DNA of 64,000 nucleotides, taken from positions 459-64,458 of the forward strand of contig JAUYEE010000330.1 of assembly GCA_030691545.1 (NCBI GenBank), written 5' to 3'. Numbering within the stretch: position 1 is the stretch's first letter; every line of letters starts with the position of its first letter. The notes beneath the pieces were generated by a model. That model worked only from the letters and a program-made list of their open reading frames with translations. It was not told where the DNA came from and searched no databases. A program made the translations under genes and the position numbers. Source of the stretch: a bacterium. GTDB lineage: Bacteria; Auribacterota; JABMQX01. This document shows positions 1 to 64,000 of the stretch, one piece after another.

Positions 1-1
1 C

Positions 2-889
2 ATTTCCGGAAAACCCTGCGGCGCCCGTGAGCTTCTCGTCTCCAGCACTTCTAACAGCCTCTCCGTGAACGGGAAAACCTATCCGGGCAACTTGCGGATT
101 CTCGCACGGAACAGCGGGCTTCTTGTGGTCAACCTGGTGAACCTCGGCACGTATCTGAAAGCCGTTGTTCCCTCTGAGATGCTCCCCACCTGGCCGGAAG
201 AAGCGCTGAAGGCTCAAGCGGTTGTGTCTCGCTCGTTCGTCCTTCACCACGCGTTCCGAAACGACGCGGAAGACTACGACATCACCGCCGACAAGCAGGT
301 GTACAATCCCGAGAAGCGAGACCCCAGAACGGACAGGGCGGTGGATTCCACCGACAATATCGTCTTGTTCTACAGGGGCGAGCTTCTGCTGCCGTTTTTC
401 TCGACGTGCTGCGGCGGTTTCACTGAATACGCCGCGAACGTCTGGGATACGAAGGATGTTTTCCCGTCGCCGGTCAAGTGCCCCTTCTGCCGGGATGCGC
501 CGGACTACCGATGGCAGGCGAGGATGTCCTTGGATGAATTTCAGGAGAAGCTCCGGTCCGCAGGCGTCGCCTCGGCTCGCTCCGTCGCCGTTCACAGCCG
601 CAGCACCTCCGGCGAGAGAATCACTGCGCTGCGTATCGAGTCGGACACGGGGCAGAGCATCATCAAGATCAACCGGTTTCGATTGCTGATGGGGCCGAAC
701 GTGATTCGCAGCGGCTTGTTCGATATTCAGGTGGACGGCGGTTACATCACGTTTCGCGGGCGCGGCTGGGGGCATGGGGTCGGCATGTGCCAGCGAGGCG
801 CCAAGGTTCTCGCCGAGAGAGGCAAGTCGTTCAAGGGAATCCTGGACCACTATTTCCCCGGCGCGAGAACAAAAAAACTTTCTGGGTAA
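2..889 (+). CDS. SpoIID/LytB-domain protein, 5'-partial (reading frame is open to the window edge)
   Basis: Frame is open from nt 2 with no stop. Contains the hallmark SpoIID motif GHGVGMCQRGA and a VVPSEM...WPEEALKAQAVVSRSF segment. Confidence 0.65.
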   Translation: MSGKPCGARELLVSSTSNSLSVNGKTYPGNLRILARNSGLLVVNLVNLGTYLKAVVPSEMLPTWPEEALKAQAVVSRSFVLHHAFRNDAEDYDITADKQVYNPEKRDPRTDRAVDSTDNIVLFYRGELLLPFFSTCCGGFTEYAANVWDTKDVFPSPVKCPFCRDAPDYRWQARMSLDEFQEKLRSAGVASARSVAVHSRSTSGERITALRIESDTGQSIIKINRFRLLMGPNVIRSGLFDIQVDGGYITFRGRGWGHGVGMCQRGAKVLAERGKSFKGILDHYFPGARTKKLSG

Positions 890-1408
890 AATTCCACATG
901 GAAGAGGAAGTGAGGCAGCAGGGGCGACAATGAGGGCATCGGTCGGGATGACCTAATCTCCTGAAATATGGCGGATTACCGAAAGAGCATGGTGGTGAAT
1001 ATGGCGCAGGCTGCGGCGCGGTACAGATTTTGCAGCTTGCACAACATCTCCTGCCGCCGTGCGTTAGAAAAAAAGGTCTTGAAAACGACGGGAAGCGTGC
1101 TATTATGTTAGATGGCTGTTAGAGATGTGTTCGTGCAGCATGTGCCAGTTCGGTCACATCGCCGCTAAGTTGGTTGCTGCACGCTGCCGGGCGCACTTAT
1201 TTCAGTTTTCCTTTTTGTGCTGCGGCTCGTGGGAAATCCGGCGGGTTGCCCGCGGGCTGAGGGAAGGATAGGCACCGCTGGGATGTTGAGCCGCGGGGGT
1301 GCCTTTAGCTTCTCAGGGCTTCGTGCCGCCGGAGGATAACCCCTGAGGGCTGGAATTGCAGGAGATTCGGCGGCCGATAGTACATAAGAAACAGAGGGGC
1401 GTTGTGAG

Positions 1409-2059
1409 ATGAAGTTGGCACAAAGCGACAGAAAAGGTTTTACGCTGATTGAGCTGCTGGTGGTCATCGGCATCATCGGCGTGCTGGCGGCGATTATTCT
1501 GCCAGCGATGCAGTCGGCAAGGGAAAAGGCTCGCACGGCGACGTGCCTGAACAACCTCCACCAGATTGGGCTTGCCCTCCAGCAGTACACGAACGACTTC
1601 AGCGGTCTTTTGCCGCACGAGGACGACAAGGACCCCCCGAATAGCTGCTGGTATTACCTGATAGACCCCTACCTCGAAACGCGGGGGCTTGAGGACGCAG
1701 AAATCAACGAGGTCAAACTGTGTCCGGGCGTCGCCAAAGGTAAGGTCACTCGCCCGGAGTCGTATAAGATGAACAGTATGCTCGAGACATCGGAGGAGCC
1801 GTTCCGGAACATTGCGACGCTCCTTCAGCCCTCTGCGACCGTGTGCATCTTTGATGCAGAGACGCAGGGCCCGCTCGTGAAGTTCAAGGGCAAGTGGGAG
1901 AATTTTGCGAAGAGGCACCAGAACGGAGGCAACGCTCTCTTCCTCGACTGGCATGTCAGATGGTACTCGCAACAACATGTCAAATCCGACGCGAAGAGCA
2001 ACACGCCGAGCATCGTCTGGGTTCCCCCCGATAGAGAACTGGACAGCCGAGGCAGATAA
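1409..2059 (+). CDS. Prepilin-type N-terminal cleavage/methylation domain protein (DUF1559-like pseudopilin)
   Basis: N-terminus [25 protein letters not shown] is a class III signal/pseudopilin. C-terminus has an H-X9-D(G)-like segment ([13 protein letters not shown]) typical of planctomycete DUF1559 proteins. Confidence 0.8.
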
Positions 2060-2293
2060 CACAACGAAGTGGCACGGGCTTCCAGCCCGTGAAACATGGG
2101 CAAGATGCCCATGCCACCTCAGAACAGACTCGTTGGCTTTGAACACGAATCGCGCGTGACAGGTTAGGGGTCGGGGGTCAGATGAGAGGTCGGTCATAGG
2201 CCCACCGTGAGCTCCGAAAACGGTGGGTTACCAATATGGGGTCCCAGGCCAACAGGATTGTCCCTGGGGCACGAGAGGCACAGGAAGGAACCT

Positions 2294-3088
2294 ATGTCCA
2301 CGACGTTTAGCAGGAGCGAGAGGAAATACCTTCCAGGGAACCAACGGTATCATCTCACGCTGAACACGGTGAAGAAGTTCGTGCCGGTGTACATGTTCGA
2401 GAAGAACAAGCCGGTCACCAATGTCCGGACCATATATTTCGACAACGACAATTTTGACACGTACTACGACTGGCTGAACAGGGAGCCCATTCGGTACAAG
2501 GTTCGCTACAGGGAGTATGGCTACGACGGGAAGTTTTCCGACGACCTGTGGATGGAACTGAAAATCAAGAACCACGCGATTTCCCAGAAGAAGCGGTTCA
2601 AGCTCAAGCGGCAGCACTTAGAGAAGTTTACCGCTGGTGAGGATGTTCTGAAAGAGGTGCTCCGAGAGAACAAGAAGAACCGTGACATCGTGGACGCATA
2701 CACGCGAATCCAGTCCCATATTGTCAGCCACCGCCTCCGCCCCATCCTTGCGATGGAGTACAGCCGCGTCTCCTTCCAGCCGTGCGAAGACAGCGACGTG
2801 AGGATTACGGTGGACAAAGACATCGTGATGCGAAACCTCTTGAACGGTGAAGTCGTTAAGGACGGATGCATTGTGCTCGAGACGAAAGTCTCCGGCCCCC
2901 GGGCGCCTCTTTGGCTGAATGACATGATGGAAGAACTCGGCACCACCCAGGACGTTCGCTTCTCGAAGTTCGCTTCGGGGGTGCAACGACTCTTTTTCCG
3001 CCAGCAGGTGTGCGGCCTCACGGAACTCGGCGAGCCGTCAACCTCGGAGCAGATGTCACCCGCTGCCGCGAAGGCGGGGGGTAAATAG
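2294..3088 (+). CDS. VTC-domain (CYTH-like polyphosphate-polymerase-type) protein
   Basis: ERKYLP...RTIYFDNDNFDTYYDWL...RYKVRYREYG...LWMELKIKNH pattern matches the VTC domain. An AGGAAGGA RBS precedes the ATG at 2294; the ORF-track start at 2207 is probably an N-terminal over-extension. Confidence 0.5.
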   Translation: MSTTFSRSERKYLPGNQRYHLTLNTVKKFVPVYMFEKNKPVTNVRTIYFDNDNFDTYYDWLNREPIRYKVRYREYGYDGKFSDDLWMELKIKNHAISQKKRFKLKRQHLEKFTAGEDVLKEVLRENKKNRDIVDAYTRIQSHIVSHRLRPILAMEYSRVSFQPCEDSDVRITVDKDIVMRNLLNGEVVKDGCIVLETKVSGPRAPLWLNDMMEELGTTQDVRFSKFASGVQRLFFRQQVCGLTELGEPSTSEQMSPAAAKAGGK

Positions 3089-3127
3089 CTCTACTGGCTC
3101 GCCTTCCTCTGCGACCACGGAGTAGCG

Positions 3128-3865
3128 GTGCCAAAACAGGCAGTGTTTTTCATCTTGGTCGGTTACGCAATCTCTCTTACCCTCGCCTGTGGGTTCGTTC
3201 TTCTTCCGTCTAGTTCCGCGCAAACCTACACTGAAACTCCCACCGGGGTCGAGCACGCGGGCCTTTCCCCATCCGACGAGGACCAAGCCCGCGATGCAAC
3301 GCGCCTTTTCCAGGAGATGCTCAATCGGCTCAATTCCTCGCAAACACCGTCGGAGCCTCCACAGGAGGAGGTCCTTCCGCAAAATGCGCTTGCGAGATTC
3401 GAGGCCTACCTCCGGGAGAATCGGAGCGAGTGGTACGTCGTCCTGACGCAACTCGCCCTGGCGGCGGCCTTAGGGCTGATCCTGGCGCTCGTGTACCGCG
3501 TCTCCTACACCGGGAAAAAGAAGAAATACAGTCGCTCCATGATGCAGAGCCAGGTGCTCCTTGCCATCGGCGGGGCGTTCATCTGGGTTCTCGTGGCCAA
3601 CTTCCTTGTTCGGGCGTTCGGCCTGGCGGGAATGGTCGGCCTCATCCGGTACAGGACGCCCGTTCGCGACCCTAAGGACAACGTGATGGTTTTCCTGTCC
3701 ATGGGGGTTGGCATGGCCTGCGGCCTCGTCCAGGTCACAGCAGCGCTAGTGGCGACGGGCTTCCTTTCCCTCGTCCTCATGGCCATGCACGAATTCGGTT
3801 TCGGGAAGAAGAAAAAGGCAGCGGAATCAAAATCTTCGTCCGAGGAACCGGACGCCGAGGACTGA
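3128..3865 (+). CDS. Polytopic membrane protein, DUF4956-like (frequent VTC partner)
   Basis: Several hydrophobic helices and K/E-rich termini. Adjacency to a VTC-domain gene is the usual pairing for DUF4956. Confidence 0.4.
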   Translation: MPKQAVFFILVGYAISLTLACGFVLLPSSSAQTYTETPTGVEHAGLSPSDEDQARDATRLFQEMLNRLNSSQTPSEPPQEEVLPQNALARFEAYLRENRSEWYVVLTQLALAAALGLILALVYRVSYTGKKKKYSRSMMQSQVLLAIGGAFIWVLVANFLVRAFGLAGMVGLIRYRTPVRDPKDNVMVFLSMGVGMACGLVQVTAALVATGFLSLVLMAMHEFGFGKKKKAAESKSSSEEPDAED

Positions 3866-3968
3866 CCGGCGCTCGTCTTGCCATCTGCCGCGCATTGACT
3901 TGTCCCTTCCATTCTGCTATACGGTGACGCGACAATCGGTCGTTACCCAGTCGCCACTGGGGGGTGAA

Positions 3969-6647
3969 ATGGCGCCGTTTTCTCAAAGACTACTTTTCTT
4001 GAGTGCCTTCGTCTCTTCATTCATCGGACGGAGCTTACCTGGGCATGGACTTTCAGCCAACCCCGCTCGAGTGCCGGATGGCCCAGCGAACGAGGACCGA
4101 TTCGTATTCGTGGTGGAGTCCGATTGTGGGCGCGGCGGCGCTTATAACCTCGCCCTGAATCCTGATGCGTCCCGCCTGTATGTCGTCGGCGAATCCTCCT
4201 GGCTCGACATTCTCGACATCACAGACCCGTCCGCGATCCGCTCCGTCAATCAATCGCATGTGGACGGGCTGCCGTACGGTTCGGATGGCGAGTTCGGCAT
4301 TGCTTACGACCCCTTCTTCCAGAGGCTCGTCGCAGGAGGAGGCGCCGGGAGGAAGGTGCACCTGTTCGATGTCAGGGGCGACCAGTTGCGAGTCCTCGAC
4401 GCGGCTTATCCGCCGGAGCGACAGTTTCCGGCGGCGAATTTCCCTCCACTGATCGCGTCGCCTCCGATATTCGTGAAGGGAGGAAATGCCGTTGCCGTCG
4501 CGATGCTGACAGGCGGTTCAGCGGACGACCCGTCATCCGGGCAAAAGGTTTACTTCGGCGAGGGAATCACGCTTCTCTCCAGTGACCCGTTCACAGGAAA
4601 GATGTCCGTGGTTGATGAGGGAATCGGCGGCCTCTCGGCAGTCTATGGCCACGCTTACGACGCGAGGCGGGACATGTTGTGGTGCGGGGGAGGCGACGGC
4701 GCCGAGGCGGTGCTCGACTTCTCTAGCAGCGCCCTCTCCGAATGCCGCTGTTGGGCCGGCCCCCTCGACGAGGAAGGACCCCGCATTTCCCCCGATGTGC
4801 TCACTCGCGACGGGAGATGGCTTATCGAGCGAATCACGTCGCGCTTCCCGGCGAACGACTGGTCACTGCGCATCCGGCAGATCGAAGCCGCGAACGGCGA
4901 GTACTCGCTCTGGAACGCCGACATGCCAACGGACGGCGCCTCCCCTCGCCTTCTCGGCTCAGCCCCGGCTAACTGGAACAGCCACGCCGCTCCTTCGAGG
5001 CCCCTGTTGCCCTGTGTCCTCACCCACGACGAAACACGCCTCCTGACCGCGGAATCCGGGGGAAACGAGCTTCTCATCCTCGATATCACCGATAAAACCG
5101 CCTCTCCGCAATTCCTCTTTTCCGCAAACGTTGGAGACGGAGAGGAAATCCAATCCATCAAGGGTCACCGCAACCGGTTCTACGTTTCCCTCAAATCCGG
5201 CAGGATTCGCGTTTACCAATGGGGGTATGTCCAAAAACCCGATCCGCCGTCGGGTCTTTCCGCCGTCGCGTCCCCCACTGACCAGAGCATATTCCTCTCC
5301 TGGACGGCGCCATTGACGGGTGTTCCGCCGGTAGGCTACAACGTCTATCGCCGCACAGCCGAGATCTCCTTCAAGAAAGTCGCCTCCGTATCCGAAACCC
5401 AATGGACGGACGCGGCGACTGCGGAAGGCGAAACGTATTTCTATGCAGTACGCTCCTGCGCCCCGCAATACGGCCCCGTCGAAAGCGACGATTCCCCGGA
5501 AGTTCAGGCCACCACTGCCAGTGGCATTCCTCCGGTGAAGGTCCTCGGCCTCGCTGCCGCGCCGACTCTCGCGGGAATCATCCTGACCTGGCAACGCAAT
5601 CCGGAAGACGACGTCACGGGCTATCTCGTCTATCGCCGGACAGAAGGTGCCCTATTCGAGAAAATTACCCCCTCGCCCGTCGCCGAGGCGCGCTTCCTCG
5701 ATTTGGACCTGCTCGGCGGTGCGGACTACTCCTACTACGTCACGGCCGCGGATAGTCTATCCGAAGGACTGCCATCGGATGCGGTCACTGCCACGCCTGC
5801 CGACCGGACCGACAACCTCCTCCTCAACCCGGGAGCCGAGGAGCAGTGCACGCGAGGATGGGTCAATGCCAGCTCGATTCCTGCCCCCGACCCCGCGAAC
5901 CGTTATTCCTTTCACAACGACCTCTTCATCGGCGTCACGGACGCCTGTAGCGCCGAAGGGCAATGGGCTTTCTGGGCCGACCAGACGAAGGGAAGATATG
6001 ACCGCGAGACGGACACCTTCGTGGCCGAGACCTACCTCCTTGCCGCGTACCAGGATGTGGACGTAACCCCGTTTTCCAGTTTGATTGAGTCATCCGAAAG
6101 GAACATCGTCGCTGACTGGGGAGGACAAGTTATCCGAACCCCATCTGAACAATCCGCCATCCCCTGCATCGCCATCGAGTTCCTCAACACGCAGCAGACC
6201 GTCCTCGCAAGGCAGGAGCTTTCTTCCGAGAAAATGGGCGAATGGGATAACCTCTCATCCAGCGACCCCGTCCCCGCAGGCACAGTGAGCCTTCGCTTTT
6301 GGATGTTTGCCCAGGAAGTGAAAACCGCCCCCGCCAACGCCGCCTGGGACTCCCTGTCTCTGACTCTCCGCGAGGAACCGCCCCCTCAGCCGCCCGAGGT
6401 CACATTGCTTGCACAGCCGACAGGCATCCTCGTCGTCCTTTCCGTCACAAGTCCTTCGGCAAGCTATCAGATCGAATACACGGACAACCTCCCCGCCGGG
6501 GCGAACGACTGGAAACCCTGCGGCCCGGTCCTCATCGGCAACGGCAGCACCATTCAATGGCTCGACTCCCCTGACGAACCCGCCAATCCGACCAATCCAC
6601 CCGCTCACTCCGTCGAGCGCCGCTTCTACCGCGTCCGCCAGCAGTAA
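3969..6647 (+). CDS. Large secreted protein with beta-propeller-like repeats, fibronectin-III-like repeats and a C-terminal ...RFYRV domain
   Basis: Signal peptide MAPFSQRLLFLSAFVSSFIG. LVIVD-like repeats (LYVVGESSWLDILDITDP). Repeated PxSGLSAVAS...LSWTAP FN3-like units. Ends ERRFYRVRQQ. Confidence 0.5.
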   Translation: MAPFSQRLLFLSAFVSSFIGRSLPGHGLSANPARVPDGPANEDRFVFVVESDCGRGGAYNLALNPDASRLYVVGESSWLDILDITDPSAIRSVNQSHVDGLPYGSDGEFGIAYDPFFQRLVAGGGAGRKVHLFDVRGDQLRVLDAAYPPERQFPAANFPPLIASPPIFVKGGNAVAVAMLTGGSADDPSSGQKVYFGEGITLLSSDPFTGKMSVVDEGIGGLSAVYGHAYDARRDMLWCGGGDGAEAVLDFSSSALSECRCWAGPLDEEGPRISPDVLTRDGRWLIERITSRFPANDWSLRIRQIEAANGEYSLWNADMPTDGASPRLLGSAPANWNSHAAPSRPLLPCVLTHDETRLLTAESGGNELLILDITDKTASPQFLFSANVGDGEEIQSIKGHRNRFYVSLKSGRIRVYQWGYVQKPDPPSGLSAVASPTDQSIFLSWTAPLTGVPPVGYNVYRRTAEISFKKVASVSETQWTDAATAEGETYFYAVRSCAPQYGPVESDDSPEVQATTASGIPPVKVLGLAAAPTLAGIILTWQRNPEDDVTGYLVYRRTEGALFEKITPSPVAEARFLDLDLLGGADYSYYVTAADSLSEGLPSDAVTATPADRTDNLLLNPGAEEQCTRGWVNASSIPAPDPANRYSFHNDLFIGVTDACSAEGQWAFWADQTKGRYDRETDTFVAETYLLAAYQDVDVTPFSSLIESSERNIVADWGGQVIRTPSEQSAIPCIAIEFLNTQQTVLARQELSSEKMGEWDNLSSSDPVPAGTVSLRFWMFAQEVKTAPANAAWDSLSLTLREEPPPQPPEVTLLAQPTGILVVLSVTSPSASYQIEYTDNLPAGANDWKPCGPVLIGNGSTIQWLDSPDEPANPTNPPAHSVERRFYRVRQQ

Positions 6648-6874
6648 GGCTGCGCCGCCCGAGGCACTTTTGGACACTCATCTGAAATGGGCTTCCACCC
6701 TGTTTTGCACCCGGTGGTGCGCATGCCGAAGCCGACTTGAATTGGGCAAAACGCACTGCCGTCCGGGCGGAGACAAGGTCCTCGATCGCCGAAAGGGCGA
6801 AATAGCCTGACGCGAGCCTGGAACGAAGGCGGTCGTTTGTGCCGCCAAAATGCAGCCACACCCGTTCAGGGGGC

Positions 6875-6903
6875 TTGACGCGCCTGCAAGAGAGGGCTAT
6901 ATT
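6875..6903 (+). promoter_or_regulatory. Sigma70-like promoter driving the FMN riboswitch (-35 TTGACG, 17 nt spacer, -10 TATATT)
   Basis: TTGACG at 6875-6880, 17-nt spacer, TATATT at 6898-6903. The riboswitch P1 helix starts about 7 nt downstream. Confidence 0.45.
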
Positions 6904-6907
6904 AGTA

Positions 6908-7033
6908 GCAGATCTTCGGGGCTGGGTGAAATTCCCGGCCGGCGGTCAAGCCCGCGAGTCCTGCCGAGAGGCGGGACTGATCCGGTGAGATTCCGGAGCC
7001 GACAGTGAAAGTCTGGATGGAAGAAGATCTACA
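6908..7033 (+). ncRNA. FMN riboswitch (RFN element) aptamer
   Basis: Conserved RFN blocks are present: CTTCGGGGCTGGGTGAAATTCCCGGCCGGCGGT, AGCCCGCGAG, GATCCGGTGAGATTCCGGAGCCGACAGTGAAAGTCTGGATGGAAGAAG. P1 pairs AGATCTTC (6910-6917) with GAAGATCT (7023-7030). It lies directly upstream of ribBA and ribH. Confidence 0.85.
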
Positions 7034-7053
7034 AAAATGAGTTTGCCATTGTG

Positions 7054-7090
7054 AAAGCCCCGAAGGTCACCCTTTTGGGGCTTTTGGTTT
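7054..7090 (+). terminator. Intrinsic terminator of the riboswitch expression platform
   Basis: AAAGCCCC...GGGGCTTT stem followed by TGGTTT. Position between aptamer and ribBA implies transcription-attenuation control. Confidence 0.6.
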
Positions 7091-7169
7091 AGCACACGGA
7101 TTCACAAGTACTACCACGTACGGGAAACCGAGCGCCTGTTTTTGACAGGATCAACAGGATGGACAGGAT

Positions 7170-8375
7170 TTGAAGACAAAGACGGAAGTACTTAGTGTTG
7201 AGGAAGTTGTCGAGGATTTTAAGGCTGGGAAGATCGTGATCGTCGTGGATGATGAGGATCGCGAGAATGAGGGCGATTTCATCATGGCGGCGGAGAAGGT
7301 GACTCCCCAGGCCATCAATTTCATGGCGAAGCACGGCAGAGGGCTGATCTGTCTTCCGACGACGAAAGAGCGATTGGAGGAGTTGGATTTGCCGTTGATG
7401 GTGGATCGCGTAACGGCTCTCCACGGGACGGCGTTCACGGTGACAATTGACGCGAAGGAAGGGACCACAACGGGGATTTCGGCAGCCGATCGCGCCAAAA
7501 CGATCAAGCGGTTTACGGAGCCGGACGCGAAGCCGGAGGATTTCGCTCGGCCGGGGCACGTGAACCCGATCCGGGCGATGGAGGGGGGCGTGCTGCGTCG
7601 GTCGGGGCACACGGAGGCGGCTGTGGATTTGGCGAAACTGGCGGGGCTATTTCCGGCGGGAGTCTTGTGCGAGATCATGGACGAGGATGGAACGATGGCT
7701 CGGATGCCGGCGCTGATGAAGCTCGCGGAGGAGCACGGTCTAAGAATCGTGACGACAGCGGCTTTGATTGATTATCGGCGAAAGAGAGAGAAGCTGGTCA
7801 GGAAAGTCACCGAGGCGGATTTGCCGACGGCGTACGGTCGCTTCCGGCTGCACCTGTATGAGAGCCTACTGGATGGCGACGAGTACCTGGCGCTCGTCAT
7901 GGGGGAGATTTCGGGCGAGGAGAGCATCTTAGTCAGGCCGCATTGTCAGTGCTTGACGGGAGATGTGTTCCGCTCGGAGAGGTGCGATTGCGGGCCGCAG
8001 CTCGAGAAAGCAATGAAGATGATTGCGGGCGAGGGGAAGGGAGTAATTCTCTACATTCCGCATGAGGGGAGAGGGATCGGCTTGGTGAACAAAATCAGGG
8101 CGTACACGTTGCAGGATAAAGGGTTGGACACGGTCGAGGCGAATCTCGAGTTGGGATTCAAGCCGGATATGCGAGAGTACGGCGTGGGCGCCCAGGTGCT
8201 GTACGACTTAGGGTTGAGAAAGATTCGGCTGTTGACGAACAATCCGAGCAAGTATGTGGGGCTACAAGGATATGGTTTGGAGATTGTGGAGCGAGTGCCG
8301 ATTACGGTTCGCCCAACGAAGTACAATGAGAGATACTTGCAGGTGAAAAAAGAGAAGATGGGGCACGTGCTCTGA
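7170..8375 (+). CDS. ribBA: Bifunctional 3,4-dihydroxy-2-butanone-4-phosphate synthase / GTP cyclohydrolase II
   Basis: RibB N-half ([22 protein letters not shown]...) and RibA C-half ([21 protein letters not shown]...[18 protein letters not shown]). TTG start at 7170. Confidence 0.95.
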
Positions 8376-8439
8376 AGCCAGGGAAGATTTGTTAGACAGG
8401 ATAACAGGATTAGCAGGATGGTTTCTTAGGAGGGATGTT

Positions 8440-8910
8440 ATGAGTAAGACGTACGAAGGGAAGCTGGTTGCGGATGGAAAGAAGTTTGGGATTGTGGTGA
8501 GCCGGTTCAATGATTTCATCTCGAAGGAGTTGTTGGCCGGAGCGATGGATGCGCTGATGCGGCATGGCGCAAAGGAAAAGGACGTGGAGACCGCCTGGGT
8601 GCCCGGATGCTTCGAGATTCCGGCGGCAGCAAAGATTATGGCGGAATCGGGGAAGTACCATGCGGTGGTCTGCCTCGGGGCAGTGATTCGCGGGGGGACG
8701 CCGCATTTCAATTACATCGCCGCCGAGGTTTCTAAGGGAGTCGCACAGGTGGGGCTGCAATCGGGGGTGCCTACGATTTTCGGCGTCATCACCACCGATA
8801 CGATCGAGCAGGCCATCGAAAGAGCTGGCACAAAAGCCGGAAACAAAGGATTCGACGCGGCCATGGCGGCAATCGAGATGGCGAATTTGTACGAGGCCCT
8901 GAAGGCATAG
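8440..8910 (+). CDS. ribH: 6,7-dimethyl-8-ribityllumazine synthase
   Basis: MSKTYEGKL...[12 protein letters not shown]...[15 protein letters not shown] is canonical RibH. AGGAGG RBS before ATG 8440; the ORF-track start at 8389 is probably over-extended. Confidence 0.9.
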
Positions 8911-9215
8911 GAGGATAGTCCCTCTGGCAGGATTGTAGCCCTCCCGGTTGCTGAGTTTCTTCGTTCGGAAGGATTCTGTTAGCCGCTGCGGACGAGCAGG
9001 TTTGGAGCGATTCCGCGTCTCAAACAGACCTCCAGCGATTCTTCAGGAGGTCTCGCTCGTCGCTTTTCAAAGCCATGACTTCGTATCAGACCAAAAACTC
9101 CTTGATTCCACGGAGGTCTTGGCCTATTTTTGCAGAAGAGAGAAGGCTCACAGTGAGCCGAGGTTGAACTGAAACAAACAGGTAGTCGTAACCGAAAAAA
9201 GAAGGGGAACTGCTG

Positions 9216-9830
9216 ATGAGAAAGTGGTCAGTGTGGTTGCTTGTAACTGGGTTGTTCTCTATTGGTCTCGTCTCTTTGGGCGCCGCCGAGCGGGAGGCTG
9301 AGAAGCCAGCGACTGTGGTGGAGCCAGCGGAAGAGCCGCCGTCCGATCTCGTCGTCCCGGCGAAAGTCCTGGTTAACGCGAAGGTCGTGGATTGGCAGGA
9401 ACTTCTGAAGTTCCTACCCAAGACCCCGGAGGGCTGGAGAGCACAGAAACCCACGGGGAAAATCCAGAAGCTCGGGCCCTTCGCCGTTTCCGAGGTGAGG
9501 CAGGTGTTCCTCAAGGGAGGACAGAGGATCGAGTTCATTCTCGAGGACCTCGGAAGCAATAACCCTTATGTCTTCCGCAAGGAGGCATGGCAGCCTCTCG
9601 AAAAGAAGACCGAAGAGGCTGTCTCCAAGAAAATCATGCTGGGTGAGACGCCGGCGGAGTTGAGCATTCTCGAGAAAACACGGCAGGCTCTCGTATTCCT
9701 CGTGTTTGAGAAGAGAATTCAGTTGAACGTCAGCGGGACGGCGATGACCGAAGGGGAAGTCCTCATCGAGCTTGCCAAGCAGATTGATTTCAAGGAGTTG
9801 AAGAAGACCCTGGACGAGAAGTCCAAATAG
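9216..9830 (+). CDS. Hypothetical secreted protein
   Basis: Signal peptide MRKWSVWLLVTGLFSIGLVSLGAA. No recognisable domain. Confidence 0.4.
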   Translation: MRKWSVWLLVTGLFSIGLVSLGAAEREAEKPATVVEPAEEPPSDLVVPAKVLVNAKVVDWQELLKFLPKTPEGWRAQKPTGKIQKLGPFAVSEVRQVFLKGGQRIEFILEDLGSNNPYVFRKEAWQPLEKKTEEAVSKKIMLGETPAELSILEKTRQALVFLVFEKRIQLNVSGTAMTEGEVLIELAKQIDFKELKKTLDEKSK

Positions 9831-10124
9831 CGAGGACAAGATGACCGCAATCTCGGGCGGCGACGAAGGGCTTGATAGGGAGGTAGGTTAGACAGAGGTG
9901 TCGGGGCGACTCTGTCTCTCCTGAGATGCCGCCCGGTGCGAGCTCGACGCGAGTTGGGAAAGGTGTAGGGTCCGGAGTTTTCGTCTATCCGCGGCGGGGG
10001 GGACGCAAGGACAGACAGCTAAAGACCTCCTCAAGAATCTCAGCGAGAGGGCCAAAGGGTCCCCCAGTGTGGATGCGGATGGTGAAACAATTCGCAGCGA
10101 GAGCGTTCGAAACAAGGGCAACTT

Positions 10125-10964
10125 ATGGAACCGCAAAACGAGGAAATAGAGAGAGTCTGCTTCAACTGCAACTGGTTCTTCCCGGACACCGTGAAAGAAG
10201 CCACCGAATTCGGCGTCTGCTTGAACGACAAAGAATTTGAGCCGTTCATTGATGAACTGCTGGAGAACTCCAACTACGCTTGCTGCAAGGAGCTGGTATC
10301 GCGGAAAAAATTCCATGGCATGCGTGAAGCATGCGATGAATTCTCCGAAGTAGAGACAGGAGAGGTTACCGAGCTTCCAGACGACAAGGAGTTTGAGCGG
10401 GCAGTTAAGTCAGCGGCCAAAAAGGGTCAGCTTGACCTAGAAACCCTCCAGCAATTGATCCTCGAGGAGCAACTTCGGAAGATAGACTGGGCGCAGGTTC
10501 CAATTGACGAGCAGCGAGAGAAGTTGAAGAGTCCACAAAGGGAAGACCAGAGCGCGGCGATAAAGAGTCTTGGCTTTTTGATCTGCCAAAGGAACAAGGC
10601 GGCTTTTGAGGAGCTGTTCCGCTTTGCTCGCGAGTTGCCCCCTTTGACGAGCATCGAGGACGTGCATTTCCGAATAGACATTCTTATGCAGCTTAAGAAT
10701 TGGAGGCCCGTTTCGGTGCTCGCCCCTTTTCTGATTGACGAGCTGAACAACACCCCGTCGAGCAATACCACCAGGCAATGGATTTCGGAGGTTTTGAAAG
10801 TGCTTTCGCGCTGTCCGGCGGGAAAGGTCCGAAAGCCGCTCACGAAGATGCTAAAAGAAAAGCGATTTTCCTATAAGTTCAAGCGCAAGATTAAAGAGTT
10901 GTTATGGGAGTTGAGTGGCCGTCCACGGGAGTTCTGGTCAGATGACGATTTGGAGGAGTTTTGA
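10125..10964 (+). CDS. Hypothetical protein (N-terminal CxxC, helical repeats)
   Basis: Long ORF with coding-like composition. No family recognised. Confidence 0.35.
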   Translation: MEPQNEEIERVCFNCNWFFPDTVKEATEFGVCLNDKEFEPFIDELLENSNYACCKELVSRKKFHGMREACDEFSEVETGEVTELPDDKEFERAVKSAAKKGQLDLETLQQLILEEQLRKIDWAQVPIDEQREKLKSPQREDQSAAIKSLGFLICQRNKAAFEELFRFARELPPLTSIEDVHFRIDILMQLKNWRPVSVLAPFLIDELNNTPSSNTTRQWISEVLKVLSRCPAGKVRKPLTKMLKEKRFSYKFKRKIKELLWELSGRPREFWSDDDLEEF

Positions 10965-11069
10965 GCGGTCTGAGCGGGGAGAGAGCGCCACTCTGCGACA
11001 TGCACCCCGCTACGGCCCCGTTGCAGGGGCGCTCAGGTTGCGATTGAGGTTCACGGTTTCTGCCGCAGG

Positions 11070-11306
11070 ATGGTAGGCTTTGACATGGGTAAGTTTCTTG
11101 TGGTTATGGAGAAGGGCGAAAGGAGCTACGGGGCTTACTCCCCCGACCTGCTGGGTTGTGTCGCGGTGGGAGCTACGAAGGAGGAGGCCGAAGAGAAGAT
11201 GTACGAAGCCATCACCTTCCATCTGGAAGGGCTTCGTGAGGAAGGCTTGCCTATCCCGGAAGGCGAAAGCGTGGGCGAGTATATTGTAGTTCCAGAGACC
11301 GTGTAG
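11070..11306 (+). CDS. HicB-like (UPF0150) antitoxin-domain protein, no adjacent HicA
   Basis: FLVVMEKGERSYGAYSPDLLGCVAVGATKEEAEEKMYEAITFHLE matches the HicB N-terminal fold motif. Confidence 0.5.
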   Translation: MVGFDMGKFLVVMEKGERSYGAYSPDLLGCVAVGATKEEAEEKMYEAITFHLEGLREEGLPIPEGESVGEYIVVPETV

Positions 11307-11516
11307 TTGGCGGTCTATTCTGGCGTGGGTGATAGTGCGAGTGCTTTGATCAAACTGAAAGTCCCCAGGCTGCACAAGGGGATGATTCTAAAGCTCGATC
11401 TCGGGACGCAGTCGAAATGTATTCTGGCCGCGCTAGGCGGGGAAGTAGCGGTGCCCTGTAACCTGCAAACCGCTATAGCAGGGCTGAATTCCCGATTGAG
11501 GTTCTTAGCTACGGCC

Positions 11517-11660
11517 GGGGAACCAGGAGGGAAAGCGTTGAGTTCCGGGTCTCATGCAATGGAGTGTTGTGAACCCGGTCAGGACCGGAAGGTAGCAGCC
11601 GTAAGCAATTCCTCCATGTGCCGTGAGGCAACCTGGAAGGAGCAGACTCTCCTGGGAAAC
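11517..11660 (+). ncRNA. ffs: Signal recognition particle RNA (4.5S/ffs), domain IV core; 5' extent uncertain
   Basis: CCCGGUCAGGACCGGAAGGUAGCAGCC matches the universal SRP RNA helix-8 motif (GGUCAGGUCCGGAAGGAAGCAGCC). A closing helix pairs CCAGGAGGG with CUCUCCUGG. Position immediately upstream of dnaX-ybaB-recR is the classical ffs location. Confidence 0.7.
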
Positions 11661-11926
11661 CGTCCGTAAGCGGAGCCGATTGAGGGTGCGCGGCCAATCC
11701 TATAATTGGGCGAATTAGGCGGTCGATGTGACAGTAGATATGGGCGCGGCTGTATTAGCGTTGCTTGCCCTAATGGGCGCCGTTTGTGTCGCCGGCATCT
11801 TGCCCCCCTTCTGAGGGCGAGACGCCCTCAGGACAGCCGCCGAGACGGCGGCGTTACACCGGGAGTTCTGCCTCGCAAATACAGCTACACCAGCAGATAT
11901 GAAGAAGTGTTCGGTTCGATGAGGAG

Positions 11927-12220
11927 ATGGAGAAAATGACCGTGGCAGAGAGGATCCTTCAGCAGGTCACCAGGTTGCCGGAGCCTTTGCAGGCTGAAGT
12001 GCTCGACTTCGTGGAATATCTTCAGTCGAAAGTGGGGCCGGTCAGGGCGTCCGGCGAGGAGGAAGCCTGGCAGGCTATGTCTCTTTCTCAGGCGACGCGG
12101 GGAATGGAGTCGGAGCCGTCCCCTTACTCCGCGGAGGATCTCAAGGGACACGTCGAGCGTGCGGCCCCGATTTTTTCAAGACAGACCTCAGGGAACGCGG
12201 ACAGCGCGGAGAGAGAATAG
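11927..12220 (+). CDS. Small DUF2281-like (addiction-module-antitoxin-like) protein, no toxin partner
   Basis: MTVAERILQQVTRLPEPLQAEVLDFVEYLQSK resembles the CHP02574/DUF2281 family. Its stop is 4 nt before dnaX. Confidence 0.35.
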   Translation: MEKMTVAERILQQVTRLPEPLQAEVLDFVEYLQSKVGPVRASGEEEAWQAMSLSQATRGMESEPSPYSAEDLKGHVERAAPIFSRQTSGNADSAERE

Positions 12221-12223
12221 AGA

Positions 12224-13876
12224 GTGGCGAAGGGAGAGAGTACATATCAGGTTTTAGCACGGAAGTGGAGGCCGCAGACCTTTGAGGAGGTCGTCGGGCA
12301 GGAGGGGACTGTCCAGGCGCTGAAGAACGCCATCAAGATGGGGCGGATCGCTCACGCGTACCTTTTCTCCGGTCCGCGGGGAATCGGCAAGACGACTATC
12401 GCCAGGCTCTTGTCAAAGGCGCTGAACTGCGAGAAGGGGCCGACACCGGATTTCTGCGGGAAATGCGCGCCGTGCCGGGAGATAACGTCGGGAATCAGCG
12501 TGGACGTCCTGGAGATTGACGGGGCCTCGAACCGGGGGATTGACGACGTGAAGGAGCTGCGCGAGCACGTGCGGTATATGCCCAGCGGAAGCCGTTTCAA
12601 GATATACATCATTGACGAAGTGCACATGCTCACGCGAGAGGCGTTCAACGCGCTCCTGAAAACGCTTGAAGAACCCCCCGCTCACGTGAAGTTCATTTTC
12701 GCGACGACGGAACCGCACAAGATGCCTGCGACGATTCTCTCACGATGCCAGCGGTTTGAGCTGCGGCGGCTCTCGGTTGAAAGAATAGTCGCGCGGTTAA
12801 AAAAAATCGCCGAATCGGAGGGGATCGAGATAGAAGACGAGGCATTGCTGGCGATCGCTCGTCGAGCCGAAGGGGCCATGCGGGACGCGGAATCCATCCT
12901 CGACCAGGTGATTTCCTACTGCGGGAAGAAGATTCAGGCTGATAGCGTAACTTCGCTCCTCGGGCTTGTCGGGACGGACACGTTCTACGAGATTGACCGG
13001 GCGATCCTTGAGGGGAACATGGAGGCAGTCTTGCGGGTCGCCGCGGGCATTTTCCGCGAAGGAAAGCACGTTCAGCATTTTGTTGACGAACTGATCGAGC
13101 ATTACCGTCAGATGCTCATCGCGAAAGCGACGGCGGAACCGGGTAAAATCCTCGAGGTCTCGGCGGATGAACTGAAGCGCCTTTCCGAGACGGCGGAAAA
13201 CTTCTCGGAAGAGCAGTTACTCCATGCGATAGACCTTCTCGCGGAGGCCCAAATGAAACTGACGTGGCCCGGCTCGCAGCAGATTGTGCTGGAGGTCGCC
13301 CTCGTGCAGCTTCTCCGTTCGCGGGACCGGATTTCGATTGACGATTTAATCAAGAAGCTGGATGAAGTCCAGCCGAAGGGCGGCGGAGGAGGCCTGTCGC
13401 CGGAGGATGTCGGCGTGAACATCGGTGGGCAAGCTTCGGCGCAGCCGGACCTTTTCTCATCGGCGAGCGGGAGCGCGATGGTCAAGGAGTCGCCGCTCAC
13501 TACGCTTTCCGCGGATGAAGCGAAGGACTTCGGCAAGGTCTGGGATAAAGTAATGGGGGTGCTTGGTCGAACGCGTCCGAGCCTGAAAGGCAACCTAACT
13601 TTCGGTCGGGTGATGAACTTTGAAAACGGAGTATTGACGCTTGGCTTTGACCGAGGGCACACGTTCCACAGGACTCGAGTTGCTGACAAGGAAAACCGGA
13701 AAATGCTCGAGGGCCTGGTGAGCGAGACGCTCGGAAGCCAGGTCCGCCTGGAGGTCGAGGAGACAACGCAGCCGCTTCCTGCCAGCGCGGCGACTGAGGA
13801 AAATGTGGAAGAGATTCCCGTCGTGAAGAACGCTCTGGAGATTTTCGGCGGGAAAGTGGTTAAACGAGGGAGATGA
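12224..13876 (+). CDS. dnaX: DNA polymerase III subunits gamma/tau
   Basis: KWRPQTFEEVVGQE, Walker A GPRGIGKTT, zinc module CGKCAPC, DEVHML. GTG start. Confidence 0.95.
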   Translation: MAKGESTYQVLARKWRPQTFEEVVGQEGTVQALKNAIKMGRIAHAYLFSGPRGIGKTTIARLLSKALNCEKGPTPDFCGKCAPCREITSGISVDVLEIDGASNRGIDDVKELREHVRYMPSGSRFKIYIIDEVHMLTREAFNALLKTLEEPPAHVKFIFATTEPHKMPATILSRCQRFELRRLSVERIVARLKKIAESEGIEIEDEALLAIARRAEGAMRDAESILDQVISYCGKKIQADSVTSLLGLVGTDTFYEIDRAILEGNMEAVLRVAAGIFREGKHVQHFVDELIEHYRQMLIAKATAEPGKILEVSADELKRLSETAENFSEEQLLHAIDLLAEAQMKLTWPGSQQIVLEVALVQLLRSRDRISIDDLIKKLDEVQPKGGGGGLSPEDVGVNIGGQASAQPDLFSSASGSAMVKESPLTTLSADEAKDFGKVWDKVMGVLGRTRPSLKGNLTFGRVMNFENGVLTLGFDRGHTFHRTRVADKENRKMLEGLVSETLGSQVRLEVEETTQPLPASAATEENVEEIPVVKNALEIFGGKVVKRGR

Positions 13877-13880
13877 AGCA

Positions 13881-14207
13881 ATGGGCACCGGATTCGGAAA
13901 GTTCATCAAGCAGACGAAGATGATGAAGGAGAGCCTCGAGAAGATGCAGCAGGAGATGGAGACCCGCGAGGTCGAGGCGTCCGCGGGCGGCGGGGCCGTG
14001 AAGGCGACTGCCCGCGGTGATGGCAGGCTCGTCTCGGTCAAGATAGACCCCGAGGTGGTTAAGTCGGGAGACGTGGAGATGCTCGAGGACCTGATTCTGA
14101 CCGCGGCGAACCAGGCTTTGGAGAAGGCGACAAAGCTCGACACGTCGGAATTGGACAAAATCAGCGGCGACCTCGGGATTCTGGGAAAGCTCGGCCTGGG
14201 AGGGTGA
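13881..14207 (+). CDS. ybaB: Nucleoid-associated protein YbaB/EbfC
   Basis: Small helical protein (MMKESLEKMQQEMETREVEASAGGGAVKAT...) in the conserved dnaX-ybaB-recR position. Confidence 0.85.
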   Translation: MGTGFGKFIKQTKMMKESLEKMQQEMETREVEASAGGGAVKATARGDGRLVSVKIDPEVVKSGDVEMLEDLILTAANQALEKATKLDTSELDKISGDLGILGKLGLGG

Positions 14208-14363
14208 AAAGGAATATTCTTGACAGGATGAACAGGATAGACAGGATTTTTAGGCATCGCCCAGCCGTTTCTGTGGCGATTGTACTGTGATCCTGTCTAA
14301 GAATATGTTCTGGATTTCGAGACCTCCTGTGTTCGGCGTGCTGACGAGAATAGGCTGTGAAAC

Positions 14364-14972
14364 ATGGAGTTTCCAAGAAGTTTGCAGGCGCTGATCGCGG
14401 AATTTAAGAGGCTGCCGGGCGTCGGCGAGAAGAGCGCGCGGCGGTATGCCTTTCACGTTCTCGAGAGCGGCGGGAAGAGCATGGGTGAGGCGATTGAGGC
14501 GGTCGGGACGAAGCTCCGGCGATGCGATACGTGCAGTGGGCTTTCCGAAGGCCCGTTGTGCAACATTTGTTCGGATGAGAGGCGGGATCACACCTCCATC
14601 TGCGTCGTCGAGAATTTCAAGGACGTGTATCGCATCGAGGAGACAAAGCAATTCAACGGGGTCTATCATGTCCTTGGCGGATTGGTTTCACCGATAGAGG
14701 GGATCGGACCCGAAGCCCTGCGGATTGGAGAATTGGTCGAGCGAGTGAAAGCCGGCGGAATCAACGAGGTCGTTCTGGCGACGGGCTCGTCCGTCGAGGG
14801 AGACGCGACCTGTCTGTACATCGCGAAGCTCCTGAAACCGTTCGGAGTGAAGCTTACGCGGTTGGCGGCGGGTCTCCCCGTCGGCGGCGAGATAGAGTCC
14901 GCCGACCCGAATACGCTGAGCCGCGCTGTGGCCGGAAGGACGGCGTTCAGCACGCCTGATGGCGAGCCATAG
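14364..14972 (+). CDS. recR: Recombination protein RecR
   Basis: HhH (LPGVGEKSARR), C4 zinc finger (CDTCSG...CNIC) and Toprim (ICVVE...) elements. Confidence 0.95.
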   Translation: MEFPRSLQALIAEFKRLPGVGEKSARRYAFHVLESGGKSMGEAIEAVGTKLRRCDTCSGLSEGPLCNICSDERRDHTSICVVENFKDVYRIEETKQFNGVYHVLGGLVSPIEGIGPEALRIGELVERVKAGGINEVVLATGSSVEGDATCLYIAKLLKPFGVKLTRLAAGLPVGGEIESADPNTLSRAVAGRTAFSTPDGEP

Positions 14973-15013
14973 GCGGAAAGAGCAGAGCGTCAGAACAGAA
15001 GGAAAAAGAAAAG

Positions 15014-15691
15014 ATGAACAGGATACTGAGAGAGGAAATAATGAGGCATTTCGGTCTGTTTATTGGGCTTTGGGCGACTTTCGTGATTGGAGTCGCGTTT
15101 TGTGACGAGAAGCTCGGCGATTTCAAGGAAAAGGCGCTGGATGTGATGGAGAAGACGCGGCCGGCGATCGAGTCGGCGGCGTTCAAGGATTTGCGCGAGA
15201 TGTTCAAGGAGAAAGGGGTTGTCCTGCGATTCCTGACCGACGGCGCCTATACGGCGAAGTACGTGAACGCGAAGGATAAGAAGGAGTATTTCCTTACGGC
15301 GGTTCCCATGGTATCGAATTTCCCGGAGGCGGCGCCGCCGCTGCCCGCGCTCATCTTCTCGAACGGCGAGGAGTTCCGTTCGGGCTGGCTTCAAGGGGGG
15401 AAGAATCAGAGGGGGGATCTCGTCTGCGTCTTGCAGGGGACGGATGGAAAACTCATCGCGTACGCGAAGACAATTGAGATGCTGAAGGAGCCGCCGCTGC
15501 CGGTTCCGGGGGGAGAGGCGGCCATCGCCATCAGCCAGAATCCGGAAAAGGACGATGTGATTCTCATCCTCTGCCGCAGCCCGTACGCGGCAAAGAAGGA
15601 GGACGAGAAAGAATACCTGGCGGTGATTTTCTATTCCGGCGACCTCACGTGGGAGAAGTTCTCGGAGCCGCAGCAGGGGGACGAGAAGTAG
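15014..15691 (+). CDS. Hypothetical membrane-anchored/secreted protein
   Basis: N-terminal hydrophobic segment. No family recognised. Confidence 0.35.
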   Translation: MNRILREEIMRHFGLFIGLWATFVIGVAFCDEKLGDFKEKALDVMEKTRPAIESAAFKDLREMFKEKGVVLRFLTDGAYTAKYVNAKDKKEYFLTAVPMVSNFPEAAPPLPALIFSNGEEFRSGWLQGGKNQRGDLVCVLQGTDGKLIAYAKTIEMLKEPPLPVPGGEAAIAISQNPEKDDVILILCRSPYAAKKEDEKEYLAVIFYSGDLTWEKFSEPQQGDEK

Positions 15692-16284
15692 GCGGGGTCA
15701 AGGCGGCCAGATTGGGGGATCGCGTCTTGTGGGGCCCTATTTCGGCCCGCGGGGGCTTTGCTCCTTGTCAGAAAGCACAAACATCTTGGGCCTGGCCAAG
15801 TTGCTCTTGTCTTGCCCCAACGGTGTCAGCTTCTGGAGCCGTCTCCGGCAACAACATTGAGACGGCGCCGCAGGTCTGGCATTCTCCTTCCCCAATGGCA
15901 TCCTGTCCCGACTGAACCTCTTCCGTCGAAGCGCGTTGTCTGGTATAATTTCTGATGTGGCGAACGGATTGGTTGCGATGGCGTTACAGGCGTGTCTTCC
16001 GGAGGTTCCGCTCAAGAAAGGTGGAACAATCGCGCCCACCCAGCGGTCATTACTGAGGAGGATCCTCGCAATCGTTAGAAGCCTCGGCGCCCCTGGCCGA
16101 GGGGGCCTGCAGGTCTCCCTGCGCACGAGCATAATCGGATGACCCGGGCGCAATTCCGCTTGGGCTGACGGGCAGGCTTAGCGTCTTAGCGAGGAAGGAG
16201 AGAGAGGAATCCTCACGCTAAGACGCTAAGACGCAAAGAAAGGCGCTCTGAACCTGGCGAGCGGCGCCGGATAGAAATGAGCTT

Positions 16285-17181
16285 ATGGGCGAAGAAAAGG
16301 ATAAGAAAAGTTTCTTAGACCCGCAGATTCTGATGACGCTGTCCGGGATGGAGCTGAAGGCCCGGATGGTGGTCGAGGGGGTGGTGTCGGGTCTGCACAA
16401 AAGCCCCTACCAGGGATTCAGCGTGGAGTTTGCGGAGCACCGCGAGTACACCCAGGGCGACGAAATTAAGCACATTGACTGGCAGGTGTACGCGAAGTCG
16501 GATAGGCTCTACGTGAAGCGGTATGAGGAAGAGACGAACCTGCGGTGTTACATCTTGTTGGATTCGAGCGGGTCTATGGGGTATCGCTCGGACGGGATGT
16601 CGAAGTTGGAATACGGGGCGCACTTAGCGGCCGCGCTGACGTACTTGATGCTGAGGCAGCAGGATTCGGTCGGATTGGTGACGTTCGATGAGGCGATTCG
16701 GCGGTACATTCCCCCGAGGAACAGCCCCCGGCACCTCAAGATTATCGTCGAGGAACTCGAGGGGCTGAAGCCGGGGAACAAGACGATGGTCTCCAACATC
16801 TTCCACGACCTCGCAGAGCGAGTGCATCGGCGGGGGCTGGTCATCGTGATTTCGGACTTGTTTGATGATCCGGATGAGATTCTGGTGAGTCTCCAGCACT
16901 TCCGTCACAAGAAGCACGAAGTGATTGTGTTTCATCTGCTGGACCCGTCCGAACTGCTGTTTCCTTTCGAGCGGATGACGCTCTTTCGGGGGCTGGAGGA
17001 CGGACGGCGGGTTCTGACCGAGCCGGCGACTCTGCGGAAAAGGTACTTACAGCAGTTATATGCGTTCGTTGACAAGCTGAAGAAAGGATGCCGGGATAAC
17101 CGGATAGACTATTTTCAGATAAGCACGGATGAGAATTTCGGGCGCGCGCTGACGCGGTATCTCGGCACGAGGCGAAAGTGA
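16285..17181 (+). CDS. DUF58 domain protein (MoxR-associated vWA-like)
   Basis: GFSVEFAEHREYTQGDEIKHIDWQVYAKSDRLYVKRYEEET...ILLDSSGSMGY is the DUF58 signature. Confidence 0.8.
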   Translation: MGEEKDKKSFLDPQILMTLSGMELKARMVVEGVVSGLHKSPYQGFSVEFAEHREYTQGDEIKHIDWQVYAKSDRLYVKRYEEETNLRCYILLDSSGSMGYRSDGMSKLEYGAHLAAALTYLMLRQQDSVGLVTFDEAIRRYIPPRNSPRHLKIIVEELEGLKPGNKTMVSNIFHDLAERVHRRGLVIVISDLFDDPDEILVSLQHFRHKKHEVIVFHLLDPSELLFPFERMTLFRGLEDGRRVLTEPATLRKRYLQQLYAFVDKLKKGCRDNRIDYFQISTDENFGRALTRYLGTRRK

Positions 17182-17365
17182 TTCGGTTTTGGGGTGTGGG
17201 GGTTGGGGGTTCGGGATTCGGGTGTTGGGCGGTACAGTCCCGTTGAGGTAACGCCGCCGTCTCGGCGGCACTCTCGAGGGCGTCTCGCCCTCGGAATCGG
17301 GGGCAAGATGCCCCCGAGACAGCCGGCAAGATGCCGGCGGTACAGCAGGAGATGGTAAAACCGCG

Positions 17366-19681
17366 ATGTTTGGTTTGAGCTTTTTCAATCCCGCCCTCTT
17401 ATGGGGGCTTGGAGCCGCCGCAATTCCAATCCTGATTCACCTGTATAACCGCCGGCGCTTCCGGACGGTGGCGTGGGCGGCGATGGAGTTCCTTGTCTCG
17501 TCGAGCAAGCTGACCGCAAGACGGCTGAAGCTCCTCCAACTGCTGCTTCTCCTGACGAGGATGGGAATTGTCTCGCTCCTCGTGGTGGGGGTGGCGAGGC
17601 CGTTCCTGACGGGCGGATTCCTCGGTGGGCCCCTCGGGAAATCAAAAACCTCGGCGGTCATCATTCTCGACAACTCTTATAGTATGGGACTGAGGGAAGG
17701 GAACGAGACGGTGTTCGATGCGGCGAAAAAGGCGGCAGGGGAAGTGGTCTCGAGTTTTCGGCACGGCGATTCCCTGACGCTCATTTTGATGGGCGAGCGG
17801 CCGCGCGTGGTGACGGAAGGGAATCCATCCCCGGAACGGGTGAAAAAGCTGATTGAGACCTCCGAGCTATCGGACGAAAAAACCGATATTCTCGCCTCCC
17901 TCCGCAAGGGCCTGGAGGTTCTCGACGGCGAGAAGAACACACAGAAGGAGTTGTTCTTAGTCACGGACTGCCAGCAGAACGGCTGGTCCGTCGCGAACAT
18001 TGCGGGCTGGGACAGTGTTGACAAATTGATGCAGGATGCGGAGGTCAAACATAGAATCTACGTGCTGGACGTATCCGCCCGCCCCGGCGAAAACGCGATG
18101 CTCAGTTCCGTGAGGTTACCGGCGTATCCGTGCGGGGTCGGGAAGCGGTACATCGTCGAAGCGACCGCCGCGACGACCGCGGAAAAGCCAGCGGGGCGGC
18201 CGGTCTTTACGCTTTGTCTTGACAAGGAAGGGAACGAGGTGGCGAGAACCGAGGGGAGCGAGTTCAAGGACGGAACCTCGACGGGGCGTCTAATTTTCTC
18301 GGTGGGTTCGCCCGGGTTCCATTGGGGAAAGATTTCCATTCAACCCGACCGGCTGGAGGCGGACAACACACGTTATTTCGTCGTGAAGGCAAAGGACTCG
18401 GTGCCGGTTCTGTGTGTTGACGGGGTAGGCTCGCTGGACGAATTTGAAAGCGGAATCGCGTACATGGTGTATGCGCTGGCTCCGGAAAAAGGTCTGGAAG
18501 GAGTGGACGACATCGCGAACGTGCTGGAACCGAAAGTCGTTAACGTGGAGCAGCTCTGGGAGGAGGAGCTGGCTCGGTATGAGGTCATCGTGCTGTCGAG
18601 CGTAGGAGTCCTGTCCGTGAGGATGCACGACGCGCTGACAGATTTTGTGACACAGGGGGGAGCGCTGATGATTTTTCTGGGGGACAAAGTTGATCCGCTG
18701 GAATATTCGGAGCGATATGCCTCCTCAGCCCCGCCCAAGGCGGGGTTCTTGCCCTGTGCGTTGGGCTCCGCGAAAGGAACCGTTCCGGGAGCAGATGAGA
18801 AAGAAGCTGGCGGCGAAACCGTGCGCATCTCGGAGGTTGACTTTGGACATCCGGCGATGGCAGCGTTTCGGGACGGCGCGGGCGGCGACGTGACGACGGC
18901 TAAGTTCTACCGATACTTTCCCACGAGTCCAGACACGATGAACCCGGACATTCAGGTTCTGGCGAGGTTCAGCGATGGTTCGCCTTACATTGTTGAGAGA
19001 AAGCTCGGGCGAGGCAAAACGATTCTGTTCACGTCAAGTTGCGATGTGAAGTGGTCCAACATGTCGCTGAAGCCGGTCTTTCTGCCGCTGGTGCATCGGC
19101 TCGCGTACTACCTGGTGAGTGGGGCGGACGAACGATACAACCTGACGGTCGGGGAGAGAATGGCCGTGCCATTGGATGCGGAAGAAGCGTCGTCCCCGGC
19201 GGAGATTGTTACCCCTCCCGGAGGCGTTTTCAAAGTCATGGCCAGCATGCCACCGCTGGGGTCAGGGGTCAGGGATCAGGGATCAGGGGAAGAGGGTGGG
19301 CTGCAAGCGGAACCCTTCGTCTCGTTCGAGGAAACGAGTGTCTCCGGCATTTATACTTTGAACACCGCGGCCGTTCCTGGAGGCGGCGGAACAAGCGCGC
19401 CCGGACAGCCCGGCCTGGGTGAGCCTGCCCGATCAGGGAGAGTCCGCTATTTCGCCCTCAATGTGGATACCGCCGAGAGCGATGTTACCGCTCTGGCGCA
19501 GGACGGCATCCGGCGGCTCATCCGCTCGGGGGAGATGAAGTACGTGCAAACCGAAACCGGAACAATGGAGCGCATCGAGGAAATGCGCCACGGGAAGGAA
19601 ATCTGGAGATACTTCCTCGTGGGAGTCCTCTGTTTTCTGGTCGTAGAGTCGCTGTTGGCGCGGAAGATTGATAAAGGGTGA
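17366..19681 (+). CDS. BatA-like aerotolerance-regulator N-domain / vWA membrane protein
   Basis: N-terminus LLWGLGAAAIPILIHLYNRRR, vWA MIDAS (AVIILDNSYSMG), C-terminal TM. Confidence 0.7.
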   Translation: MFGLSFFNPALLWGLGAAAIPILIHLYNRRRFRTVAWAAMEFLVSSSKLTARRLKLLQLLLLLTRMGIVSLLVVGVARPFLTGGFLGGPLGKSKTSAVIILDNSYSMGLREGNETVFDAAKKAAGEVVSSFRHGDSLTLILMGERPRVVTEGNPSPERVKKLIETSELSDEKTDILASLRKGLEVLDGEKNTQKELFLVTDCQQNGWSVANIAGWDSVDKLMQDAEVKHRIYVLDVSARPGENAMLSSVRLPAYPCGVGKRYIVEATAATTAEKPAGRPVFTLCLDKEGNEVARTEGSEFKDGTSTGRLIFSVGSPGFHWGKISIQPDRLEADNTRYFVVKAKDSVPVLCVDGVGSLDEFESGIAYMVYALAPEKGLEGVDDIANVLEPKVVNVEQLWEEELARYEVIVLSSVGVLSVRMHDALTDFVTQGGALMIFLGDKVDPLEYSERYASSAPPKAGFLPCALGSAKGTVPGADEKEAGGETVRISEVDFGHPAMAAFRDGAGGDVTTAKFYRYFPTSPDTMNPDIQVLARFSDGSPYIVERKLGRGKTILFTSSCDVKWSNMSLKPVFLPLVHRLAYYLVSGADERYNLTVGERMAVPLDAEEASSPAEIVTPPGGVFKVMASMPPLGSGVRDQGSGEEGGLQAEPFVSFEETSVSGIYTLNTAAVPGGGGTSAPGQPGLGEPARSGRVRYFALNVDTAESDVTALAQDGIRRLIRSGEMKYVQTETGTMERIEEMRHGKEIWRYFLVGVLCFLVVESLLARKIDKG

Positions 19682-19799
19682 TTTCGGATTGGGAATCTGC
19701 TTGGTGTCTTCGTGCCTTGGTGGTTAGCTGCTTGGGGTCCTTACCACGAAGGACACGAAGGGCACGAAGAGAGAAAAGCGCGAAGGGCGCAGACGGCAG

Positions 19800-22289
19800 A
19801 TGTTCTGGAACGGTACAGGAGCGTTTTTAGGAATCATGCACAGGATGCCCATGCTGCTTTCGGTCGAAGAGGGTGAATCGCGGTTTGCCCTGGGAACGCC
19901 GCTTGGGATGGCGACGGTCGCGGTGGTCATGGGAGTGGCGGCGGTGATGATTCTGTTCCTGTACGGGCGAGACCTGAGAACAAAAAGAGCCGGGAGGAAA
20001 GCGATTCTGTGGGGACTGCGACTCCTGGGACTGGCGTGCCTGGCGATTGTGCTTTTAGAGCCGACCCTGGCGTGGAAGCGGACTCTGCGCGAGGAGGTGA
20101 GTGTGGCAGTGTTCGTGGATGCGTCGGCGAGCATGGGCTTGTCCGATAAGTTGAAGGATGCCGAGGCGCGATTCGCCATCGCGAGGAGACATAACCTCCT
20201 GACGGAGGACCAGTTGCGGGCGGCAGAAGGTGGGAAAGCGAAAGCGGAAGTTCTGACCGAACAGCAGAACAAGGTCATAGACAATCTGAAGCGGATGGAA
20301 ATCGTCTCCGATTTCCTGAAGTGGCAGAATCGCGAGTTCCTGCGTCGCCTGGGGGAAAACGTAAATGTGAAGCTCTCCCGGTTTGGGGCAGGGGTGGAGG
20401 AGGTTTCCGAGGAGGCGCTGGTCGGGAATCCGGGTCTGGGCGACAAGTTAGTGCTGGAGGAAGGCGCCGGAGGGGGGGTAACGGACATTTCGGCGGCGTT
20501 GGGAGAGGTCGAGAAGCTGACGGCGAGCGAGCGGATGGCGGCGGCGGTCCTAATCACAGACGGCGACTGGAACAGCGGAAAGGACCCCGTCGCGGCGGCG
20601 AGCAAGTTGCAGGCGCTGGGGATTCCGGTGTTCTGCGTCGGCGTGGGGAATCCGGATGAAGTGATGGACATCGAGGTGGCGGATATAAAAGCCAAGAAGT
20701 CCGTTTACCTCAAGGACGCGGTAGCCGTGGCGGCGGAGGTGAGATGGAGCGGCTACGGGGACAAGACGGTTTCGGTGATTCTGAGGCAGGGGGAGGACGT
20801 TTTGCAGGAGAAGAAGGTGGAACTGGGGTCGGGGGTCGGGGGTCGGGGATCGGGGTCTCAGACGGTGGGGCTGCAATTCGTCCCGACGAAGGTTGGAGTA
20901 GCTGTCTGCACGGTCGAGATTCAACCAGAAGCCGATGAGCTCCGCAAGGACAACAACCAGAGGACGTTCGAGGTGGAGGTGACGCGAGCGAGGAAGAAGG
21001 TCCTCCTCGTCGAGAAGTTTCCGAGGTGGGAATGGCGATTCCTGAAAAACGCGATTTACCTTGACCCGGATTTTGACCTCACGACGATTCTGTTCAACGG
21101 CGTGGGGCGTCCCTCCGAGGGCGATTTCTATATCACTTCCTTCCCGACGACGAAGAGGGAGCTTTATGAGTTCGAGGTAATTATATTTGGCGACGTGCCG
21201 GCGATGGAATTTACGCCGGAGCAGTTGCAGTTGGTGGCTTCGTACGTGGATGAAAAAGGGGCGCCGTTCATCATGATTTCGGGGGAGGAGTATGCGCCGT
21301 GGAGCTACAAGGGGACAGAGATCGAGAAGCTGCTGCCGGTCATCCTGGACGACAGTCCCCGTGGGAAAACCGGTGTGTATTTCGGTGAGGGCTTCAACAT
21401 AGAGTTGACGGCGGAGGGATGGAACAGCCCCATGATGCTCCTGTCCGACGTGCCCGAGGACAATGACCGGGTGTGGATGAACCTGCCGCCGTTTTACTGG
21501 TGCGCCTCGGTGGAAAGGGCGAAGCCGGGAGCAACGGTTCTGGCGACTCATCCCTTCCTTTCGAACCCCGTGTCGCGGGGGAAGTTGCCGCTCATCGCCA
21601 CGCAGCACTACGGGAACGGCAAGACGATGATTGTGAATATTGATAGTACGTGGCGATGGCGGCTCGAGTATGGGGATATCGTGCATTACCGCTTCTGGGG
21701 GAACGTGTTGCGGTGGATGATCGCCACTCCCCTCGAGGGAAAAGGAAAGTACGTGACGCTCTCCTGCGACAAGGAGACGTATCGGGTCGGCGACACGGCG
21801 ACGATTGATGCGAGGGTCGCAGACAAGGAATATTACCCGTTCAACAAGGGACAGGTCTTTGTGGAGGTCACGGACCCCTTCGGAAAAAACGAGAGGCTGC
21901 CGATGGAAATGACCGACGCGAAAAGAGGAACCTATCAGGCGAAATACCCGATTCGGGCGTCGGGCGTGTACCGAATTCAAAGCGTGGTACCAAGTCTGGG
22001 GGAGGAGGGATTCCAGGCGGCAATCAAGGTCTCCGGCGAGTCGGTGTCCCTCGAGCGGAACAGCTTGCAGATGAACAGGGAAGTCTTGGAGCGGATTGCC
22101 GCGAAAACCGGCGGGAGTTTTCATACGATTGAGACGGCGGCTGCGATCACCGATGAAATCCCTTCCGTGCAACGGGAGTTCAGTGAAGTGAAGCTCAGGA
22201 GTCTGTGGGACAGTTCCTACGCGATTGTTGCTTTTGTGGGCATTATGACCCTGGAGTGGTTTCTGAGAAAGAGGAAAGGGTATGTCTGA
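19800..22289 (+). CDS. vWA-domain membrane protein (BatB-like)
   Basis: TM segments then VSVAVFVDASASMG, a MIDAS-like motif. Large C-terminal domain. Confidence 0.6.
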   Translation: MFWNGTGAFLGIMHRMPMLLSVEEGESRFALGTPLGMATVAVVMGVAAVMILFLYGRDLRTKRAGRKAILWGLRLLGLACLAIVLLEPTLAWKRTLREEVSVAVFVDASASMGLSDKLKDAEARFAIARRHNLLTEDQLRAAEGGKAKAEVLTEQQNKVIDNLKRMEIVSDFLKWQNREFLRRLGENVNVKLSRFGAGVEEVSEEALVGNPGLGDKLVLEEGAGGGVTDISAALGEVEKLTASERMAAAVLITDGDWNSGKDPVAAASKLQALGIPVFCVGVGNPDEVMDIEVADIKAKKSVYLKDAVAVAAEVRWSGYGDKTVSVILRQGEDVLQEKKVELGSGVGGRGSGSQTVGLQFVPTKVGVAVCTVEIQPEADELRKDNNQRTFEVEVTRARKKVLLVEKFPRWEWRFLKNAIYLDPDFDLTTILFNGVGRPSEGDFYITSFPTTKRELYEFEVIIFGDVPAMEFTPEQLQLVASYVDEKGAPFIMISGEEYAPWSYKGTEIEKLLPVILDDSPRGKTGVYFGEGFNIELTAEGWNSPMMLLSDVPEDNDRVWMNLPPFYWCASVERAKPGATVLATHPFLSNPVSRGKLPLIATQHYGNGKTMIVNIDSTWRWRLEYGDIVHYRFWGNVLRWMIATPLEGKGKYVTLSCDKETYRVGDTATIDARVADKEYYPFNKGQVFVEVTDPFGKNERLPMEMTDAKRGTYQAKYPIRASGVYRIQSVVPSLGEEGFQAAIKVSGESVSLERNSLQMNREVLERIAAKTGGSFHTIETAAAITDEIPSVQREFSEVKLRSLWDSSYAIVAFVGIMTLEWFLRKRKGYV

Positions 22290-22375
22290 GAGAAGTAGCG
22301 CAGGCGTCTCGCCTGCATGCTGCAAGCCGGAGGCTTGCGCCACATCATTCTGCGTTACCCCGAAGGAGAACAACC

Positions 22376-25300
22376 ATGGCTAACGGCGCCGAGACATGGG
22401 CACGGCATCTCCCGCGAGACCTTGTCGCGCGGTTCACAGCCGCGAGGAGGCGCGTCCGGAAGGTGATTCTGGTCAAGGGCGGGTCGCTAGTGGTGTTCGC
22501 GGCATGTCTGAGTTTTGGCTTGAGCGTCATTCTCGACAGGCTTTTCTTTCTCCGGTCGCCGTACCGGATGGCGCTTTTCCTGGGGAGCATCGCGGCCATC
22601 AGCCTGTTCCTGGTGAGGTTTCTCTTGGTTCCGTTGTCGCGGAGGCTCTCCGCGAGACGCATCGCGCAGGGCATGGAGGAGAAGCACCCGGAGTTGGGGG
22701 ATATGTTGCTGAGCGCGGTGGAGCTTTCGGAGCAACTGGAGACGGGCGAAACCTACACCTCGAAGCAACTCGTCGGAGCGGTTTCGGAAGAGACGGCGAG
22801 ACGCGCGAGGGGGATTGATTTTCGCTCTATTCTGCCGTTCTCGTCTGTCCGCAGGGCCCTGGTGGGAACGCTGGCGGTTGTGTGTGCCGTGGGAGTGTAC
22901 TGCTACCTCCGCCCGATGGTGGCTGAGAACGTGCTGCGGCGGTTACTTTTCCCGTACTCAGGCCCCCCTCCTCTGACGTTCACTCAGTTGAAGGTGACGC
23001 CGGGGAATGCTCTCGTCCTGACAGGCACAGACGTGGAGATCAAGGCGATAGCAACTGGGAAGGTGCCGAGGAGAGCGTTTCTGTATTTACAGGGAGGAGG
23101 GGGTCAGGGGCCAGGGGTCGGGGGCCAGGGGGAAGGAGGCTGGGATAAGAAGGTGCTCCGAGGCAAAACGAAAGGAGAATTCCAATACCGCCTGAGCGAG
23201 GTGCTTCGTCCGATAAGCTACCGGTTGAAAGCCGGCGATGCCCGGTCGGAAACGTACACTATTTCGGTTACAGAGGCGCCGGTCATCGTGGGGATTGAGG
23301 TGGACTACACCTACCCGGACTACACCGCACGCCCGCCGGAGAGAAGGGCTGGCAGCGGAGATGTAGCTGCGGTCCGGGGGACCAAGGTGAGGATCGCGGC
23401 GAAGGCAAACAAACCCTTGAAGATGGCTCAGGTTCGTTTTGGGGACGAGACGCAAAGCCTCGTCTTCGTTCGGGACGAGACGATTCGGTCGCAGGAGTTC
23501 GAAATCAAGAAGGATGAGTCCTATTCGTTCCATCTCGTGGACACGCATGGTTTCGCGAACACCGAGGCGATAACCTATGGCATCCGGGCGCTCGAGGACA
23601 GGCCCCCCGTTGTCGGGGTTCGCAGTCCAGACAAGTATTCCGATGCGACGCCGGACGCGGCGGTGAACGTGGCGTTCCGGGCCGCGGACGACTTCGGAAT
23701 CGAGAAGGTGTGGTTGGAGTATTCCATCTCCGGCGCGGAGTTGAAGGAGGAGAAGGATAAGGTCGCGGGCGACGAAAAGAAAGGGACGTTGCCGATTGAG
23801 ATTCCCGCTCGCGGGAAAACCGAAGTCGAGGCTGAGTACCCGCTTTCCCTGTCGGAATTGAGGCCGAAGGTCGGGGAGGTCGTCGTGTTCCGTGTGGTAG
23901 CTGAGGACAAGAATGTTCTAAGCGGCCCGGGTCGAGGGGTGTCCTCGGAGCACACCATCCGAATCATCTCGAGCGAGAGTTCCCTTCGCAAGATCGAGCA
24001 AGAGCAACAGGACCTGGAACGGCGACTCCAGCGGCTGATCAACCAGCAGAGGGAGAACAAGAAGATAGTGGACAACCTGACTGCGGCTGTTCGCGGAAAA
24101 GAGTCCCCGGGCGAGGGGGAAAAGAAGTCCCTCGAAGAGGCGAAATCGGTGCAGCGGCAGATCGAAGAAGCCGGCCGGCAATTAGCGAAGGATTTCGCCA
24201 GTACGCTGGAGAAGATGAGACAAAGCCCGATCATCCAGGTGCGCAGCATTATCGAGATGGCGGACATCACGGGGGCCCTGGAAGGCCTTTCAGCCGCAGA
24301 AATGCCCGCGGCGACGAAGAAGGCTTCCGAAGCCGCCGGAAGTGAGGAGGCAACGGGCAGAGAAAACAAGCTGCGTGAGACATCGAGCTTGCAGGACAAG
24401 ATTATCAAGAAGTTAGAGGAGGCGGGGCGGGAGTTCGCGAAACTGCAAGAGGGGCAGCGGCTGTTGAGCCTGGCGGAGACGGCAAGTCGCTTGGCGAAGG
24501 AGCAGTTGGACGCACGCACGCAGACGGCGGCGGCTTTGCCAGACCTCGCGGGGGTCTTCCCGGAGAAGCTGACGGAAGAGCAGAAGAGAAGGCTGAGGCA
24601 GTTAGTGGAGGAAGAGGAGAAGCTGAGGGAGAAGCTGACGGAGTTTGAGGAGAGGCTTCGCACCTTGAAGAAGCAGTTGGAGTACTCCAAGTCGCCGGAC
24701 GCCCAGATGATTGCGCAGGCGCTGAAACACTTTGAGCAGGGGGCGGACGCCTCGAGCATCCCGCAGAACGTGAGGGAGGCGATTGAGTCGTTGCGCGCGA
24801 ACCATCTCCACAAGGGAATCAACAATCAGACGCAGGCTTACGAGTCTCTGATGCGGCTCGCGCAAGAGTTCGAGCAGGCCCAGAGGCTGAGGCTCCAGGG
24901 TGAATTCGCAAACAGCATTCAGGGGCTGGAGCCGCAGGAATCAGAAATAGACAAGTTGATTGAGATTCAGAAAGCCATCATCGGGCAGACGAAAGAACTG
25001 CCGACGGAGAAGATCGAGGGAGGGGAGCTGCAACGGTTTGAAAAGGTGTCCGCCTCGGAGAAGGACTTGCTGAGGAGGACATCGTCCTTCCGCGCGATCT
25101 TAGAGGAGATATTCGAGAACTTAGTGTTGATCGGGATTGACCCGGTTACACCGCTGAAAGGGGCGGAGGATGCGATGGGAAAAGCTTCCGGCAGCCTGGA
25201 GAAGCTGAAAGCGGAGACGGCGTTGTCAGAGGAAGCGGTATCCCTTCAGAACCTCGAGAAGGCTCGGGAGGAACTCGCGAAAGCCCTGGCGAGGATGATG

Positions 25301-25912
25301 GCCGGCGCCGGTTTGCAGCAGGCGATGCAGGCGATGTCGGCCCTGGAGAAGATGATTCAGGAACAGAAGAAACTCAACGAGGATACAGCGAACCTCGACA
25401 AGGAAAGCAACGAGAAGAAAGAGATGACTGACCCGATGTTGGAGGCACTCCGACAACTCGCGGACCAACAGGCGAGACTCAAGGACAGGGCGAACGCCAT
25501 GCGGAATTATCTGAAGATGATGCTCAAGGCGGGCGAGATGATGGGGGATTCCGAGAACAAGCTGAGAAACAGGCAGACCGGGCAGCAGACCCAGCAGGTA
25601 CAGGGGCAAATCTTAGAGTTGTTGATGCAAATGCTGGTCAAACTCCAGATGGATGCCAGTGCCATGGCCCAAGCAGCGGGGCTTCCTGGGAGCAGCGCGA
25701 CAGGCGCCCACGGCGGAGTGGTCACAGAACCGATTTTGACGCGGGTTCCGGAGTCAACGGATGACCGGTGGTCGAAGCTGCCGCCGCGGATGAAGCAGGA
25801 ACTCTTAGAGGCCTGGACCGAGAAGTTCTCGCCGGAGTTTCGGGAAATGATTGCCCTGTACTACAAACGGCTTTCGGGCGGCCCGCCGGGAGAGGGAGCG
25901 AATTCGCCTTGA
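22376..25912 (+). CDS. Very large membrane-anchored coiled-coil protein
   Basis: TM helices near the N-terminus and a long Q/E/K/L-rich coiled coil. AAGGAG RBS before ATG 22376; the ORF-track start at 22205 overlaps the previous gene. Confidence 0.5.
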   Translation: MANGAETWARHLPRDLVARFTAARRRVRKVILVKGGSLVVFAACLSFGLSVILDRLFFLRSPYRMALFLGSIAAISLFLVRFLLVPLSRRLSARRIAQGMEEKHPELGDMLLSAVELSEQLETGETYTSKQLVGAVSEETARRARGIDFRSILPFSSVRRALVGTLAVVCAVGVYCYLRPMVAENVLRRLLFPYSGPPPLTFTQLKVTPGNALVLTGTDVEIKAIATGKVPRRAFLYLQGGGGQGPGVGGQGEGGWDKKVLRGKTKGEFQYRLSEVLRPISYRLKAGDARSETYTISVTEAPVIVGIEVDYTYPDYTARPPERRAGSGDVAAVRGTKVRIAAKANKPLKMAQVRFGDETQSLVFVRDETIRSQEFEIKKDESYSFHLVDTHGFANTEAITYGIRALEDRPPVVGVRSPDKYSDATPDAAVNVAFRAADDFGIEKVWLEYSISGAELKEEKDKVAGDEKKGTLPIEIPARGKTEVEAEYPLSLSELRPKVGEVVVFRVVAEDKNVLSGPGRGVSSEHTIRIISSESSLRKIEQEQQDLERRLQRLINQQRENKKIVDNLTAAVRGKESPGEGEKKSLEEAKSVQRQIEEAGRQLAKDFASTLEKMRQSPIIQVRSIIEMADITGALEGLSAAEMPAATKKASEAAGSEEATGRENKLRETSSLQDKIIKKLEEAGREFAKLQEGQRLLSLAETASRLAKEQLDARTQTAAALPDLAGVFPEKLTEEQKRRLRQLVEEEEKLREKLTEFEERLRTLKKQLEYSKSPDAQMIAQALKHFEQGADASSIPQNVREAIESLRANHLHKGINNQTQAYESLMRLAQEFEQAQRLRLQGEFANSIQGLEPQESEIDKLIEIQKAIIGQTKELPTEKIEGGELQRFEKVSASEKDLLRRTSSFRAILEEIFENLVLIGIDPVTPLKGAEDAMGKASGSLEKLKAETALSEEAVSLQNLEKAREELAKALARMMAGAGLQQAMQAMSALEKMIQEQKKLNEDTANLDKESNEKKEMTDPMLEALRQLADQQARLKDRANAMRNYLKMMLKAGEMMGDSENKLRNRQTGQQTQQVQGQILELLMQMLVKLQMDASAMAQAAGLPGSSATGAHGGVVTEPILTRVPESTDDRWSKLPPRMKQELLEAWTEKFSPEFREMIALYYKRLSGGPPGEGANSP

Positions 25913-25968
25913 AAGACGCTCCACGGACTCACCACAAAGAGACAAAGACGCTAAGCAGATAGACGCAG

Positions 25969-27108
25969 ATGAACATGGGCGAAACCACAAAGGACGCGAA
26001 GGGCGGGTTTAGGGGTTGGGGGATAGGGTTTGGCGACCCGGAATGCCCAATTCACGGTCCTCTACTCCCGAAACCCGAAACGCCATACCCCAAACCCGAA
26101 ACCCCGACCCCAAACCCCCGACCTGTCGCGGCGGTTGTGACAGCGTTGGCGGTTCTGGTCTGCCTCGCCGTGCAGGCGCCGAACGGATGGGGGGCCTTGT
26201 CCGCCGAGGCGAAGCAGGCGGTCGAGAAGGGACTCGATTATCTGGCGAAAACGCAGGGGTCGGACGGCTCGTGGCCGGACCACTACGGGAAAAGCCCGGC
26301 GGTTGTGGGGCTGGCGGCACTTGCGTTCATGGCTCACGGAGAAATGCCGGGCAGAGGGAAATACAAAGAGACGCTGGAGAGGGCGATTGACTACATCCTA
26401 AAACAGTCGCAGGAAAACGGGTTGATTGCCCGACCGGGAAGTCAGCCGATGTATGACCATGGCTTCGCGACGCTGGCGCTGGCGGAAGCATACGGCATGT
26501 CCAAAAGGAAGGACCTGGAGGTCGCACTTCTGCGAGCCGTGCGGCTGATCGAGCGTGTCCAGAACCTGCGCGGAGGATGGCGCTACCAGCCCCGGCCGGC
26601 AGACGACGACGTCACGGTGACGGGCTGCCAGTTGATGGCTCTGCGCGCCGCAAGGAACGCGGGCGTGAACGTCCAGAGCCTCGTTGTCCGGAGAGGGGTG
26701 GACTACATCAAGTCGTGCGCGTGTGCGGACGGCGGGTTCGCGTATCAGCCGGGAGGGTCGTCGGGGAAGGCAAGGACGGGCATAGGTGTTCTTCTGCTCC
26801 AGTTGCTTGGCGAAAGCGAATCGGCGCTTGTGGGCAAGGGAGCCGAGTATCTTGCCCAGAATCCCCTGCGTCCCGGGGAGACCTATTACTATTACGGGCT
26901 CTATTACTGCACGCAGGCCATGTTCCAGAAGGGGGGGGAATCCTGGCAGTCCTGGCGGAAGGAGGTTCTGGAAACCGTGGTCTCAACTCAAGTCGCGGAC
27001 GGGAGCTGGCCGAAGCAAGGCAGCGAGGGCGGCGATACGTATGCGGTGGCGATGGCGATCCTTGCCCTCGAGGTCGAATGGAAGTTACTCCCGATCTACC
27101 AGCGGTGA
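25969..27108 (+). CDS. Prenyltransferase / squalene-cyclase-like repeat (alpha-alpha toroid) protein
   Basis: Repeated DGSWPD / GGWRYQ / DGGFAYQ / DGSWPKQ motifs typical of the terpene cyclase/mutase repeat family. N-terminal Pro/Thr-rich linker. Confidence 0.65.
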   Translation: MNMGETTKDAKGGFRGWGIGFGDPECPIHGPLLPKPETPYPKPETPTPNPRPVAAVVTALAVLVCLAVQAPNGWGALSAEAKQAVEKGLDYLAKTQGSDGSWPDHYGKSPAVVGLAALAFMAHGEMPGRGKYKETLERAIDYILKQSQENGLIARPGSQPMYDHGFATLALAEAYGMSKRKDLEVALLRAVRLIERVQNLRGGWRYQPRPADDDVTVTGCQLMALRAARNAGVNVQSLVVRRGVDYIKSCACADGGFAYQPGGSSGKARTGIGVLLLQLLGESESALVGKGAEYLAQNPLRPGETYYYYGLYYCTQAMFQKGGESWQSWRKEVLETVVSTQVADGSWPKQGSEGGDTYAVAMAILALEVEWKLLPIYQR

Positions 27109-27199
27109 CACAGCCCGCCCGGCTGAACACGGATGGAACCACGAAGGACACGAAGATTGGAATTTGCGGGCGAGACGCCTGCGGTACTCGAGCACCAAG

Positions 27200-28711
27200 A
27201 TGACGCGTGACAGGATGATGAGAATTGCTGCGGGATGGATAGCTATCTGGCTTATCCTGAGCACCTTCTGTCTATACGGGCAGGCTTTTGCCGCGAGGGT
27301 CCCTCCGCCGCGAAGGGCGAGGCTTATCGCCCGCGCAAGTCCTGAGGAACCTTACTCGGCAGGTTATTACCCCTGGCCAAAGAACAGCGAAAAGCAGAAA
27401 ACGGAGTGGGACACCCTTCACCTGCGAAACGAGGACAAGGTGTCCGGGACGATCGAGCGAATCGCTGAAGGAGTGGCGGTGCTGCGGTCGGAGTTTTTGG
27501 CGGAGCCGATGCGAATACCGCTGAAAAATGTTCATGAGATTGGGTTCAAGGATAGAGTCGAAGAATCTTCTCGGCGGCAGGCGAAGGTGATTTTTGCGAA
27601 CGGGGACTCCTTGAGCGTTGATGTGACAGGATACGACGGGGAACGACTGACGGTGACGACTGATTTTGACCCGGAACGCCGGATAGGCAGGGAATACGTG
27701 TCGGGAATTATTTTCGAGCGAGACGCTCGTGTGGTGTACAGGGCAGACTTCGAGGACGGAAACTCTGCGGGATTCAAAAGCACAAGCGGAGAGTGGACGG
27801 CGTCGCGGGGCACGTTTGGCCCCTCGGAGGAAACAGAGTGGACCGGCGCCCACCTGAGACTTCGGCAGGAAGGGCACGTCAGGTACAGGTGGACGCAGAG
27901 CGAGGAGGACAATCGCGGGACGGAAGCGTGGCTCTCGTTTTTCGCCCGGCACTTCGACCACTACGCCCCGGGCGAAGCGTACCAGGTAAGGTCATCGCCG
28001 TTCAGCGTGACCCTTTACCGGACAATCCAAAACAACGCGCAGCATGTTGCGACGTTCGGTCTCTCAGAGAGGAAAAGCACACGGCGCTTCGAGGTGGAGC
28101 ACGATTCGCGGACGGGCTTGTTCCGTCTCAAGGTGGATGGGGAAGAACTCACGGCGGGGGTGTTTGCGTCGCCGATCCCGCGAGGAGAGTACGTCGTGCT
28201 CGGCGCACAGGCGAAGCACCGCTTTGACGATATTGTGATCGAGCAGGTCAGTGAAGCGGTTTTGCCCGAGGAGGGAGACGCGGCTGACCTCAAGGATTGC
28301 GTTCTGCTGACGAACGGAGACCGTCTCTCAGGAAAGGTCATTGCGCTTTCGGAAGGAAAGGCGAGGATCGAGACGGGCTACTCCGGGGGAACAACGGAGA
28401 TGCCAGTCACGGAGATTTCAGCGGTGCGGTTCGGTGGATCGGTTGAAACCGAGACCGCGGAACTGCCCGTCGTGCTTTTCCGGAATGGAGACCGGCTGAG
28501 CGCCGAGGTGGTTGGGTATGCCTTGCCGGACCCCGTAGCGCAGGCGTCTCGCCTGCAAACAAGGATGGCGGGCTCCTTGCGAGTGAAGAGTCTGTGCCTG
28601 GGAGAGCTCGAACTGGACGTGAAGAGCGTGTCCTCGGTGGATTTCGGCGGTGAGGAAGAGAATGCCGCGCCTTTTCCAGGCTCGTGGGAACCGGAGGCAG
28701 GGGATTCGTGA
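27200..28711 (+). CDS. Secreted protein, paralog 1 of a three-gene tandem family
   Basis: Signal peptide. Recurring NGD(S/R/K/I)(L/I)xG(E/K)V motifs (FANGDSLSVDVTGY, LTNGDRLSGKVIAL, LFRNGDRLSAEVVGY) shared with the next two genes. Confidence 0.5.
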   Translation: MTRDRMMRIAAGWIAIWLILSTFCLYGQAFAARVPPPRRARLIARASPEEPYSAGYYPWPKNSEKQKTEWDTLHLRNEDKVSGTIERIAEGVAVLRSEFLAEPMRIPLKNVHEIGFKDRVEESSRRQAKVIFANGDSLSVDVTGYDGERLTVTTDFDPERRIGREYVSGIIFERDARVVYRADFEDGNSAGFKSTSGEWTASRGTFGPSEETEWTGAHLRLRQEGHVRYRWTQSEEDNRGTEAWLSFFARHFDHYAPGEAYQVRSSPFSVTLYRTIQNNAQHVATFGLSERKSTRRFEVEHDSRTGLFRLKVDGEELTAGVFASPIPRGEYVVLGAQAKHRFDDIVIEQVSEAVLPEEGDAADLKDCVLLTNGDRLSGKVIALSEGKARIETGYSGGTTEMPVTEISAVRFGGSVETETAELPVVLFRNGDRLSAEVVGYALPDPVAQASRLQTRMAGSLRVKSLCLGELELDVKSVSSVDFGGEEENAAPFPGSWEPEAGDS

Positions 28712-28773
28712 AAAAGTGTGCCCTCGGATCGGGCGGGACCGTATCATCCTGAACCCTGTGCGCGCTTCTCAGA

Positions 28774-30315
28774 GTGATTTCCATGGTTCGGCGAATGACA
28801 GAAAAAGCACGTAGCATCCCCTCAGCGTGGGCTCGCCCCGTAGCGCAGGCGTCTCGCCTGCAAATTCCGACGGCGCCCCGCCCGAAAGCATGGGCATTTC
28901 TTTTTGTGATGTGCGTGCTGTCGCCGGCATCGGCGCCGATTGCTCATCGAATGGAAAGGGAGTTCATCCCGGTGCCGGAAGGGGCGGGACAGGTCTCGGG
29001 GAGTTTCGAGAAACTGCCTCTGGAGGACGAACGGGACAGGGACGAAATCGTTCTGAAGAATGGAGATTCTCTTTCCGGGGAAGTGACCGGGATTCGTGGC
29101 GGAACCGTGTACTTTCACGCCGATATGGCGGAGGGGGAGATCAAGGCGACTTTCGCCAGTCTGAAAATCGCGTCTTTCAGGAAAAAAACGCAACGTGAGG
29201 GCCCAACCGTCGAGAACGCAGACACACGCCGTGGCACGGGCTTCCCGCCCGTGAGCGGGGAGGTCGCTCTGGTGGAAGGGGGGCGGTTTGGCGCGACGAT
29301 TCATCGGATGGAAGGATTGCCCGAGGGCGACGGCCCGAAAGATCGCTTATTCTTCTCGCCAGCTCCCTCCCCCGACTCGACTGAGATGTCGCTGGGACTG
29401 GACAAGATTGCGTCCGTCGCCTTCAGCCGCGAACCCCTGGTTCTTCTGAAAGCGGACTTCTCAGCCGCGAATTCCTCGCCATTCACAGCGAACGAAGGGG
29501 AATGGGTCGTGTACGACGGGCGATTCTTGCAGAGCGACCCGAGTCAGCACAATGCAACAGCCTACGTGCGGGTGAAACAGCAGGGCCTTATGCAGTACTC
29601 GTGGACGTTGCATAAGACAGATTGGGGGCATGCAGGCGTGTACATCTTAGCTTCGGAACAGAAGCCCGGAAATGGGAGCCAGGGATACCGAATTCATCTG
29701 GAACACGGTCGCCTTGTCTTGTACAAGGTGGAGGAAGGGGGAGAGAGCCAGGGTTTCTGGTGTCCGGTCGCACCGGGAATGACAACAGCGCGGATCGAAG
29801 TGCTATACAACTGCCCGGCGCGAAGAATCCAGATATGGCTCGATGGACGGCAGGTCGCGCACCTCAGCGACATCGGTTCCCCTGTGCAAGCCGGAGACTA
29901 CGTGGTCCTTCTAACGGTGGGACGAGCAGCATTTGACGATGTGCGGGTTGAGCAGCTCGGCGGGGATGCGACCGTAGCAGAAGAGGAGGCGGGAAAGGAC
30001 GTGGTGGTCCTCAGCAACGGGGATAGAATTGCCGGGGAAGTCGTGGAGATTTCGAAGGACAAGGTGGTTGTTGCGCGAGCGTTGCCCGCCCGTTCAGGGC
30101 CCGAGAATCTCGCGATGGACCGCGGCAAGATGCTGCGAGTGGTATTCGGCGGGCGGACATGTATCCCGGTGAAGCGGTCGAGTATCGTTTTCTGGGATGA
30201 AACCCGACTCGAAGGGGACGTAGGCTCGCTTGAGAATGACATTGTCGAAGTGCAGAATCCGGTGCTGGGCCGCGTTCGGTTTCGCGCGGCGGCTGTAAAA
30301 TGCATTCTCTTTTAA
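28774..30315 (+). CDS. Secreted protein, paralog 2 (5' end uncertain; the track's N-terminal extension contains a hairpin repeat)
   Basis: Hydrophobic signal-like segment (KAWAFLFVMCVLSPASAPIA) and the shared motifs LKNGDSLSGEVTGI, VLSNGDRIAGEVVEI. Confidence 0.45.
   Translation: MISMVRRMTEKARSIPSAWARPVAQASRLQIPTAPRPKAWAFLFVMCVLSPASAPIAHRMEREFIPVPEGAGQVSGSFEKLPLEDERDRDEIVLKNGDSLSGEVTGIRGGTVYFHADMAEGEIKATFASLKIASFRKKTQREGPTVENADTRRGTGFPPVSGEVALVEGGRFGATIHRMEGLPEGDGPKDRLFFSPAPSPDSTEMSLGLDKIASVAFSREPLVLLKADFSAANSSPFTANEGEWVVYDGRFLQSDPSQHNATAYVRVKQQGLMQYSWTLHKTDWGHAGVYILASEQKPGNGSQGYRIHLEHGRLVLYKVEEGGESQGFWCPVAPGMTTARIEVLYNCPARRIQIWLDGRQVAHLSDIGSPVQAGDYVVLLTVGRAAFDDVRVEQLGGDATVAEEEAGKDVVVLSNGDRIAGEVVEISKDKVVVARALPARSGPENLAMDRGKMLRVVFGGRTCIPVKRSSIVFWDETRLEGDVGSLENDIVEVQNPVLGRVRFRAAAVKCILF
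28836..28865. repeat. Palindromic element CCCCGTAGCGCAGGCGTCTCGCCTGCAAAT (type copy; other copies listed in findings)
   Basis: The identical 30-mer recurs reverse-complemented at 32385-32414. The core hairpin is GCAGGCG-TCT-CGCCTGC. Confidence 0.8.
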
Positions 30316-30494
30316 GGACGGACACCAAACCACAAAGACACCATGGAGGAACCGCAGCCAGCCCGTGGGCGAGTCAAGGGCGATACAGAGATGCCGCATC
30401 TTCTTCGCGGCGAACTGCCTGCTAACGACCGCGGCCAGGGAGAACGCGGAGAGCGTTCAGAATCTCGAATACGGTTAGGGGTCCGAGGAGCAAA

Positions 30495-31985
30495 GTGAGA
30501 AATCTCGCACTGTTTGTTAGTTGCGCCGCGATTCTTCTTTCCCTCGCGGGTACGTGCGGCGGACAGACGCGACTCCCCCAAGGCGTCACAGTCCAGCGCG
30601 TCGCGCCGGAAGAAGAGGTGAACCAGGACTACGTGCGTTTCGCGAACGGAGACATCCTTACAGGGGAGGTCTGGGAAATTGCCGACGGAGAGGTGCGGAT
30701 CATGCCGGAGATGGCGGGCCTGCCCGCGCTCGCGCGCAAGCCTCGGACTGGGCCCAGCGCACCGTGCGCGCTTCCGGGCGGCGCCGGCCCGAACGGCCAG
30801 GGCCTGCCCGCATTGGCGCGGCTGAACGGGCAGGGGAGGTCTGTGGCGATTCCGGTCGAGGCGGTGAAGGAGGTCGTCTTCAAGGACAACGAAAAGCGCA
30901 GCCCTTTCGCGGCTGAGCGACTGGTATTGGTGAACGGCGAATCGCTGCCCGCGAGGGTCATCGGAGTGCGCGAAGGCAAAATCGTCGCGCAGTTGCCATG
31001 CGTAACGCCGCCCCGCCCTGCGGGGCACCCTTCCTTGAACCAGGTGGAAATCAGCGTCGCCGACGTGGCGGCGATAGGCTTCTACCGAAAGGAGGAGACT
31101 CTCGCGGAGGAAGGGTTTGCCTCGGGGCTTCCGCCAACGATGCGCTTCGAGGGGGGACGATGGTGCATCCAGAACGGGTGGCTTCTCCAGACAATTTCGC
31201 AGGCGACGGAAAGTTTCGCCTCTCTGCCGCTGAGCCAGACGGGTGTGGTGGCGTACGAGTGGACCGTTAACACGACGGTCGGGCGCAGCACCGGTCTGTA
31301 TTTCATGGCGAGCGACCCGGGGCTATCTCAGAAAAGGGCTTATTTTGTCAGAGTTCTGAGGAATTACGTTTACCTGTACTTGCGTACGGACAACCAAGAG
31401 GTTTACTGCGGGAGCTACCGGATTTCTCTTTACAGAAGCCGCAACGAGGTACGCTTGACCTGTGATTCCGATCACGGGCTTATCGAGGCGAGCATAGACG
31501 GTTCGCAGGTGGGGCGCTGGCTTTCGTCAGTTCCGATCAAGATGGGGAAGTATGTGGTTTTCCGAGCGGATGGTCGGGCGGCATTCGATGATTTCAGGAT
31601 CGTTCAGAAGGCGGGCGCCGCGCGACCCGATGTGAAGGGTGAGCGAGAGGAAGGCACTATCCTGCGGCTGGTCAATGGGGATAAGATATTGGGGAAGATG
31701 ACCGGAATTTCGGACAGCCTTGTATCGTTCTCCTTGGGAGAAGGACAACCCGCATTCGACCTCGAAAAGGACAGGCTGCTGTACGTTCGCTTTGACCGGG
31801 AGGTGAGCAATCCGCCGGTTGCAGTGGCGGGAACAGTCGTGGTCAAGACGCAGAGCGACGACAGGATTTCGGGAGAACTGGTTTGGCTTAACAAAGATGG
31901 AGCCCGGATAAAGTCGGGTCTGGCTGGAACGCTCGACCTTCCCCGGGAGGATGTGAAAAGAGTGATATTCAGGGAGTTCCCGTGA
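30495..31985 (+). CDS. Secreted protein, paralog 3
   Basis: Signal peptide MRNLALFVSCAAILLSLAGTCGG. Motifs FANGDILTGEVWEI, LVNGDKILGKMTGI. Confidence 0.5.
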   Translation: MRNLALFVSCAAILLSLAGTCGGQTRLPQGVTVQRVAPEEEVNQDYVRFANGDILTGEVWEIADGEVRIMPEMAGLPALARKPRTGPSAPCALPGGAGPNGQGLPALARLNGQGRSVAIPVEAVKEVVFKDNEKRSPFAAERLVLVNGESLPARVIGVREGKIVAQLPCVTPPRPAGHPSLNQVEISVADVAAIGFYRKEETLAEEGFASGLPPTMRFEGGRWCIQNGWLLQTISQATESFASLPLSQTGVVAYEWTVNTTVGRSTGLYFMASDPGLSQKRAYFVRVLRNYVYLYLRTDNQEVYCGSYRISLYRSRNEVRLTCDSDHGLIEASIDGSQVGRWLSSVPIKMGKYVVFRADGRAAFDDFRIVQKAGAARPDVKGEREEGTILRLVNGDKILGKMTGISDSLVSFSLGEGQPAFDLEKDRLLYVRFDREVSNPPVAVAGTVVVKTQSDDRISGELVWLNKDGARIKSGLAGTLDLPREDVKRVIFREFP

Positions 31986-34201
31986 AAGAGCGTATTCTCG
32001 AATTGCTTTCTTCAAAAGACTACGTGCTGATGACGCGAAACGCTATCAGCGAGGCGCTATTGTTGAAAAAGGGGGAGCGGCTGGAGCTGCGAAGAGCGCT
32101 GAAGGAGCTGATGGCGGAGGGGAGAGTGATTCGGACAGACCGTCGCCGGTATTCCCTCGTCGCGCAACACCGGAGTCCCGGTCCCCAAGCCCGGACCCGC
32201 GACGCAGGCAGGTTGGCGGCGGGGGTGCTCAAGGGGCATCCGCGGGGTTTTGGCTTTGTGATTCCCGATGATAAGTCCATCGCCGACATCTATATTCATC
32301 GTGAGAACATGTCCACAGCGCTCGATGGAGACAAGGTCCTCGTGCGGCTGTTTTCGCCATACGGAAGGGGGGAACACCGGAATTTGCAGGCGAGACGCCT
32401 GCGCTACGGGGCGGGTCGCGGCGAAAGGCGGGGCCCGGAAGGAGAGATTGTCGAGGTCGTCGAGCGGTCGAATAAGGAAATTGTGGGCGAACTCCGGCAA
32501 AGCGGGCACTTTTACTACGTCATGCCGGAGAATCGGGGCATTTTCCAGGACATCTACATCAGCCCGGAGGATTTGAAAGGGGCGAAAGTCGGCGACCGGG
32601 TTGTGACGAAAATAACGGAGTGGGAGTCGAAGCACCTCAACCCCGAAGGAACTATCGTAAAGGTCCTCGGGGACAGCGAGGACTGGCGGACGGATTTGGC
32701 GTCCGTGATGATACGGTTCGGGTATCGGCGGACGTTCCCGGCGGAGACGAACGCGGAGGCAGCGGCCGTGCCGGATGAAATCGGCGAGGAAGAGCTTGCG
32801 AGGAGGAGAGACCTCCGCGGACAGGCCACCTTCACCGTTGACCCGGAGGACGCGAAGGATTTCGATGATGCGATCAGCCTGGAGAGAATCGAGAAGGGCG
32901 GATGGCTTCTGTCGGTTTCCATCGCCGATGTAGCGTACTATGTGAAAGAGGAATCAGAGCTTGATCTGGAGGCTCGCCGGAGAGGCAACAGCGTCTATTT
33001 GCTCAACGATGTCGTTCCGATGCTTCCACGGCGGCTTTCGAGCGACCTGTGCAGCCTGAAAGAAGGATGTGACCGGCTGACGAAGACGGTGGCGATGTCT
33101 TTCAGCAAGCAGGGCGTTCTGAAAGAGTACGAGATATTCGATTCGGTGATTACCTGCAAGCACCGGTTTAGTTTCAAGGAGGTCAACGAGGTTCTGGGCC
33201 AGGAGAGAGAGTCTCCACACAAGGAAATCTTGGAAGAGATGGTGGAGCTGGCGCGAGTTCTTCGCGGGCGGAGAGTTGACCGGGGCGCAGTTGTCTTCGA
33301 CATGCCGGAAGCCAAAGTGGCGTTCGGCGATGACGGCAGCATCGCGGGCGTCGAGGCGGTTCGCCAGGGACAATCGGAGAGCCTGATCGAGGAATTCATG
33401 CTGGCGGCGAATGAGACTGTCGCAAGGCATCTGCGAAGGCACAGAACGCCGACGATTTACCGGGTTCATGACGAGCCGGACAGCGCCAAAATGGAGGAGT
33501 TTTGCCAGGTTGCGAGGGCGTTCGGCTACAAGTTGCCGAAGTTCCCCTCGCGGGAGGACGTGAATCGGGTTATCGCGGAGGCTCAGGGAAGAGCGGAATC
33601 GTACCTGGTTAACCTCGCCTTCCTTCGTTCGCTGAAGATGGCTGAGTATTCCGTGAAAAACCGGGGGCATTACGGTCTGGCGTCAAAGAACTACCTCCAT
33701 TTCACGTCGCCGATTCGCCGCTATCCGGACTTAGTGGTGCATCGCTGCCTCGATTCGTTGAGGGACGGCGCCGGGAAGCCCGAACGTCCAGGGAGAGAGG
33801 CCCCCGAGAAGGAAGGGCTGGCGGAGATCGCCGCAAACTGCTCGGAAACCGAGCGCCGGGCGGATGCCGCAGAGAGAGAAGTTGTCGAGGCGGCGACGTT
33901 GCGGTATCTTCAAGGGATATACCGGCGCGAGCCGGGGCGACTGTTCCGGGGCGTGGTCACGGACGTCTCGCGGTACGAGATCACCGTGTTCCTGCCGGAA
34001 TTTCTGATTGACGGGAGCATTCGACTGAAGTCGCTGGTTGGGGACTTTTACCGATATGATCGAAAATCAGCAAAGCTGACTGGCGTGCGCACGCGAAGAA
34101 CGTTCCAGAAAGGGCAGCTTGTCAAGGTCACCGTGCGGGGGGTGGATGTCATTCGCAAAGAGCTCGAGCTGGAGCTCGTGAGCGGTTGGCGCCCACGATG
34201 A
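31982..34201 (+). CDS. rnr: Ribonuclease R
   Basis: N-terminal HTH, cold-shock-like GHPRGFGFV, RNB catalytic core (VTIDPEDAKDFDDAIS), C-terminal S1-like domain. Confidence 0.9.
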   Translation: MKERILELLSSKDYVLMTRNAISEALLLKKGERLELRRALKELMAEGRVIRTDRRRYSLVAQHRSPGPQARTRDAGRLAAGVLKGHPRGFGFVIPDDKSIADIYIHRENMSTALDGDKVLVRLFSPYGRGEHRNLQARRLRYGAGRGERRGPEGEIVEVVERSNKEIVGELRQSGHFYYVMPENRGIFQDIYISPEDLKGAKVGDRVVTKITEWESKHLNPEGTIVKVLGDSEDWRTDLASVMIRFGYRRTFPAETNAEAAAVPDEIGEEELARRRDLRGQATFTVDPEDAKDFDDAISLERIEKGGWLLSVSIADVAYYVKEESELDLEARRRGNSVYLLNDVVPMLPRRLSSDLCSLKEGCDRLTKTVAMSFSKQGVLKEYEIFDSVITCKHRFSFKEVNEVLGQERESPHKEILEEMVELARVLRGRRVDRGAVVFDMPEAKVAFGDDGSIAGVEAVRQGQSESLIEEFMLAANETVARHLRRHRTPTIYRVHDEPDSAKMEEFCQVARAFGYKLPKFPSREDVNRVIAEAQGRAESYLVNLAFLRSLKMAEYSVKNRGHYGLASKNYLHFTSPIRRYPDLVVHRCLDSLRDGAGKPERPGREAPEKEGLAEIAANCSETERRADAAEREVVEAATLRYLQGIYRREPGRLFRGVVTDVSRYEITVFLPEFLIDGSIRLKSLVGDFYRYDRKSAKLTGVRTRRTFQKGQLVKVTVRGVDVIRKELELELVSGWRPR

Positions 34202-34204
34202 GAT

Positions 34205-34300
34205 TGCCCTGTGATGCTTCGTGTGCTTCGTGCGCTTCGTGGTGAAGGGGGCCGCTTTTCTCATCACGAAGGACGCGAAGGGCACGAAGAGAGAAAGGCA
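34205..34300. repeat. Inverted array of CTTCGTG / CACGAAG 9-mer repeats (type copy)
   Basis: GCTTCGTGTGCTTCGTGCGCTTCGTGG ... CACGAAGGACGCGAAGGGCACGAAGAGAGAAA. Similar arrays occur at 19700-19790, 25925-25995, 27130-27160, 43800-44040, 45130-45190 and 51300-51420. Confidence 0.75.
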
Positions 34301-34308
34301 CAAAGACT

Positions 34309-35565
34309 ATGAGGGAATTTCCTGAGTTAACAGAAAAGGCGAGAAGGGCGAAAGAAGCATCGAAAAAGCTCGCCGTCCTCTCGACTCAGGCCAAGGACGC
34401 GGCGCTCGAGGCGGTGGCGGATATCCTCCAAAGAAACATGGAGAGCGTCCTCGCGGAGAATCGAAAGGACGTGGCGGCCGCGAGAGAATCGGGGATGAAG
34501 GAATCGCTCGTTGACCGGCTCGAGCTGAATGAGAAGAAGATGGCGGGAATCGTTGAGGGTGTGCGGGGGGTGATGATGCTGCCGGACCCGGTCGGAAGCA
34601 GCGAAGCGGCGTGGGTGCGTCCGAACGGGCTACGCATCACGCAGGTGCGCGTCCCCTTCGGCGTGATTGGAATCATCTACGAGTCGCGTCCGAATGTGAC
34701 GGTGGACACGTTCGCCCTCGCGCTGAAAAGCGGCAATGCGATTTTGCTGAGAGGAAGCCGAAGCGCCATCAACACGAACATTGAACTGGTTCGATTGATG
34801 AGGGAGGCGCTGCGGGGGACGGAGGTTCCTGTGGACGCCGTGGCGTTGGTGGAATCCATGGACCGGGAGGTCGTGGACGCGATGCTGAAGCTCAAGCAAT
34901 ACATTGACCTTGTCATTCCGCGAGGCGGACAAGGGTTGATAGATATGGTCGTCGAAAAAACCACCATCCCCGTCATCGAGACAGGGGTGGGGAACTGCCA
35001 CGTCTTCGTGGACGCGTCCGCGGACCTGGAGATGGCGAAGCGAGTGGTCATCAACGCGAAATGCCAGAGGCCAGGGGTGTGCAACGCGATGGAGACGCTC
35101 CTTGTTCATAGCGACCTCTCGGAGACCTTTCTTCCGGAGATGATTCGTGAACTGAAGGAGAATGGGGTGGAGGTCCGGGGCTGCGAACGAACAAGGCAAG
35201 TGGCGCCCGACGTTAAAGAGGCGACAGAAGAAGACTGGGTAACCGAGTACCTCGACCTGATTTTAGCGGTGAAGGTCGTGGAGGATGTCCGAGAAGCCAT
35301 CGCCCATATTACGAGGTACGGCTCAAGCCATTCGGAAGCTATCCTTTCCAATGACTATAGGAATATCTGCCGGTTCACTTCCGAGGTGGACGCAGCGGCG
35401 GTTTATGTGAATGCCTCGACGCGGTTCACGGACGGCGGGGAGTTCGGGTTCGGTGCGGAAATGGGAATCAGCACCCAGAAGCTGCACGTCCGGGGTCCGG
35501 TTGGGCTGCAACACCTGACAACTTTCAAATACGTCACTTATGGCCACGGGCAAGTGAGGGACTGA
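34309..35565 (+). CDS. proA: Gamma-glutamyl phosphate reductase
   Basis: ALDH-fold with typical ProA blocks (GVIGIIYESRPNVT..., NASTRFTDGGEFGFGAE). Confidence 0.9.
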   Translation: MREFPELTEKARRAKEASKKLAVLSTQAKDAALEAVADILQRNMESVLAENRKDVAAARESGMKESLVDRLELNEKKMAGIVEGVRGVMMLPDPVGSSEAAWVRPNGLRITQVRVPFGVIGIIYESRPNVTVDTFALALKSGNAILLRGSRSAINTNIELVRLMREALRGTEVPVDAVALVESMDREVVDAMLKLKQYIDLVIPRGGQGLIDMVVEKTTIPVIETGVGNCHVFVDASADLEMAKRVVINAKCQRPGVCNAMETLLVHSDLSETFLPEMIRELKENGVEVRGCERTRQVAPDVKEATEEDWVTEYLDLILAVKVVEDVREAIAHITRYGSSHSEAILSNDYRNICRFTSEVDAAAVYVNASTRFTDGGEFGFGAEMGISTQKLHVRGPVGLQHLTTFKYVTYGHGQVRD

Positions 35566-35862
35566 GCGAAGGCTGTGGTCCGCAGCGCCTGAATCCGGGA
35601 CATGCGCCGCGCGGAGGCGTGGCGGGGTCCGCCGAACTGTAGACGCGGCATCTTGCCCCGGATGGGCGGTGCTGGAAGCCACTTCTACTGACGTGGCCCC
35701 GCGATGCTCCTCCTTCCCGAAGCTTTCGCGGCCTGGCCTGACGTGATATACTACGCTTACGTCCGCTTGGCAGTAAGCACTTGAGCTTCCCAGGGCGCAC
35801 ACAGCGGACGGCGCCAGGTGGCCGGTTCTCAAGCCCCAACCAGCGACGCAAGGAGGTGGACG

Positions 35863-38814
35863 ATGTTCTGCCCAAAATGTGGCAGCCTGCTGCAGACGGG
35901 CGCTCAACACTGTCCGGGATGTGGGACAAGCCTCGAGGAGGCCTTTTCAGAAGCCGGGCCGGAAAAGGGCAAAAAGAAGCAGTCTAAGAAGGAAAAAGCC
36001 GCAGCAGAGGTGCTTGCACAGGAGCAGCGCCTGAGGCACGCGGAGGTACTCAGGCAGCAAGCCGAACCATTGAAGTTGAGAGGAACTGAACCCGTACCAA
36101 AAGCGAAAACGACGCAAGAGCAAGAAAAAACTGAGCCACAAGAGGAAACCCACGAGGAGTGGAAAGTCAGGTTCAAGGACGGGACGGTCTTCGCTCCTGT
36201 GAACTACGACACCCTGATGGAGTGGTTCAAATCAGGGCAAATTGATCAAGAAACCCCGGTCGCCAGGAACGCCCTTACCGCCGAATGGGTGCCCTTCAAA
36301 GATACGAAGGAGTCTGTCACAGCCCAGGCGAAGAAAGAAGGAGAGCAACTTTTCTGTACGAGCTGCGGTGCAGCGTGGCCCGTTGGGACGAAGTTCTGCA
36401 CGAAGTGCGGCACAAACATCGAGACCGGCGAGAAGATCGGAGGGGTCGGCGAAAAGCGCCCTGAGACGGTAAAGCGCCGGGGCAAAACACTTGCGCCCGC
36501 CGCGGCGCCGCAGACACCGGCGCCGGCGCCAGCGCCCGCCGCAGAAGTCTTCGAGGCGCAGGAGGTTGCAGAAGCAGAAGTGGCGGTTGAGGCGCCTGTG
36601 GAGGCAGAGGTTCCCGAAGCCCTCGCGCCTGAGGCGGCCCCGAGGAAAGGAAAGAGAAAGGTTGTGATGGCGGCGGCGGTGCTGGCGGTGGTTGTGGCGG
36701 CGTTGGCGGTGCTCGCCCCCGACCGGATGTCGGGCGTTCTCGATAAGGTCAAGGGGCTTGTGGGCGTGAAGCGAACGAAGCCGTCGGAAGCGCCACCTTC
36801 CCGGGCGGGAGCAGTCAGGGATGAGCGGTCGGTGGTTGAGTCTCTCCGGGGACACATCACCAGCGTTCTCGGAACAGTTCCTTTTTCGGGGCAACGGCGG
36901 GCGGATTTTGACGACGGTGCTGACGGTGTCCTGAAGATGGCCGCCGAGGAATTCTCGGACACCGAAAAGCTCGGCGAGTTTGCAGCGGCTCTAACGTCCG
37001 GGGAATTGCGCAAAGCCCGGAGTCTCCTCGAAGATGAAAAGGAGCAGGCGGGGACGGACTACGAGACCCCCGCCATAGACGCGATGCTCGCGAGCGTCGA
37101 GATTCTGCTCGGAGAGAAAAGCGGCCTGGAACTTCTCGGGAAAGCTATGAGCGATCCGGACGTCGCGCAAGCGGCGGCGAGCTTTTGCCGGGGAGCCGTC
37201 GAGGGATGCCTCGACAAGTTATTGCCGGAGCTGGGCAAGAAAGACCCGTGGGGGGCCGCCGCGGAGATTCTCGGAGCGAACAAGGACAGCATCACAGACG
37301 AGTTCCTTGCCCGACACGCGGGGCAGGCGCTTGCGGGGATGGCGACATTGCACGCGCTCACTGGCGAGTCCGCGTCCGGCCGTAGCGCAGGCGTCTCGCC
37401 TGCAGATCCCCGTGGGGCAGGCAAACCGAAAGGAATTCGGACAAAGGCGTTTCTGAGGTTTTTCAGCAGGGGAAATCCTTCGGTGCAGGCGGCACTGGTT
37501 GAGTTAGGACAGAGCCAGCCCAGGAAGGGCAGTGCTCTGCTGAAGAACGAGCCCCTGCGAGTGGCGTATGCCCTGCGGCTGATCTCCGAGCGGACGGAAG
37601 GGAACAATGGCAAGGAAGATGAGCTTCTTGACCTGTTGAAAGAAGGGATAGTCTCCCACCCGCAGAACGCCTTCTACCATTACGCTCTGGCGGCGGCGTA
37701 CTTCCTCGAAAATAAGGTGGATGAAGCTGCGCGCGAACTCGCGGCGGCGAACGAAAAGCCAATGTACGACGATTTCCGGGAGGAACGAGCTGGCGGCATG
37801 GTGGACATCCTGGACACCCTTGCCCCCTGCACGGCGGCGGCGATGGAGGCGTCCTCAGCTCATCTTTCCGCGCTGGCAAAAGGCTCTCGCGGCTATCTTG
37901 ATGCGATCGGGTCGTATCTCCGCGTCGGAAGAAGGCAGGAGGCTTTTCAGATGCTCGGCGAGTGGCGGAAGGCGTGCGAAAGGCTGCGGGCAGAAGCCTC
38001 GTCTTTGCCCGAAGTCGCGGCGATGGTCAGTGCCGCCGTTCCGGCAATGGCAATAGAAGCGGACTACTACAGGAGGGACGGCGACCAGGTCGGGGCGTGG
38101 CGAGTGCGAAAGGCGTTTATGGAGGCGGAGAGAGCCGCGATGGCGGTCAACTACGGAGCCACGTACGGACCGACCGCGGTTGTTTTTGTGAAGGAGGTTT
38201 TTTCGGAAAAGGGATATGAAGAGGAATTCCTGGCGACGGCTCCGCGAGAAGTGCTTGCGGGCGTTCTTTCAAAGGCGAGCGAGCGACTGGATGCGCTCTT
38301 GAAGCAGGACCCGGCAAGCGTGGCGCTGCCCGCGGCGAACCTCCAAGACCCCTATTTTGCCCAGGCGAAGCAGGCACTCGACCAGCGGAGCTTCGAGCGT
38401 GCATTCGATTATGGTTATGCGTGCCTGGCGCGCAACCCGGGCCACCTCTGGGCGTTCAAGGTGATGGAGGAAGCGGTGAAGAACACGAGCATCGCCGCCG
38501 AACTCGAGGGGCCGCGTCCCGTTCCCTATTTAGTTGTTGCGAAGAGGGATGCCAACACGCCCGTCGCGAAGCGAGTCATGTACGACATTCAGGTTGCGAG
38601 GGGCACAACGAAAGAGGAAGCGGTCGCCACGGTCCGGACGGCGCTCCAGGGATTCCTCCGCCGGGAGAAGCCGGATGCGGTTCGTATCTGCCTTCTGCGT
38701 GAGGGAAGCCAGATTCCTTTTGTGACCCTCGACTGGGCGCCGGGAGGAGACTGGGACAAAGCCCACACCGGCACACCGGACTCCGAGTTTAGGGAAAGAC
38801 TCACTGCGTTGTGA
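35863..38814 (+). CDS. Large zinc-ribbon / GYF-like (DUF4339-like) / TM / helical-repeat protein
   Basis: Two CxxC-x-CxxC ribbons (CPKCGSLL...CPGCG and CTSCGAAW...CTKCG), a WKVRFKDGTVFAPVNYDTLMEWFKSGQI GYF-like module, an Ala/Pro-rich linker and a TM helix. AAGGAGGTGGA RBS before ATG 35863. Confidence 0.5.
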   Translation: MFCPKCGSLLQTGAQHCPGCGTSLEEAFSEAGPEKGKKKQSKKEKAAAEVLAQEQRLRHAEVLRQQAEPLKLRGTEPVPKAKTTQEQEKTEPQEETHEEWKVRFKDGTVFAPVNYDTLMEWFKSGQIDQETPVARNALTAEWVPFKDTKESVTAQAKKEGEQLFCTSCGAAWPVGTKFCTKCGTNIETGEKIGGVGEKRPETVKRRGKTLAPAAAPQTPAPAPAPAAEVFEAQEVAEAEVAVEAPVEAEVPEALAPEAAPRKGKRKVVMAAAVLAVVVAALAVLAPDRMSGVLDKVKGLVGVKRTKPSEAPPSRAGAVRDERSVVESLRGHITSVLGTVPFSGQRRADFDDGADGVLKMAAEEFSDTEKLGEFAAALTSGELRKARSLLEDEKEQAGTDYETPAIDAMLASVEILLGEKSGLELLGKAMSDPDVAQAAASFCRGAVEGCLDKLLPELGKKDPWGAAAEILGANKDSITDEFLARHAGQALAGMATLHALTGESASGRSAGVSPADPRGAGKPKGIRTKAFLRFFSRGNPSVQAALVELGQSQPRKGSALLKNEPLRVAYALRLISERTEGNNGKEDELLDLLKEGIVSHPQNAFYHYALAAAYFLENKVDEAARELAAANEKPMYDDFREERAGGMVDILDTLAPCTAAAMEASSAHLSALAKGSRGYLDAIGSYLRVGRRQEAFQMLGEWRKACERLRAEASSLPEVAAMVSAAVPAMAIEADYYRRDGDQVGAWRVRKAFMEAERAAMAVNYGATYGPTAVVFVKEVFSEKGYEEEFLATAPREVLAGVLSKASERLDALLKQDPASVALPAANLQDPYFAQAKQALDQRSFERAFDYGYACLARNPGHLWAFKVMEEAVKNTSIAAELEGPRPVPYLVVAKRDANTPVAKRVMYDIQVARGTTKEEAVATVRTALQGFLRREKPDAVRICLLREGSQIPFVTLDWAPGGDWDKAHTGTPDSEFRERLTAL

Positions 38815-38927
38815 TAGCCAGCCCATATGCGTGGCCGCGGGCCGCGTCCTTGCACAGGCTGTGTCAAGACAACTCGCTGTCCCGGAATGCAGAACTGAGA
38901 CTTTCCTTTTCAAGAAGCGCGGGTAAT

Positions 38928-40049
38928 ATGCGGAGTGTGATCGAAAATGCGAAGAACGTTGCCGTGAAGGTGGGGAGTTCTGTCCTGACGAACCTAGATG
39001 GGAAGATCAACCACGACGTGCTGAGCAACATTGTTTCGCAGGTCAACTGGCTGATCGAAGGCGGGCGGAAGGTGACAATCGTATCGTCCGGGGCGAGAAG
39101 CGCGGGATTCGGTAGAGTCGGAAGGTGGGCGGACAAAGCCGACATGAAATTCAAGCAGGCCCTGTGCTCGGTCGGCCAGGTCGAGCTGATGAAAGAATAC
39201 GAGGCGAACTTCGCCGCGTTCGGGAGAAATGTCGGACAGTTGCTTCTCACGCACGAGGACTTCGACGACCGGCTGCGCTACCTCAACATCCGCAACACGT
39301 TGCTGACGCTGATAGAAGGCGGAATTGTCCCGATTATCAACGAAAACGACACAGTCAGCACGGATGAAATCAAGATCGGCGACAACGATTATCTTTCCGC
39401 GCTCGTCGCAATTGCCTGGGGAGCGGATTTGCTGGTTATTCTGACCAACATTGATGGTGTCCATAAGGCTGACCCCACCACGAACAGGCAGGCGGAGCTT
39501 CTGCAACGGATTGAGAACATAGATGATTTTGTCACACCTGGGAAAGGACGCAAAAGCGTCTGGGGCACCGGCGGCATTGCCACGAAGGTTGACGCGGCCC
39601 GGAAAGTCGCCATGATGAACATCCCGACGTTAATTCTGAACGGGACGAGGAAAGATGTCATTATCAAAGCGGCCTTGGGAAAAGATGCAAGGGGCACGTT
39701 GATTCTACCCTCAGGCAAGGGCTTCCAGAGCCGGAAGCGCTGGCTTGCGGTCGGTAAGCGGGTCAAGGGAAAGCTGGTGGTGGACGAGGGGGCGGAAGCA
39801 GCTCTCCGCCGGGGCGGCAAGAGCCTCCTTTCGGTGGGTGTGAAGAAAGTGGAAGGGCGATTCAAACCGGGGGACCTGGTCTCGATCGTGTCCATGAATC
39901 AGGGCCTTATCGGGAAAGGCTTGGTGGAGTACAATAGCGAAGAACTCCAGAAGATCGCCGGCGCAAAAGTTGGCGACATCGAGAGAATCCTCGGCCAGAA
40001 GACCTCCGATGAGGTGATTCATAGAGACAATATGGTCATTCTGGGATGA
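38928..40049 (+). CDS. proB: Glutamate 5-kinase
   Basis: VAVKVGSSVLT... amino-acid-kinase fold with C-terminal PUA domain. Confidence 0.9.
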   Translation: MRSVIENAKNVAVKVGSSVLTNLDGKINHDVLSNIVSQVNWLIEGGRKVTIVSSGARSAGFGRVGRWADKADMKFKQALCSVGQVELMKEYEANFAAFGRNVGQLLLTHEDFDDRLRYLNIRNTLLTLIEGGIVPIINENDTVSTDEIKIGDNDYLSALVAIAWGADLLVILTNIDGVHKADPTTNRQAELLQRIENIDDFVTPGKGRKSVWGTGGIATKVDAARKVAMMNIPTLILNGTRKDVIIKAALGKDARGTLILPSGKGFQSRKRWLAVGKRVKGKLVVDEGAEAALRRGGKSLLSVGVKKVEGRFKPGDLVSIVSMNQGLIGKGLVEYNSEELQKIAGAKVGDIERILGQKTSDEVIHRDNMVILG

Positions 40050-40053
40050 GACG

Positions 40054-40869
40054 ATGCTTGAGAAAGGAAAGAAAATGCGACTGGGCATAATCGGCGTGGG
40101 AAACATTGGAGAGATTTTCGCGGAGCGGCTCGGTAAGGAGGGACATGAGCTCTGCGCGTACGATGTTCGGGCAGAACGGCTTAAGGAGACGGCGAGAACC
40201 CACCGCTTCAAGCAAGCGAAAAGCAACGCAGAGGTAGTCCATGTTTCGGAAGTGGTCGTCGTTGCGGTCAAACCGCAGACCTTCCCGTCCCTCGCGGAGG
40301 AGCTGAAGAAGTCGCCTTTTGCGGAGAGGCTCTTCATAAGCGTTCTGGCAGGAATTCCGACGGGGAAATACGAGGAGGCGCTGCCAGGAATCAAGGTGAT
40401 TCGGATTATGCCGAATCTCGCCATCAAGATCGGAAAAGGTGTCATCGGGCTGGCGTGCGGCAAGAACGTGAGCGAAGAGGAAGAAGCACAGGCGGAGGAA
40501 CTGCTGCGTCCGCTCGGCATGGTGGAGCGAGTTGCCGAGTCGAAGATGGACGCGGTGACCGCCGTGAGCGGTAGCGGGGCCGGGTATGTCTTCGCCATCA
40601 TCGAGGCGTTGGCGGAGGCGGGCGTTCGGCTCGGATTGGACTATTCGCAAGCCCTGAGAATGGTGGCGCAGACCATGGCCGGAAGCGCGGAACTGCTTCT
40701 GGCGATAGGAGGTCATCCGGCGGAGCTAAAAAACAGGGTCACTTCGCCGGGCGGAACGACGATCGAAGGTTTGTTTGTTATGGAAAAAGGAGGAGTGAAG
40801 GGAATTCTGATGGACGCCGTGGCAGCCGCTTACCGGCGGGCGAAAGAACTGGCGTCCGTCGCCCGGTGA
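40054..40869 (+). CDS. proC: Pyrroline-5-carboxylate reductase
   Basis: Rossmann motif IGVGNIGE and P5CR C-terminal dimerisation domain. Confidence 0.85.
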   Translation: MLEKGKKMRLGIIGVGNIGEIFAERLGKEGHELCAYDVRAERLKETARTHRFKQAKSNAEVVHVSEVVVVAVKPQTFPSLAEELKKSPFAERLFISVLAGIPTGKYEEALPGIKVIRIMPNLAIKIGKGVIGLACGKNVSEEEEAQAEELLRPLGMVERVAESKMDAVTAVSGSGAGYVFAIIEALAEAGVRLGLDYSQALRMVAQTMAGSAELLLAIGGHPAELKNRVTSPGGTTIEGLFVMEKGGVKGILMDAVAAAYRRAKELASVAR

Positions 40870-40951
40870 ATAAACTGGCGGATCAGGCGTCTAAATTAAA
40901 GAAAAGGAACAGGAATTGCATCGTCTGGCGCAATAGATGGAGGATAGAACC

Positions 40952-41239
40952 ATGAAGAAGTTGGTTCTCGGTGCTGTTCTGGCAGGCACGTTGCTTTTCG
41001 CGCTCGTGCCGTCGGCGAACGCTCAGTATTACGGTCGCAGGAGTTACTACCGGCCGCCGTACCGAGGATACGTGTACCAGCACAGGTACTATGTGCCGCG
41101 GCCCTATTACCGCCCGTACCGTTGGTATCCGAGATCCTACTACTATCCGGGATACTACCAGTCCTATTATCCGCGGTACTACTATCCGCCGGCGCCGACC
41201 TATTACGGGCCGGGATGGGGCGTGTCGGTCTGGTGGTAA
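40952..41239 (+). CDS. Small secreted Tyr/Arg/Pro-rich low-complexity protein
   Basis: Signal peptide MKKLVLGAVLAGTLLFALVPSANA, then YYGRRSYYRPPYRGYVYQHRYYVPRPYYRPYRWYPRSYYYPGYYQSYYPRYYYPP. GGAGGA RBS before ATG 40952. Confidence 0.45.
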   Translation: MKKLVLGAVLAGTLLFALVPSANAQYYGRRSYYRPPYRGYVYQHRYYVPRPYYRPYRWYPRSYYYPGYYQSYYPRYYYPPAPTYYGPGWGVSVWW

Positions 41240-41430
41240 GCGGCGCCTTCTGACGCGGGTTGACGAAGCGCCGGAAGACCTCTCATTCGGAGGGAAACAG
41301 AGGTCAACGCCGCGCGGCGTTGGAGAAGGTCGCATGCGGCGTCGTAAGGTTCTGGCCCCAATGGGTCTGTTGAGGGCGCAAATGTGCGCCCTTTTTGTTC
41401 TCTATGCATGCCCCTGCCCGTGGAAGGGTC

Positions 41431-42561
41431 CTACTCGATGCCGGTCTCGTATATCCTGTACTTCTTGTAGGCAATCCCCCCGGCCCTCTCGAGCGCTTTG
41501 TTGATGAGGACATTGTCCTCGAGGGTCCATGACATTTCGGCGGTGTTGTAGCCCGCTCGAAGGACGGCGCGGGCGGTTTCGGTGATGAGGAGGGCGGCGA
41601 GACCGCGCTTCTGGAACTCCGGTCGGATGGCCAGGAGAATGACACGGACCTGCTCGGCTTTTCGGAGCGCGCGGAGGAACGAGATGAAGCGAAATGGGAA
41701 AAGCTTTCCGTTGACTCGCTTAAAAGCAGGGGAAACGTCGGGGAGCGTCAGCGAGAAGCCCGCGGGCACACCGTTTACCTCGAGAATCAGGACAAGCTGA
41801 GGATTGACGATGGGCTTGAATTGTCGGACCGTGTGGTCGAATTCGGCTTGGGTCATGGGGACGAATCCCCAGTTCGCGCTCCACGACGCGTTGTAGATTT
41901 CCCGAATGCGCTCCGTTTCTTCGCTCCAGGCCTTCATGTTCACATTCCGCACGCGGACATCCTTGCGCTCGCTGAAGAGTTTCACCAGCGGCTCGTATTT
42001 CTCCCAGACGAAGAGGTCCTCCCTGATGAGGTAGGCGTGAAGGTCCTTCGCTTTGTGGAGTCCGCAACTCTCGGCGAATTCAAGGTAATATTCCGGGGTG
42101 TAGGGCATCATCGTAACGGGCGACTTGTCGAATCCTTCGAGGAGGAAGCCGCAGACTTCATTGGTGGAGAAGTTCATCGGACCCCGCATGGAGGTCATGC
42201 CCCTTTCCCGCAGCCACCGGGCGGCTGTCTCATAGAGCTTCTGCGCGGCAGTGAGGTCGGGAAGGCATTCGAAGAAACCGAAAAAACCGACGCGGTCTTT
42301 GTAGAACTGGTTGTGGCTTCTGTTGATGAGGGCGGCGATCCGCCCGAGAGGCTCGCCTCCTTTGAGGGCAAGGAAGAGCTGCACCTCACTGTGCTCGTAG
42401 AAAGGATTTTTTCGTGGATCGAAGCGGTGGAGTTCGTCGCGGATCAGAGGGGGGACCCAAAGAGGACTTGCGCGATACACGTTCCAGGGGAATTTGATGA
42501 ACGTTTTGAGGGCGCGGTTGTCCTGAACGGGCCGGATGAAAACTGCTTCCCCATTCGTCAT
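41431..42561 (-). CDS. GNAT-like acyltransferase (candidate bacterial ceramide synthase-like)
   Basis: About 376 aa with an acyl-CoA N-acyltransferase-like pattern. Translationally coupled (4-nt overlap) to the upstream alpha-oxoamine synthase gene. Confidence 0.45.
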   Translation of the reverse strand: MTNGEAVFIRPVQDNRALKTFIKFPWNVYRASPLWVPPLIRDELHRFDPRKNPFYEHSEVQLFLALKGGEPLGRIAALINRSHNQFYKDRVGFFGFFECLPDLTAAQKLYETAARWLRERGMTSMRGPMNFSTNEVCGFLLEGFDKSPVTMMPYTPEYYLEFAESCGLHKAKDLHAYLIREDLFVWEKYEPLVKLFSERKDVRVRNVNMKAWSEETERIREIYNASWSANWGFVPMTQAEFDHTVRQFKPIVNPQLVLILEVNGVPAGFSLTLPDVSPAFKRVNGKLFPFRFISFLRALRKAEQVRVILLAIRPEFQKRGLAALLITETARAVLRAGYNTAEMSWTLEDNVLINKALERAGGIAYKKYRIYETGIE

Positions 42562-43739
42562 ATCAACCCGAACTCTTTGCCGACTTTCTCAAACACCTCG
42601 AGCACCTGATCGAGCTCCTCGTCGGTATGGGTCGCCATGTAACTGGTTCGAATCAGGCTTTCCCCCGGGGGGACGGCCGGGGTAATGATGGTATTAGCAT
42701 AGACACCATTGTCGAGCAGCGCCCGCCAGAAACGGAACGTGGCTTCGTTCTCCCCGATCTTGATGGGGATGATGGCTGTCGCAGAGTCGCCGGTGTCAAA
42801 GCCGAGGGCGTCGAATTCCTTTTTCATGCGGGTGTAGATGTCCGTGAGGCGCGCTCGGCGCTCCGGCTCGTTCTCGATGATGTCAAGGGCGGCAAGGGCG
42901 GCGGCGACAGCGGGCGGAGGCATACTGGCGCTGAAAATCAGCGTCCGGCAGTTGTGCTTGAGGTAGTGGATTACGGATTCTTCACCGGCCAGGAAACCGC
43001 CGAGGGAGGCGAAGGATTTGCTGAAGGTGCCCATGACGAGGTCCACGTCATCCTCGAGTCCGAAGTGGCTGGCAGTTCCGTCACCGTGTTTGCCGATAAC
43101 TCCGATGGCATGGGCGTCATCCACGAGGATTCTTGAGGAGTACTTCTTTGCCACTCGGACAAGGTCGGGAAGGTTCACAATGTCGCCGCCGATGCTGAAG
43201 ACACCATCCACCGCGATGAGTTTGCCGCCGTTGTTGTCACTTTCGCGGAGGATTCTGTCCAGGTCCTCCATGTCATTGTGCTTGAACTTATAGACCTTTC
43301 CGAAGCACAGGCGTGTCCCTTCAACGATGCTGGCGTGGTCCTCCCGGTCTATGTAAACCGCGTCGCCCCGGCCGACCAGTGTGGAAATGCCGCCGAGGTT
43401 TGTCTGGAAACCCGTGCTGAACACCAGGGCAGCCTGTTTGTGCATGAACGCGGCGAGGCGTCTCTCCAGCTCGACGTGAATGTCGAGGTTCCCGTTGAGA
43501 AAACGAGAGCCGGTGCATCCGGAGCCATATTTCTTGATTGCTTCGATAGCGGCTTGGGTGACTTTCGGGTGGGTAGTGAGGCCCAAGTAGTTGTTGGAGC
43601 CAATCATGATGACTTTTCTGCCGTCAATGATGGCTTTCGTCCCGAGGCTGGATTCGACTTCCGAGAAGAACGGATAAAGCCCGGCGGCCATTGCTTCCCG
43701 GGCAACAGTGTAGTTGCGGCACTTTTCAAAGAGGTCCAT
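42558..43739 (-). CDS. PLP-dependent alpha-oxoamine synthase (serine palmitoyltransferase / BioF / Kbl family)
   Basis: SNNYLGL, the GSRFLNG motif, AALVFSTGFQTN, DDAHAIG, and the PLP-lysine region GTFSKSFASLGG. Confidence 0.85.
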   Translation of the reverse strand: MDLFEKCRNYTVAREAMAAGLYPFFSEVESSLGTKAIIDGRKVIMIGSNNYLGLTTHPKVTQAAIEAIKKYGSGCTGSRFLNGNLDIHVELERRLAAFMHKQAALVFSTGFQTNLGGISTLVGRGDAVYIDREDHASIVEGTRLCFGKVYKFKHNDMEDLDRILRESDNNGGKLIAVDGVFSIGGDIVNLPDLVRVAKKYSSRILVDDAHAIGVIGKHGDGTASHFGLEDDVDLVMGTFSKSFASLGGFLAGEESVIHYLKHNCRTLIFSASMPPPAVAAALAALDIIENEPERRARLTDIYTRMKKEFDALGFDTGDSATAIIPIKIGENEATFRFWRALLDNGVYANTIITPAVPPGESLIRTSYMATHTDEELDQVLEVFEKVGKEFGLI

Positions 43740-44083
43740 GCTGTCTCCGGGTTGGGATTTTGATATTGCTGTTCTTCAGATGAAAAGCTATTCTCGCCAC
43801 GGCAAATCGCCCTGTGCTTCGACCTTTGTGTCTTTGTGCCTTTGTGGCAACGGTCCGAAGCATCTAACCACGAGGACACGAAGGCACCGAATCCGCTCCA
43901 CGACGATATTGCCGAGGCCAGGCCCAAAAACTGCCCGATGTGGGAAAGTTTTTGCCGAAACGCTACGAAAAACGGCGGGAATTGTAAACAAATTTATTCC
44001 GGCCCGCTTCGTGTGTCTTCGTCTCTTCGTGGTTGGGGCCTCGGGTCCCCACGCACTGGACACGGACACACACGGACACACAC

Positions 44084-45061
44084 ATGAAAGCGCTCGTGAC
44101 GGGAGCAACTGGTTTTGTTGGCAGCCATCTCGTCGAGGAACTGGTCCAGCGAGGGCATGAGGTTCACTGTCTCGTCCGTCGGACCAGCAACCTCCAATGG
44201 CTGAAGGGGTTGCCCGTGCGGTTGGTTTATGGAGACGTCGCCTCAAAGGAGTCCCTGGGAGCAGCCGTTGCAGGGAAGGACTACATTTATCACGTCGCGG
44301 GGGTGATTCAAGGAAAAAGCCAGTGGGCATTTGACCGCGCCAACTTCTTCGGGACGGTCAACCTGCTGAGAGCGTGCTGGAGATACAACGCCGGCGTGAG
44401 GAGGTTTGTGCTGGTCAGCAGCCTCAGCGCCGGGGGACCGAGCGGGCGAAGGCGACCTGTCCGGGAAGAAGACCCACCGCGGCCGATATCCCTTTACGGA
44501 AAAAGTAAATGGAAGGCGGAACAGGCCGCAGGGGAGTTCATCGGGCGATTCCCTCTGACAATTGTGCGGCCGCCAGCGATCTTCGGTCCACGAGACCGCG
44601 GCATGTACCCGTTTTTCAAAGCTCTGAAAAAGGGTATCGTCGTCCGTGTCGCGGGAGAGAGGAAAGCCAACTTCGTTTATGTGAAGGACGTGGTGGCAGG
44701 GACAATTCTTGCCGGGGAAGCGGAAGTGGCTATCGGGCAAACGTATTACATTGCGGGTGAACGGGCGTACACGTGGCGGGAATTCGCACAGACGGCGGCT
44801 CGCGTGGCAGGGCAAGCGGTCAGGGAGATCGTCGTCCCGGCACGAGTAGTACGCGCGGTCGGGGTGTTCAACAGCGTTGCGGCGGCGTTAACCGGGAAGG
44901 CGAGGATGCTCGACTGGCAAAAGTCCCGGGAGATTCTGCAACCGTACTGGTTGTGTGACACCTCGAAGGCGAAGAGGGAATTGGGGTATCAGCCAACGTA
45001 CTCATTGGAGCAAGGTCTGACCGAAACGATTCGGTGGTACGAGGAAGAAGGTTGGCTGTGA
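44084..45061 (+). CDS. NAD-dependent epimerase/dehydratase-family reductase
   Basis: MKALVTGATGFVGSHLVEEL Rossmann start, YxxxK-type extended SDR fold. Confidence 0.85.
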   Translation: MKALVTGATGFVGSHLVEELVQRGHEVHCLVRRTSNLQWLKGLPVRLVYGDVASKESLGAAVAGKDYIYHVAGVIQGKSQWAFDRANFFGTVNLLRACWRYNAGVRRFVLVSSLSAGGPSGRRRPVREEDPPRPISLYGKSKWKAEQAAGEFIGRFPLTIVRPPAIFGPRDRGMYPFFKALKKGIVVRVAGERKANFVYVKDVVAGTILAGEAEVAIGQTYYIAGERAYTWREFAQTAARVAGQAVREIVVPARVVRAVGVFNSVAAALTGKARMLDWQKSREILQPYWLCDTSKAKRELGYQPTYSLEQGLTETIRWYEEEGWL

Positions 45062-45261
45062 GGACTGCACGCTACGATATTTGTGATGCAGGCTTCCAGC
45101 CTGCCGCCGCGGGAGGATCCCGCCGGGAAGGCTCTCTCTTGCATCCCTTCGTGTCTTCGTGCCTCTTCGTGTTTCTTCGTGGTCGCCTCTTTTCTCCTCC
45201 CTTTTCCATCCTTGCCATAGAGACACAAGGGCACACAGCAGGGCAGGGTGTTGCGTGCTCC

Positions 45262-48200
45262 CTACTCCGACACCACCCGGTAGAACCGTGAGGAGCTGTC
45301 AGGAGGGAGACTGCCTGTCCAGGTGGTGGCGATGATAGGCCACGTCGTCCCCTCCACATTGGTCCAGGACCCAGCAGTCAGGTCATCGCTGCATTGGACG
45401 ACGTAGTATCCGGTTCCAAATCTGCCCCAGGAAAAAGTCACCCGTCCATCGTGGAGAATCTCCAGCGAACGAATCTTGTCCTCAACGGGTTTCCCGGAGA
45501 CAATGATCCTGTCCACCGCCCACCAGAAATCGTGATGTGTATTGTGAAAGCGCCAACGGAATCGGACCCGTTTGCCGTCCGCGAGAGTGGCGATATCGAA
45601 CGTCAAAGGCTCCGCGGAACTCAGGTCTCCGAAGGAGCGGTCGCGCTGGAAGATGGTCAGCCAGTCGGACCAGAGTCCGGTCTGAGGATGATAGGTGGAA
45701 ATGTCGAAATCCGTCGTCTGGAGGTCGCCCTCCTCGTCTCCCTCATGGATGTTGATGTGGCTGGAGAATTCGACCGAGACTGCGCTGTATGCGGAGCAGT
45801 TGATGGCAGGCGAGACAAGTTCCTCGTCGAGGAAAGTGTCTGGCGCGAAGTCGCCGTTGGAGACCATGTAGTTGCTGCTCATTCCGGGGAGGTCCGGGCC
45901 GGGCTGGCCCCAGGCTGTGGTGAGGACTTCGCCCTGGGTGTTCCACAACTGCCAGGCGCCGTCCGAGGGAGTCGCTGAGGTGACTGTCCAGCCGCCCGCG
46001 GACTGGACTTCATCGGTTTCCGCATAACGTTCGAAGTCCTCTCCGAAGATGACGTTTCGCCCCTCGAGGGACCAATCGTAGCCAAGAGCCATGTAATCAT
46101 AATCGGCACTTCCAGACGTCAGTTTCATTCTCAGGACATGAATGCCTTTCCCTGAGAAGAAAGGCTGGAGGGAAAAAGAAGTCCAGTCTCTCCAGCCGCC
46201 GGGGGTGTTGTACGTGAGGTCGCCGACGGGCTCTTCGTCCCAAGAGAACTCGAGAGTGGCACTGGCGGCGCCGCTGGTCGCACCTCGATAGACAAGCTTG
46301 ACATATCCGGCGACGGGAACATCGAATGTGTATCGCCACCAGTCGCCCGGGGTAGAGTAGCCCATGAACCAGCCGCTGGAGTCCTCGCCGGGCCGAATGT
46401 CCACGGCATCCTGGGGGCGGTAGGTGTTGCTGCGAGACGCGCTCTGGTAGAAATAGTCCACATCTGGGGCGAGGTTGTTTGTGTCCGAAGCTTCCACGGC
46501 GGACGGAGCCGCGGGTCCGCCGGGGAAATGCCCGCCGCCATAGTTGTAATCCTCAGCTTCCCGGATTTCCACGAGAGGAGCAGTTTGGGGAAAGGTGCTT
46601 GGAGCGGATTCGATGGGGCCCCGCGCGCCCGCCGGGTTTTCCGCAGTTACCCTGTAAACGTAGGAGACGCCGGGCCGGATGGTCCGGTCAAAGAAGGGGG
46701 TCTGGGGTTGGGGGTCTGGGGTCGGTGGGAGGGGGCCGGGAATTTCGGTCCACGTGATGCCGTCGGTACTGCGATAGACGTGATAGGCAATGACGTTTTC
46801 GTCGGGACTGGCAGTCCAGGAGACAATTGCGCCGTCAAGCATCTCAACGCCAACTGAGGACGGAGCAGCGGGAAGGGGGTAAAGGGTCGCGGGACCAAGG
46901 ATGTCTTGATTTGCTTCACTCCCGTAAGAAAGATACCCGCTGAAGTTCGCGGGCGACGATAAACCCTTCGGAATACCGAGCACGTAGGTGATGGCGCGGC
47001 TCGAGACCTTGCCCCCGGAGAACGTCCAGACCAGCCGGCCCGGAACGGAGGCGTCAGCCCCGGCGGGATCAAGGACAGCGATGTTTCCCCCGGTGAAAGT
47101 CTCCGTCACGACGAGGGTGGCGGGTCGGGAAGGGGTGTTGACGTCAATGTGGAGAGATACGGCGGATGTCGAACCCGGTGTGTAGTGAGAGGCAAGCTGC
47201 CGCGTGCAGACGATAGCGGGCGCCGGGAGGCTCTCCGCCGGGCCGAGCTCCGTGGACCAGTCCTCCGGGACATGCCCGGCGCCGGGCTGATACAGCAGAA
47301 TGCGGTCTATCCGGTAACCGTCCTCCCGGCAACGGATGTTAAGAGTGTAGGAGCCGGGCTGAGGAAAAACCAACGGTTCCGATGCCGGCCCCGGGCACCA
47401 CGCCCACCGGTTATAATTTTCTGCGTTGTCAAATTGGGAGATGACCGCGTTGCCGTTGATGCCGATTCGGCACGAGTTGTTTGTCGTTCCGTCGTGCCCG
47501 CGCCCATGCGGCACATATCGCCGAATTTTCAAGTAATACGTGCCCGCGTGCCGCAGTTCCACGTCGTAGCTGATCTCCGCGCCATTCTCCCAGTTCCGTA
47601 TGTTTGCGATGCCAGGAATGTCGGGGACCTCGACGTAGGTTGGGTCGCCCTCGAAAACCTGATAGGAGCCGCGGTCATCCCCATTGCGGTTGATGAAGGT
47701 GTAATTCTCGGCTTCGATGACGATGAGTCCGGACTTTTCCATGTGCGCCATGGTATTTACGACACTCCTCACAGAGACCGTGACTGTGTCAGTGCGGATG
47801 CTGTTCAGAGTGCCCAATTCATCGTCAACGGTGAGCTGGAAGATGAGGTCCTCGGAGAACGTCGCTACAGACGGGGCAGTAAAGGCGGGTCGAGGAGAAG
47901 AGGCTTCTGACAGGACGACGGAAGGCCCGCTGATTTGCCTCCAGTTGTAGGTGAGGCTGCCGGAAGTCGTCCGGGAACGTGTGCCGTCGAGCTGGGCGAT
48001 GCTGCCCTCGCGGGCGGCAAAGTCCGCGCCGGCGTCGGCTTTCGTGGCGATGTTGCGAATGATAATTTGGACTTCATCGTTTTTTTCATCGGTTCCGTCG
48101 CTGGCGGTGACAGTGAATCTCAGAAGGGTGTCTGAAGCGACGCCCGGAGCGACGAACGAGGCCAGGGGCGACTCCGCGTTGTCAATGGTGACGGCGGGAA

Positions 48201-50118
48201 GACCGTCCACCTGTCGCCAGCCGTAATTCATAATCGGCCCGCGAGTCGAGAAAGAGTAGCTGGCGTCGAGGACAGCGACGCTTCGTTCGTCAACCGCCCG
48301 ATCGAGGCCGTACACAACGAGCGGGTCGCGCTTCTGGTTGCCATAAACCTCCAGCTCCGCGACCGAGGTGAACCCGGCGACTCCTCCCGGGTAGCCGTAG
48401 AGCCGGACGCCCCGCGCTCGCACGGTTTGGAATGCAATATCGAAACGCGAGTAAGCCGTGCGTCCGAGTCGGGAGTCGGTGAAATCGTAAGGAGGAGAGA
48501 TCGCGACGTTCGGCGCCTCTTCCCAGGTGACGCCGTCTTCAGTGAACTGAACCGTGAGGTTAGTCCACCACCCTCCATCGTCGAAATGCATCCCTTCGTA
48601 ATAGACAATTTGGTCGAGGTACAGCGGCTCAGACCACAGGTAGCCGAACCAGTCTTCGTCGAGAGTCTCGTAGCCGTCGAAGGTGTCATAATTTTCGAGG
48701 AGGATTCCATTATTAATGGCGTTGAGGTTCTTCACACCCCCGCCGGTGGGGGAGCTGACGAGGGCGATTGGGATGGCGTCGGGCCGACGAGCGAGGTTGG
48801 GCATGGCGGTGACGGACACCTCGTTTGAAAGGGGTCCCTCGTGCGGGGGAAACGAGTTTTTTCCCGCGACCCGATAGTAATAGGTGACCCCCTCCTCAAG
48901 GAACCTGTCCTCGGCTGACGTGCCGCCGACGAAGGGCCGGATAGTCTGAAAGGAGGACATCGTGCCGTCGGGCAGTTGCTCGGCCCTCTTGACAACATAG
49001 CCATCGGCGTCGGGGATTGATCCCCAGTGAAGTGTCACGGAAAGGTGACCGACTTCCGCGGTGAGGTTGAGGGGAGGAACCGTCGGCGGATTTGTCGCTC
49101 TCACAGTGACAGTGGTGATGTCAGAATCCCAGCCAGTGGGGCCGGAGATGATCAGTCGGAAGGTCAAGATGACGGCAATGTCGAGGGGGGGCGCGACAAA
49201 TGGAGCGATGGACTGATCCGGGGCGCTGAGGATGACCTCCGGCTCATCGCCAACCATCACCTGTTCCCAGTGATAGGTATCGGGGTTCCACGAGCGGGTC
49301 CCATCCAGGAGAACTGTGTCTCCCTCATAGACTGTCTGGTCCGGCGGAGCGATCGCGACCGTGGATGCCTCAAGCTCCGGGATATGGAAGTTGCCAAATG
49401 TGGCCGTTGCGAGGACGCCGCTGACGTGGCTCGTCAAACAGATACCGACGTAAACCGGATTGGTCATGGCGAGCGAGTGGGTATTTTGGAAGGGGCGTTC
49501 CCAAGTTTCCCCGTCGTCGCTCCACCAGCCGGTGAACTCATTTCCGTTGCGGACGATTCGCAGCCAGATGGGGTATATGATGGGATTGCCGGGTTCGGAT
49601 TGTCCCGTCCAGGAAGCTAGAGAATTCGCCTTGTCTCTCCACTGGAACGCGACGCCATTGTCGCGGGTGGCAACGAGGTAAACGTCCTTGGAGCCGGGGG
49701 TGAGGTCCTGGCGAACCATGATGCCGGCTTTCGACCAGGAATGGGGCCAGCGCCCCTCAGGGTTGTCCACTCTCACGGAGACGGAGAAATCGCCGGACAT
49801 CTCGACGTAGAGGAAACGGAAATCGTCCTGGCTATCCCAGATGTCGTGTCCGTTGGCGGTTACGGTGTAGGTGTCGGTGAGCGGCTCATAGACGGTTGTG
49901 CCGGGAGTGGAGTCCCGGCCGAGAATGTCCGCGGACGTGAAAGGATACTCCACCCCCACGCTCACGGAGGTGAGGAGAAGGAACGACAAAATGCTCAGCG
50001 GTACGTGCGCCCGCACGGCACAATCCCTCGGTTCGGCGACAGGCTTTTTCTGATAAGAGTCATCCGGAGACGCGACAGGTGCGAAGGCGCGCCCACCGAC
50101 GATAGGGCGAAGCTCCAC
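45262..50118 (-). CDS. Giant secreted multi-domain protein (FN3/PKD-like repeats, carbohydrate-binding-like modules, C-terminal ...RFYRV domain)
   Basis: 1618-aa ORF, N-terminal signal-like region, many Ig-like repeats. Ends SSRFYRVVSE, like the 3969-6647 gene. Confidence 0.6.
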   Translation of the reverse strand: MELRPIVGGRAFAPVASPDDSYQKKPVAEPRDCAVRAHVPLSILSFLLLTSVSVGVEYPFTSADILGRDSTPGTTVYEPLTDTYTVTANGHDIWDSQDDFRFLYVEMSGDFSVSVRVDNPEGRWPHSWSKAGIMVRQDLTPGSKDVYLVATRDNGVAFQWRDKANSLASWTGQSEPGNPIIYPIWLRIVRNGNEFTGWWSDDGETWERPFQNTHSLAMTNPVYVGICLTSHVSGVLATATFGNFHIPELEASTVAIAPPDQTVYEGDTVLLDGTRSWNPDTYHWEQVMVGDEPEVILSAPDQSIAPFVAPPLDIAVILTFRLIISGPTGWDSDITTVTVRATNPPTVPPLNLTAEVGHLSVTLHWGSIPDADGYVVKRAEQLPDGTMSSFQTIRPFVGGTSAEDRFLEEGVTYYYRVAGKNSFPPHEGPLSNEVSVTAMPNLARRPDAIPIALVSSPTGGGVKNLNAINNGILLENYDTFDGYETLDEDWFGYLWSEPLYLDQIVYYEGMHFDDGGWWTNLTVQFTEDGVTWEEAPNVAISPPYDFTDSRLGRTAYSRFDIAFQTVRARGVRLYGYPGGVAGFTSVAELEVYGNQKRDPLVVYGLDRAVDERSVAVLDASYSFSTRGPIMNYGWRQVDGLPAVTIDNAESPLASFVAPGVASDTLLRFTVTASDGTDEKNDEVQIIIRNIATKADAGADFAAREGSIAQLDGTRSRTTSGSLTYNWRQISGPSVVLSEASSPRPAFTAPSVATFSEDLIFQLTVDDELGTLNSIRTDTVTVSVRSVVNTMAHMEKSGLIVIEAENYTFINRNGDDRGSYQVFEGDPTYVEVPDIPGIANIRNWENGAEISYDVELRHAGTYYLKIRRYVPHGRGHDGTTNNSCRIGINGNAVISQFDNAENYNRWAWCPGPASEPLVFPQPGSYTLNIRCREDGYRIDRILLYQPGAGHVPEDWSTELGPAESLPAPAIVCTRQLASHYTPGSTSAVSLHIDVNTPSRPATLVVTETFTGGNIAVLDPAGADASVPGRLVWTFSGGKVSSRAITYVLGIPKGLSSPANFSGYLSYGSEANQDILGPATLYPLPAAPSSVGVEMLDGAIVSWTASPDENVIAYHVYRSTDGITWTEIPGPLPPTPDPQPQTPFFDRTIRPGVSYVYRVTAENPAGARGPIESAPSTFPQTAPLVEIREAEDYNYGGGHFPGGPAAPSAVEASDTNNLAPDVDYFYQSASRSNTYRPQDAVDIRPGEDSSGWFMGYSTPGDWWRYTFDVPVAGYVKLVYRGATSGAASATLEFSWDEEPVGDLTYNTPGGWRDWTSFSLQPFFSGKGIHVLRMKLTSGSADYDYMALGYDWSLEGRNVIFGEDFERYAETDEVQSAGGWTVTSATPSDGAWQLWNTQGEVLTTAWGQPGPDLPGMSSNYMVSNGDFAPDTFLDEELVSPAINCSAYSAVSVEFSSHINIHEGDEEGDLQTTDFDISTYHPQTGLWSDWLTIFQRDRSFGDLSSAEPLTFDIATLADGKRVRFRWRFHNTHHDFWWAVDRIIVSGKPVEDKIRSLEILHDGRVTFSWGRFGTGYYVVQCSDDLTAGSWTNVEGTTWPIIATTWTGSLPPDSSSRFYRVVSE

Positions 50119-50251
50119 AACCCCTCTGCGCTGCCAGGCGCGTCACATTTGCCTCGCAACTCTGTGCTTCCTTATCTATTATACCAGAAACGGAGAGAAA
50201 ACGGCAGTGGGTCTTGGACCGAACCGCCGCGGCGACTGACGGGGGAGTTCG

Positions 50252-51283
50252 TCACACGACTCGCCTGACAAGGACGGTGAATGCCTCACGGGGGATATCA
50301 ACGAGAATCTGTCGGATGTCCGCCTCGTTGAAGTTTGCTTTTTTCAATGCTGGGATGAAGTCCGTGAAAAGCGTAGTGAACGGACGGAAATTGCCGCCGC
50401 GAGGTTCGCCGACCGAGTACCAACCAGCGTCGTGGGACACGAGGACCCGGTTCAGGACGCCTCGGTCTTTCATGGCGTTCACTTGCTCGACGCAGGTCGC
50501 GATACTGTTCGGGCCGACGTTGTCAATCTCGATCCAGGCTCCGGCTCTTGCGGCCGCAACTCGCGTCTCCACGTCCCAGCCGTTCTGCGCGTGAACCCAG
50601 ACGAACGCGCTGGCGTCCACCCCCTCTTCGCGAAGTACCTCCAATTCATTAAGCCCCGCTTCCGTTCCGCCGGTGTGAGAGGCGATGGTCAAACCGGTTT
50701 TCAGATGCGTGCGCGCCGCGGCTCGCACAAGCTTTCGGTCAATTTCCGAGAGCTTTCCCGAGTCCACGCCAATCTTGATGAAGCCGGGACGGATGCCCGT
50801 GCCTTCGATTCCCTCCTGCCATTCTCGCACCCACCGAGCGGCGAGTTGCTCGGCAGTCTCCTCGTGTGCATGCTTCGGGACGAACTTGTCATTCGCCGCT
50901 CCGTAGTAGCCCGTGTTGGTCATAACGTGCATCCCTGTCTCTGTGGATAATCTCTTCAACAGCTTGACATCTCGCCCGAGGTAGGCGGGCGTGCACTCGA
51001 CAAAAGACCGACAGCCGAGCTTTTCGATCTGTTCGAGAAATGGCAGAATCACCTCGAACGCCTCGTCCGCGTGGTAGCGATCCGGGCTGATTTTGTCGGC
51101 CCCAATGAAATCAACGAGGACATGCTCGTGCGGCAGTGTGACGCCCATCTCCTCAGGCGAAATCGGGCCCAGGACGGCCATCACGTTTCCCTCGTGGGGC
51201 AGAGATTCCGCGCCGGCAGCTCGCGTAGCAATACTACCGAGACACGCCGTGCCAATCGTTCGAAGGAAACTCCGTCTATTCAT
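50252..51283 (-). CDS. Phosphotriesterase-family (PTE/Php) metal-dependent hydrolase, Tat-signal
   Basis: Tat motif MNRRSFLRTIG. Metal ligands GVTLPHEHVLVDF. TIM-barrel PTE-like blocks. Confidence 0.8.
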   Translation of the reverse strand: MNRRSFLRTIGTACLGSIATRAAGAESLPHEGNVMAVLGPISPEEMGVTLPHEHVLVDFIGADKISPDRYHADEAFEVILPFLEQIEKLGCRSFVECTPAYLGRDVKLLKRLSTETGMHVMTNTGYYGAANDKFVPKHAHEETAEQLAARWVREWQEGIEGTGIRPGFIKIGVDSGKLSEIDRKLVRAAARTHLKTGLTIASHTGGTEAGLNELEVLREEGVDASAFVWVHAQNGWDVETRVAAARAGAWIEIDNVGPNSIATCVEQVNAMKDRGVLNRVLVSHDAGWYSVGEPRGGNFRPFTTLFTDFIPALKKANFNEADIRQILVDIPREAFTVLVRRVV

Positions 51284-51677
51284 TCTCTCGAAACCCTCCT
51301 GTTTCTATGTGTCCTGTCGAAACGAGCTTTTCGTGAAGACCCCTTTGCGTGCTTTGCGCCTTCGCGAGAGGTTCCCCTGCGCCTTTTCTCTCACGCCAAG
51401 ACGCGAAGAGAATTTCGACAGGATTCACAGGATTCTCACGACTGTGAAAATCATCCTGTCCATCCTGCTATCCTGTCCACGTCTTCCTCCGTGGCGTCTT
51501 TGCGCCTTTGCGCGAGGCGATCGTATCTTCCATCTCTGCGTTCTCTGCGCCCTCTGCGGTGAATCCTCCGCACAGAAAACTCTTGGGTTCGCTCATCAAT
51601 CATACTATCTTACCTTGAAAACTTGTGGGACTACTTTCCGGTTTCGTTTTTTAGCTGCTTCATGGAAAGGGAATCGA

Positions 51678-53063
51678 ATGAGTCGAGGAGAAACACGACG
51701 CGAGTTTTTATCGCAAATGGCAGGATTGGCCGCGTTGACGGCTGCTGGCTCAATCGCTGAGCCTGCCGAGAGGAGCGAGCCTCGCCGGCCGAGTATCGTT
51801 TTAGTCATCGCTGACGACTTAGGCTATGGCGACCTCGGCTGCTACGGTTGTCCGGATATTCGCACGCCGGTCATTGACAAACTGGCGTCGCAGGGCGTGC
51901 GATTCACGAGTTTCTATGCGAATGGTCCGGAATGTACGCCAACGCGAGCAGCCCTCATGACCGGGCGCTATCAGCAGCGCATCGGAGGACTCGAATGCGC
52001 CATCGGAACCGGAAACGTCGGCCGTTATGACGACGCGATCCGACTCGCCGAGAAACACGAGCTTGGTCTCCCTGTCGACGAAAAGTCCATCGCGCGAATG
52101 CTGAAGGATGCCGGTTACGCGACCGGACTTTGCGGGAAATGGCATCTCGGTTACGAGCCGAAGTTCTCCCCTCTCAAGCACGGGTTCGACCATTTCTTCG
52201 GCGTGCTCGGAGGAACCGCGGATTATTTCCATCACACCGAGCCGCAGGGCGATCCCATGCTCTATCTCAACGATAAGCCCGTCCAACGTGAGGGATACCT
52301 TACGGACCTGATTACGCAGGAAGGGGTCGGGTTCATCAAGAGACACAGAATCGTTGGGTTCTTCCTCGACGTCTCCTACACCGCCCCGCATAGCCCGTAC
52401 CAGCGACCCGGCGACAAAAAAGACAAGCCCGTGCCTCAGGCAGACTGGGATGTCGGGACGCGAGAGGACTACGCGGCTATGACGGAACACATGGACAAGG
52501 GCGTCGGGGAGATTTTAGCGGCGCTCGAGGAAGCGGGCGTCGCGGACAACACCGTCGTGATTTTCATCAGCGACAACGGCGGCACGGACAAGGGGCGAAA
52601 CGCTCCCTTCTCCGGTAACAAAGGAGGTCTCTTTGAGGGCGGGATACGCGTTCCGTGCATCGTCCGCTGGCCCGGAGTCATGCCCGCAGGAGCCGAGTCA
52701 AACCATCTCGCCATAACGATGGATCTGACAGCATCCATCGCCCGGATAGCCGGAGTCTCTCCGCCCGAAAACCGACCGTTCGACGGAGTTGACATTCTTC
52801 GACAAATCGAGCGAGAGCGAATCCCGTCTGAACGAAGGCTTTTCTGGCGAGCGCGACGCGGCGAACGAACCTGGCGAGCCGTCCGCAAGGGCTCCCTCAA
52901 GTACATCACGCGAAAAGACGGCGATAAGCTCGACGAATTCCTCTTCGACCTCGACCTTGACCCGCAGGAAAAGACCAACCTCCTTTCCGACCGAAAACCC
53001 GACGCCGAAAGCCTCAAACACCCTCTCGCAAACTGGGAATCCGAGGTTCAATGTCAACGATGA
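51678..53063 (+). CDS. Sulfatase (formylglycine-dependent), Tat-signal
   Basis: Tat motif SRGETRREFL. Signature CTPTRAALMTGRY (C-x-P-x-R) and GKWHLG. Confidence 0.9.
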   Translation: MSRGETRREFLSQMAGLAALTAAGSIAEPAERSEPRRPSIVLVIADDLGYGDLGCYGCPDIRTPVIDKLASQGVRFTSFYANGPECTPTRAALMTGRYQQRIGGLECAIGTGNVGRYDDAIRLAEKHELGLPVDEKSIARMLKDAGYATGLCGKWHLGYEPKFSPLKHGFDHFFGVLGGTADYFHHTEPQGDPMLYLNDKPVQREGYLTDLITQEGVGFIKRHRIVGFFLDVSYTAPHSPYQRPGDKKDKPVPQADWDVGTREDYAAMTEHMDKGVGEILAALEEAGVADNTVVIFISDNGGTDKGRNAPFSGNKGGLFEGGIRVPCIVRWPGVMPAGAESNHLAITMDLTASIARIAGVSPPENRPFDGVDILRQIERERIPSERRLFWRARRGERTWRAVRKGSLKYITRKDGDKLDEFLFDLDLDPQEKTNLLSDRKPDAESLKHPLANWESEVQCQR

Positions 53064-53116
53064 AGCAAGCAGTGCCGGCCGAACATTCCGACATGGTGCG
53101 AGGCCTTGAAACTCGC

Positions 53117-53145
53117 TTGACATTTGAGGTTTTTCCGAGATAACA
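53117..53145 (+). promoter_or_regulatory. Candidate promoter of the accessory four-gene island
   Basis: Perfect TTGACA (53117-53122), 17-nt spacer, ATAACA. Confidence 0.3.
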
Positions 53146-53214
53146 TGTGAATGGGTGATATTTCTCGGGACGTGAGGTGCTGAACGTGGCTGTCAAAGGT
53201 CCCCAAGACGACCC

Positions 53215-54147
53215 TTGGCCAAGGATAGATACATGGGTCTGGCAGCGTTAGTCCCTATCAATCGAGAATTTGTTCTGCGGAAATGCGCTTTGTTTCAGGA
53301 TGTGCACTTGTGGCCTCTCCGGCAAGAGTTAGATCCGGAACGCTGGCTGAGTAATTTTCTTCCTTCCGAGATCGATCACGCCGTCCACCTTCTGAACGCC
53401 TTCATGTACTTTAGCCGGGAGGTTATGAACCAGATGATGATCGCCGCTTTTCAGGGATTAAGTCACCTCCAGTGGTGGGGGAACGAGCCGTACATAAGCT
53501 CTCGTGCTGGGTGGCGATCATTCGTGGACAGCGTACTTATCACCTGCGTCACAGGAGAGCGCCCCAGCGACACGGACAGCGGGCACCATTTCCAAAGGAT
53601 GGCTCGGCAGGTTCTCGGGATTCCGGAACAGCGCATTTTGAGCCCTGAGGACACCCTTAGGGAGATTCTGAACCATGGACCTCGGTGCGTGGTCTTTGTT
53701 GATGATTTTGTGGGTTCTGGGAGGCAGTTCAGGACAACGTGGGCGCGCGACGTCGCCGTGACTAAGTCCGCATCGATCTCGTTCCAGAAGGTGGCGTCAA
53801 TCATGCCCGACAACAGGTTCTTTTATTGCCCCCTCATATGTACTCGTCACGGCGAGAGGGTGGTCCGAAACAAGTGCCCCGAAGTCGAGGTTTGTCCGGC
53901 ACACTTCCTAGAGCCCGAATATGGTGCCCTCTCGCCCGACAGCTTCGTTTGGCCCGATCATCTTCGCGCCTCGGCATACACCTTTCTTGAACAGGCAAGC
54001 GCTCGCGCCGGGATTGCCGACACTGAATGGCGAGGTATTGATGACCTTGGCTTGGTGCTCGCGTTCGAGCATAGTGTTCCGGACGCAGCCCTGAAAATGA
54101 TATATTGGGAGAAGAACAACTGGAAACCGCTGGTCAGGAGAAAATGA
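53215..54147 (+). CDS. Phosphoribosyltransferase-like protein (island gene 1)
   Basis: VVFVDDFVGSGRQF resembles the PRPP-binding motif of type-I PRTases. The rest is unrecognised. TTG at 53215 or ATG at 53233. Confidence 0.4.
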   Translation: MAKDRYMGLAALVPINREFVLRKCALFQDVHLWPLRQELDPERWLSNFLPSEIDHAVHLLNAFMYFSREVMNQMMIAAFQGLSHLQWWGNEPYISSRAGWRSFVDSVLITCVTGERPSDTDSGHHFQRMARQVLGIPEQRILSPEDTLREILNHGPRCVVFVDDFVGSGRQFRTTWARDVAVTKSASISFQKVASIMPDNRFFYCPLICTRHGERVVRNKCPEVEVCPAHFLEPEYGALSPDSFVWPDHLRASAYTFLEQASARAGIADTEWRGIDDLGLVLAFEHSVPDAALKMIYWEKNNWKPLVRRK

Positions 54148-56063
54148 GCAAGCAACCGCGCCCGCTAACAGCTGTGGAACAGGTTAGCCGGTGGTTCGGC
54201 AGCTTCAAGGCCGAATGGCTCAGGGAGCAGATGTACGATCTGTTTACAGAGCCTTCGTATTTTCCGGAAGTCACCTCCCCCCGTCCGTGCGTGCTGTTGG
54301 GGGGCCGAGGAACCGGCAAGACGACGGTGCTCCGCTGCATGTCCTACGAAGGCCGTTTCGCCTTGACGGGCGAGGCAATCGATGGCGTGCCAAAGTGGCC
54401 GTACTATGGCTTCTACCTGCGAGTGAATACGAACAGGGTCACAGCTTTCAGTGGCCCTGAGCTGACGGACGAAAGGTGGACGCGTGCATTCGGGCATTAT
54501 TTTAACCTCGTCCTGTGCACGCTTGTCTTTCGTTTCTTGGAGTGGTATCAGCTGCGCTGTCCCCAATCGGACTCGCTGAAGCCGAACGACTGCGCCGAGG
54601 TCGCGGCGAGTCTGCATCTAGGAGATTTGACGACCCTGCGTGATTTGCTGGCAGGTGCTCGTCGGGCATTGGTGGACTTCGAAGCATGCCTAAACAACGT
54701 GGCCGAGGGAAAACTGCCGCCACTTTCCATGCAGGGCGCCCCGCTCGATGCCCTCTTCGAGGCCTTGCCTCGCCTGCCGGACTTTGTCCACAAGACGTTT
54801 TTCTTTCTGATCGACGAATATGAGAACTTCCTTGATTACCAGCAGCGTGTCGTTAACACTCTCATAAAGCATTCCGGAGAGGCCTACACTTTCAAGGTGG
54901 GGGTCAGAGAGCTTGGTTGGCGGTGCCGCACCACGCTAAACGAAAACGAGCAACTGATCCATCCCGCAGACTATGAGCGCATCCATATCCAGGAGAAGTT
55001 GGATGGCGAGCCTTTCGTCAAACTGGCGCTTCAAGTATGTAATGAGCGAATAAAGAGATTGCGTATCCCAAGAAAACGTGTACCGAACCTCGAACAGCTT
55101 TTGCCTCCCCTCGACGAAGACGAGGAAGCGGAGTTACTTGATGAGGGCAGCGGAAAGTTAGAGGCGGCCGCACGGGAGCTGTCTCGAGCCGTCCCGCCGG
55201 AAGACTCCCCTCTGCTTCAGACACTGACCCCGCTTCAAAAGTACTTCTTGCTCTGTTGGTCGCAAGGCAAGGCGATGCCGCTGGAGCAGGTCTGGCGGCA
55301 GTTCCTGGACTCCACGGTCGAGCACGAAACGCGGTACATGAATTACAAGCACTCGATATTGTATACGTTACGACGCGGCAAGCGAGGCATCCAGAAGTAT
55401 TACAGCGGGTGGAGGGTATTTACCCAGTTGGCCGCATGCAATATCAGATACTTCTTGGAGCTCGTCGTGCAGAGCCTTCTGACCGCCCTCGAACACACTG
55501 GCCGGCTTGACAAGCCCATTTCGGCCAAGATTCAAACGCTCGCTGCTCAGGCTGTGGGCAAGAAGAATCTGTCTGAGCTCGAAGGCCTGAGTGTCTACGG
55601 GGGGCAGCTGACGAAACTGCTGTTGGGCTTGGGCCGGGTTTTTCAGACCATGGCCTCTGAACCACTCGGTCACGCACCGGAGGTAAATCAGTTCCACCTT
55701 GTGGACGGTGACCCACTGTACAGTGAGACCAAGACCGGCACTGATCAACCTGACGAAGTTGAATGTCTCTTGACATCCGCCGTGATGCACCTTGCTCTCC
55801 TGCGAAGTCCAGGAAGTAAGCTGGCAGACGAGACAGAGACTAAGGACTACGACTACATGATTCACCCTATTTTCAGCCCCTTCTTCGTTTTCAGCCACCG
55901 GCGCAAGAGGAAGATGTCTCTGAGGCGCGATCAGCTGCTGGGCCTCGTACACCATCCCAAAAAGACGATCCGGGAAATACTCGCGGCCCAGAACCGCGCG
56001 ACCGAGGACCCCTTGCCGGAGCAGTTATTGATGTTCCAAGGCTACTACGATGCCGATTCGTGA
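54144..56063 (+). CDS. P-loop NTPase (island gene 2)
   Basis: Walker A GGRGTGKTT. Walker-B-like FFFLIDEYENF about 190 aa later. ATGA start/stop overlap with gene 1. Confidence 0.6.
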   Translation: MSKQPRPLTAVEQVSRWFGSFKAEWLREQMYDLFTEPSYFPEVTSPRPCVLLGGRGTGKTTVLRCMSYEGRFALTGEAIDGVPKWPYYGFYLRVNTNRVTAFSGPELTDERWTRAFGHYFNLVLCTLVFRFLEWYQLRCPQSDSLKPNDCAEVAASLHLGDLTTLRDLLAGARRALVDFEACLNNVAEGKLPPLSMQGAPLDALFEALPRLPDFVHKTFFFLIDEYENFLDYQQRVVNTLIKHSGEAYTFKVGVRELGWRCRTTLNENEQLIHPADYERIHIQEKLDGEPFVKLALQVCNERIKRLRIPRKRVPNLEQLLPPLDEDEEAELLDEGSGKLEAAARELSRAVPPEDSPLLQTLTPLQKYFLLCWSQGKAMPLEQVWRQFLDSTVEHETRYMNYKHSILYTLRRGKRGIQKYYSGWRVFTQLAACNIRYFLELVVQSLLTALEHTGRLDKPISAKIQTLAAQAVGKKNLSELEGLSVYGGQLTKLLLGLGRVFQTMASEPLGHAPEVNQFHLVDGDPLYSETKTGTDQPDEVECLLTSAVMHLALLRSPGSKLADETETKDYDYMIHPIFSPFFVFSHRRKRKMSLRRDQLLGLVHHPKKTIREILAAQNRATEDPLPEQLLMFQGYYDADS

Positions 56064-56988
56064 CCATCCCCTCCCGACGCGTTGCTACGACCGAGTGGAA
56101 CGTTTCTCTCCAGAAATCGGGAGCGCGTACGTTTTCGGCAGGTCCGTTGAGGACAGGAGCGCGCATGTCGAGAAATGGACAGAACGTGGCGAGAGTGTGC
56201 AGTTCGTCCAAATTCTGGATGAAACACGCAATTCCTTTAGGATGGCGATCGCCGGGTGTTCGCAAGAAGTGCTTCTGAGGAGCAGCTCCCGACTGGCGGC
56301 TTTTTGGTCGAGTATTGACAGGCCGATGTGCTACCTCGATATCACCGGTTTGCCTCATCACATCTGGGCTCCTCTACTCCGCTCAGGATTGAGCGCCTGC
56401 CGGCGACTGGCCGCCGTGTACGTCGAACCGGCCGACTATCAGCTGAGCCCGGTCCCAACAGAGGGCGAGATTTTCGACCTCAGCGAAAAAATATCTGGCA
56501 TCGCCCCGATCCCTGGGTTTGCTTCGCTGACCGAGCCCGCTGACGAACGCGTATGCTTCGTTCCCTTATTGGGATTCGAGGGTATCCGCTTTGCGTATTT
56601 GGTTGAGCAGGTGCAGCCTCCAGGCGAGAGAATAATCCCCGTTATTGGCGTACCCGGATTTCGTCCCGAGTATCCTTTTCACGCCTTCCAGGCCAATATG
56701 TCAGTCCTCAAGGAGACCCAGGCTTGGAAGAGCGTGCGTTATGCCAGAGCCAACTGCCCTTTCAGCCTGTTCTACCTGTTGGAGGACATCGCAGAGCAGT
56801 ATCCGGAGCACCAGCTCAAGATCGCTCCCATTGGCACGAAACCGCATGCTTTGGGTGCCGTGCTGTTTGCCGCCACTAGCCGACGGCCGGTTGAACTCAT
56901 ATATGATCACCCCATTCGGAAGGCGAAGCGCACCAAGGACACGGGGCGGTTATTTGTATATTTCGTGTCGGCATTCGCTCAAGGGTGA
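56050..56988 (+). CDS. Hypothetical protein (island gene 3)
   Basis: Overlaps gene 2 by 14 nt. No family recognised. Confidence 0.4.
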   Translation: MPIRDHPLPTRCYDRVERFSPEIGSAYVFGRSVEDRSAHVEKWTERGESVQFVQILDETRNSFRMAIAGCSQEVLLRSSSRLAAFWSSIDRPMCYLDITGLPHHIWAPLLRSGLSACRRLAAVYVEPADYQLSPVPTEGEIFDLSEKISGIAPIPGFASLTEPADERVCFVPLLGFEGIRFAYLVEQVQPPGERIIPVIGVPGFRPEYPFHAFQANMSVLKETQAWKSVRYARANCPFSLFYLLEDIAEQYPEHQLKIAPIGTKPHALGAVLFAATSRRPVELIYDHPIRKAKRTKDTGRLFVYFVSAFAQG

Positions 56989-57007
56989 CATCCACCTGGA
57001 GCAGACA

Positions 57008-58102
57008 ATGGACCGGTTCTACACACCGCCGCAGCTTGCAGAAAAAGTGGTGCGAATGGCGTGCTCCGATGCACTGCCAGAACGGGTCGCCGACTTTGCT
57101 GCCGGCAGTGGCGGTTTGCTGCACGCAGCACTTACTCGGTGGCCGGGAGCGGAGATCGTCGCAACGGATATCGACCGGCAAGCCGTCGAGCACCTTCGCC
57201 GCTCAAATGCAACGTGGCGCGTCGGCAAATGCGACTTCCTCAACCGAAATTCGCGGGCGCGCTGTCGTGTCCTCTCTGAGATAAGGGGCGGTGTCCCCTT
57301 GGTTTTGCTAAACCCTCCTTTTTCGTGTCGCGGCGGCAGGCGATGGTCAGCCGGGCTGAATGGCACCGGTGTTCGCGTCAGCAAGGCATTAGCATTCGTA
57401 ATAACGGCAATATCATACCTGGCTCCCGAAGGGCAGATCGTCGCCATTCTTCCGGCAGGGACCGTGAGAAGCGATGGGGATCGGAGGGCCTGGGAACTGT
57501 TACGGGCGATTTGTTGCTGCAAGTCGGCAGCGATGGACGGGCGTAAGACCTTCGCGGGTTGCTACCCTCAGACTATCATAGTACGCTTGAAGCTACGCTC
57601 CCGCCATGTGCGGCTGGAAAAAGTCCGTCTGTGGCGCAGCGCATATGTGAAGGCAACCAAAGCGACCACAGTCTCCATCATACGGGGGACATTTCAGATG
57701 CACACCTTGCAGAGATACCGATCATCAAGCTCCGTGCCGCTACTCCACACCACTAGCCTTGACAGAACTGAGGTTGTCGCCCCGCGGGTGCGGGTGAGCA
57801 CGTCCAGAAGGAAAGTGAGAGGTCCCGCAGTCCTGTTGCCCAGAGTAGGACAGCCCGACCCGGCCAAAATCTGCCTTTACATGAAAAAGGAGCCTGTCGC
57901 GCTGTCGGACTGCGTGCTGGCTTTGCGCTGCACCACGTGCGCTGACGCCCGTTCGGTACGACAGGTGTTGCTCAAGAACTGGGGTGTCCTCGAAACACTT
58001 TACGGTGGTACATGCGCTCGATACATAACGATAATGCGTTTGACAAACCTGCTTGAATCCTGTGGATTGTCCGTTACGAGCGCCTCATCTGATCGGTCAT
58101 GA
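57008..58102 (+). CDS. N6-adenine DNA methyltransferase, gamma class (island gene 4)
   Basis: FYTPPQLAEKVV, motif I DFAAGSGGLL, motif IV LLNPPFS. GGAG RBS 8 nt before ATG 57008. Confidence 0.75.
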   Translation: MDRFYTPPQLAEKVVRMACSDALPERVADFAAGSGGLLHAALTRWPGAEIVATDIDRQAVEHLRRSNATWRVGKCDFLNRNSRARCRVLSEIRGGVPLVLLNPPFSCRGGRRWSAGLNGTGVRVSKALAFVITAISYLAPEGQIVAILPAGTVRSDGDRRAWELLRAICCCKSAAMDGRKTFAGCYPQTIIVRLKLRSRHVRLEKVRLWRSAYVKATKATTVSIIRGTFQMHTLQRYRSSSSVPLLHTTSLDRTEVVAPRVRVSTSRRKVRGPAVLLPRVGQPDPAKICLYMKKEPVALSDCVLALRCTTCADARSVRQVLLKNWGVLETLYGGTCARYITIMRLTNLLESCGLSVTSASSDRS

Positions 58103-58194
58103 GAAGCAGGGGGGGCCGGTACAGCGCCCAGCCGAAGAGCTCGTGAATCTGAGTCACCGTCACGCGGATTCCGCGTCTGCTCACAGTGAGGCGG

Positions 58195-58536
58195 CTATTT
58201 TGCCTGCATGATGCAGTCGCGGGTGAGGGCGGCGAGTTCGGGGCCGTGGGTTTCGGAGGAGCGGAGGTCGCGGGGGACTTTCTCGTTCATCAAGTCCACC
58301 ACCTGTTTCGCGAGGTAGAGGTTGTCCCTCGATAGCTCGATGAATTTCCTCGGCACGATCACCCGTGAGGAGAGCTCTTCGCCAGCCCGCACCACCGCTA
58401 AAATCGTAGCCCTGCCTGCCCGCAGGCGCGCAAAGTCCAATCCGGGGTCCAAGTGGGTTGTGCGCGGCAATGCCGTGTCGGGTTGGCACAGCCAGAGGGC
58501 AACGCGCAGGGGACCCGGTCGAGCCAAATCATCCAA
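58195..58536 (-). CDS. Hypothetical small protein
   Basis: ORF only. No family recognised. Confidence 0.25.
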   Translation of the reverse strand: MDDLARPGPLRVALWLCQPDTALPRTTHLDPGLDFARLRAGRATILAVVRAGEELSSRVIVPRKFIELSRDNLYLAKQVVDLMNEKVPRDLRSSETHGPELAALTRDCIMQAK

Positions 58537-58659
58537 GCCCCGAACGGGCGCAATAGTCCAATGCCACTGTGATAGAGCCGCATCCCCTGAATTCTACCAC
58601 TATCGCTCGGCGCGGCTACAGATGAGTGGCAACAGTGGAAGCCGGGCCATAGTTGGCCG

Positions 58660-58796
58660 TACCGCCGGCATCTTGCCGGCTGTCTGGGGGGCATCTTGCC
58701 CCCCATTGAGGTGCTCCGCGCTGAAGCGAGTGGCTGTGGCCATCGCCTTCTGAGGGCGGGACGCCCTCAGGACAGCCGCCGAGACGGCGGCGTTAC
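58660..58796. repeat. Cluster of GC-rich triloop hairpins (GCCGGCA-TCT-TGCCGGC, GGGGGCA-TCT-TGCCCCC, TGAGGGCG-GGA-CGCCCTCA, GCCGCCG-AGA-CGGCGGC)
   Basis: The same composite element recurs at 11788-11857 and, inverted, at 17247-17345. Confidence 0.8.
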
Positions 58797-58852
58797 CTCT
58801 CGCAAGCCCCCCATTGAGATGCCAACGACCCACTGAAACGTAGCCACACGCA

Positions 58853-60355
58853 CTATCGCTCGGTGCGCGTGGCGAGTTTCTGGGGTTGGATGCGGGGAGA
58901 ATGCGCTCCGCAACTCTCGGCGTTGGTCTCCTCGGCTTGCGGACTCGGGTAGAAGCCGAACTGGCGAAGGAGCTTCAACTTCGGCAGGACATTGTTCTCC
59001 AGGTCAATGTGGAAGAAGCCGGGGAAAACATCGGGGTTGTCCATGATGAGGCGGAAGTAGGACTCGTAGCGTTCCGGGATCTCCACATTGCCGCCGTGGC
59101 AGACTTCGTGCCCCGTGAAAACGAATTCCGGGAGGAGGTACGGGCAGAATTCGAGTTGAGCTTTGCCCGCGTATTCCCTGTAGATTTCCGTCTGGGGCAG
59201 AAGCGAAAGGAGGCTCGGCAGGACCCGGGCGCCCATCATCCGGAACGAGACCATCTGGAAGAGCGACTGGTTGAAGTCCTCCATCGTCTCGAACGGAAAG
59301 CCCCACACGAAAAACGCGTCCACTCTCGGGAAAATCTCGACGGCTTTCGGAATCAGGTCGAGGCTTTCGGCTGCCGTAAATCCTTTCTTGATTCGTTTCA
59401 GCACGGCATCGGAGCCGGACTCGATGCCGAAGCGCAGCTCGATGCAGCCGCTGTCGGCCATCGCTCGCATCATCTCCACGTCCGTCAGGTTGACCCGCCC
59501 AAAAGCTTTCCACTCGACGTCAAGCCCGGACGCTTGTAGCTCGCGGCAGAAGTTCATTACCTGGCGCTTGCCCGAAACGAAAAACTCATCCTGAAAAAGG
59601 AAGAGGTCCACTCCGGCTTCGCGTTGCAGCAGCTTCATCTCCTCCACGATGTTCTTCGGGCTTCGGAAATGGCTCTCCAGGTTCCAGACCGGCGCCACCG
59701 AGCAAAATGTGCAGGGATACGGGCAGCCGCGGCTGGTCATCATCCCGTAGCCAGCGTATTGCTTGAGGTCAATCTTCGTGAACGCGGGGAAAGGAATCGT
59801 GTCGAGGTCCTGAATCCTATCGCGGTCGGGGTTGTGATGAACCGAGCCGTTGCTTCGGTAAGAGATGCCCTTGATTGTTGACAGGTTGTTCCCATTGCGC
59901 AGGACATCGAGCAAGTCAGGGCCGGTGAGCTCTCCTTCACCCCGACAAATCACATCCACCCACGGGAATAGGCGTAGGATTCTGTCCTCGACAGACTTTG
60001 TGCCGACCCCGCCCAGCACGAGAGTTCTGTCAGGATACCTTTCTCGAAGCGCCTTCATCGCCATGATGGTGAACGGCAGAAGATTCGCCATGCACGACAA
60101 CCCAATCACCGGCGCCGGGTCGTCGAGGAGCGACAGAAACGCATTCATGTCGAACGGATCATCCGCCGGGCACAGTTGGTAATCGCGGAAATCCACCGCG
60201 AACCCGGCGTTCTCCAACGCCCGACTGAGATAGAGGCAACCCAGCGGCACGTGGAGCTCTCGTTCGATCTCCTCGCCGTACCGCATGAACAGCATATTCA
60301 GATTGACCAGTGTTATATCCGATGGCATTGGACTCTGCATCCTCCTTCGCCGCAA
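58853..60355 (-). CDS. B12-binding-domain radical SAM protein
   Basis: N-terminal cobalamin-binding Rossmann-like domain, then the radical-SAM cluster motif CPYPCTFC (CxxxCxxC). Confidence 0.85.
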   Translation of the reverse strand: MRRRRMQSPMPSDITLVNLNMLFMRYGEEIERELHVPLGCLYLSRALENAGFAVDFRDYQLCPADDPFDMNAFLSLLDDPAPVIGLSCMANLLPFTIMAMKALRERYPDRTLVLGGVGTKSVEDRILRLFPWVDVICRGEGELTGPDLLDVLRNGNNLSTIKGISYRSNGSVHHNPDRDRIQDLDTIPFPAFTKIDLKQYAGYGMMTSRGCPYPCTFCSVAPVWNLESHFRSPKNIVEEMKLLQREAGVDLFLFQDEFFVSGKRQVMNFCRELQASGLDVEWKAFGRVNLTDVEMMRAMADSGCIELRFGIESGSDAVLKRIKKGFTAAESLDLIPKAVEIFPRVDAFFVWGFPFETMEDFNQSLFQMVSFRMMGARVLPSLLSLLPQTEIYREYAGKAQLEFCPYLLPEFVFTGHEVCHGGNVEIPERYESYFRLIMDNPDVFPGFFHIDLENNVLPKLKLLRQFGFYPSPQAEETNAESCGAHSPRIQPQKLATRTER

Positions 60356-60364
60356 CAGGCGAGA

Positions 60365-60922
60365 CTAACCTTCCGATTTCACATCCTCAGCGGCCTGTTC
60401 CTTCGGTTTCGGACGGTCCGGGCGAATGCCCCTGACCACTTCGTCATCGTCCGAAGCCTGTTCCTTCTCCTCGACCTGAGTCTCCGCCGCCGGTTTCTCG
60501 TCCTCCGGCCGGTCGGGCCGGGTACCCTTCACTTCTTCTCCATCGTCATCACGACAGCCCAGAGTGCTCGCCCCCAGCGCTGCCAACATGACAGCCGCCG
60601 CTCTGCCGAGAAACGCCCTTCGGCTCGTCTCGCTGACCTTCGTATTGGCGATAATCGCCTCCAGTTGGCCCCTTGGGACCGCGTTGAGCATCAGAACCTC
60701 CGCCGGACCAAGTTCCAGCTCGATCTCCTTCGCCGCCTCCGAACGTTTCTCAACCAGCAGGTTCCTGAATTCAGCGTCAACCGAAGCCTTCTTCACGAGG
60801 ACCTCGATCCCCCGCGGAATGTCCCCGAGACTCTTACCGGACCCCGGCGGCCTCGCCCCAACAATCGTCGTCCTCACCGCCTCCTGCTCCGGTGTTCTTC
60901 CCTTGTGCTCTTTCCTCGCCAT
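60365..60922 (-). CDS. NHLP-leader-like small protein with internal Tat-like hydrophobic segment and acidic tail (paralog A)
   Basis: GGAGGA RBS then ATG. Conserved IPRGIEVLVKKASVDAEFRNLLVEKRSEAAKEIELELGPAE resembles the nitrile-hydratase-type leader (AKAWxDxEFKxxLLxNPKAAIxKELGVELPE). Then SRRAFLGRAAAVMLAALGASTLGC and a D/E/P-rich tail. Confidence 0.5.
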   Translation of the reverse strand: MARKEHKGRTPEQEAVRTTIVGARPPGSGKSLGDIPRGIEVLVKKASVDAEFRNLLVEKRSEAAKEIELELGPAEVLMLNAVPRGQLEAIIANTKVSETSRRAFLGRAAAVMLAALGASTLGCRDDDGEEVKGTRPDRPEDEKPAAETQVEEKEQASDDDEVVRGIRPDRPKPKEQAAEDVKSEG

Positions 60923-60963
60923 GGCTGTTCCTCCGGTTCCATCCATTCGTTTTCTAGTTTTAC

Positions 60964-61431
60964 TCAAGCGTCCGGATCTGGTTCGGTGTCTTTGTCTGCC
61001 GGAGCTTCGATCTGCGACTTCGAGGCATTTACTTCGTCCGGCCGGATACCGCCGCATCCGTTGCAGCCCATCGTTCCAGTTCCCAATGCTGCCAGCATAA
61101 CGGCGGCCACCTTGCCGAGAAACACTGCCCTGCTCTTCCAGCTCACCTTGGTGTGGGCGATAATCGCTTCGAGTTGGCCTCTCGGCACATTGTTGAGCAT
61201 GAAGACCTCTGCCGCATCCAGCTCCAGCTCGATCTCCTTCGCCGCCTCCGAACGCTTCTCAACCACCAGCTTCTTGAATTCAGCATCAACCGAAGCCTTC
61301 TTCACCAACACCTCAATCCCCCGCGGAATGTCTCCGATGCTCTTTCCAGAACCCGGCGGCCTCGCCCCAACAATCGTTGTCCTCACCGCCTCCTGTTCCG
61401 CCGGCCTTCGCCCAGCTTTGTCAATTTTCAT
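60964..61431 (-). CDS. Paralog B of the same family
   Basis: Nucleotide identity to paralog A across the conserved domain looks about 85-90 percent by eye. Tail is NGCGGIRPDEVNASKSQIEAPADKDTEPDPDA. GAGGAGG RBS. Confidence 0.5.
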   Translation of the reverse strand: MKIDKAGRRPAEQEAVRTTIVGARPPGSGKSIGDIPRGIEVLVKKASVDAEFKKLVVEKRSEAAKEIELELDAAEVFMLNNVPRGQLEAIIAHTKVSWKSRAVFLGKVAAVMLAALGTGTMGCNGCGGIRPDEVNASKSQIEAPADKDTEPDPDA

Positions 61432-61552
61432 AGTTCGCTTTCCTCCTCGCCGCTCCACCAGTTCATTGGCAGATTGGCAATTTGCCTGCCATTGGCTGAC
61501 GGAAGGATGAATTGAGTGATACGCCTCTCTCCGTCAACGGGCGGCTTCTCTC

Positions 61553-62263
61553 CTACTTCCTCCATCGCAGGTTGCTTTTGAATGGCTCGCCGACAAATAC
61601 GTCCTCGAGGGTAGGACCCTTTCCCCAGCCCGAATACCGACGGTCTTGTGTCCACGCGTATACTATGCCATCAGACCGCAGTCGCTTGCCAACGTAAGGC
61701 GTTGCAGCCGCGATGGTGTATTTCGTGCTCCTATCGTATTTTGCGGGCCACGCAACGGCGCACCACGCCTCCTCTCGCAGGGACACATCCTCTGGTGCAT
61801 AGACCTTCACGAGATAGAACTCATGAACCTTCCCCTCGCCTGCTTCCGACCTGAACTCTGTCATATCCTCGCTGACCTGTGACCATCCGAGCTGGTCGGC
61901 CATCGCCAGGATATTGGCGAGAGTCGTGAACTCCGCCTTTCCATCGCCGTCCTCGTCAAAAATGCACTTATCTCTGAGAGCCAACTGGGCTCTGTGTAGA
62001 GAGACCAGATAGTTCCCCATGTATAGCCTCCGACCCAACGATGTCGGCGTCATCGGCCGCGAAAAGAGAATCACCGCGAGGGCGGTCAACAATATGCCCA
62101 GAACCCATCCCAAGACTCCGGGACGGAACTTGCGATGTCTGGCTTCAATCGGATGCTTGACGTTGGCTCCAGCGTCTTCCCGGAGGGCCATATGCGTACT
62201 CCGGAACTTTCCTTGCGCCGGCGACAGCGGCGCGCTGGTCATATGCGGTTCCGCGTCATCCAA
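61553..62263 (-). CDS. Single-pass membrane protein with periplasmic domain (DEDGDGKAEF acidic loop)
   Basis: One TM helix (VLGWVLGILLTALAVILF). Sits between paralogs B and C. Confidence 0.4.
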   Translation of the reverse strand: MDDAEPHMTSAPLSPAQGKFRSTHMALREDAGANVKHPIEARHRKFRPGVLGWVLGILLTALAVILFSRPMTPTSLGRRLYMGNYLVSLHRAQLALRDKCIFDEDGDGKAEFTTLANILAMADQLGWSQVSEDMTEFRSEAGEGKVHEFYLVKVYAPEDVSLREEAWCAVAWPAKYDRSTKYTIAAATPYVGKRLRSDGIVYAWTQDRRYSGWGKGPTLEDVFVGEPFKSNLRWRK

Positions 62264-62278
62264 CGGACCCTGTTTTCC

Positions 62279-62767
62279 TCAGCTCTCCGAATCCGGGCCG
62301 GACTCGTCGTCTGCGGGGGCTTCGAGTTCTCGCTTGGCGGCGAAGTCGCGGTCCGGGTCAATGCCCTTACCGCAGCCTGTGGGAAGCGTTATTGTGCCGA
62401 GAGCGGTGAGCATGACCGCCGCGGTTCTCCCAAGAAACGCCGCTCGGTGTTTCCAGTTCACCTTCGTCCGCGCGATAATCCCCTCGAGCTGCTCTTTCGG
62501 CACGGTCGTGAGAATCATCCGTTCGGCGGAATGGAGATCGAGATCAATCTCTCGCGCAGCGTCGGCCCGCTTCTCGATCAGAAGCTGTTTGAATGCAGGG
62601 TCAACGGAGGCTTTCTTGACGAGGACTTCGATGCCGCGAGGAATGCTTGCCGGACTTGTCTCCGCGGACAGTGGATGTTTGGTGGAGGCAGCGCGGCGCG
62701 CCGCTTTGTTTCCGACGGGCGCGCGGTCCGTCTCCTTCCGAGAAGTTCGACGTTTCAGCTTATCCAT
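62279..62767 (-). CDS. Paralog C of the same family
   Basis: IPRGIEVLVKKASVDPAFKQLLIEKRADAAREIDLDL...HRAAFLGRTAAVMLTALGTITLPTGC plus an acidic tail. GAGGGAGGG RBS before the ATG. Confidence 0.5.
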   Translation of the reverse strand: MDKLKRRTSRKETDRAPVGNKAARRAASTKHPLSAETSPASIPRGIEVLVKKASVDPAFKQLLIEKRADAAREIDLDLHSAERMILTTVPKEQLEGIIARTKVNWKHRAAFLGRTAAVMLTALGTITLPTGCGKGIDPDRDFAAKRELEAPADDESGPDSES

Positions 62768-64000
62768 AGTCCCTCCCTCAAATGTAGTTCCAACCTGTTT
62801 CCAACATAGCACATTTCTAAAACAAGTCAATACTGTACATGGGAGAAGGGTGTGGCTACGGATGATGGGGCGACGGATGAATCCGCTCATCGAGAAGCCC
62901 GGCTAAAGCCGGCTCCGGCAAACAAGGTTCGCTTCTCCCATACCACCGCCTGAAGACGGTGGCTAAAGTGGGATGCCGGCTAAAGCCCGGCAAGCCAGGG
63001 CGACGTTTAGGCCGAGTCGCGGGGACCCGGACCGTCTTGTACGGCAGGTGACTGGATTTGCGAAAGTCCGTACTCAGGGGTGCGAAAGAGTGCTGCCCGC
63101 CTGACGCCAATCTTCAGGGGAGCGCTTCGGCACGTGGGTTGTGGGAGGAAGAATGAAGGCGCCCAAGAGCAATCTACGGGCGCCTCATGAAGTAGCGCGG
63201 GAGGGGAAAGGCACTGTATTGTTTTGCCTTCCTGCCAATCACATTCCTTCAGCCCAACGTCAAGCTGTGAGTTTCTCTGACTTTGGCCTTCATGCTGAAG
63301 TTGCCTTCCTGATCCGTTCTGCCTTTCCTCTCCCGCAAGTTGCCTTCGGCGCGGTTCCAGCAGCATTTGCCGGTCGGCTGGGGGTGAAAGCCCGTGTCTA
63401 AGGCTCTGAGTGCGCACCCGTTTTCTCCAGCAACCCGCTGCGGGATTGGTTCGCGCGGCCCGGCACATACCGGGGCCTAAGGGCGGCACGAGCGGCATCT
63501 CTCCCTCGCCGGATGGAGCTGGCCCCCGGCCGCGAATAATGCGGCCTTGCCCGTTCGGGTCCCACCGTTGGTCTGCGAGCCGCTCGTTCGTGGCAGTCGC
63601 CGGAACGCACCGCTTCACTCACGATCGGAAACGTCGGTCGCAGCTTGGCTGACCGCGCGAACCACATCCCGCGCCGAAAATGTCAAAGAACAGTACGTAG
63701 AAAAAGCGTCCTATGCTGCTCAGTGCTCCCCAGTTGGGCATGACGTCGCCGGGGGGGTTCGGGGGGTGTAAATTCGACGTTATGAGCACCAGTAGCATAG
63801 GAACGTGTGTGAGGTGTACAACAAGCGTGCCAAGGGAAGGATGGGGAAACAGATGCAGGTGACATATCTCCTAACCGTTGGCGGGTCAATTCATTAAAAA
63901 GCGAGATTCTGTCTCTTGGCTCAGCCCTCCGGGGTGACCGCAGGTTCTTCTCGCTCCGGGGCGCAGAATTTTTTCAACAAGAGCGCTGTGAAAACTCGGC

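Follow-up and report, generated by a model that had tools for sequence, protein, structure and literature searches.

A putative two-component maturation system pairing NHLP-like leader proteins that carry an internal signal-like segment with a cobalamin-dependent radical SAM enzyme

The window analysed here, a stretch of 64,000 nucleotides of bacterial DNA, harbors three paralogous genes and, downstream of them, a gene for a B12-binding radical SAM (B12-rSAM) enzyme. On balance, we lean towards reading these two gene families as a two-component maturation system for ribosomal peptides and proteins, with the paralogs as the precursors. The typical precursor has four parts: a TTIVGGRPPG motif (N-motif); a four-helix domain (Os1348-like, resembling the NHLP clan below threshold by sequence); a signal-peptide-like segment that ends in a lipobox Cys (87%) or, in many members lacking it, an AxA site; and a proline-rich region with T-K-G-I-R-P-D-R-P repeats, sometimes flanking TonB_C or β-sandwich domains. 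The module is unannotated and occurs in Planctomycetota and at least six other phyla, comprising at least 729 clusters of precursors and over 1,600 of enzymes; the phyla named are Planctomycetota, Verrucomicrobiota, Lentisphaerota, Zixibacteria, Omnitrophota, Desulfobacterota, Chloroflexota and Coatesbacteria. Full-text literature searches gave no description of the system; the nearest papers concern DAG-RiPPs, ApyD and Os1348. The locus in the window is composed as follows.

58853 to 60355, minus strand: B12-binding radical SAM enzyme; reading frame from TTG 60355, likely start ATG 60328, giving 491 aa
60365 to 60922, minus strand: precursor paralog A, 185 aa; NF038399 E = 2.4e-6
60964 to 61431, minus strand: precursor paralog B, 155 aa
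61553 to 62263, minus strand: 236-aa ORF with one hydrophobic segment, between C and B
62279 to 62767, minus strand: precursor paralog C, 162 aa; NF038399 E = 2e-5
62803 to 62830, minus strand: promoter-like site upstream of paralog C (TTGACT, 16 nt, TATGTT, with TG); a consensus match only

All five ORFs are present in the minus-strand order that the initial annotation had given, and A, B and C each have a GGAGG-type ribosome-binding site 5–9 nt upstream, as it had described. The enzyme probably starts at ATG 60328 rather than TTG 60355, since the resulting 491 aa is the length of its homologs (~491 aa, 72–89% identical). Judged by its consensus, the site at 62803–62830 could be the operon promoter; two such sites were found against 1.5 expected in shuffled sequence. 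The 236-aa ORF had no Pfam or NCBIfam match, and tblastn found no match to this membrane protein in any of 83 related loci. It was rejected as a system component because it had no homolog in the ~80 related loci, and it is probably a lineage-specific insertion outside the system.

The three paralogs align along the conserved core quoted in the initial annotation. The recent tandem duplication proposed there, from an identity of about 85–90% judged by eye, did not survive measurement. Across 112 codons, A and B are 81% identical in nucleotides and 83% in amino acids, with 32 codons differing silently, and C shares 66–67% nucleotide identity with A or B. Each of the three types, A, B and C, has nearer counterparts elsewhere, on other metagenome contigs, which argues that the duplication is not recent; paralog A is identical to a protein (P0007) from an NCBI MAG. 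The parts of the paralogs are located as follows.

60836 to 60871, minus strand: paralog A, N-motif TTIVGARPPGSG
60647 to 60820, minus strand: paralog A, NHLP-like core
60554 to 60622, minus strand: paralog A, signal-like segment RRAFLGRAAAVMLAALGASTLGC
60512 to 60526, minus strand: paralog A, motif GTRPD
60416 to 60430, minus strand: paralog A, motif GIRPD
61345 to 61380, minus strand: paralog B, N-motif
61156 to 61329, minus strand: paralog B, NHLP-like core
61063 to 61131, minus strand: paralog B, signal-like segment RAVFLGKVAAVMLAALGTGTMGC
61036 to 61050, minus strand: paralog B, motif GIRPD
62471 to 62644, minus strand: paralog C, NHLP-like core
62372 to 62446, minus strand: paralog C, signal-like segment RAAFLGRTAAVMLTALGTITLPTGC
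62351 to 62365, minus strand: paralog C, motif GIDPD

The two gene families are coupled. Of the 65 loci with enough sequence, 63 have the B12-rSAM gene (67–79% identity) directly downstream of the precursors and on their strand, and the precursor genes number 1–12 per locus. Two long loci (L005 and L062) have a precursor and no rSAM gene within 10 kb, which counts against our main reading. When the search was made from the enzyme side, precursors were upstream of all three enzymes looked up. This argues against the paralogs being stand-alone structural genes, an outcome that the initial annotation had set as a test of its own reading. All-against-all clustering of ~80 neighbourhoods showed that only the precursor and B12-rSAM families are conserved. 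A protease, transporter or RRE partner was rejected on these grounds, as none was conserved in the ~80 neighbourhoods.

The resemblance to NHLP leaders noted earlier held at the clan level. NF038399 (Os1348 family, NHLP clan) matched 52 of the 52 members tested at E ≤ 0.01 (best 1.4e-9, 36.5 bits), all under its 40-bit cut-off; TIGR03793 (NHLP) matched one of 52 (E = 0.0064) below its cut-off, Nif11 (TIGR03798) matched none of 52, and PF14407 and NHase_alpha gave weak matches to the domain. In the AF2 model of paralog B, residues 37–100 (pLDDT > 93) form four helices followed by a long helix, and the top three PDB matches of the predicted fold in Foldseek were all Os1348 chains (6lk7; probability 0.96, E = 0.18). 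No score for an NHLP family reaches its curated cut-off, and this, like the high Foldseek E-value of 0.18, is a point against our main reading.

The signal-like segment follows the layout of lipoproteins and DAG-RiPPs, with a positively charged R-x-x-F-L-G stretch, then a hydrophobic helix and finally a lipobox [G/A/S]-C or, in a minority, A-x-A. Of 204 members, 178 have this Cys, set at a constant spacing from the core; G, A or S precedes it in 170 of 174 (98%). In all three window paralogs the hydrophobic segment ends in G-C; of these, A and B fit the PROSITE-type lipobox, and C (L-P-T-G-C) fits it less well. The segment is internal, starting at about residue 99–105 and not at the precursor N-terminus, and we know of no demonstrated case of Lgt/LspA processing of a signal ~100 residues from the N-terminus, which weighs against our main reading. 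An internal start at a conserved Met (about residue 78), which would give an ordinary N-terminal signal, was judged unlikely from the GGAGG pattern: in paralog A a GGAGG 5 nt upstream of this Met is forced by invariant A-E codons, and it is absent in B and C. A match of the segment to the 'lipo-invert' tail domain NF058595 was also rejected, as it concerned two members at 17–21 bits against a cut-off of 37 and was taken to reflect composition; no mention of this domain was found in the literature.

The twin-arginine character ascribed to the segment in the initial annotation applies to paralog A (SRRAFLG) and not to B (S-R-A-V-FLG) or C (H-R-A-A-FLG). F-L-G is nearly invariant, but RR occurs in 80 of 203 members (39%), and the TAT model TIGR01409 scored 11.9 bits against a cut-off of 16.7. 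Tat export was thus rejected as a family property; it may still apply to RR-bearing members, paralog A among them.

The tails were said to differ completely between the copies and to represent hypervariable, diversified cores. Our analysis does not support this, as a conserved repeated motif defines the tail. G-x-[R/D]-P-D is common to all three window tails (GTRPD and GIRPD in A, GIRPD in B, GIDPD in C), and those of B and C align further on (…EAPAD…PD…). Across the tails of the family, GxxPD was observed 479 times against 23 ± 4.5 expected in shuffled tails, and with PDxP as the anchor, G stands at -3 in 92% of 439 cases. The first site lies 2–12 residues past the Cys in most members, and the protein ends within 8 residues of a G..P in 68 of 203. 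The envelope domains TonB_C and CarboxypepD_reg are found after the signal-like segment.

The sister clades of the enzyme sit in RiPP clusters with peptides ending in G-V-R-G/S. The closest sister enzymes, at 44–49% identity, accompany peptides that end in MGVRG, MGVRG and AGVRS. Beside a 59%-identical enzyme, one companion is a divergent leader + lipobox + GIPPD protein and a second ends in …AGVRPDVPERR. More distant relatives (39–41% identity) have no G-V-R peptides alongside, which suggests that the G-V-R motif is limited to the closest clades. Two sister enzymes carry the motif as a fusion, TIVGGRP or VVGGRP, ~45 residues ahead of the B12 domain, while their peptides end in G-V-R-x; it suggests that the N-motif is a docking element rather than a substrate. 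Against our main reading, the positions that are most invariant here (G, P, D, P) are not all found in the G-V-R-G/S of the sister clades.

It could be argued that the precursors are bitopic membrane proteins with the segment as an anchor, the TTIVGGRPPG motif and helical domain as a substrate or stable partner of the enzyme, and G-I-R-P-D as a proline-rich, TonB-like periplasmic spacer. We hold this to be unlikely, although conservation peaks in the N-motif and the transmembrane sequence, G-G-R-P looks similar to G-I-R-P, some members have a TonB-like layout (anchor, Pro-rich region, TonB_C), and the N-terminal part would always be accessible to a cytoplasmic enzyme. The segment itself (FLGxAAAVMLAALG, in which G, A and M are invariant) shows far stronger conservation than cleavable signals ordinarily do; this hints at a specific partner or a retained anchor and counts against our main reading. 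However, 30 of 204 members, paralog C among them, lack the N-motif, whereas nearly all have the tail motif, and the N-motif of the sister enzymes is carried by the enzymes themselves. Moreover, A-x-A stands at the place of the Cys in 16 of 29 members without Cys, compared with 38 of 174, and this switch at one position fits a cleavage site.

Another explanation is that G-I-R-P-D-R-P is a recognition or cleavage sequence flanking variable cores, as in multi-core precursors of the cyanobactin type, so that the enzyme modifies the spacers or a protease frees them. The spacers between the motifs do vary in length and sequence, and the motifs bracket cargo domains. On the other hand, the commonest motif spacing is 10–11 residues, so that many units are little but motif, and the sister-clade peptides end exactly at G-V-R-G/S with no core after it. 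Together with the lack of a conserved protease in the ~80 neighbourhoods, this leaves the flanking role improbable in our view.

The enzyme is a class B (cobalamin-dependent) radical SAM enzyme, in agreement with the initial annotation. It has a B12-binding domain (PF02310, 43.5 bits, cut-off 32.1), a Radical_SAM domain (PF04055, 62.6 bits) and the CxxxCxxC cluster motif CPYPCTFC, and the best PDB matches of its AF2 model (pTM 0.81) were the cobalamin enzymes CysS, TsrM, OxsB, MgmA and TokK (Foldseek E = 1e-17 to 1e-18), of which CysS, TsrM, MgmA and TokK are methylases. Membership of the BchE (152.6 bits vs 481), HpnJ (119.7 vs 578), PoyB/C-type (TIGR03975; 113.6 vs 281.85) and ApyD (the top HMM match; 168 of 750 bits needed) families was rejected, and none of the nearest relatives (35–59% identity) reaches any curated family. 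A grouping with housekeeping BchE or HpnJ, which would have counted against the earlier proposal, was thus not seen, and the nearest relatives are in RiPP-type clusters. A small-molecule or lipid substrate (as for BchE, HpnJ and ladderane-type enzymes), with the adjacent genes encoding co-regulated accessory envelope proteins, is very unlikely: BchE and HpnJ are among the best sub-threshold matches of the enzyme, BchE is its JGI automatic annotation and its conservation is as strong as that of a housekeeping enzyme, but both scores fall far below the cut-offs, no pigment, hopanoid or lipid genes are conserved nearby, relatives at 39–59% identity neighbour small peptides, rSAM/SPASM maturases and PqqD, and a precursor copy number that varies next to one enzyme gene is what substrate-enzyme pairs typically show.

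In the two-component maturation system that we favour, TTIVGGRPPG would be a short docking motif that, with the four-helix NHLP-like domain, forms a leader recognised by the cytoplasmic B12-rSAM enzyme. The signal-like segment would be a built-in export signal, and the exported proline-rich part would hold a single T-K-G-I-R-P-D-R-P site or several, in some members together with a folded cargo domain. While the protein is still in the cytoplasm, the enzyme may first act on the G-[I/V]-R-P-D sites; cobalamin-dependent C-methylation at an unactivated carbon is the likeliest reaction, although B12-rSAM enzymes also catalyse non-methylation reactions. The modified protein would then be exported, and signal peptidase II (after lipidation of the Cys by Lgt) or signal peptidase I would remove leader and signal in one cut, giving a lipid-anchored or periplasmic modified peptide or protein. 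The initial annotation had offered a RiPP-like precursor family or an exported peptide processed at the Cys, and its proposal came through all three refuting conditions that it had set; the two alternatives are in part supported and appear to be jointly true rather than rivals. More tentatively, with chances we put slightly below even, these proteins may represent a new class in which an NHLP-type leader stands upstream of a lipoprotein/Sec signal, the signal peptidase serves as leader peptidase, the cobalamin rSAM enzyme modifies G-[I/V]-R-P-D linkers, and what is modified may be anything from a short lipopeptide to a full-size envelope protein (TonB_C and β-sandwich cargo), in uncultured anaerobes of many phyla.

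NHLP-leader RiPP precursors and proteusins were reportedly described by Haft, Basu and Mitchell in 2010, and polytheonamide PoyA is said to be acted on by the B12-rSAM C-methyltransferases PoyB and PoyC. The present system resembles them in a long helical, putative leader that precedes the presumed site of modification and is apparently akin to the nitrile hydratase alpha chain, in a cobalamin-dependent radical SAM partner, and in multiple precursor paralogs beside one enzyme gene. It differs from the proteusin family proper, to which it had been likened, in that no GG/GA cleavage site, C39-peptidase exporter or PoyD-type epimerase was found in the ~80 neighbourhoods, and in the low TIGR03975 and TIGR03793 scores given above. 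Moreover, a signal peptide would lie between leader and core, and the 'core' is a repeated motif that may include whole folded domains.

MgmA is the glutamine C-methylase of methyl-coenzyme M reductase (PDB 9ccb). Like the present enzyme, MgmA and ApyD are class B cobalamin radical SAM enzymes, and both place a methyl group on an sp3 carbon in a residue of a peptide or protein; the target sequence proposed for the present enzyme is different, and it has no RRE domain. ApyD is the aminopyruvatide Tyr C-beta methyltransferase (PMC10635010). Os1348 of Pseudomonas sp. Os17 is a presumed precursor, a stand-alone protein of 85 aa encoded beside a GNAT acetyltransferase and other genes (PMC7726476). 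It is the best profile and structural match of the leader domain, below the curated cut-off, but it has no signal segment, G-I-R-P-D tail or B12-rSAM partner.

DAG-RiPPs (PNAS 2026) are MNIO-modified peptides matured by the lipoprotein pathway and provide a precedent for a lipobox-processed RiPP; the same paper cites the Sec-signal-bearing bufferins and oxazolins (PMC13056109). Cytoplasmic modification by an enzyme without a signal peptide, a precursor with its own lipobox Cys (SPII) or SPI site, no need for a dedicated protease or exporter, and substrates from peptides to proteins of more than 30 kDa would be common to both systems. The DAG-RiPP signal peptide is N-terminal and is itself the leader, whereas here a domain of ~100 residues precedes the signal; likewise, MNIO enzymes act on Cys motifs there, whereas a B12-rSAM enzyme would act on G-I-R-P-D here, on a presumably lipidated protein.

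If our reading is right, it would extend the lipoprotein-pathway RiPPs to radical SAM chemistry and NHLP leaders; as a new class, the system would be the first of these RiPPs to use a radical SAM enzyme and would give the cell envelope a post-translational modification that is new at the protein level. Leader, export signal and substrate would share one chain, a single enzyme would be sufficient, and the sharply defined G-[I/V]-R-P-D site could carry a new cobalamin-dependent modification on peptides and whole envelope proteins. Apart from the generic B12-binding and radical SAM domains, neither gene scores above the cut-off of a Pfam or NCBIfam family, which hides the system from current tools, and mining based on signal peptides would probably miss the precursors because the signal is internal. 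The two-gene size makes the system directly testable by co-expression.

The 67–79% identity of the enzyme across phyla is unusually high for a RiPP tailoring enzyme and in this respect speaks against our main reading. If our reading is right, such high conservation across phyla suggests an important envelope function in anaerobes. Among the neighbourhoods, a histidine kinase and response regulator pair was observed upstream in only about 10 loci.

Five genes stand in a row on the minus strand, and their open reading frames, order and B12-radical-SAM enzyme were confirmed as first annotated:

62279-62767, minus strand: paralog C, a precursor gene (162 aa)
61553-62263, minus strand: 236-aa open reading frame with one hydrophobic (transmembrane) segment, between C and B
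60964-61431, minus strand: paralog B, precursor gene (155 aa)
60365-60922, minus strand: paralog A, precursor gene (185 aa)
58853-60355, minus strand: rSAM, a 500-codon open reading frame with Pfam B12-binding and Radical_SAM domains and a CPYPCTFC motif

The ATG at 60328 appears to be the likelier start of rSAM, because its homologs have about 491 aa. A promoter-like site was found upstream of paralog C, and a GGAGG-like sequence lies 5-9 nt before the ATG of A, B and C each, which agreed with the strong ribosome-binding site noted for every copy. The 236-aa membrane protein matched no Pfam or NCBIfam family and has no homolog in any of the approximately 80 related loci, and it appears to have been inserted among the precursor genes in this lineage alone.

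The observation made in the initial annotation was real as a whole, while its details on identities, twin arginine and tails needed correction. The nucleotide identity estimated at about 85-90% among the paralogs was measured as 81% between A and B over 112 codons (83% amino-acid identity, 32 silent codon differences) and as only 66-67% between either of them and C; all three can be aligned along a common core. The twin-arginine-like motif described in each copy is present only in paralog A, and across the family only 80 of 203 sequences have RR before F-L-G. The tails, which were thought to differ completely, hold G-x-[R/D]-P-D in every copy (GTRPD and GIRPD in A, GIRPD in B, GIDPD in C), and those of B and C also have …EAPAD…PD… in common further on.

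The precursor anatomy was surveyed in 203 distinct sequences (some counts refer to 204 members). An N-terminal TTIVGGRPPGSG motif is found in 174/204 members and is missing from paralog C. The core spans PRGIEVLVKKASVD to QLEAIIA and was modeled by AlphaFold2 as four short helices with pLDDT >93. It is followed by R-x-x-F-L-G, the hydrophobic AAAVMLAALG and then [G/A/S]-C. The hydrophobic stretch ending in Cys was thus borne out: the Cys is found in 178/204 members, with little variation in its distance from the core, and the preceding residue is G, A or S in 170/174. An A-x-A at this place is commoner in the members that lack the Cys (16/29 vs 38/174 with it). The signal-like segment of two compared proteins (P0058, residues 98-140; P0044, residues 86-149) gave a sub-threshold match of 17-21 bits, against a cut-off of 37, to NF058595, a recent NCBIfam model named 'lipo-invert putative C-terminal anchoring domain', on which our literature search found no paper.

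The tail contains 20% proline, and its G-x-x-P-D motif occurs 479 times in the 203 sequences vs 23±4.5 times in shuffled tails. With PDxP as the anchor, G stands at -3 in 92% of 439 cases; with G[IV]R as the anchor, P comes next in 92% and D in 81%. The sites have the consensus T-[K/T/R]-G-[I/V/S]-[R/Q]-P-D-R-P-P; they are most often 10-11 residues apart, and the first is usually 2-12 residues past the Cys. In 68/203 proteins the C-terminal end is at most 8 residues from a G..P. Tail length extends to about 550 residues. TonB_C or CarboxypepD_reg β-sandwich domains, with the motif on either side, are present in some tails.

The precursor and rSAM genes are coupled. Of the 65 loci whose sequence continues for at least 2.5 kb past the last precursor, 63 have an rSAM gene of 67-79% identity downstream on the same strand, with a median gap of 281 nt, and so the paralogs are not single-copy proteins that occur without an adjacent rSAM. 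The two exceptions are the loci L062 and L005, where no rSAM gene was found within 10 kb. Searching in reverse from the enzyme, precursors were directly upstream of all three enzymes whose contigs were looked up. One precursor gene is present in 42 loci, two in 19, three to six in 17, and 12 in one. All-against-all clustering of the open reading frames across loci revealed only the precursor and rSAM families, plus antisense shadows of both, as conserved; neither a protease nor an exporter was conserved in this clustering. The next-largest neighbor groups, with about 10 loci each, were a histidine kinase and a response regulator. In L086/L087 (1246-3725), as in about 10 genome loci, this pair sits immediately upstream of the precursor genes, and it may regulate the system.

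A row of six precursor-like genes lies upstream of a single rSAM gene in L084 (544-6008); their predicted exported parts carry CarboxypepD_reg β-sandwich or TonB_C-like domains with GxxPD motifs on both sides, and a Cys-rich DUF3795 gene stands among them. In L005 (10708-12672, corresponding to L001 8738-10687), a truncated second precursor retains about 30 residues of the NHLP-like core and then runs on in frame into an E1 dehydrogenase/transketolase gene, which is a rearrangement or an assembly chimera.

The family is large and, according to our literature search, without prior description. Paralog B as a query matched at least 729 protein clusters, every one 'hypothetical', and the few with an organism name were Planctomycetota MAGs. 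A protein with the same sequence as paralog A occurs in an NCBI MAG labeled only 'bacterium'. With rSAM as the query, over 1,600 clusters matched at E<1e-20; identity was 72-89% in the top 120, whose names were all generic or automatic. When one genome per species was scanned, 79 loci turned up, in Planctomycetota (Phycisphaerae, Pirellulales, Thermoguttaceae, Brocadiia), Verrucomicrobiota, Lentisphaerota, Zixibacteria, Omnitrophota, Desulfomonilaceae, Anaerolineae and one Coatesbacteria chromosome. Several are on contigs of 0.8-7.5 Mb, and therefore this spread is not only a binning artefact.

The proposed likeness of the core to the NHLP leader appears to reach clan level only. NF038399 (Os1348 family, NHLP clan) matched 52/52 members tested, with a best E of 1.4e-9 and always under the 40-bit cut-off; PF14407 and NHase_alpha matched weakly. 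Among the same 52, TIGR03793 matched once and Nif11 never. In an independent Foldseek search of the PDB with the predicted model, the three chains of Os1348 (6lk7) took the first three ranks (probability 0.96, 60 columns, rmsd 3.3 Å, yet E=0.18), and a proteusin precursor (8tb1) ranked 50th. Os1348 itself is presumed to be a precursor of unknown chemistry (PMC7726476).

The enzyme did not group with the housekeeping families named as an alternative, as it scored 153 bits with BchE (cut-off 481) and 120 with HpnJ (cut-off 578). Membership in ApyD (168 bits, cut-off 750) or TIGR03975 (114 bits, cut-off 282) was likewise rejected, every score being below the curated cut-off, and none of 10 enzyme relatives scanned reached a curated family. 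The nearest solved relatives by sequence and fold are the cobalamin radical SAM enzymes CysS, TsrM, OxsB, MgmA (a protein glutamine C-methylase) and TokK; AprD4 matched too. A search of 1.8 billion representative proteins found clade neighbors at 59%, 49%, 45% and 44% identity, then many at 35-42%.

What adjoins these sister enzymes places rSAM in a radiation of peptide maturases, of which the closest branches have a common substrate site, G-[V/I]-R. The 59% enzyme lies downstream of a divergent 137-aa protein (helical N-domain, LLLTNLSGC, RPGIPPDMPRP) and of a 93-aa protein ending …AGVRPDVPERR. Next to the 49% enzyme lie a 66-aa peptide ending …SVAMGVRG (L088 4328-4528) and a peptide maturase of the rSAM/SPASM type; the 45% enzyme adjoins a 112-aa protein ending …VSMGVRG (L091 1188-1526, minus strand), and the 44% enzyme is accompanied by a 77-aa peptide ending …AVAGVRS (L093 4779-5012). 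These peptides appear to form another unnamed RiPP family, one whose G-V-R-x site is C-terminal. The 39-41% relatives adjoin PqqD, rSAM/SPASM and small helical-leader peptides, in which G-V-R is absent. The 49% and 45% relatives (694 and 654 aa) have N-terminal extensions of 190-230 aa carrying TIVGGRP and VVGGRP about 45 residues before the B12 domain (P0244 residues 181-187; P0245 residues 164-170). This is the same motif as at the N-terminus of the precursors. Judged by sequence, these enzymes may be natural leader-enzyme fusions, and the xVGGRP element seems to behave as something that belongs with the enzyme.

Beyond the gene coupling, we infer the following course. The docking motif and helical domain would form a leader that recruits the cytoplasmic rSAM, which would modify the G-[I/V]-R-P-D sites. 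C-methylation is the most probable reaction, since methylases make up most of the structurally related enzymes. The built-in signal would then carry the tail across the membrane, and leader and signal would be removed together, by Lgt and LspA at the lipobox or by signal peptidase I at AxA. Such removal would account for the lack of a conserved protease or exporter. The DAG-RiPPs are a published precedent for this last step; they are MNIO-modified precursors with N-terminal lipoprotein signals and experimentally shown lipidation, and their report mentions neither radical SAM nor NHLP leaders (PMC13056109).

Some features fit this course poorly. The signal-like helix is far more conserved than expected of a disposable signal, and the segment is internal in the precursor. 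We know of no proven case of lipoprotein processing at such a position. The enzyme identity of 67-79% across phyla is unusual for a tailoring enzyme, and the most invariant motif positions (G, P, D, P) are only partly common to the G-V-R-G/S of the sister clade. The main rival is that the segment is a retained membrane anchor and that the cytoplasmic N-terminus is a substrate or partner of rSAM. We prefer maturation followed by export. The two readings offered at first, a RiPP-like precursor and an exported peptide processed at the Cys, probably apply together. The system falls under two known kinds, leader-guided radical SAM maturation and signal-peptide/lipoprotein-pathway RiPPs, and joins them in an architecture that, like the site motif, is undescribed.

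The enzyme ends in a disordered tail (residues ~471-488 of the 491-aa form, window ~58865-58920) with a strongly conserved E-S-C-G-A-H-S-P-R-I-x-P-Q, in which C, G, A, H and P are invariant. Beside rSAM, domain matches indicate a defence/conflict-type module on the plus strand (53215-58102), composed of PRTase-CE (PF24390, 1.5e-47), an ORC-CDC6-like NTPase (PF24389, 1.7e-136), a 312-aa protein without family and an N6-DNA-methylase-like protein. The remainder of the window is ordinary chromosome (DnaX, BatA operon, RNase R, sulfatase). From 8000 to 50000, the GC skew is sustained and strongly positive (0.10-0.24), with nearly all long open reading frames on the plus strand; its sign flips near the rSAM and precursor genes, with a value of -0.21 over the minus-strand genes at 60-62 kb.
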